Positions 1 to 64,000 of a DNA stretch of 64,000 nt are shown piece after piece (position 1 is the first letter of the stretch; the number at the start of each line of letters is the position of its first letter). Source of the DNA: the human T2T-CHM13v2.0 reference genome, Homo sapiens. Made by a program: the position numbers and the translations under genes. Location of the stretch: the NCBI RefSeq assembly GCF_009914755.1, contig NC_060947.1; one strand, 5' to 3'. Under the pieces are notes generated by a model, which saw only the letters and a list, made by a program, of their open reading frames with translations, did not search any database and was not told the origin of the DNA.

Positions 1-572
1 ATAGTATCAAGTACCAAAAAAGAGGCTGCCTCTGCTTGTGAGCCTCTTTATAAATATGAACGAAAATTTTCTTTTTTTTTGATAAAGCAAAAAGCAATAT
101 GGACATTGTTTATTTCACAGTAAAATACAGTATAACTGGCAAAGTGTTGAAGCTGATAACTATTCATCGTTAGGTAACTGATTTATACATTACAGACCAA
201 CACAAGTTTCTGCTCTCCTGTCATTAATTACATTTTACTATAATTATATCATGATGCATATAAACTTAGAAATTATCATACTACAAAAATGATTTAACAG
301 CACATTTTATGCATCTTAATAAGCACAGACTCAGACTCTTAATCTTTTCGAAAACAAGGATGTTAAATTCTATCCTTGTTCTGAACTTCATAATGCTTTT
401 CATAGAAGACTACCATCTCTTTGTCTCCAACATTCCACATGCCTCAAAAATCTATTTATGGAATGGAAGGTGGACATTTAGGGGTACTGTAGAACACAAA
501 ATGTGCTTCAATTCTTCTTAATCCTAAATAAGCCTTATTTTCCCAGTCTGTCTTTTTTTTTCAAATTCATTG

Positions 573-2707
<2,135 letters not shown>

Positions 2708-2829
2708 TCATTAACCCCAAATTCCATTTTTCAGTTACCATTTCTGAGCCTGTATAATACTTTGGTCAACTTGGGATGTTAGAAATTATCCTCCATCACG
2801 TTTCACCTAGGAAAAACATCCGATTCCAA

Positions 2830-3392
2830 AAATGTCACTGAAATTGGCAGAGTAAAGACCTCTGAAAAAATTTATCCTTTATAAAAGCAATGAGAACACC
2901 AACAAAAAGTATCATAATTAGCATTTTCAGAATGTTGGAATAAACCAAAAGCTTGCAGCAATCTGGAGAGTATTTATTCAGGAAAAATAACAGAATCTCA
3001 ATAATAGTACATTTTATGGTGTTTTAATATGCCCTATTCCCAATATTTCCACATTATATAATTTTAAAGGTGCAGTTTTGAACAAAAAATTATAAGACAT
3101 GCAAAGAAACATAAAAGTCTCAGCCATACACAGGAAAAAAGGCAGCCAATAGTGACTATCCCTGAAACCCAGATGTTGGTCTCATTAGACAGAGACTCCA
3201 AATAAGCTATTATAAATATATTCAAATAAGTAAAGGAAACCATGTCTGTAAAAACCAAAGGAAAGTATAGGAATGATTTATTACCAAATAATCATTATCA
3301 ATAAAGATATGGAAATTATATTTTAAAATAACAAATATAAATTCTGAAGTTGAAAATTACAGTAACTAAAATTTAAAAATTTACTAGAGAAG
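2830..3392 (+). mobile_element. Ancient L1M 5'/ORF1 region, left part (interrupted by the L1PA3)
   Basis: Degenerate A-rich ORF1-like sequence that resumes after the second TSD copy at 9476. Confidence 0.75.
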
Positions 3393-4341
3393 GTGATTTC
3401 TGCATTTCCATCTGAGGTACTGGGTTCATCTCACTAGGGAGTGCCAGACAGTGGGCGCAGGTCAGTGGGTGCAGCGCACTGTGCGTGAGCCAAAGCAGGG
3501 CAAGGCATTGCCTCACTCGGGAAGCGCAAGGGGTCAGGGAGTTCCCTTTCCTAGTCAAAGAACGGGGTGACAGATGGCACCTGGAAAATCGGGTCACTCC
3601 CACCCCAATACTGCGCTTTTCCGACGGGCTTAAAAAACGGCGCACCAGGAGATTATATCCTGCAACTGGCTCAGAGGGTCCTATGCCCACGGAGTCTCGC
3701 TGATTGCTAGCACAGCAGTCTGAGATCAAACTGCAAGGTGACAGCGAGGCTGGGGGAGGGGCGCTTTGGTAAACAAAGCAGCTGGAAAGCTCTAACGGGG
3801 TGGAGCCCACCACAGCTCAAGGAGGCCTGCCTGCCTCCGTAGGCTCCACCTCTGGGGGCAGGGCACAGACAAACAAAAAGACAGCAGTAACCTCTGCAGA
3901 CTTAAATGTCCCTGTCTGACAGCTTTGAAGGGAGCAGTGGTTCTCCCAGCGCACAGCTGGAGATCTGAGAACAGGCAGACTGCCTCCTCGAGTGGGTTCC
4001 TGACCCCTGACCCCTGAGCAGCCTAACTGGGAGGCACCCCCCAGTAGGGGCAGACTGACACCTCATACTGCCGGGTACTCCTCTGAGACAAAAATTCCAG
4101 AGGAACGATCAGACAGCAGCATTCGTGGTTCACGAAAAACCACTGTTCTGCAGCCACTGAAGCTGGTATCCAGGCAACCAGGGTCTGGAGTGGACCTGTG
4201 GACCTCTAGCAAACTCCAACAGACCTGCAGCTGAGGGTCCTGTCTGTTAGAAGGAAAACTAACAAACAGAAGGACAGCCACACCAAAAACCCATCTGTAC
4301 ATCACTATCATCAAAGACCAAAAGTAGATAAAACCACAAAG

Positions 4342-5355
4342 ATGGGGAAAAAACAGAGCAGAAAAATTGGAAACTCTAAAAAGCAGAGCACGTCTCCTCC
4401 TCCAAAGGATCGCAGTTCCTCACCAGCAATGGAACAAAGCTGGACGGAGAATGACTTTGACAAGTTGAGAGAAGAAGGCTTCAGATGATCAAACTACGAG
4501 CTACAGGAGGAAATTCAAACCAAAGGCAAAGAAGTTAAAAACTTTGAAAAAAACTTAGACGAATGTATAACTAGAATAACCAACACAGAGAAGTGCTTAA
4601 AGGATCTGACGGAGCTGAAAGCCAAGGCACGAGAACTAAGTGAAGAATGCAGAAGCCTCAGGAGCCGATGTGATAAACTGGAAGAAAGGGTATCAGTGAT
4701 GGAAGTTGAAATGAATGAAATGAAGCAAGAAGGGAAGTTTAGAGAAAAAAAGATAAAAAGAAATGAACAAAGCCTCCAAGAAATATGGGAGATTGTGAAA
4801 AGACCAAATCTATGTCTGATTGGTGTACCTGAAAGTGATGGGGAGAATAGAACCAAGTTGGAAAACACTCTGCAGGATATTATCCAGGAGAACTTCCCCA
4901 ATCTAGCAAGGCAGGCCAACGTTCAGATTCAGGAAATACAGAGAACACCACAAAGATACTCCTCGAGAAGAGCAACTCCAAGACACATAATTGTCAGATT
5001 CACCGAAGTGGAAATGAAGGAAAAAATGTTAAGGGCAGCCAGAGAGAAAGGTCGGGTTACCCACAAAGGGAAGCCCATCAGACTAACAGTGGATCTCTCA
5101 GCAGAAACTCTACAAGCCAGAAGAGAGTGGGGGCCAATATTCAACATTCTTAAAGAAAAGAATTTTCAACCCAGAATTTCATATCCAGCCAAAGTAAGCT
5201 TCATAAGTGAAGGAGAAATAAAATCCTTTACAGACAAGCAAATGCTGAGAGATTTTGTCACCACCAGGCCTGCCCTAAAAGAGCTCCTGAAGGAAGCACT
5301 AAACATGGAAAGGAACAACCGGTACCAGCCACTGCAAAATCATGCCAAAATGTAA
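4342..5355 (+). pseudogene. ORF1: L1 ORF1p, inactivated by a premature stop
   Basis: ATGGGGAAAAAACAG at 4342 is in frame with the 219-aa ORF ending at 5355 (...QNHAKM). In-frame TGA at 4486-4488 (codon 49, CGA>TGA type). Confidence 0.95.
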
Positions 5356-5418
5356 AGGCCATCGAGACTAGGAAGAAACTGCATCAACTAACGAGCAAAA
5401 TAACCAGCTAACTTCATA

Positions 5419-9243
<3,825 letters not shown>

Positions 9244-9475
9244 ACAATGAGAACACATGGACACAGGAAGGGGAACATCACACTCTGGGTACTGTTGTGG
9301 GGTGGGGGGAGGGGGGAGGGATACCATTGGGAGATATACCTAATGCTAGATGATGAGTTAGTGGGTGCAGCGCACCAGCATGTCACATGTATACATATGT
9401 AACTAACCTGCACATTGTGCACATGTACCCTAAAACTTAAAGTATAATAATAATAAAAAAAATTTACTAGAGAAG

Positions 9476-12400
9476 TACAACAGCAGATTTGGGCAGGCAG
9501 AAGAATCAGCAAACTTGAAATTATCCAGTCCAAGAACCAGAAAGAAAAAAAACCAGAATGAGAAAAAAATGACCAGAACCGTCTACACTATCCAGCACAT
9601 CAACATAAGCTTAATGGAAAAATCATAGCAGAGAAACACAGGGACAGAAACAACATTTGAAGAAAAAATTGCCAAAACTTCCCAAATTTGATGAAAGAAA
9701 TCAACCTACACATCTATGAAGCTCAAAAACCTCCAAGTAGGATCAATCAAAGGTATCAGTTAGTCACATCATAATGAAACTGTTGAAAGTCAAAGACAAA
9801 AACAGACTCTTGAAAGCAGCAGGAGAGTAGCAACGCATCATGTACAAGGAATCCTCAATAAAAATACTAGCTGATTTCTTACCACAAACCATGGAGAATA
9901 GACTTTTAATATATCATAACATATGTCACTTTTAATGACATATTAAAAGTTCTGAAAGAAAAATAATATCAAATAAGAATCCTATAGCCAGCAAAACTAT
10001 CCTTGAAAAATAAAGGAGAAATTAAGACACTCTCATATAAAGAAAAATGGGAAGAAATGTTGCTAGCAAACTTAACCTACAAGAATAATAAAAGAAATAT
10101 ATGTAGTATAATGTAAAACACAGTATAAATATATTTTTATTATAATTCTCTTTTCTCCTATCTAATTTGAAAGACAACTGCACAGAGCAATAATTATAAA
10201 TCTGTGTTGATCCGCATACAGTTTGTTAAGATGTAATTTGAATGATAATAACAGACCAAAGGAGGGTGAAGAGAATGGAGCAATATAGAAACAATGTCCT
10301 TGTAAACCATTGTAATTTTATTGATATTAACAAACTACAATGCCATAAATTTTTAATTTGTTAATTTTAATTACCAGAGCAATTACTAAGAAATTAAGTT
10401 TTAAAATATAGTAAAACAAATGACAAGTGAATTTAAATGGTAAGTTAGAAAATAACACTAAAGAAGGCAGTAATGGAGCAATAAAGGGAAATAAAAACAT
10501 AAGATATTAAAAAATGGCAAAAGAAGCAGACATAAATTTTACCTTATCGGAAATTACATGCAATATAAATGAATTAAGCACTCCAGTTTACAGGCAGAGC
10601 TGGCAGAATGACTTAAAAAATATTTTCCAATTACATTCCATCTACAAGAGACACACTTTATTCTGCCAAATTCATATCAAATTTCAGCTGGGATTTTGCA
10701 GAGACTGACAAGGTGATTCTAAAATCCCTACGGATATTTAAGGGACCTTGAATACCAAAAAGGATCTTAAACCTAAAGAACAAACTTGATATTAAAGGTA
10801 TTAAAGAAAGCCTAAAGAGGTTTGTCTCTTCAAGTTCTTCAAAGACAAAAAGAAGTGGATACTATAAGGATAGAAAAAGATATACCATTCCAATAGTAGC
10901 CAAAGGGAACTGGAGTGCCTATGCTAATAAAAGATAAAACCGACTTTAAAACAAAAATGTTACTAACAGCAATGAAAAACATTTTATAAAGATAAAATTA
11001 TCAATTTATCAAGAACCTATAACAATTATAAGCATATAAGCATCATATAGCAGAGCCCCGGAATACATGAAGAAAAACTGACAGAATTTAAGAGATAAAT
11101 AGACAGTTTAAAAATAATAGTGAATACTTCAATACTCTACTTTCAATAATGAATAGAACAACTAGATGGAAGATCAACAAGGAAATAGAAGATATGAATA
11201 ACACTAAAAAACAAACTAGATGTAACAGACATCTAGGAAATACTCTACTCAAAAACAGAAGAATACACATTGTTCTCAAGTGCACAGGGAACATTCTCCA
11301 GGATAGATCATATGTTAGACAACAAAACAAGTCCCAATAATATAAAAAATACTGCACTCATATAAAGTATGTTCTCTGGTCACCTGTGAAAAACCCACAG
11401 AAAACAACATGTTTTTGCAAAAAGACTGAAAATCTTCCCCTAAGATGAGGAACGTGACAAGGATGTCTGCCTTTGTGACCCCTATTCTGTTATACTGGAG
11501 GTTCTAACTGGAGAAATTAGGCATGGGAGAAAAAGGTATCTACATATATAAATTATATAATTATAATTATACATGTATGCAGATGACATGACATTTTATA
11601 GAAATAATACTAAAAAATTCACACAAAAACTATTAGAGCCAATAAAAGAGTTCAGCAAGATTGCAGGACAGGAGGTCAATACACACACAAAAAATGGTTG
11701 TTTTTCCATCCAGTAGGAATGAAAAGTTTGAAAATAATAATAAAAGACAATTCCATATATAATAGACTCACAAAGAATAAAATACTTAAGAATAAATGTA
11801 GCATGGGAAGTGTAAGGTTTACACACTGAAAACCACAAAACTTAATTGAAAGATATTAAATAAAACCTAAATAAATGAAATGACGTTCCATGTTTGTGGA
11901 TTTTGAGACAGTATTTTTAGATGCCAATACTCCCCAAATTTATCTACAGATTTGACACAATACATACCAAATTCCAGCTGAGATTTTGCAGAGACTGAGA
12001 AGCTGATTCTGAAGTCCCTATGGAATTGAATATCCAAGTACTTGGTATTCAATATTAATGAAACTTGAATACCCAAAAGGATCTTAAATATGAAGAACAA
12101 ACTTGAAGGACACACACTTCTCAATTTCAAATCTTACCCCAAAGGTACTGTAATCAAGACTATGAAGTTCTGGACTACAGATATACATATAGATCAGTGG
12201 AATAAAATTAAAGTCCAACAAGAAACCCTCACATTTCTGGTCAATTGATTTTTGACAAGGGTGCTAATGTTAATGTTGTCTTTTCAACAAATACTTCTGG
12301 AACACCCACATGCAAAGGAATAAAATTAGACTTCTACTCCACACTATATTTTAAAAACTCAAATGGATCAAAGACTTAAATATAAGAGGTAAAACTGTAA

Positions 12401-13149
12401 AACTCTTAGAAGAAAACAGGTTGAAATCTTCATGACCTTGAATTAAACCATAATTTCTTAGATATGACACCAAAAGCACAAGTAACAAAAGAAAAAGATA
12501 ATTAAATTGAAAGTCATCAAAATTGAAAATGTTTTGGCTTTAAAGGACACTATTAAGAAAGTGAAAAGATAACTTACAAAATATGAAAATATTTGCAAGT
12601 TATATATCCAATAATGATCTAGTATCCAGAATAAAGATCCCTTACAACTAAATAATAAAAATACAAATAACCCAATTAAAAATGGGCAAAACATCTGAAT
12701 AGGCAGGTTTCCAACAAAGTTATACAAATGTCAAATAAGCACATGGAGAGATGCTATTTTTAATAATTATGCAAATGAAAATCAAAATAACAAAAAGTAC
12801 TATTTCACATCCAGTAAGAGGGCTATAATTTAAAAGTCAGACAGTAACAAACGTTGGTAAGGAGGTCAAGAAATTAGAACCCTCATACATTCCTGGTGGG
12901 AATGAAAACTGCTGCAGGCACTTCGGAAAAACAGCTTAGCTGTTCCTCAAAAGTTAAACATAGAGTTGCCATATGACCCAGCAATTCCACTCCTAGATTT
13001 ATACTCAAGAAAACTGAAGGCGTATGTCCACATGAAAACTTGTACATGAATGTTTATAGCAGCCTTATTCATGATAGTCAACTGGTGAAACAACCTAAAT
13101 GTCCATTAGCTGATGAAAGGATAAACAAAATGTGTTATCTCTGTACTCT
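9476..13149 (+). mobile_element. Ancient L1M (L1MB/L1ME-like) ORF1-ORF2 remnants
   Basis: Degenerate L1 motifs (e.g. GGTCAATTGATTTTTGACAAGGGTG, ATATGACCCAGCAATTCCACTCCTAG). Breaks at ...AAAATGTGTTATCTCTGTAC and resumes at 19176. Confidence 0.85.
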
Positions 13150-13568
13150 TGTGGATGCTCTGAAGCACCAGATGGATCTTCACTCAAAATTTGGTTTAGA
13201 TGTTGTGAGTGGTGACACCACACATGCATCAGGAGAATATAGAATGATTTATTATTCACATAATTTAACTTTCTTGGGGAAAGCAGAGTGACTATCAAGA
13301 AGGTTTGAAAATGACATGAGAGAGCAGGGATAAAAGACTGGCTTGGGGTTTCTATGCTGGTTAGAGGGTAGGGACTGGGTGAGGATTCCAGGGCATGGTT
13401 TGAACTTCTTGCCATCACCAAAGAGAAGAAGGCACAGACTCTTGTCAGCAAGCCCAGATGTGTGTGGAGCAGGAGGGGAAAAAGAAGTGTGGTTAAAGCT
13501 GTCGGCAGTCAAACATCCAAAAATGGAGTCAGAATTAAAAAGTAAACTTAATAGGTAGTAGTTATTAA

Positions 13569-14118
13569 GAGCCAGTAATTAAGCTATTCTCCTTCAGCTC
13601 CAAATCTACCCTTCTGTTCTCTGCTTTGAGATGCTGGGCCTCAGATTCAGAAAACCGTTTTTCTGTTGATGCCAATGGTTCCTTGTTAAGCTTTGTCAAT
13701 AGGGAGTGTTGGAGAGAGACTGGAAGCTGAAGGAAGACAGGACCTGCTCCTTCTTGACTGCTTCCTGTTGCTGTCAGTAAAACCCAGAGTTGTCAGGCCA
13801 CTCATTTCGGGGACAGCAACTGATTTCAGTTTGCAGTTTTTCTAACACTCATTGAATCAGCTTATTGCACCATCAGAGACACTAGCACCAGCCAATCAGT
13901 ACCCCCTTCTCAGAGGTCTCAGTTGCAAATCTGTGGGGCTCCTCCTGTAAGCCTCTAAGTTTTATTTATTCTAACCTCCCCATTTTGTTCTTCCAGTCCC
14001 AGAGGTAATAGCAGATTCTTGTAATTGTTACCTCCATGATACTTTAGTATTCTCTTTATGCATTCTTAATTCATCCATATCAATTTAACAATTCTTTATA
14101 TTAAATGCTCTCTTTTTA
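13569..14118 (+). mobile_element. LTR33A-like LTR lacking its U5 end
   Basis: CAGCTCCAAATCTACCCTTCTG start and AATTCTTTATATTAAATGCTCTC end resemble recalled LTR33A consensus. Confidence 0.7.
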
Positions 14119-14469
14119 CAAAAATGACGTCAGACTTTTATTAAATTTTATTTTGTTTCCCCTTCTAACTTGACTTGTGACTGAAATGTGCCATTTTGTA
14201 TTGAATTGAACTTGAATTTAAATAAGCCATTATGACACTCTATGAGGACTGCAGTCTGAGGCTGGTAAGGGAGGTGAACGTTTCATTGAATTCCATGCTC
14301 AACAGGCCAGCACTGTGTGTTTTGAAAAGTAATTTTAATGCCTTGGTTACTACCAGTGATTTCTGTACCTCTGAAGGGGATAATAAGTGTCTTGGTGAAA
14401 CTTTGCATTGTGGCTTTCTTGTGGACAGAAATATATGTAACAATTATTTGTATTTTGGGTATCTTGAGA

Positions 14470-15228
14470 TAAACAATTATTGGGAATTGCTGTTGCTGTC
14501 ATTAGCCAGACCAGCTGTCGAGACTACTGGCAATGACTCAAGCATCTGTAGAAATGTACAGATAGGGTTCAGCCAATTTTGTTGACCACTAGGTCTCATC
14601 TTTTATCAGGGGTGCCACAGTAAAGGGATAAAAAGCAGCAACACTCCACTGACCTCCGTCACTTGCAATGGTGTTAATGCAATCCATAAAATGTATGAAA
14701 TCTTCTTGCTATATGCTCGGTTAATGGCAACCAGGTATCCAAATGGGCCAGAAAAAGGGTGACCTCCTCAAGCACCATGGCATCTGGCAAAGGACTAAGG
14801 ACAGGGAAGGCTATCACTGCCTGCAGGTAGGACATGCCAGAGATTTCAGGTTTGACTCCATTCTGTAATAAGGAAATCTTGGTGGAATAATGAGTTTTCA
14901 GGATATTGCTTTCACAATCCAACAAATAATAGGCAGCTAAGTACAGGAAGTCACTGGTTCAGCACCCGAGAGAGCCTCTATTTTCAGGAGACACTTGTAT
15001 GCTGCCAGCAACTGCCACTCTGGGATATAGCATGGGGCTTAGGAGGGTAGTTTCTTGCGTTAGTCACCCATGGGCAACTTATGGCCATCATGGGTGGTCC
15101 TGAGACTCCAAGACACATGAGAGGAGGTTGCTTAAAGTCTCTACAGTGAAGGAGTTCCTGGGGGGCACTAACAACAGTGCCTATAGTATTGTGATTTTTG
15201 CAGATTCTAGAGCCTTTTGTTATAGGGC
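14470..15228 (-). pseudogene. pol: ERVL pol remnant (RT tether and RNase H)
   Basis: Manual minus-strand translation gives QKALESAKITIL*ALLL...SWSL...KLPMGD*RKKLPS*APCYIPEWQLLAAYKCLLKIEAL and LYISTDA*VIASSLDSWSG. These match ERVL QEKALQ..WSLW..PLGFWSKALP..ERQLLACYWAL and LYTDSWAVANGLAGWSG. Confidence 0.85.
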
Positions 15229-15230
15229 GC

Positions 15231-15595
15231 TCTGATGGTTAATTTTATGTGGCAGTTTGACTAGGCTATAGTGCTCAGTTATTTGGTCAAACACTAGTCT
15301 AGAAGCTGCTGTGAATTTATTTGTAGATGTAATTAGCATTTACAATCAGCTGACTTTATGTGAACCAGATTATCCTTCATAATGTGAATGGGCTTCATCC
15401 AATCAGTAGAAGCCCTTAAGAGCAACACCTGAGGGTTTCCAAAAAATAAGCAGTTCTACCTCAAAATTGCAACATGAAAACTTGCCTGAGTTTCCAGCCC
15501 GCTGCCCTGCCCTGCAGATTTGGGGTTTGCCAGCCTCGTATTCATGTGAGCCAATTTCTTAAAACAGATTTACCTCTCTCTTCCTCATTCTCACA
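15231..15595 (+). mobile_element. MLT2C/D-like LTR nested in pol, 3' end lost
   Basis: TGATGGTTAATTTTATGTG...GTGAGCCAATTTCTTAAAA, running into a microsatellite. Confidence 0.85.
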
Positions 15596-15782
15596 CTGTG
15601 TGTATATGTATATGTGTGTGTGTATGTGTATGAAGATGCATGTATATATATGCATATATGTATATTTGTGTATGTATACGTAAACATGTATATATATGTG
15701 TGTATATACATCTATTTTTCTATTTTGTATTTATAGCTATAAAATTTTATTTTAATTATAATTATATATTTTCTATTTCATG

Positions 15783-15818
<36 letters not shown>
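15596..15818. repeat. Mixed (TG/TA)n and (CA)n microsatellites
   Basis: Directly visible; pure CA run at about 15785-15818. Confidence 0.95.
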
Positions 15819-15819
<1 letters not shown>

Positions 15820-15821
<2 letters not shown>

Positions 15822-16175
15822 AATTGTTTTCGATGGCAAAGCTGTTTGGATATCCCATGGATAGGGTAGGATATCCATTGTGTGTTTTTGGAGGTGAAGG
15901 CAAATGGGCTGAGACGCTGTTGAAATAGGCACTGAACAGAACATATTAGTCAAATCTACAACAACAAAATATTAACCAGTTGCTGATTGGATGGAGTCAA
16001 TAATCTTAAACATATTAGTTACGGGGGCCTTAATCAGTGGGACTACAGCATTAAAGAGTGATGATAATTCAGGGTGAAGTGCCATTCATTCTTTCCAAGT
16101 TTAATAACAGGCCAGATCGGATTGTTAAGTGAAGAAACAGTGGAGATAATCACCTATTCTATAAATAGGTCTTGC
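15820..16175 (-). pseudogene. pol: ERVL reverse-transcriptase N-terminal remnant
   Basis: Manual translation: SSLNNPIWPVIKLGKNEWHFTLNY..LNAVVPLIKAPV...YFVVVDLTNMFCSVPI...FAFT...MGYPNS. Matches class III RT motifs FNSPIWPV, IDLANAFFSIP and QGY. Confidence 0.9.
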
Positions 16176-16595
16176 AGTTGTTTATGCAGCAATAGATAAC
16201 CAGGACGATGCAGAAGTAAAACAAATTAGTGTGTAGACTTAACCATATACCAAAACATAATATATTTATGAATGTGTTAGTAGAATTACAAGATGTTTAT
16301 CAATCGTAAACTTAACTTTCACTTAAAATTAAGTCTTGGCTACAGTTTTTTCTCATTAAATGTACAGCTACCTCATTTAAAAAAATAGATCTTGTACAAC
16401 AGGTCTCAATCCTTGAAGGCCCTATTTTAACATACATTGGGATGAATTGACTAGAGGGAAGGTTCATGGGAACCAATATTTTAAGCTGAATTGTAAGTGC
16501 CAAAGACTTGACTTAATTTTAATTTATTACTCTTTAGGTCAGAGCATCCATGCCCACTGTGAAGTATTTTAGGTAATGGGTGCTATTACACATGG

Positions 16596-17508
16596 TGTAT
16601 TAGGGTACTCTAGAGAGACAAAACTAATATATATATATTATATAGGTAATGGGTGCTATTACACATGGTGTATTAGGGTACTCTAGAGAGACAAATTACC
16701 CATTACCTAAAATACTTCATAGTGGGCATGGGCGCTCTGACCTAAAACATATATATCTTATATATAGGATATATATTATTAATATATATTAATTAATATA
16801 ATTAATAATACATATTAATAATATATATCCTATTAGTTCTGTTCCTCTAGAACCCATATATAAATATATATAAATAAATATATATATAAAATATATATAA
16901 ATAAATATATATATAAAATATATATAAATATATATATAAAATATATATAAATATATATATAAAATATATATAAATATATATATAAAATATATATAAATAT
17001 ATATATAAAATATATATAAATATATATATAAAATATATATAAATATATATATAAAATATATATAAATAAATATATATAAAATATATATAAATAAATACTA
17101 TATATAAAATATATATATAAAGGGGAGTTTATTAAGTAGAAATCACATGATCACAAGGTCCCACAATAGGTGGTCTGCAAGCTGAGGAGCAAGGAAGCCA
17201 GTCTGAATCCCAAAGCTGAATAACTTAGAGTCTGATGTTTGAGGGCAGGAAGCATCCAGCACAGGAGAAAGATGTAGGCTGGGAGGCTAAGCCAGTCTAG
17301 TCTTTTCACATTTTTCTGCCTGCTTTATATTTTAGTCAAGCTGGCAGCTGATTAGATGGTGCCCACCCAGATTAAGGGTGGGTTTGCCTTTCCCAGTCCA
17401 CTGACTCAAATGTTAATCTCCTTTGGCAACACCCTCACAGACACACCCAGGATCAATACTTTGCATCCTTCAATCCAGTCAAGTTGTCACTCAGTATTAA
17501 CCATTACA
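16596..17508 (-). mobile_element. MLT2A1 solo LTR with expanded, rearranged TA microsatellite
   Basis: TGTATTAGGGTACTCTAGAG...CTCAGTATTAACCATTACA. 5-bp TSD CATGG (16591-16595) / TATGG (17509-17513). Confidence 0.92.
16856..17120. repeat. AT-rich array of (TATATATAAA)-type units
   Basis: Directly visible. Confidence 0.95.
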
Positions 17509-19175
17509 TATGGGTAATTAAGCAAGGTAACAGTTACAATGGGTAAGATGAGGCATTGCTATCTGTCTTTTATTTTATGTTCAGTCACTTCCCTAAGGCT
17601 ATGAGATATACCTTGTTTAAATTTCGAGAGATCCCCAAGCATAGTAGCAGCCATTTGGGCCACAGTATTGATGACACAAAGATTTGCTAATTGGTGCAAA
17701 TAAGCAGTTGTTAAATTTATTCAGAACCTATGTTGTAAAGTGTATAAGTCAAATCAGCCCCCTTTTATCTTTTTGTTTTATAAATTAGGTAAATGTATTC
17801 CCAATTGTGTCAAATTATGGCCATTTCAGGTTTTTTTTTCTTTTGCCTCCCCCTATGTCCAGTTTTCTTTTACTTTTCTCTTTCTCTCTCTCTCTCTCTC
17901 TTCCCTGCCCCCGACCCCCCGCCCCCCGTGGGTGATTATCGGATATCCTTTGGAAGAAGGAGAGTTCTCTCTACCCTATTTATCTTTATGAATTACTTCC
18001 TCTAGAGAACCTCAAATCAGTATTATTAGGGTTAGCCTCCCCCACAGCAATGGTGGTTTTATAGGGTTTAAGGACCCTGGACTTCAGTCAGATTTGAATT
18101 AACCCCTTGGTATGCCATACAGTTGCCATGGGTGTTTCTCCCTATAACCCTCAAGATCAGTATCATTCTTATGACAGAGGCATAGGCAGTAGAAGCAAAG
18201 GCATTTTGAAGGATCCTAGTGAGCCACCTGCTTTTAGGAGTGTGGACCTCCACATGTCACATATGACTGGTTTTTCCCCTCTATTGGCTGCTTTTTCACT
18301 TTCTAATGATTTCTCATTCATAAGCCATCATTCAATAGCTCAATATATCACAGAGGATATAAGTCTTTCCCCTGAGCACTCTATACAATGGGGGGTAATG
18401 CTGGTTGAGACATACAATTAATCTGTCACAGGGCCCAGGTGGTTCCCTCAGCCTAGAGTCATTAAGAGCTTATGCTGAAATTAAAACACGTTATTCATTC
18501 TAAGACACAGTTAACCTGAGCCAAGGCACATGACACAGGGCCACATTAAGGAAGATACCAGTCCCATACTCCTGTGAATTATCTAAACTCAGACTTAGGT
18601 ATATTAAATCTATAAAGGAGGCTTCAGTACAACTCAGCAAATGTAGCACAAAGAAGCTCAGCTCAAAGATTGTGCTAGCCTGCAAGTAGTGGCTCTTAAG
18701 TGCCTGCTGGTTTTCAGGCAGAAGACCCAGTTAGCAAGTCAAAGAAAGACAATAAAGATCCCCAAGATGGTGGTCATAATCTAGACATCCTCCTTACTGC
18801 ATCACTTGTGGACCCTTGCAGAGGTAGATAGATCTTCACCCAAAATTTGGTCTGCAGAAACTACATACCAACCAAGAGGATATTTCATACCAACAGGGTA
18901 TGAAAAAGTTTACTATGCATATGAGGCTTGCTTGAGACAGCAGTGTGGCTCCCAAGCAGGTCTGAAAATGGCTTGAGAATGCAGGGAAGGAAACTGGTGT
19001 TTAGAGGATAGGGTCAAGGTGAGGGTTCCTATGTATAGTTTGAACTTCCCTCCAGTATCACAGAAGGGAGCACCCAGGCTTTCCTATCAACTTTCCCAGA
19101 TTTGAGGCAGAAGGGAAAAGAGGAGGGTTTATGCTTTAAAGCTGAAACATCAAAAATGGGCAGTCTTTATTACCA

Positions 19176-19560
19176 TACAATGGAACATGATTGTGCCATA
19201 AAAAGGAATGAAGTACTCCCCTTAATGCATGCTACACTATAGATGGCCCTTTTAAACAATATGCTAAATAAAAGAAGTCAAACTCAAAGGGACATATAAT
19301 GTACAATTCCATTTATATAAAATGTCTAGAATAAGCAAATTCATAGAGGCAGAAAGTAGAACAATAGTTGTCAAGGTCTGGGGATTGGAATGGGGAGTGA
19401 CTCCTAACGGGCATAGAGTATCTTTCCAGGGTGATAAAAATGTTTTGGAATTAAACAATGGTGATGTTTGAACAACATTGTGAAAATACTGAAATGCACT
19501 GAATTGTACCCTTTAGCAGAGTCAATATTTTGGTGTGTGAATTATATCTCAATAAAACAA
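19176..19560 (+). mobile_element. 3' end of the ancient L1M (L1MB8/L1ME1-like)
   Basis: TACAATGGAAC...ATAAAAAGGAATGAAGTACT...GTGAATTATATCTCAATAAA. Confidence 0.88.
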
Positions 19561-19899
19561 TCATATTAGATTTCTATACAACTATAGGTTAAATTTGCAT
19601 AAAAACATAGCAAAAGAAGTTGAATTTTTGTATACAGTAATCTTCTTGAGAGCAAGGACTCTAATTTATTTCTGAAACCAGAGTGTATGACACATAGTGG
19701 GCATTTGATATATTCTTTGAATGTGTGAGTGAGGCATAAACTCATTAATTTAGCCAGTCTTTATTGAAAACACAGTATATTCTACCACTATGATAAAACA
19801 TTGTTAGCTTACAAATTCAATCTCATTTAAAAATAAGAGAAATAAAAAATAAGCATTTCCTGCCCATGGCAATAAATTCAGAACATAATAAAATATATT

Positions 19900-20357
19900 A
19901 GGAAGAGAAAAAACCTAAAGTGCCACTGATCAGAGATGACCACTGCCAACATTTTGTAGCGTACCCTTCATACTTTTCTCTATGTATGACACACATATAT
20001 ATAAACACAATCATAAATATCTTTTTTAAATGTGTAGAAATGCCATATACTTTGTAAACTGTTATTTTAGCTTGATAATAGGAAGTACATATAATTTTAC
20101 TTCAAATAATATACCTACATCATCATCATTAAAACTTTTCATTGAAAAACGGCATCTATGTTTAAAAGTGTATAAATCATAAGAATGAAGTTAAATAAAC
20201 TCTCATAAATTGAACAAACCTGTATAATCATTGCCCATATCAAGAAACAGTACTTTACCATCACTCCTGAACCACCTCCTCATGCCCCTTACCAGTTACT
20301 ATTCCCTCAAGAGTAGTCACTATCCTGACTTTCAAAACTACAAATTACATTTGTTTT
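19900..20357 (-). mobile_element. Old L1ME 3' fragments
   Basis: Motifs such as CCACTGCCAACATTTTG and CACTATCCTGACTTTC. Confidence 0.55.
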
Positions 20358-20370
20358 AAAAAGTTAAATA

Positions 20371-22282
20371 GGAGCCGGGGCAGGATGGCCCGGCATCTGC
20401 TCCATGGAGCTCACAGCCCAGCCTAGGCTGGCAACTCCAGTCTGCCCCAGTTTCCAGTTCTGTCCATTCCCCTTGCAGCTCAGCATGGATGAAGCTTTGA
20501 AATCCAGCTCTCCCTCTCCCTCTCCCGTCTCCCCACGGTCTCCCCCGTCTCCCCACAGTCTCCCTCTCCCTCTCCCGTCTCCCCACGGTCTCCCTCTCCC
20601 TCTGTTTCCACGGTCTCCCTCTCATGCCGAGCCGAAGCTGGACTGTACTGCTGCCATCTCGGCTCACTGCAACCTCCCTGCCTGATTCTCCTGCCTCAGC
20701 CTGCCTAGTGCCTGCGATTGCAGGCACGCGCTGACACGCCTGACTGGTTTTCGTATTTTTTTTGGTGGAGACGGGGTTTCGCTGTGTTGGCCTGGCCGGT
20801 CTCCAGCTCCTGACCGCGAGTGATCCGCCAGCCTTGGCCTCCCGAGGTGCTGGGATTGCAGACGGAGTCTCCTTCACTCAGTGCTCAATGGTGCCCTGGC
20901 TGGAGTGCAGTGGCATGATCTCGGCTCGCTACAACCTCCACCTCCCAGCCGCCTTCCTTGGCCTCCCAAAGTGCCGAGATTGCATCCTCTGCCCGGCCGC
21001 CACCCTGTCTGGAAAGTGAGGAGCGTCTCTGCCTGGCCGCCCATCGTCTGGGATGTGAGGAGCCCCTCTGACTGGCTGCCCAGTCTGGGAAGTGAGGAGC
21101 GTCTCCGTCCGGCCGCCATCCCATCTAGGAAGTGAGGAGCGCCTCTTCCCGGCCGCCATCCCATCTAGGAAGTGAAGAGTCGGGCTGCCCATCGTCTGAG
21201 ATGTGGGGAGTGCCTCTGCCCTGCCGCCCCGTCTGGGATGTGAGGAGCGCCTCTGCCCGGCCGCGACCCCGTCTGGGAGGTGAGGAGCGTCTCTGCCTGG
21301 CCACCCCGTCTGAGAAGTGAGGAGACCCTCTGCCTGGCAACCGCCCCGTCTGAGAAGTGAGGAGCCCCTCTGCCCAGCAGCCGCCCCGTCTGAGAAGTGA
21401 GGAGCCTCTCCGCCCGACAGCCACCCCGTCTGGGAAGTGAGGAGCGTCTCCGCCCGGCAGCCACCCCGTCCGGGAGGGAGGTGGGGGGGTCAGCCCCCGC
21501 CCAGCCAGCCGCCCCATCCGGGAGGGAGGTGGGGGGGTCACCCCCCTGCCCGGCCAGCCGCCCCGTCTGGGAGGGAGGTGGGGGGGTCAGCCCCCCGCCC
21601 GGCCAGCCACCCCGTCCGGGAGGTGAGGGGCGCCTCTGCCCAGCAGCCCCTACTGGGAAGTGAGGAGCCCCTCTGCCCGGCCAGCCGCCCCGTCCGGGAG
21701 GGAGGTAGGGGGGTCAGCCCCCCGCCCGGCCAGCCACCCCGTCTGGGAGGTGTGCCCAACAGCTCATTGAGAACGGGCCAGGATGACAATCGCGGCTTTG
21801 TGGAATAGAAACGGGGGAAAGGTGGGGAAAAGATTGAGAAATCGGATGGTTGCCGTGTCTGTGTAGAAAGAAGTAGACATGGGAGACTTTTCATTTTGTT
21901 CTATACTAAGAAAAATTCTTCTGCCTTGGGATCCTGTTGATCTGTGACCTTACCCCCAACCCTGTGCTCTCTGAAACATGTGCTGTGTCCACTCAGGGTT
22001 AAATGGATTAAGGGCGGTGCAAGATGTGCTTTGTTAAACAGATGCTTGAAGGCAGCATGCTCGTTAAGAGTCGTCACCACTCCCTAATCTCAAGTACCCA
22101 GGGACACAAACACTGCGGAAGGCCGCAGGGTCCTCTGCCTAGGAAAACCAGAGACCTTTGTTCACTTGTTTATCTGCTCACCTTCCCTCCACTATTGTCC
22201 TATGACCCTGCCAAATCCCCCTCTGTGAGAAACACCCAAGAATGATCAATAAAAAGTAAATAAATAAATAAATAAATAAATA
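20371..22282 (+). mobile_element. Full-length SVA (late D / E-like) with 5' extension
   Basis: CCCTCT hexamer region from 20508, Alu-like domain, GC-rich VNTR (~20985-21750), SINE-R, AATAAA at 22248 and a (TAAA)n tail. 13-bp TSD AAAAAGTTAAATA at 20358-20370 and 22283-22295. Confidence 0.98.
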
Positions 22283-22295
22283 AAAAAGTTAAATA

Positions 22296-25548
<3,253 letters not shown>

Positions 25549-28380
25549 CTTGCTTATAAGTTTTTTGAGATCTTTAGGAATTCCATCTACTACATCTAAG
25601 GTATCAAATTTGTTGGCACAGAGTTATTTACAGTATCTTTTTAATATCATTTTAGTGACCATGGACTCAGTAGTTATAACCCCTCTTTCATTTCTGGTAT
25701 TGGCAATTTGTTTTTCTACTTTCTTGGTTAGATAGAGGCTTATCACTTTTATTTGCATTTTTAAAAAAACAGGTTTTGGTGTCTTTTTTTCTTATTATCT
25801 TTCTGTTTTCAATTTCATTGATTTCTGCTCCATTTTTAATTATTTCTTCAATTCTACTTGCTTTAGGCTCAAATTATTCATTTTATTTTATTTTATTAAC
25901 TTTTCTAAGGTAAAAGCCTAGATTTTGAATGTAGATATTTATTCTTTCCTGAAACACAGATTTCATGTTATAATTTCCCTCTACTACTTTCACAGCACCC
26001 CACAAACTATAAAAAAGTTGTATTTTTATTATACTGTATATTTTAGAAGGGCTCTAGGTTTACAGAAAAATTGAGAAGATAGCGGAATTTCCATGCACCT
26101 TACACACACTTTCCCTTATCTTTAAAATCCTTTATTGGCATGTTTCATTTGTCACAGTTAATGAACCAATATAAATACATTATGATTAATTAAGTCCATA
26201 GTTTATTTATATTTCCTTATTTTTTAACCTAATGTTCTTTTTTTGTTCTAGAATACCACATTATTTTTGGTTGTCATGTCTTTTTAGGTTCCTCTTGTCT
26301 GTGGTAATTTCTCAGACTTTGCTTGTTTTGATAGCCTTCACAGTTTCGAGGAGTAATGGTCAGTTATTTTGTAAGATTCCTTATGATTAGAGTTTGATGA
26401 TGATCTCATGATAATACCAGGTTGTGGGTAACTGAGAGAAAGCCATAAAGGTAAAGTGGCATGTTAATCACATCATATCGATGATACATACTATTCATAT
26501 GATTTATGATTATTGATGTTGGCCTTGATGACCTTGCTGAGATAGTATTTGTCAGGTTTCTCCACTGTAAAACTCCCCCATTTCTATATCGTACTCTTTG
26601 AAGGAAGTGACAATGTGCATCCCATACTTCACACTTAAGAACTGGGGAGTTATGTTCCTTCTCTTTATCTACATAAATTATTTGGAAATCTTCTACATGG
26701 GAGATTTTTCCCTTCTCTTCATTCATTCAATCATTTATTTATATCAGTATAGACTCCTGGGTATTTACTTTACACATTGCATTATAATCTAATGTTACTT
26801 TATTTTGTTGTTCAAATTGTTATAGCTTTTGTCATTGGGAGCTCTTTCAGTTGGTTCCTATGCTTCTTTAACAAACCCCCATCTATGTGGTAGACTTTTT
26901 TGTTTGTTGTTTTGCTTGTATAATAGCATTCCCTTATTTTCTGGTTCCACAAAATGTTCCATGCTCATCATATATATATACCGCACCAGTCCTAGAATCA
27001 TCCATTTCTCAAAGGAGCCCTGATTCCTTTTATTGGAAAATAGTATTAGAAAACAAGAGCTGGGTGCTAGGTGTGCTCTTTTCTACTTTAGTGTCATTTC
27101 TTTAAGGCCTCAGCAAACAGAAAAAAATATATGTGTGGCTACTAACCCACGTATATACCAATATCTATAAATATTTTATATAAAATTATCTGTATCTATA
27201 TTAGGCTAAACATAAGTTCATATTGATATCTCCAACTCTAACCCATTGTTACACGAATGACTCTAGCCTCCTCCCCTTTCTTATCTATAAATTTACATTC
27301 CTACGGTCAGGAAACCTGGTTTCTACCTCCATACATGTATAACAGTATTAGCATGATTAACCCATACCTCATAGGAGATACAACTTTATCAAATACAGTG
27401 GTTATGAGTAGTTACTTTTGCCTTTATTCTTATAGACTTCACTTATTTCCAGAGTTATTTAAGTAAGCATCTTCCCCCTCCACTTCCATGGATTTTTTTT
27501 TCAAGCACTTGTAATACATTTACATTATCTTGTCACAGTCTGCATTCCTTTGCGGAACTTTCTGACCTAAGAAATTTTGTTTTAAATTTACATACCTTAA
27601 GGTTTATTCTTTGTGAAGTAAAGTTATATGAGTTTTTATAAATACATAATGTTATATACCCACCATTGTAGTATTATACAGAATAAATTCACTGCCCTAA
27701 AAATCCTCTTTGCTCCATCTACTCATTACTCCCTCTCATCTCCAAACCCCTGGCACCCACTGATCATTTTACTGTCTCTATAGTTTTGCCTCTATCTTAT
27801 GTCATATAATTGGAATCATTCAATATGTAGCCTTTTTAGACTGACTTCTTTCACTTAGCAGCATGCATATAAGGTACTTCTATGTCTTTTAATGATTTGA
27901 TATCTCATTCTTATCACTCAACAACATTCTGTTGTATGGATGTACCACAGTTTCTTTAACCATTCACCGATTGAAGAACATCCTGGTTGCTTCCAGTTGT
28001 TGGCATTTATAAGCAAAGCTACAATAAACATTTGTTTGTAGATTTTTATTTGAACATGAGTTTTCAAGTTAATAGGTTAAAATACCTAAAAGAGTGGTTT
28101 CTGGGACTTATAGTAAGACTATGTCTAGCTGTGTAAGAAACTGTCAAACTCTCTTTCAAAGTGTCTGTACCATTTTGCATTCCCACTGCAATGAATGAGA
28201 CTGTTTTTTCTCCACATCCCTGCCAGCATATTATATTGTCAGGTTTTTTTGTGTACGTGTTTTAGCCATTCTAATAAGCATGTAACAGTATTTCATTATG
28301 GTTTTAATTTGCAATTATCTGATGACAAATTATATTGAGCATATTTTCATATGCTTATTTACTGACTGCATATCTTCTAG
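25549..28380 (-). mobile_element. Old L1M ORF2 and L1MC 3'UTR fragments
   Basis: T-rich antisense L1 motifs (e.g. GGTTGCTTCCAGT, CCATTTTGCATTCCCAC, AGGTTTACAGAAAAATTGAG). Confidence 0.8.
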
Positions 28381-29489
28381 CCTCTGATTTAACTTCATAA
28401 GTGAACTTCATTTGGCAAGTCTCTGAAAACTTAACAAATAAAAAATGATTGATTTTTTTAACATAGGTCCTCAAACAGTTTTCTTTTTTGGTTGGAAGAA
28501 CTTCTGAATAAATGTCTGAGAATTAAGTTATATTAATTTACAGGGGAAAGACATGCTATTCTGGCTTACATTGACATAATCATGGATATAAACTCAAAGA
28601 TGCAAGTAATTGTCACAGGCAAGCACTCTCACATTAACAGGAGAGCTCTCCTGTTCTTATCCTACATCTCAGGCCATGACTTCTCTGTCCATTTCTCTAG
28701 TCTACTTCCCCTGTGTCTCTCCTTTGGACTCCCACTGTAGTCTGTACAGATTTATATTTAAGAATCTGCAGTTCCTATTTTGTTCTTTTTCACTTATGTA
28801 TCTGCCTCTGACACAGTATTGTGAAATTCACAACTGTAATAGATCATGCTTCATTGATCTTTTTATATCCAGCATACAGAACACTTCTGGAAATAAGGTG
28901 GGCATAACTGAGCCTTTGCTACCATAAAAATTAATATTTTATAGAGACCACAGATAGGAAAAACATACACTTCCAATAGGAACTTCATATAATGCATGCT
29001 ATTTTTGTAGGCACCATTTGTGTAGCTTTTGAGCATCAACTTCTGAGCAAACTATTAAGCAACTGTGAAGTTTTCTGGGAAAATCTCACTGATGAAAGTT
29101 TTGTATAATAGCCCACATGGTAACTGGCAAACTTCTCATCAAAAAGCCTGACTTAGGCAGAATTTTCAAAAGCATCTCAATCATTAATGTAATATTTTAG
29201 AATTTTCATGATACACATAAATCCATTTTGATGTTTCTTAACAATTTATATTTTATCATCCCCCCACCCCCAGAGAACTATTTCATTTTATTCTAATTTC
29301 ATTATATTATCTCATCTTTAACTCAAACTCACTTAAAAGGAAATGTTATAACACTATTTAAAAGGTGAAAAAACCCCATTATGTGTCATGGCAAATAGTT
29401 CATAAACTTAATATAATAAAATATAAAAAGTATAAAATTCTAAAAATTAAAAACTGAAATAGAAATGATCAGTATAATTTATTTCCTTT

Positions 29490-30459
29490 TACTAAGCACT
29501 CTGTAAGTGCTGTGTCATTTAATCTTCATAATTGCCTTTTTGAACTTTGTGTACCACTCAATTCATCTTGGTGACTGACTACCACTTGCCTGAGTGAAAC
29601 TCTGGAAAGCACAAACAAACAAGCAAACAAAAAAACAGCCTCTTTTGAAATGATACAGAGTTGAGCTTTAATACTAGTATCTACAATCTACCACTATCCA
29701 ACCTTATAAAATATAAAAATCTTCACTACTCTTCATTGCATGGATGAAATAAACATATAAAGCAACAAGCACAGTGCCTAACAAAAAGCAAACACTCAAA
29801 AATACCAGTTATTATTATTGGCATTATTGTTCAATAGATGTACATAACATTAATGTTCTTAGATTTGAGCGTTAGACAACATTTCCCACATATTTTCTTG
29901 ATGTTTGAATACGTATTTTCCTGGAAATAAGTCTTAGTCTCAAAAATGTTAAGTGGCTCAATTTCTTACGGCTTCTACATTCTAATTTCCCACTTCAATC
30001 CCCAGCCTATATCCCATTCGGCCACCAGCCAGTTTCCCTGACTGAACAAGCTCTCTCACACCTCTGTATCCATTCTCTCCTTCATACACACACATGCTAG
30101 AGAAGTCTCTGGTTGTTAATAAAGCTTTACATTCTTCACCATCTTACGTTTTCTGTGTTCTTTTATTTTCTGTTGCTATACACTAGAATAAAATATTGAT
30201 GAGAGTAAGCTATCTGTCTGTTGTGCTCCCTGCTATATTCCCAGAGGCTGAAATTGATCAATAAATATTTGTTGAATTAATTACCTGACCTTTGTACTAG
30301 TCTTGGATACACAGTTGGATGCATATGGGGCTTCCACTTAAACTCTTGGAAACATGGAAATTGGACAAGTTAATCTTTTGGGGAAGGCCCATCATCCAGA
30401 GAGAAGAGTACAACCAACACTTCAGGCCAGGATGGAATTCTACCTCTCTTTCTCTCTAC

Positions 30460-30460
<1 letters not shown>
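29490..30460 (+). repeat. Ancient duplicated segment, copy 1 (paralog of 55840-56818)
   Basis: Collinear similarity over ~950 bp, including an identical 30-mer at 30348-30377. Confidence 0.92.
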
Positions 30461-32202
<1,742 letters not shown>

Positions 32203-33139
32203 TTCCCCTACACTTTACAAGTAAAAACTGATTGATTTAAAAATGAATTAACTGGAGAGATTAATGAATGAATATAAGACTGTTAATCCAATTATTTAAG
32301 TGTTTGGGTGAAAAGCATAAACATGCAGGAATATGAAATCAAGCCTCTGGACCCACAAACAGCGGCATTTTCAAGCACAGACATGCAAGTTCATAATCAC
32401 AAGGATTCAGTCCTCCAGATGTGAATCCTGCTCCTAATTCCTCTACTCTTTCTCCCTCAAATTTTTTTGTCTCCTCTCCTTCTTTTCTCTCTTTCTACTG
32501 CAAATATGCCCTGTAAAGCCTACGAATGAGAATTTACATTCTTCTGTTTGTTTGTTTTCCTAGGAGACGGTTAAGAACAAGAACCAGTTTTTACTTGGTC
32601 TTTACATATGCTCTATCAGTCAGTTACACTGCATGAAACATACAGGCATTGCAGAGGGTTTACTAAATGAATGCATTTCATAATGAAACAGTGATAGCGA
32701 AAACACCCACTTTCAAACTGGAGGCAGTACACTAGTTGCTTTCCACATAGGTATCCTATGTGTGGCTTTTGTGTATCAGGAGCCATGCAAAGTCTTCTAG
32801 AAGCTGGTAGATGTCACAGGGATAGAAAGCAGATTCATTTGTCCATGGGCCTCTACACAGTGCATAGCATGGTTTTCAGCACACAAAAAGGGGTAAATCA
32901 ACATTACTTAACTTAGTCATATATATATACCTTTTCAAATCTGCCACCCCCAAATATAATGTAAACTAAATATTTCACAGGAAAGGAAAAATACCATTTG
33001 TCACGAGTCAAACTCTAAAATAGACGGATGATGTAACAGCAGTATGGAATTTTAAAATGTACATTAGTGGCTTTCAGAGACACAGGGATTTCTTTACAAG
33101 ACTGTGTAAAATGTGGGGACAATGACCAATGTAGGCAAT

Positions 33140-33345
33140 GGCCTGTGATGCATGCCTCTTAAATCCCAGCTCTGCACTTCCCAGCTGTGTGAACAGGGGC
33201 AAGTAGTCTATCCTTCTGAACTTAAATTTCCTCATCTGTGAAACTGGAAGAAAGAAACTTATGTAACAGGGAATTTATGAAAACTATCAGTAAGATATGT
33301 CAAGCACCTGATACATGGTGGGCCCTGAAACAGCAATTATTATGT
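33140..33345 (+). mobile_element. MIR
   Basis: AAATCCCAGCTCTGCACTTCCCAGCTGTGTGA...TTTCCTCATCTGTGAAA core. Confidence 0.8.
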
Positions 33346-34349
33346 ATTCTGATATTTTAGTTAAGAGAAACCGCCTTCAGCCAATATAATTTCTTTATTA
33401 GAATTTTAGTAATTCCACACAATAAGAAGTTCATCGGATGCAAAAATCACCCTTCTGAGATGTAGGCTGGTAGTAAAAGCCATTTGATCAAAGCTAAAGT
33501 GAAAGAATCTCAGAGTGTCATGGGTGTTCCCTCAGAGCATATCTATTGTAGTTTAGGAAAACTACTAACACAACCACTGATTTTCAAACTTGCCTCAAAA
33601 TAAATAACATGGAAAAAGATGGAAAAAGGGAAAGGGAAACCTCATATTTTTCCCATCTTGTACTCCCAGAGAATGGCTGGCCCAGAGCCCACAGTCAGAA
33701 ACACTCGTTGATGGTGGAAATCTCTCCAGAACTGGCTGAGTTCATTGGCAGTATGAGATGTTTTAGTGTGGAACAGGGAATGCAGCCATTTCCTGATAAC
33801 AATTTTGATACATGTATATGCCTTGCTATCTTCATCTCATGAATTTGTGGAGTTTTAGAACAGCTTGGTGACCCTGGAAAGCCTGTTCTAGCCTGTGGGT
33901 ACACAGTGTCATTGATAAGTAAACTATCTTCCTCGTGGGCTGGCCGGATGTCTTTGTGGAGGGGAAGGCATCCTTCCAAGACTGGAATTCTCTCATGCAG
34001 GGACTAGCTTGCATAAAAGACCCTCCTCCAGATCCAGCCTCATCAAGACCTTGAAGCAGCTGTAAGCACCAATCATTTTATCCCTTCACAAGGACTTGAA
34101 ACAAACTCCATTCCTCTGCCTCTGCAGAAATTAGTGTTGAATTTTCCAGCATTTGGCCAAAGGAGCAGGAGAACAACCTTTAAGATGAGGAGCTTCTGAA
34201 AGTGTTAGGAGATGGGAGGAAAATGTTGCAGAGATGTGTGCATGAGAAACGGGGAGGGGAGCAGAGAGAACTCCAGGGGCAAGTTAAGCAGTGGGGGTCT
34301 GCCTATACTGCCGTCTTTGTGGGGTGTTCTCATCAATAAGCCTGGAAGA

Positions 34350-34515
34350 TTCCACTCATTCAGCTACTTCCTAGTGGTCAGATACTGGGCAAGTTACATA
34401 ATGCCTTAGATCTCAATCTTCTCCCTTGTGAAAATGGGAATGACAACGTTGCATTTGAAGGGTTTTCATTAGGGTTAAATGAAAAAGGTACATGAAGTGC
34501 CTAGTGTAGCCCATC
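34350..34515 (+). mobile_element. MIR
   Basis: GGGCAAGTTAC...CTCAATCTTCTCCCTTGTGAAAATGGG. Confidence 0.7.
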
Positions 34516-34919
34516 CATAATTATGTGTCCTATTACACAACAATAGCGTCCACTTTATTTTCAACTCTTTCATAACATCATTCTGCTTGCATTGTGTTTA
34601 ATTATATAATCGTGTTTCTTTCTGAAAGCCACTATCATATGAAAATAAAATACAATATGTAAATCACAGTACATGTCTACCCAGATAAAACCAGAGAGCT
34701 GAAAACACCACCTCAAGTCATGCTGTGTAGTAGGAACTGTGCTACTCTGTAAAGAGGTCATGGAAAATGAATGAGACTTCTGCCCTTAGGTATCTCACGG
34801 CTGCCCAGCTGTGTTTCTGTGGCATCTGGTACCTATGTGGTGCCGACACAAATGGCAACTACTGGAATAGCTGCAGACTACAAAGAGAATGTTTTCCCTA
34901 TAAGTGTCATTTTCAAAAG

Positions 34920-35680
34920 ATTAATTAATTCAATGACTATTCAGTAGTGCCCTTCTGGTTGTATCAGAGAGTGTGGATGGTGGGTTCACAAAGACCAACA
35001 AAACATGGCCCTTTCCCTCACAAGTCTCCCATCTAGCACAGGACACAAACACATTCATTACATCCACAGGTATTTTCTGAGTGACTCCAGTGTATGCTCA
35101 GCAGAGATCTGGGCTGCTTGGGATATACCAGTGAGCAAGAGACAAAGATCCCTACCATCAGGAGCTAATACTCTAGCAGGAGCCATCATTGGCTAGGAAA
35201 GAGAACAGCAATAATCATCACTAAGTAATTACATAGTCTGTTAGATGCAAAATACTATAACAGAAAGGAAACTTGGGCCAAGGAAAAGAGGATCTGGGGT
35301 ATCAGCAACAGGGTGGCAAGGAAGCGTGGGTTTAGCAGTCCATCATAAGGTGGCCTGGGTAGGCCTCATCTAGAAGGTGAGAAGTGATCAAGGCCTCAAG
35401 GTGAGTGAGCAAGTTATCATTGTAGATATGGGAAAGGAGCATTCCAAGCAGAGGGAATGGCTAGAGCAAAGGCCTTGAGGAGGGAAGGAGCCTGCCTGAC
35501 ATAACCCAGAAGCTGCAGAGTCCAGGTCTGCTAGAGATGTGTGGCTCATGGGGACTGGTAGGGACAAAGTCAAAGAGGAAATGGGCCAGATGTTGTAGGG
35601 CCTTGTAGGTTTTGGAAGCATTTAACATTTTACTCTGATGCATAAACACAGGGCCACTAGAAAGGGTTTGGTTTCTGAAT
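34920..35680 (-). mobile_element. L2 fragments
   Basis: GGGAAAGGAGCATTCCAAGCAGAGGGAATGGC...AAAGGCCTTGAGG, typical of antisense L2a. Confidence 0.75.
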
Positions 35681-37710
35681 TAGAAGTCTCTGCAAGGTAG
35701 GGTAAAGGGAAAAGGAAGGTGACATCAGTGAGACAGGATCAGGCAGTGAGCAAAGAAGTGGGAGAAATCAAGGCATGCTCCATCATTATGAGAGAGGCAG
35801 CACTCGCCTGGACTTGACAATTCCACGGATCACTGGGGCCACATCCATGACCTGTGCACATCTATACCATTACTCACAAAATCACAAAAGTAGCAGTTCT
35901 GTGTGCATTCTGTCATTTGTCCAGGAAACAAACAAACAAAACAATGAGGGAGGTTATTTTGTATTCCATTCATTTTGTATTTAAGACCTTTCTAGGGAAC
36001 TAGCTAGTATAGACCCAAAATGAAACCGCCTTTGTGTTTGAACAAGAGTGTCCTAGGTCCATGAAGGAAGAAAACATTAGGGAACGTACGAAGGTTGATG
36101 TGAAAGACACAACTTACCCTGCCTTCCCCGGTCCTAGTTTCATTTGTATTTTATTTAATATCGCTATTAAATAGTTAACAGGTAAAATAACAACTATCCT
36201 TTGTGATCCATGTAGATCCTGTCATCATTTCTCATTCAATCAATATGTTTTAAATCCCTGCTGGACACCAGATCCCAGGCACTGTGTTGACTCAGAGGGC
36301 AACAGACATGTTTCAGGCTGGTTCCCAGTCCTCAAATTTCTCACAAGCTTGCGGAAAAATCATTTCAAAGCTCCTTAATTAGAGCTAAAACAGAATTAAA
36401 GTCAAGGAAGCCTGGAAAAACAGAGGGTGGTACCTCAATCCCAATATAAAGGAAGGGCCAGCACATGGTCAGGAAAGCTTTCTTGGGAGAGGTGAGGTTC
36501 TGAGTAGGTAGTGTTATTATCCTTCTTTACATCTGAGAAATATTAAGGTCAAAGATATTAACTTGCCTAAGGCTGCATAGCTACTGAGAGAGCAGGATTT
36601 AAATTTTAGTTCATGTGCATTTCAAAACATCATTTCTTTTCTCATGGACTACTACCAAAATCACTTCCCCTGGCTCTGCTTCCCTTAAGTATTCTGAAGG
36701 TTTCTCAGGTACGTTGCAGTCCCTCTCCTGATAGCTGGGTTTTACCCAGCTGTGATTACCATCAAGCTCTTAGAAGGTCTTTAACATTCCCAACCCCAGG
36801 TAACAGCTGTTTCTGCAGAGCTCCTCTCTTAGGACTGTACCCCAATTAAAACACAGTTAGAAATGTCACCTTCCATGGCTTTCTCACTAAGTAAAGCACC
36901 CAACTTCCCTGAGGATAATTCTACTGTTCCTGTAAATTTTCCATCTGCCTGCCCCTTCCTACCTCTGAAAAAAAAGGCAGAAATATGTATCCTAGACTTG
37001 TTGGTTTCAGGGTAGATCCTCTAAGCTTTTATGCTAGGGATTCTGGAAATGTACATGGAAGCTCCATTCTCTTGAGTGCCTGGATCTTCCAGGTAGAAAA
37101 AAACTAGAAAGGAGGAAGACCATACCAAAAGGAATGACATGCACTGTCTATGTCAGCAACTCTTAACATAAGGGAAACATGCCATAGTAAACACAAGATG
37201 ATTACATCTGGACTCAGACAGACCAGGGTGTGGATCCCAGCTCCACCACTTCCTGGCTTGCTCACTGTAACCCATCTCAGCCTGTTAATCTGTTAAAAGG
37301 GGATTTTGATACTTTTCATGTTTTTTGGTACAAAAATATTAAGTGCACAAAGAAAGCAGACCATCCATAAATCACCATCATGGCCTAGTATGATGACAGC
37401 ATAGAATGTCTTCTTTTCTGTATCACTTCATTGCATTTTATCTTGCAGGGGAAATGAAAGCTTCAAATCATGAAGTAACATTTGGAGGTGACACAACTAT
37501 TATTTGCTGGGAGTGAGAGAGGTACTCACATGTTCTTTTCACATTTTGTTCAGAAGAAAAACATGATGGAAAGTACCTTTCTCTGGAGTCAGTGAATCTT
37601 AGCTACTGAATACCTTATCCAAAAGGTCAATGCTGAATGTCATCAACGAAGGCCATAACAAACAACAGCTGTGGATAAGAAGAATCCTTCTGACAAGATA
37701 TGGTGATGTT

Positions 37711-39002
37711 CACTGGCCATCAGAGAAATGCAAATCAAAACCACAATGAGATACCATCTCACACCAGTTATAATGGCGATCATTAAAAAGTCAGGAAACA
37801 ACAGGTGCTAGAGAGGATGTGGAGAAATAGGAACACTTTTACACTGTTGGTGGGACTGTAAACTAGTTCAACCATTGTGGAAGACAGTGTGGTGATTCCT
37901 CAAGGATCTAGAAATAGAAATACCATTTGACCCAGCGATTCCATTACTGGGTATATACCCAAAGGATTATAAATCATGCTGCTATAAAGACACATGCATA
38001 CGTATGTTTATTGCGGCACTATTCACAATAGCAAAGACTTGGAACCAACCCAAATGTCCATCAGTGATAGACTGGATTAAGAAAATGTGGCACATATACA
38101 CCATGGAATACTATGCAGCCATAAAAAAGGATGAGTTCATGTTCTTTGTAGGGACATGGATGAAGCTGGAACCATCATTCTGAGTAAACTATCACAAGGA
38201 CAGTAAACCAAACACCGCATGTTCTCACTCATAGGTGGGAATTGAACAATGAGAACATTTGGACACAGGGTGGGGAAGATCACACACCGGGGCCTGTCAT
38301 GGGGTGGGGGGAGGAGGGGGGGGAGGGATAGCATTAGGAGAAATACCTAATGTAAATGATGAGTTAATGGGTGCAGCCCACCAACATGACACATGTATAC
38401 ATATGTAACAAAACTGCACATTGTGCACATGTACCCTAGAACTTAAAGTATAATAAAAAAAATAGATGAATGGATAAAGAAAATGTGGTACCTATACACA
38501 ATGGAGTACTATTTGGCTATAAAAAAGCATGAGATCCTGTCATTTGTAACTGCATGGATGGGACTGGAGGTCATTATGTTAAGTGAAATAAGCCAGGCAC
38601 AGAAAGACAAACATCACATATTCTCACTTACGTGTGGGACCTAAAAATAAAAATAACTGAACTCATGGAGTTAGAGAATACAAGAATGGTTACCAGAGGG
38701 TGAGAAGGGTAGTGAGGTGTGGTGGGGAGGTGGGTATGGTTAATGGGCACAAAAAATATAGTTAGAAAGAATGAATAAGATCTAATATTTGATAGAACAA
38801 CATAGGGACTATAATCAAAACAATTTAATTGTACATTTAAAAATAACTAAAAGAGTATTATTGGATTGTTTGAAACATAAAGGATAAATGCTTGAGGGAT
38901 TGCATGCCTGTATCAAAACATCTCATGTAGCACATAAATATATACACCTACTATGTACCCACAAAAATTTAAAAAAATAAAAAATTTTAAAAAGAAAAAA
39001 AA
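37711..39002 (+). mobile_element. 5'-truncated L1PA5/6-like element followed by an L1MA 3' end, both inside one TSD
   Basis: L1PA 37711-38462 with A-tail; L1MA 38463-39002. 16-bp TSD AAGATA(TG/CA)GTGATGTT at 37695-37710 and 39003-39018. Confidence 0.92.
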
Positions 39003-41903
39003 AAGATACAGTGATGTTGTGGGCATGCAGGCTATGGAGACAGGAAGCCTTGAACTCAAATACAAACTCCACTCTGAGTCCTCATTTTCTCTTCTATAAA
39101 ATGGACTTATTAACTGCCTCCCTCTCTAAGAGTTAATGGGATAACAGTTAAATAGGACACAGGGCATAACACAGAGCCTCTCACAGGGACTGTACTCAAC
39201 AAATGTTAGATGTCTTAACCTCATCCCTTTCTTTCTGACTCCAGGAAAAGTTAAATGTCAACATCTTTAAGTAGACGTTACGTTTCCACAAGGAAGAATC
39301 TTTTCTCTCTCTCTCTTTGGTTGGATTTTGATGGATGGCTGTTAATAGTTGGAGCAGCCATTTTTTAATGCATATCAAAACACCCCGAAGTTTTGTACTT
39401 TAAGCAACAATGAATTATTTTGTTCACCATTGTTCAAGTCAATTCCAGCTTAGGAGGAGGCAGCGCACGATGATCAAATGATGCCTCAACCAGTTGTCCT
39501 CCAAATAGGAACAGCAAATTGACCAACTATCCACACAAATGGGCACCTTTATGAGAGCCAAAAATCAGGTGAGTGATCACAGGACCTGGTTTTAACTTCA
39601 TATCACCAAAAGGGGCAACGAGGTGGGTAGGAAGACAATCTTGAATTGCCGATGCCACCCCCTCCCACACCCTGGCAGCAGCCACCTGATGCGGAGAGAG
39701 AATCTGTGCATGTGGGGGAGGGAGAGCACAGTGATTGTGAGACTTTGCATTGGAACTCCATGCTGTCCTGTCACAGTGCAACACACACCATGAAGAACTC
39801 AGCTGACACCCAGGGAGGGAACATTTAGACCAGTCCTAGCTAGAGGGGTATCACCCATCCCAGTGGTCAGAACCCGAGTTCTGGCATGCCCTGCCACTAT
39901 GGGCTAAAGGGCTCTGTGGTGCTAAATAAACCTGAAAGGCAGGCTAGACCACCAGGACTGCAATTCCTGGACAAGTCCTTGTGCTAGGCTGGACTAGTAG
40001 ACTTGGGGGGCACACAGCCTACTGAGATACCAGCTGCGGCTGCCAATAGAGTACATGTCCCACCATCTCCCCAGCCTCAGGCAGTACAGCTCACAGCACT
40101 AGGAGAGTCTCCTTCCGTCCTCTTAAGGAGAAGAGAGGAAAAAGTAAAGAGAATCTTGTCTTGCAACTTGGTTACCAAGTCAGCCACAGTAGAAGAAGGC
40201 ACCAGGGAGAGTCCTGAGGCCTTAGCTCTGGGACGACATTTATAGACACACCCCGGGCTAGAAGGAACCAGTCCTGGCAGGAGTCATCACCTGCTGAAGA
40301 GCCCTCAGGCCCTAAATCAGCAGCAGCAGCACCCAGGAAGTACTTAGCCTTGGGTGACATTCAGGGACATGCTAGCTTCAGGTGTGACCCAGCACATTCC
40401 TATCTGTTGTGGCTAGGGAGAGAGACTCCTTCCGTTTGAGAAAGTAGAGTGAAGTTTGAAGAAGATTTTGGCTTACACCTTAGGTACCAGCTCAGCCACA
40501 GTGGGGTAGAGTACCAAGTGAGCTCTTGGGATCGCCACTTCCAGGCTTGGCTCTTGGATGGCATTTCTGGACCTGCCCTGGGCCAGAGGGCAGTCCACTG
40601 CCCTGAAGGGAGAGTCCCAGGCCTGGCAGCATTTACTTCAAGCTGACTGAAGAGCTCTTGGGCCTTGAATGAATATTGGCAGTAGCTAAGCAGTACTCGC
40701 TGTGGGCCTGGGACAGTGGTGGCCACAGGAAGAGACTCAACTGCATGTAGAAAGGGGAGGGAAGAGTGGGAAGGACTATGACTTGTGCCATGCATGCCAC
40801 TTCAGCCACAGTAGGATAGAGCACCAGGTAGATTCTTAAGGTGTCCAACTCTAGTCCCTGGCTCCCAGATGGCACTTCTGGACTGGCCCAGGCACTGAGG
40901 GAACTTGCCACACTGAAGAAAAAGATACAAGCCAGGCTTGCTCCACCACCTACTGACTGTAGAGCCATAGGGCCTTAACTGAACATAGGAGGCAACAGGT
41001 AAAGATTAACGTGAGCCTTGGGCAAGACCCGTTGCTGTGCTGCCTTCAGGTCTGACCCACCTCAGTCCCAATTGTGGTGGCCACAGGGGTGCAGCTCAGC
41101 ATAGAGAGAGAGACTTTGTTTGGGGGAAAGTAGAGAGAGAGAGAGCGAGCAAGAGTCTCTGCCTGGTATTCCAGAGTATTTTTCTGGGTCTTATCCAAGA
41201 CAACCAAGGAGGGAACGCTATGACTCTGAAAAAGCAGTGCTCCCAAGTTTGTGGTGTCCCTAATGAAAATATGGCTGCAATGACCCAAACTTAGATTACA
41301 ACACCCGAGTCCCTTAGAATGCCTGGGAAGGCTTCCCAAAAGAAGGATGGGTACAAAGAAGCCCAGACTATGAACACTACAGTAAATACCTAACTCCTCA
41401 AGGCCCAGACACTGATGAACATCCACAAGCATAAAACTATCCAAGAAAAGAGGATCTAACCAAGGGAACTAAGCCACCAGAAACAAATCCTGGAGAGATG
41501 TGGGAGCTTTCAGAGAATTCAAAATAGCTGTTTTGAGGAAACTCAAAGAAATTCAAGATAACACAGAGAAGGTTCTCAGAATCCTATCAGATAAATTTAA
41601 CAAAGAGATGGAAATAATTTTTAAAAATCAAGCAAAAATTCTGAAGTTGAAATAGGCCATAAACTTGAAAGGCAGTCTAGGCCACAAGGACTGCAATTCC
41701 TGGACAAGTCCTTGTACTGTGTTGGACCAGCAGACTTGGATGGAACACAACCTACTGAGATACCAGCCGGGGCTGCCAATGGAGTGTGTGTCCCACATTG
41801 AAACATATGGAAGAATGCATCAGAGCCTCTTAACAGCAGAACTGATTAAGCAGAAGAAATAACTCATGATCTTAAAAACAGGCTATTTGAAAATACACAG
41901 TAA

Positions 41904-42258
<355 letters not shown>

Positions 42259-44096
42259 CTAGAAAGCCTCAGAAGGGCAAATTTAAGAGAGTTATTTGCC
42301 TTAAAGAGGAGGTAGACAGAGAGATACGGGTAGAAAGATTATTCAAAGAGATAATATAAGAGAACTTCCTAAACTAGAGAAAGATACCAATATTCAAGTA
42401 CGAGAACGTTGTAGAACACCAAACAGATTCAACCAAAATAAGACTACCTAAAGACATTTAATAATCAAACTCCCAAAGATCAAGGATAAAGAAAGAATAC
42501 TAAAAACACTAAGAAAAAAGAAGCAAATAACATAAAATGGAGCTCCAATAGGTCTGGCAGCAGACTATTCAGTGGAAACCTTACAGGCCAAGACAGCATG
42601 ATATAAAGTGCTAAAGGAAAAAAATTTAACCTAGAATAGTATGTCCAGTGAAAATATCCTTCAACATGAAAGAGAAATAAAGACTTTCCCAGACTAACAA
42701 AAGCTGAGGGATTTTATCAACACTATACGTGTCCTACAGGAAATGCTAGACAGAGTTCTTCAATCTGAAAGAAAAGGAAGTTAATGAGCAAAAAGAAATC
42801 ATCTGAAAGTACAAAACTCACTGTTAATAGTAAGTTCACATAAAAACACAGAATCTTATAGCACTGTAATTGTGGCATGTCAACTACTCTTATCTTGAGT
42901 AAAATGACTAAAAGATGAACATCAAAAATAACCACAACAACTTTTCAAGACATACACAGTACAATATGATATAAATAGAAACAACGAAAAGTTAAAAAGC
43001 AAGGGGATGAAGTTAAAGTGTAGAGTTGTATTAGTTTTCTCTTTTTTAGTTAGTTTATGCAATGAGTGTTAAGTTGTCATCAGTTTAAAATGATGGGTTA
43101 TATTATTTGCAAGCCTCATGGTAACCTGAAATCAGAATGCATACCACAGATCCAGAAAACATGAAAAGCAAAAAATTAAACCATATCACTAAAGAAAATC
43201 ACCTTCATTAAAAGAAAGATAGGTAGGAAGGAAGGAAAGGAGGAAGAGAAGACCACGAAACAATCAGAAAACAATAAAATGGTGGAAGAAAGTCCTTACA
43301 AATCAATAATAACACTGAATATAAATGGACTAAACTCTCCAATAGAAAGACATAGAGAGGCTGAATGGATTTTAAAAAACTATACCCAGTGACCACTTGC
43401 CTATATGAAACATACTTTACCTATAAATATACACATAAACAGCAGTTAATGGAATGGAAAAAGATATTCCATGCCAATGGATACCAAAAAAACAAGCAAG
43501 AGTAGCTATACTTATATCAGAGAAAATAGTTTCAATATAGAAACTATAAAAAAGACAAAGAAGACAATTGTATAATAATCATAAGTTGCTCAATTCAGCA
43601 AGAGGGAATAAAAATTGTAAATATATATGCACCTAGCACTGGAGCACCCAGATATATAAAGTTAATATTATTAGAGCTAAAGAGAGAGAGATACCCCATC
43701 ATGATAATAGGTAGATACTTCAACATCCCACTTTGAGCATTGAACAGACCATCTAGACCGAAAACCAAAGAAACATCAGCATTAATCTGCACTACAGACC
43801 TAATAAATGTACCTAATAGATATTTACAGAACATTTCAAACAATGGCTACAGAATACACATTCTTCTCCTCAGTGAATGGATCATTCTCAAGGATAAACC
43901 ATATGCTAGGTCACAAAACAAGACTTAAAAATTGAAAAAAAAAATGAAATGATATCAAGTATCTTCTCTGACCATAATGGAATAAAACTAGAAACAAATA
44001 ACAGAAGGAATTTTGAAAACTATACAGACATTTGGACATTAAGCAATATGTTCCTGAATGACCAGTGGGTCAATGAAAAAATTAAGAAGAAAATTG

Positions 44097-44436
<340 letters not shown>

Positions 44437-45942
44437 CTATGGGATACAGGAAAATAAATATTAAGATGAAAGTTTATAGTTAAAAGTGCCTACTTAAGAT
44501 AAAACAACTTCAAATAAACAACCTAACAATGCACCTTAAAGAGCTAGAGCAGCAAGAACCAATCAAATCCAAAGTTACTAGAAGAAAAGAAATAATAAAG
44601 ACCAGAGCAGAAATAAATGAATTGAAATGAAGAAAAGAATACAAAAGATCAATGAAGCAAAAAGTTGCCTCTTTGAGAAGATAAAATTAACACAAATTTA
44701 TTCAAAGTAACTAATAAAAAAGAGAGAAGACTTAAATCAATAAAATCAGAGATGAAAAATGAAATATTACAACTGATACCATGGAAATTCAAAGGATCAT
44801 TGAAGAGAAAAGACATTCTCTTCAATAAATGGTACTGGGAAAACTGGATATCCATATGCAGAAGAATGAAACTAGACCTCTATCTCTCACCATATACAAA
44901 AATCAAATCAAAATAAAGTCCTAAATCTAAGAACTCAAACTATGAAACTACTACAAGAGAACATTGGGAAACTCTCCAGGACATCAGTCTGGGCAAACAT
45001 TTCTTGAGTAATAACCCACAAGCACAGGCAACCAAAGCCAAAATGGACACATGGGATCACATCAAGTTAAAATTATTCTGCACAGCAAAAGAAACTACAA
45101 AAAAATTAAGGAGACAATCCACAGAATGGGAGAAAATATTTTCAAACTATCCATATGACAACAGATTAATAACCAGAATATATTAAGAGCTCAAACAACA
45201 CAATAACAAACCTCATACACTGTTGCTGGGAATTTAAAGTCATACAACCATTATGGAGAACAGTTTGGAGATTCCTCAAAAGACTAAAGACAGAGTTACC
45301 ATATGTTCTAGCAATACCACTGCTAGGTATCCAAAGGAAGCAAATCAGTATATGGAAGAGATATCTGCACCTGCATGTTTATTGCAGCACTATTAACGAT
45401 AGCCAAGATTTAGAAGCAATCTAAGTGTCCATCAACAGGTGAATGGATACAGAAAATGTGGTGCATATACACAGTGGAGTACTATTCAGCCATTAAAAAA
45501 TGAGATCCTATGATTTACAACAACATGGATGAAAATGGAGATCATTCTATGAAGCGAAATAAGCCAGGCACAGAAAGACAAACTTGGCATGTTTTCACTT
45601 ATCTGTGAGAGCTAAAAATTAAAACAATCAAACTCATGGAGATAGGAAGTAGAATGATGGTTACCAGAGACTGAGATGGGTAGTTGGTAGGGGTGAAGTT
45701 GTGGGGGTGGTTAATGGGCACAAAAACATACTTAGAATGAATAAGATCTACTATTTTATACCAAAATAGAATGACTAAAGTCAACAATTTATTGTACATT
45801 TAAAAATAACTAAAAGAGTATAATTGGATTGTTTGTAACACAAAGAATGGATAAATGCTTGAGGTGAAGGACGCCCCATTTACCCTGATATGATTACTAT
45901 GAGCTGTATATACCATGTACTCTATAAATATAAAAACCACAA

Positions 45943-46258
45943 TTTTTTTTCTTTCTTTTTTTTTTTTTAAGACAGAGTCTCATCTGTCGCCCAGGCTGGA
46001 GTGCAGTTGTATGATCTCGGCACACTGCAACCCTCTGCCTCCTGGGTTCAACAATTCTCTTGCCTCAGCCTCCCAAGTAGCTGGGACTACAGGTGTGTGC
46101 CACCACACCCAACTAATTTTTGTATTTTTTAGTACAGACAGGGTTTCGCCACGTTGGCTAGACTGGTCTCAAGCTCCTGAACTCCTGACCTCAGGTGATC
46201 CACCCACCTAGGCTTCCCAAAGTGCTGGGATTACAGGCATGGCCCACCACACCTGGCC
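45943..46258 (-). mobile_element. AluS (Sx-like)
   Basis: Poly-T followed by antisense Alu dimer. Confidence 0.95.
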
Positions 46259-46479
46259 CCTAACAAAAATTTAAAATTAAAAAAAATTCCAGCTGGGCTC
46301 ATCTCAGTTGTTCTGCTGTTCTTGGCTAAGCTTACTTACGCATCTAAGGATAGTTCCCTCTTATGACCTATTTAGTTCTTCTGGGGCCCTAATAGTCTAG
46401 GATGGCCTCACCCATATGTTGCACAATGGGATCACTGTCACTTGGGGTGAAGGGGATGAATGGCCCATGGATCTTAGAT

Positions 46480-47021
46480 GTGACACAAAAGTACAATCTG
46501 CAACACAATGCCCAACATAAAAAATTGTTAAATTTGATTTCAACGATGTTAAAAATTGTTCCTCAAAAACAGTAATAGAAGGAAAAGTCACAGACTGCAA
46601 AAAAATCTTTTCAAAGCATATATCTGATAAAGAACTTATATCTATAATATATAAAGAGTTATCAAAACTCAACAATAATAAACAACCAAATTAAAAATGG
46701 GCAAAGGATTTGAAAACATGTCAAGTAAGCACAGGAAAATATGCTCAATATCATTTGGGAAAATGCAAATTAAAACCCAAATAAGAAACCACTACATACC
46801 TATTACAAGGTCTACAATTTTAAAAAGCTGACCATACCAAGTTTTATGAGAATGTGGAGGAACTGGAACTCTCATACACTGCCAGTTGAAATGTAAAATT
46901 GTACAACCACTTTGCAAAACAGTGTTTTAGTTACTTAAAAAGCTAAACATATACCTATCATATGGTCCAGCCATTCTACTACTATGTATTTACCAAAGAA
47001 TAAAAAATATATATGTCCATG
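46480..47021 (+). mobile_element. Old L1M 3' ORF2 fragment (continues at 53051-53550)
   Basis: Degenerate L1 motifs; resumes after the MST LTR. Confidence 0.8.
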
Positions 47022-47140
47022 TGCTATGGTTTGGATAAGGTTTGTATGTCCCCACCAAGACTCATGTTGCAATTTGATCCTCAGTGTGGCAGTGTTGAGA
47101 GGTAGGGACTGGTGGGAGGTGTTTGGGTTGTGGGGACAGA

Positions 47141-52983
<5,843 letters not shown>

Positions 52984-53050
52984 CCTCTTTTCTTTATAAA
53001 TTACTCAGTCTCAGGTATTCTTTCATAGCAACATGAAACAGATTAAGACA

Positions 53051-53550
53051 CCAAGTAAAAAGTTTCACCTGAAAGTCTATTGAAGCTTTATTTGTGATAC
53101 CCCTAAACTGGAAATAACATAACTGCCCATTAACTGATGAATGGTTAGTTGTGGCATAGTCATACGATGGAATATTAGTAATAAGAAGGAAGGAGGTATT
53201 GACACATGCGATATGGATAAATCTCAGAATAATTATCTGAGTGAAAGAAGCAAGAAATAAATACATAGTGTATCTGATTCCATTTCCATAAAACTCTAGG
53301 AAGTGCAAATTAATAAGAAAATAACAGAAGTCAGTTCAATGGTTGCATGGGTTTAAGGAGTGGTGGGCAGAGTGTTAAGTATGAATTACAAAGGGTCAAA
53401 AGAAAAACTTTTAGGGGTAATGAATACATTAATTGTCTTGAATATAGGGATGGTTTTACAAATCTATACATATGTCAAAACTTCAAATTGTACAATTTTA
53501 ACACACAAGACTTATTATATGACAATTATATCACAAAAAAACTGTTAAAA
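53051..53550 (+). mobile_element. Old L1M 3' end
   Basis: ATGGATAAATCTCAGAATAATTAT...GATTCCATTTCCATAAAACTCTAG. Confidence 0.8.
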
Positions 53551-54120
53551 ATGGCCATGAGGGAAAATTTATGGATAACAAAAGCATTCTTGAACTGGAT
53601 TGTTGTGATGTTTATGCAACTGTAAACATTTCCTAATAAGTTATCTCAATTTAGGGTTACAATGGATGATCCTTTTGGTATATTAACTATAATGTAGTAA
53701 AACAATTTAAAAATTACTAGATATTTTCCCTTTCCTTGGTGATTTGGTAGGCAGGATTTTATGCTGTGAACGGGTATGGTGAGAGATAAAAGGTGAGAGG
53801 ATTGGTCTGATGAGAGATTTTGAAAAGGCTGTGTGCAGAATGAGAGAGAGTACTTACTGAAGAAACATGGAAAGCTTTTCAGGCAGCACACATGGCCCAG
53901 GTAAAGCACATATTAAGTACTCCAAAATACCAATTAAAGGAGAAAATAATGCATAAAGTTACTTATACAACTAATATTTATTGAGCACCCACCATGTAAC
54001 AGGCACTCTGTTAGAGACAATGTTTAATTTCAATCACTAATTTTTGCTTCATTCACTTACTATACTACAATGTTCACCTTGTAAGACCCCAATGGCTTTT
54101 GTAGTATTAATTACTGCTAA

Positions 54121-55838
<1,718 letters not shown>

Positions 55839-55839
55839 A

Positions 55840-56818
55840 ATTCTATAAATGCTATGCAAAGTAATTTTTATAACTGCCTTGTAAATGTTGACCACTCAAC
55901 TCATCTTGGTCACTACCAGTTGCCTGTTTACAATTCTGGAAGCACAAAGTTGTGAAAAAGAACAAGGGTTTTGAAATTTGACAGACTGGACATGGGCTTC
56001 AATCCTAATACCTGGAATCTACTGCTATCCAACCGTATAAAATATAAAAACCCTAACTACTTTTCATTGCAGCGGATGAAATTAACATGGAAAGCAACTA
56101 GCATATGGCCTAACAAACAGCAAGCATTCAAAAGTACCAGCTGCTATTATTGTTCAAGAAATGAGCTGAATAACATTAATGTTTTCAGATTTGAGCTTTA
56201 CACTACATTTTTACACATGATCTCAGATGTCTGAATCCTTGTTTTCCGAGTAAAAACACTAAGTCTCAAAGTTAAGTGGCTCATTTTCTTGTGGATTCTA
56301 CTTTCTAATTTCTCACTTCAACTCCCAGCCTATATCCCATTCTAACTCCAGACACAGCAAACTCCTCCAGGTCCTCTGAACTTAGCAACCCTCCTCTCAC
56401 CTCCATATCAACTCTCTCCTCCAAACACACACATGCTGTATAATTTTCTATTTGTTAATCAAGCTTTACTTTCTTTACCATCTTAAGTTTTCTGTATCCC
56501 CTTATTTTCTGTCTTTGTGCACCAGAATGGAATATCAATGAGAGGAGGTTATCCATCTGTTGTACTCACTGATATATCTCCGGAACCTATAAGGCCTATA
56601 GTAAGTGATCAATAAATAGTTGTTGAATTAATTACTGAACCCTTGAAACAGTCTTGCATACATAGTTTGGCACATATGGGACTCCCATTTGAACTCTGGG
56701 AAACATGGAAATTGGACAAGTTAATCTTACTGGGAAGGCTCAGCATCCAGAGAGACCAATACACCCAAAGCTACTAGAGTCAGATCAGGATGGAATTCTA
56801 CCTCACTCTCTCTTACTA
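55840..56818 (+). repeat. Ancient duplicated segment, copy 2
   Basis: Collinear with 29490-30460; identical 30-mer at 56699-56728. Confidence 0.92.
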
Positions 56819-57426
56819 TAATAGTTGTATAACCTTGGGCATGCTTCCTTACTTCTCTGGGTCTCAGTTTCCTTCTCTCATTAATTATCCTCATGAGATA
56901 TTTGAAATTATTCAATACTTTCGTTCATCCCTTCAGCAAACATTTATTGAATGTCTCTTATCTGACAGGCACCATTTCAGGCATTGGGGTAAGTTGGTAA
57001 ATAAGTCACATCTATCAGCTCTCAGTCTAATGGAGGACACAAATAATTGTTTATAGAACAGTGGATGTGCTGCTATGATAGGGGAAATACATGGTTCTGG
57101 TGGCAGGGGTTGTAGGAGTAGTTGCTGCTCTTCGCTTAATCTTTTTTGTTTCCTCATGAATACTGGTGAAGTCTCACCAGTCATCAAGGCCTAAGGCCTG
57201 CCTGCTTCTGGAATCATTCCTCCATATTTGTACTTTCACAAGCTCTGTGATTCTGTGGATCTTACTTTGGCTTGACAAGGCTATAAGTGTCAACTTGAAA
57301 TTTTTCACAGGGCAAAACTTATTCACTGACAAGAGTATTTGATAGTAACAAAATGATGATAAAATAGCTAACACTTATTTTCAAATGGCCTTATGGATTC
57401 TGGTTTTATTCACTGGGTCACAACCT

Positions 57427-57453
57427 ATTATTATTATTATTATTATTATTATT
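57427..57453. repeat. (ATT)n microsatellite
   Basis: Directly visible. Confidence 0.95.
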
Positions 57454-57993
57454 ACTCATTCTAATGTTCAAATGGTCAAATTACAAAAATTACTTTTGTG
57501 CCACATTCTTTGCTAAATGTTTTCAATAACTTATTTTAAACCTCACAACATACCTAAACAAAAATCCTATTTTTATGTGCATTTACATATTGGGTAAATA
57601 GAATTAAGGAAAGTTTGGAGGGTTTCAAAGTCATATTGTCAGTAGAGACAGGTGATTCAGAGTGCAGACTTGCTTGTAAAAATCATTCCACACTAAAACA
57701 AACAGAGGCGCTTTAGAGAAATGTCTGACTCAAAGGCTGGAACAGGGAAAGTACAAACAGCCAGGAACATCTTGTTGCACTAGAAAGTAAAGAAAGTGTT
57801 CCAGCTAAGATAAAGATAGGACAATAACATGCAGGAAGTTTCAAGGAGCTTCAACTAGCCCAATCTGGGCCAATTTGAATATCAAAATAAATTTTGATGA
57901 TAATCTGTTATTACCCAGTGATTAAATATATACCCATGAGCCCATAATGATGTAAGTAAATACATAAATAAGCTAATAAATGAGGAAGATGTG

Positions 57994-58565
57994 TGTGATG
58001 GTTAATATTGAGTGTGAACTTGATTGGATTGAAGGATGCAAAGTATTGTTCCTGAGTGTGTCTGTGAGGGTGTTGCCAAAGGAGATTAACATTTGAGTCA
58101 GTGGGCTGGGAAACGCAGACCCACCCTCAATCTGGGTGGGCACCATCTAGTCAGCTGCCAGTATGGCTATAATAAAGCAGGCAGAAGAAGATGGAAGAGC
58201 AGACTTGGTGAGTCTTCCGGCCTTCATCTTTCTCTCGTGTTGGAAGCTTCCTGCCCTGGAACATCAAACTCCAAGTTCTTCAGCTTTTGGACTCTTGGAC
58301 TTACACCTATCATCTTACACCAGTCGTCTGCCAGGGGCTCTCCTGCCTTTGGCCACAGACTGAAGGCTGCATTGTCGGCTTCCCTACCTTTGAGGTTTTG
58401 GGACTCAGACTGATCCACCAGTGGCCTCCTTGCTCCTCAACTTGCAGACGGCCCATCATGGGACTTTACATTGTGATCGTGTGAGTCAATTCTCCTTATA
58501 AACTCCCTTTCATATAGGCATATATCCTATTAGTTCCGTCCCTCTAGAGAACTGTGACTAATACA
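57994..58565 (+). mobile_element. MLT2A2-like solo LTR, inside an old L1MC fragment
   Basis: TGTGATGGTTAATATTGAGTG...GACTAATACA. TSD ATGTG/ATGGG. Confidence 0.9.
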
Positions 58566-58609
58566 ATGGGAAAGCTCTTCATGACAGTACAATGCCAACT
58601 TATTAAGTG

Positions 58610-59460
58610 TTGAAAGGCTCTTGTCACTCCCGTGTTCATCGCAGTACTATTGAAAACAGTTAAGATATGGAATCAAACTAAGTGTCCATCAATAGATGAA
58701 TGAATCAAGAAAATGTAGGAGATAATGGAATTCTATTGAGCCTTAAAAAAGAAGGAAATCCTGCCTGAGCATGATGATGCATGCCAGTACTCCCAGCACT
58801 TTGGGAGGCTGAGGCGGGAGGATTGCTTGAGCCCAGGAATTTGAGACCAGCCTGGGCCACATAGTGAGATCCTGTCTCTACAAAAAAATAAAAATTCATA
58901 TGGCATGGTGGCACATGCCTGTGGTCCCAGCTACTCAGGAGGTTGAGTTGGGACAATCTCTTGGGTCCCAGAGGTCAAGGATGCAGTGAGCCATGATCAC
59001 ATCACTGCGCTGCAGCCTGGGTGACAGAGAGAGACCCTGTCTCTAAAAAACAAAAACAAAAGACATCCTGTCATTTGCGACAACCTGGATGACATTTTGT
59101 TAATGGAAGTAACCCAGGCAGGGAAATACAAAGACTGCAGGATCTTATTTATGTGTGGAATCTAAAAAGGTTGAACTCGTGGAAGGAGAGAGTAGAATCC
59201 TAGCTACAAGGAAATTGAGAGGAGGTGGTTGGTGAGCGGTTCATCAAGGATCCAAATTTTCAGTTAGATAGGAGGAATAAGTTCAAGAGACCCACTGTAC
59301 GTTATGGTGACTATGGTTAATAACACTGTATTGTATTCTCGAAAATCACTGAGAGTAGATTTTGTGTTTTCCCCACAAGAAATGTTAAGTATGAGAGGTA
59401 ATAATGTACATGTTAATGAGCTTGATTTAGCCATTCCACAATAAATACATATTTCTGAAT
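58610..59460 (+). mobile_element. L1MA 3' end containing an AluJ (58763-59062)
   Basis: L1MA 3'UTR motifs. The Alu has AluJ-type GGAGGATTGCTTGAGCCCAGGA. Confidence 0.88.
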
Positions 59461-61122
59461 TCAAAGTTTTTGACCTGTAAGAAAGGATAATCATTGAGCT
59501 TACCTACCTCCTAGGGCCATGGTAAGGATTAAACGAGATGATGCACATATGTTTTCAGCAATATCTCGGACAGGGCGAGTACACAATAAAAGTTAACTCA
59601 CATTGTTTTTTTATTCCTTTTGGTTTTTAGAGGACAACATTTGATTAGACAGTTCTGGTTCCAAGGACTCAGATCTAACCATGTCTCTGAGGTGCCTACC
59701 AGAGATAAGATCCTAAGTTTTGAGACTCATATAATTAATTACTCAACAAAGGATACCTTTCATCCTTATTAAAATTATTGGCCCAAACATTTCTGATCTT
59801 AATATCTAGTCTCTTACCATTCCACTTAGCTGCCTATGTGTTTTCCTGGAGCCAAATATCCTCACTTTAACATTTAGTGTGTACTAAGGTCCCTAGGCTT
59901 CTATATGTGCTACCTGTATGTTCAGTGGGAATGTAACTATTTTCAGCCATCCTTCTGACTAGCCCAATGTACCATAGTAAAAATATCTGCCATTCATTTG
60001 GAGCCTAAATATACCATGCACAAAAATTCTGGGGAGCAGATTTTATATCTATCTCCTTTTTCAAAGTGAATACACAGGCTCAGAGGGGTGGAGAGACTTT
60101 CTCAGAGTCACAGAGCCAATAAGAGGTGGTACATGAAATGCCTCACTGCAATACCCAGGGCCTTGCTGCATAACTGAGCTGTATTCAGTTCTAACACTGT
60201 ACACTATTATTAGGCACTATCTTCTCAACTAGATTCTAATCTCAGTGAAGGTAGACAGCAAAATTTAGTGCTCATGGATACGCCGGTACCTTCTTCACGC
60301 CTAAGCACACAGTAGGTATCCAAGGAATATCTGTTGTCTCTTTAATGTGGAAAAGAGGGCTTGCTTTTAAATATTTCTAAAAGCCTCTATAACCAAGTTA
60401 AATAAGGTTACTCTTTAAGTGTACTCTAAAAACTCTGAGCAGAAATATGATTCTGTAAAAATTGCTACAAACTAAACAAGATAGTTTAGAGTTGTTTACA
60501 CAGGTGGGAAAGCTATAATAAGCAGCAAAGTAGAGATTCTAAACAATGAGCAGGATGGTAGGAACGTCCATTGAGGAAACAGACAGTTGTGGCAGGGAAA
60601 GGGACATAAGGGGTTCTAGCGTTTTATCAATATTTCATTTCACTGTTTTGGGTTGTGGTTACACAGGCTTTCGCTTTATAACTATTCATTATTTATCTTT
60701 GTATATCCGTTTTATGCACTTTAAGCTGAAACCAAGAAAAAAGAATAAGATTGATTCCAGGTCAAAGAAACACCAAGATTTGAATAAAGGTATTAATATG
60801 GCCACATGAAGAATGTATCAGTCAGGAGGGGGTTTGTCAGTCATCCATGAAAGGAAATACTGGAAACACCCATATAGGCATTGTGTGGGAAAAACAAGTC
60901 TCTACATGATTTCTGGTCCCACTGTCAAAGCATTACCTAGTATGAGATGGAAATATTGAATGATGCTAGCCTCATACCATTAACAGACAAAATGTATCTA
61001 TGCAAGATGTCAGCTCTTTCCCCATCTTAATTACCTTAATTAAACCGATTAATAACCTTAATGCATTTCTTTTCATTTTGTAACACTTGTGTACCAGAAA
61101 TTACCTCTTTTTCAGGCTCATA

Positions 61123-61123
<1 letters not shown>

Positions 61124-61158
<35 letters not shown>
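61124..61158. repeat. (CA)n microsatellite
   Basis: Directly visible. Confidence 0.97.
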
Positions 61159-61159
<1 letters not shown>

Positions 61160-61599
61160 CCAATCACACCAGGGCACTGATGTATTTCAGTGGACATTGT
61201 CATTGACTCCCCAACATCCATTCTGTCTTCTGTTTATCTAAGCCAGTCATGGCAATTCCAATATTCTTGACATTCACTGGTTTTGAAACAGGCATGTGAC
61301 CTAATTCAGTCCCATATGTTGGAGTTGATTGTGGGGATATCTTCTGGAAAATACTATGTCACAGGTCTTGCCTCTTTGAAAGGGCACATTGGAAGATATA
61401 TTCCTTTCTGTCTGTAAACATTACCATGTCAAAATCAGAGACCTAAAAGTGCTTCAGCCACATTGAGACCAGTACGTTAAGGGCATTGAGAGTGGCACAG
61501 AAGAGAGGAAAAAAATCTGAACCCTTCAAGGCATCCTTGAGCTGGAGTTCTCCTTGCATGGAATCCACCTACTTTTGATTTCAGGTCTATTTTGGAAAT

Positions 61600-63520
<1,921 letters not shown>

Positions 63521-63759
63521 GTTACAAATGCTGTGAGATTATGAACTTGCTTTTTGATTTAGCCAGTCTAAGTAAGATTTTTCTGTTAGGTGTAAGCAAA
63601 AAAAAAACAAAACAAAAAAAAACAAAACTGTCATGTAGTGAGCAATTGGCTTGATATGTCTGACTTTTTGTCTTATGCCAATTGTGGAGGCATAATTTTA
63701 ATATTTCTCTCTTTGACGTGTTTGAATGATAAATTATATGGTCACAATAATTGGATAGG

Positions 63760-63965
63760 AAGACTGGTTCTACAGTCATAGATTCCAATCCTGGGCCTGC
63801 CACTTAAAAGATGTCATTTAGGATAAATTACTTAGCTTCTGTGTGTTATACAAAATGTCTTCCTATGAACATAGGGATAATAAAGGTACTTAGGAATCAA
63901 ATGAGGTAAAGCATTTAAAGAGCTTGTAGAAGAACTTGCTATGTGGTAAAAATTTCATAACTATT
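63760..63965 (+). mobile_element. MIR
   Basis: TTCCAATCCTGGGCCTGCCACTT...GGATAAATTACTTAGCTTCT. Confidence 0.65.
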
Positions 63966-64000
63966 AAAAGTCTGCATGCCACATGGTAAAAGTTCCCTTT

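What the first reader, a model, noticed from the sequence alone, without database searches (positions are those of the whole stretch)
20371..20507. SVA carries a 137-bp 5' transduction of non-SVA sequence
Seen: the 13-bp TSD (20358-20370 / 22283-22295) encloses 137 bp of GC-rich non-SVA sequence (GGAGCCGGGGCAGGATGGCC...GAAGCTTTGAAATCCAG) ahead of the CCCTCT hexamers. It starts with G and ends in TTT/GAAATCCA, which looks like the source element's own endonuclease site and left TSD. It contains two ATGs; the one at 20404 reads into the SVA as a 93-aa ORF. Established: SVAs acquire 5' flanks through upstream promoters or exon trapping (e.g. MAST2 in SVA_F1). Inference: this insert marks the transcription start and locus of a germline-active source SVA and may define a transduction family. 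I do not recognise the sequence.
Basis: partly seen in the sequence, partly recalled or inferred. Interest (0 to 1): 0.8.

Follow-up and report, generated by a model that had tools for sequence, protein, structure and literature searches.

The report
Catalogued SVA with chr6-derived 5' transduction
This human-specific SVA retrotransposon carried along 136 bases copied from chromosome 6 when it jumped to the X chromosome, an ordinary kind of event that a published table already records for this very element.

Summary
A 13-bp target-site duplication (20358-20370 / 22283-22295) encloses an untemplated G (20371), 136 templated non-SVA bases (20372-20507), a full-length SVA and an A-rich tail.

The 136 bases are 99% identical (135 of 136) to one non-SVA locus, T2T chr6:36,759,546-36,759,681 (minus strand). 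That locus continues into unrelated DNA at the exact base where the SVA hexamers begin. It holds no SVA in CHM13, so it is an empty parent site.

Nine SVA copies in CHM13 share the junction CCAG|CTCTCC, with 5' ends 17 to 239 nt upstream of it. Three independent copies start at the same Inr-like A. Four start behind untemplated G or GG.

The family was active for at least three generations. The chr17 copy, in a TOM1L2-like intron, gave rise to chr3:51.89 Mb by exon trapping. That copy gave rise to chr4:112.9 Mb by 3' transduction.

It is not new: Damert 2018 (PMC6139936, Additional file 2) lists this element as hs_SVA_D5b, absent from chimpanzee and gorilla, "5'TD from chr6".

Still open are whether a source SVA once sat at the chr6 site and which copy was the chrX element's direct donor. 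Interest is low.

The parts
20358..20370 (+). 5' target-site duplication AAAAAGTTAAATA, preceded by TTTT (L1-endonuclease-like TTTT/AAAAA)
   Evidence: the only 2 copies in the window, 0.02 expected
20371..20371 (+). untemplated G at the 5' end of the insert (the parent locus has A here)
   Evidence: [quoted passage not shown]
20372..20507 (+). 136-nt templated 5' transduction copied from T2T chr6:36,759,546-36,759,681 (minus strand)
   Evidence: 135 of 136 identical to the parent; 100% identical to the chr17, chr6:74.8M and chr2 copies
20508..20622 (+). SVA 5' hexamer-type region (CTCTCC units mixed with CGTCTCCCCACGGTCTCC units)
   Evidence: all siblings begin at the same junction CCAG|CTCTCC
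20623..20985 (+). SVA Alu-like region (boundaries approximate)
   Evidence: 96-97% identical to the siblings; Damert 2018 Additional file 2 gives the Alu-like part as hg19 chrX:51,022,196-51,022,558
20986..21745 (+). SVA VNTR (periods of about 37-49 bp)
21746..22253 (+). SINE-R part ending in the AATAAA signal (22248-22253); start approximate
   Evidence: Damert 2018 lists the SINE-R as hg19 chrX:51023330-51023820, subfamily hs_SVA_D5b
22254..22282 (+). A-rich tail of (TAAA)n type, a trait shared with several siblings
22283..22295 (+). 3' target-site duplication AAAAAGTTAAATA

Best explanation
The element at 20371-22282 is a full-length, human-specific SVA_D (hs_SVA_D5b) inserted by the L1 machinery into a TTTT/AAAAA site on chrX. 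Its RNA template started upstream of the SVA proper. The cDNA therefore carries 136 nt of non-SVA sequence plus a cap-derived G. That sequence comes from one locus at chr6p21, T2T chr6:36,759,546-36,759,784 minus strand (about hg38 chr6:36.939 Mb).

Inferred: an SVA once inserted there, immediately 3' of ...CTTTGAAATCCAG. Transcripts that started 17-239 nt upstream, mainly at an Inr-like A 210 nt upstream, read through it to the SVA poly(A) signal and were retrotransposed. The source allele is missing from CHM13, which has a clean empty site, so it was probably lost or never fixed.

Shown: TD-bearing daughters were themselves sources (chr17 to chr3:51.89M to chr4:112.9M). The chrX copy may therefore descend either from the chr6 source or from a longer-TD daughter, through a start inside the transduced sequence.
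For: TSD, poly(A) signal, tail and endonuclease-like site.

Parent locus. Identity is 135 of 136 and ends exactly at the first hexamer base. No SVA lies in the 7.5 kb downstream. The only SVA-like match in the 2.2 kb fetched upstream is an about 280-bp match, in reverse orientation, to the SVA's Alu-like part at the edge of the stretch; I read it as an ordinary Alu and did not check it.

Family. Searches with 137, 103 and 66 nt found 8 SVA copies plus the parent. A 17-mer search found 12 places: 9 SVA copies, the parent and 2 unrelated chance hits.

Independent insertions. The TSDs differ: chr17 AAAAGAATTTCC, chr2 AAAAGAATATACC, chr6:74.8M AAAAATGG, chr12 ACATGTA(A), chr14 AAATAGT, chr3:51.89M AAAGAAGTTTAAGAAGACCTA, chr4 GAAAGAGAATTT.

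5' ends on the parent: 239 nt; 210 nt in three copies; 203, 201, 136 and 17 nt. Untemplated G or GG occurs in 4 copies (chrX, chr2, chr3:46.5M, chr4). The chr3:51.89M copy also has an untemplated G ahead of its TOM1L2-like exon. The shared 210-nt start is the A of TCATTCT, which fits the Inr consensus as I recall it.

No GT follows CCAG in the parent, so splicing is not the route.

Published record. Damert 2018 Additional file 2 lists this element as hs_SVA_D5b, absent in panTro4 and gorGor5, '5'TD from chr6'.

Age. Private non-CpG differences are about 0.6% per copy, which fits a human-lineage age.
Against: No filled allele of the chr6 site was seen. CHM13 is empty. The hg19 SVA_D table of Damert 2018 has no human row at chr6:36.88-36.93 Mb. 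No non-reference SVA with a matching TSD appears in the 543-insertion set of PMC12593883.

No family member carries a 3' transduction from the chr6 flank, which would prove that an SVA resided there.

All 9 copies share C where the CHM13 parent has T at TD position 32. That fits a later change at the parent, but it also fits descent of all copies from one intermediate copy.

Three linked SINE-R positions split the family into two groups. Neither group matches the G-G-C state that is commonest among the 23 outside SVAs compared. More than one source sequence must therefore have existed.

The region upstream of the start sites has no CpG island or TATA that I could see.
Confidence: 0.85

Rival explanations
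1. The immediate donor of the chrX copy was not the chr6 locus but a TD-bearing daughter, for example the 239-nt copy at chr6:74.84 Mb or a lost copy. Transcription started inside the transduced sequence. On this reading the 5' end marks a start site within a mobile TD, not at chr6p21.
For: Daughters were sources: chr17 to chr3:51.89M and chr3:51.89M to chr4:112.9M, whose RNA began only 17 nt before the junction with GG added. All 9 copies begin at or downstream of the longest TD's start. All share C against the parent's T at TD position 32. Two SINE-R sublineages require at least two source sequences.
Against: The chrX copy belongs to the G-C-C SINE-R group, while chr6:74.84M belongs to the T-G-T group. 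Three copies from both groups start at the same base 210 nt upstream. That needs a template retaining sequence upstream of that base, so a 210-nt copy cannot be it. No diagnostic variant ties chrX to any surviving copy.
Confidence: 0.4
2. The chr6 sequence was joined to an SVA RNA once, by reverse-transcriptase template switching or another chimera-forming event. No SVA ever sat at the chr6 site. The family then spread from that first chimeric copy.
For: The chr6 site is cleanly empty in CHM13. No filled allele turned up in the tables searched. There is no splice donor at the junction.
Against: The junction falls exactly at the first base of a full-length hexamer region. In the parent it lies just 3' of a TTT/GAAA endonuclease-like site, as expected for an ordinary insertion plus upstream initiation. 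The transduced DNA looks like non-exonic, old-repeat-like sequence rather than an abundant RNA. That resemblance is recalled, not tested. Loss of unfixed source elements is a documented outcome; Damert 2018 infers lost source elements for other lineages (passages).
Confidence: 0.1
3. The 136-nt length reflects 5' truncation of a longer (201-239 nt) TD transcript during reverse transcription, not a separate transcription start.
For: 5' truncation is common among SVA copies. Eight of the 15 hs_SVA_D5b rows in Damert 2018 Additional file 2 are marked 5' truncated in the VNTR.
Confidence: 0.15

Closest known systems
SVA 5' transduction groups (Damert et al. 2009, Genome Res 19:1992; this group is noted in Damert 2018, PMC6139936, Additional file 2)
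   Same: Non-SVA sequence lies between the 5' TSD and the hexamers. The same junction is shared by several copies with different TSDs. The parent locus lies elsewhere in the genome. This very element is listed as hs_SVA_D5b with '5'TD from chr6'.
   Different: Nothing differs in kind. Added here: exact parent coordinates in T2T, the empty state of the parent site, the clustered start sites, and three members not flagged there as TD-bearing. The chr17 copy is listed as hs_SVA_DR without a note. The chr6:74.8M and chr2:198.2M copies were not looked for there. The 2009 paper itself was not held; its content is recalled.
SVA_F1 (MAST2 exon 1 fused to SVA_F) and chimpanzee pt_SVA_D6 (STK40 exon 1)
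   Same: A 5' sequence of cellular origin is inherited by a whole SVA lineage (abstract and passages of PMC6139936).
   Different: In those lineages a spliced first exon replaces the hexamer and part of the Alu-like region. Here unspliced flanking DNA sits ahead of a complete hexamer region, and the parent has no GT donor. Copy number is 9, against 84 and 94.
SVA exon trapping (Hancks et al. 2009, Genome Res 19:1983; recalled, not held)
   Same: One family member (chr3:51.89M) is a textbook case. Exon 1 of the TOM1L2-like gene, with a GT donor, is spliced to an AG acceptor 111 nt upstream of the chr17 SVA. Damert 2018 also notes it as '5'TD TOM1L2'.
   Different: The chrX element itself shows no splicing.
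L1 and SVA 3' transduction and concatenated transductions
   Same: Flanking DNA is co-mobilised and can be used to trace source elements. The chr4:112.9M copy carries a 3' TD from the flank of chr3:51.89M. PMC12593883 reports concatenated TDs showing that offspring become sources (passage).
   Different: The chrX element has only a 5' TD. Its tail runs directly into the 3' TSD.

Membership tests
SVA 5' transduction | Non-SVA sequence lies inside the TSDs, directly 5' of a full-length SVA 5' end | tested here: met
   the TSD encloses G + 136 nt + CTCTCC hexamers
SVA 5' transduction | L1-type insertion hallmarks: TSD, poly(A) signal and A-rich tail, endonuclease-like target | tested here: met
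   TTTT/AAAAAGTTAAATA, AATAAA at 22248-22253, (TAAA)n/A tail. The endonuclease consensus is recalled.
SVA 5' transduction | The transduced sequence maps to a unique parent locus whose identity ends at the SVA junction | tested here: met
   chr6:36,759,546-36,759,784 (minus strand); identity stops at CCAG
SVA 5' transduction | A source SVA sits directly downstream of the parent sequence | tested here: not met
   no SVA within 7.5 kb downstream in CHM13; no human row in Damert's hg19 SVA_D table at the converted position. A lost or non-reference source is the usual explanation, but it was not shown.
SVA 5' transduction group | Sibling copies have the same junction but different insertion sites and TSDs | tested here: met
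   9 SVA copies. Distinct TSDs were found for 8 of them; none was found for chr3:46.5M.
SVA 5' transduction | The insertion is absent at the orthologous site of outgroups | not testable with these tools
   No ape genomes are held. Damert 2018 Additional file 2 states 'absent' for panTro4 and gorGor5.
SVA_D, subfamily hs_SVA_D5b | Diagnostic SINE-R substitutions relative to SVA_D/DR | not tested
The assignment is taken from Damert 2018 Additional file 2. Consistent with it, the best SINE-R matches in the genome include places that, by chromosome and approximate position, look like other rows of that subfamily. I did not convert their coordinates.
Exon-trapping SVA (SVA_F1 type) | The 5' part is an exon joined at a splice site, so the parent has a GT donor at the junction | tested here: not met
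   the parent continues CCAG|AGAGGAAG, with no GT. The hexamer region is intact.

The most novel reading that the evidence does not exclude
The chr6-derived sequence is not a passive passenger. It would be a portable promoter, with an Inr-like start 210 nt upstream of the hexamers, that let hs_SVA_D5b copies transcribe themselves wherever they landed. That would make it a small-scale analogue of MAST2 in SVA_F1. Successive generations started ever further inside it (239, 210, 136, 17 nt), which would explain why the lineage died out.
Probability: 0.25. Interest if true: 0.4.

Novelty: already known. Interest (0 to 1): 0.15.

Why it matters
Transductions are the natural barcodes that trace which SVA copies were active in the germline. 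This one links 9 human-specific insertions to a single chr6p21 origin and documents a three-step chain of source elements, including one exon-trapping event. That makes it a tidy worked example. It does not change what is known. 5' transductions are common: 1389 of 7554 polymorphic SVA insertions in PMC10681720, and 58 insertions with a 5' TD alone plus 32 with both 5' and 3' TDs among 543 in PMC12593883. This element is already annotated as such in print.

Tried and rejected
1. Splicing as the origin of the junction: rejected. There is no GT donor in the parent, and the hexamer region is intact.

2. Segmental duplication as the cause of the shared 5' flank of chr17 and chr3:51.89M: rejected. 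Homology starts at an AG acceptor and is preceded by a spliced exon. The 3' flanks differ, and the chr3 copy has its own 21-bp TSD.

3. A 3' transduction from the chr6 flank, which would prove the source's residence: none found in 8 copies.

4. A TSD for the chr3:46.51M copy: none found. Its 5' flank is an Alu that does not continue within the 4 kb after the SVA's 3' end that was fetched.

5. Placing the chr6 locus by gene families. The PF00188 search returned no chr6 hit. The PF07002 search placed CPNE5-like exons about 190 kb away. Neighbouring gene names (C6orf89, PI16) are therefore only recalled.

6. A 25-nt stretch ending at the junction, searched as text in 8.4 million papers: 0 hits.

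7. An open-access search for SVA plus TOM1L2 plus exon trapping: no paper describing the event.

8. Damert 2009, Hancks 2009 and one review were not held. Whether the 2009 genome-wide inventory also lists this group is unchecked.

10. Coding potential of the 93-aa ORF: rejected as low-complexity and frame-variable.

11. The bacterial promoter scanner was not used, because it does not apply to human DNA.

Full report
**What is in the window**

The sequence reads as follows:
- ...TTTGTTTT, then the TSD AAAAAGTTAAATA (20358-20370).
- G (20371).
- 136 non-SVA bases (20372-20507, ending ...GAAGCTTTGAAATCCAG).
- CTCTCC-type hexamers, an Alu-like part, a VNTR with 37-49-bp periods and a SINE-R part ending in AATAAA (22248-22253).
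- A (TAAA)n/A tail, then AAAAAGTTAAATA again (22283-22295).

The 13-mer occurs only at these two places in 64 kb. The expected number is 0.02, and 0 of 100 shuffles gave 2. The one refinement is that the first of the 137 bases is not templated.

The 93-aa frame from the ATG at 20404 exists. It is a Ser/Pro-rich read-through of the hexamers. In 2 of 7 siblings it runs into a different frame after the hexamers, and in the parent locus it continues into unrelated sequence. I see no case for a gene.

**Where the 136 bases come from**

A search of the window's own assembly found 8 further places at 99-100% identity. Seven are followed, at exactly the same base, by CTCTCC hexamers. One is not: chr6:36,759,546-36,759,681 (minus strand) continues CCAG|AGAGGAAGATCAGGG....

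That locus has no SVA in the 7.5 kb downstream. The only SVA-like match in the 2.2 kb fetched upstream is an about 280-bp match, in reverse orientation, to the SVA's Alu-like part at the edge of the stretch. I take it for an ordinary Alu and did not check it.

The SVA-linked copies extend the match into the chr6 sequence by different amounts, up to 239 nt. The chr6 locus is therefore the parent, and in CHM13 it is a clean empty site. There is no duplicated GAAATCCAG and no A-tail remnant.

CCAG is not followed by GT, so the junction is not a splice. The endonuclease consensus is recalled.

Using the 11-bp TSD of a nearby non-reference SVA_E (PMC12593883 Table S2) as a landmark, the parent lies at about hg38 chr6:36,938,965-36,939,203. 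This rests on one landmark. From memory that is between C6orf89 and PI16; this was not tested.

**The family**

Searches with 137, 103 and 66 nt found the same 8 SVA copies plus the parent. A 17-mer search found 12 places: those 9, one more SVA copy on chr4, and two unrelated chance hits without an SVA.

| Copy (T2T) | Templated TD | Extra 5' bases | TSD |
|---|---|---|---|
| chr6:74.84M | 239 nt | none | AAAAATGG |
| chr17:17.86M | 210 nt | none | AAAAGAATTTCC |
| chr12:100.26M | 210 nt | none | ACATGTA(A) |
| chr3:46.51M | 210 nt | G | none found |
| chr2:198.18M | 203 nt | G | AAAAGAATATACC |
| chr14:57.37M | 201 nt | none | AAATAGT |
| chrX (this window) | 136 nt | G | AAAAAGTTAAATA |
| chr4:112.9M | 17 nt | GG | GAAAGAGAATTT |
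| chr3:51.89M | 210 nt inside a longer, nested TD | G, ahead of the trapped exon | AAAGAAGTTTAAGAAGACCTA |

Three independent copies begin at the same A, in the context TCATTCT, which fits the Inr consensus as I recall it. Four begin behind untemplated G or GG. [quoted passage not shown] These are the properties of transcription start sites, not of random truncation.

**Generations**

The chr3:51.89M copy shares its 5' flank with the chr17 copy, but only from an AG acceptor 111 nt upstream of the chr17 SVA (...ttttgcag|AAAATGCC). Ahead of that it carries about 105 nt matching chr17:17,918,939-17,919,046. That stretch is a first exon with an ATG (MEFLLGNPFSTPVGQC...) and a GT donor.

The exon has a paralogous match on chr22. 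A VHS-domain exon lies downstream on the same strand at chr17:17.84 Mb. This is the TOM1L2 gene; the name is recalled, and Damert's table also uses it. The chr17 copy therefore sat in intron 1, trapped exon 1, and was retrotransposed to chr3.

The chr4:112.9M copy carries the chr3 copy's tail, part of its 3' TSD and about 1.9 kb of its downstream flank, ending in its own poly(A). It is a daughter of chr3:51.89M by 3' transduction.

At least three successive generations are thus documented.

**Substructure and age**

Over 1004 aligned non-VNTR positions, each copy has 3-14 private differences. Private non-CpG changes average about 0.6%. All 9 copies share C where the CHM13 parent has T at TD position 32.

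Three linked SINE-R positions split the copies into two groups:
- G-C-C: chrX, chr12, chr3:46.5M, chr14.
- T-G-T: chr17, chr3:51.89M, chr6:74.8M, chr2.

The commonest state among the 23 other SVAs compared is G-G-C. That comparison set was retrieved with the chrX copy as query, so it is biased towards it. More than one source sequence or allele must therefore have existed. I cannot say which one produced the chrX copy.

**What is in print**

Damert 2018 (Mob DNA 9:30, PMC6139936) is the key source. Of it I saw the abstract, passages, the reference list and Additional file 2. Sheet 'homo' of that file reads: hs_SVA_D5b, chrX:51023330-51023820 (hg19), panTro4 absent, gorGor5 absent, "5'TD from chr6", Alu-like chrX:51,022,196-51,022,558.

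These coordinates fit the window element within a few bases. The conversion uses a recalled hg19 position of NUDT10.

The same note is given for copies on chr12, chr14 and chr3:46.5M. For chr3:51.89M it reads [quoted passage not shown]. The chr4 row says "3'TD IQCF2".

The chr17 copy is listed as hs_SVA_DR without a note. I did not look for the chr6:74.8M and chr2 copies in that table. No human row lies at hg19 chr6:36.88-36.93 Mb.

5' transduction of SVAs in general is well established. PMC10681720 counts 1389 events among 7554 polymorphic insertions (passages). PMC12593883 reports TD groups and concatenated TDs (passages).

The founding papers, Damert 2009 and Hancks 2009, were not held. What I say of them is recalled.

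**Verdict**

The thing is an ordinary, already catalogued SVA 5' transduction.

- the exact parent coordinates and the empty state of the parent site in T2T-CHM13;
- the start-site cluster;
- three family members not flagged as TD-bearing in the 2018 table;
- the base-level anatomy of the chr17 to chr3 to chr4 chain.

Two things remain open. The first is whether a source SVA really sat at the chr6 site. That is inferred, at about 0.75-0.8, against about 0.1 for a one-off chimera. The second is whether the transduced sequence has promoter activity of its own.

Noticed in passing
L014 (G000:C3:51890200-51897400), about 275-2500; L009 (chr17); L018 1501-1608: The chr3:51.89M sibling is a second-generation copy. 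Exon 1 of a TOM1L2-like gene (GT donor) is spliced to an AG acceptor 111 nt upstream of the chr17 SVA. The copy therefore carries exon 1, chr17 intron sequence, the chr17 copy's own TSD and the chr6 TD. It is flanked by a 21-bp TSD and starts with an untemplated G.
   Followed up: yes
L051 (G000:C4:112893000-112902500), minus strand: A ninth family member: GG, then only 17 nt of the chr6 TD, then the SVA, then about 1.9 kb of 3' transduction from the flank of the chr3:51.89M copy; TSD GAAAGAGAATTT. The first 3'-TD junction uses GT/AG sites. The second skips about 2.3 kb of the chr3 sequence without canonical splice sites (a deletion, or a later insertion at chr3); this is unexplained.
   Followed up: partly
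L015 (G000:C3:46508900-46516100): The chr3:46.51M sibling has no recognisable TSD. Its 5' flank ends inside an Alu, and the Alu does not continue within the 4 kb after the SVA's 3' end that was fetched. This could be a target-site deletion or rearrangement at insertion.
   Followed up: partly
window 22254-22282 and the 3' ends of L010, L011, L012, L015: Several siblings share a (TAAA)n-type tail instead of pure poly(A). The pattern looks inherited from the source, since each AATAAA in it can serve as a poly(A) signal, and is not a sign of old age.
   Followed up: no
window 20656-21207: The RefSeq 'enhancer' feature in the hub's table lies wholly inside this SVA (Alu-like part and start of the VNTR). 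It describes the repeat, not unique DNA.
   Followed up: no
G000:C6:36766550 (L050): A non-reference SVA_E listed in PMC12593883 Table S2 (hg38 chr6:36,945,969, TSD TAAAAGTTGGG) maps about 7 kb from the parent site. Its TSD and subfamily are unrelated, so it is not the missing source.
   Followed up: yes
L013 about 7545-7785 (parent locus): The transduced chr6 sequence resembles, from memory, the antisense 3' end of an old L2/MIR-type repeat (cattcattca...cctaccaggtgcc...ggagctcacag). NCBI leaves it unmasked in the window. This was not tested.
   Followed up: no
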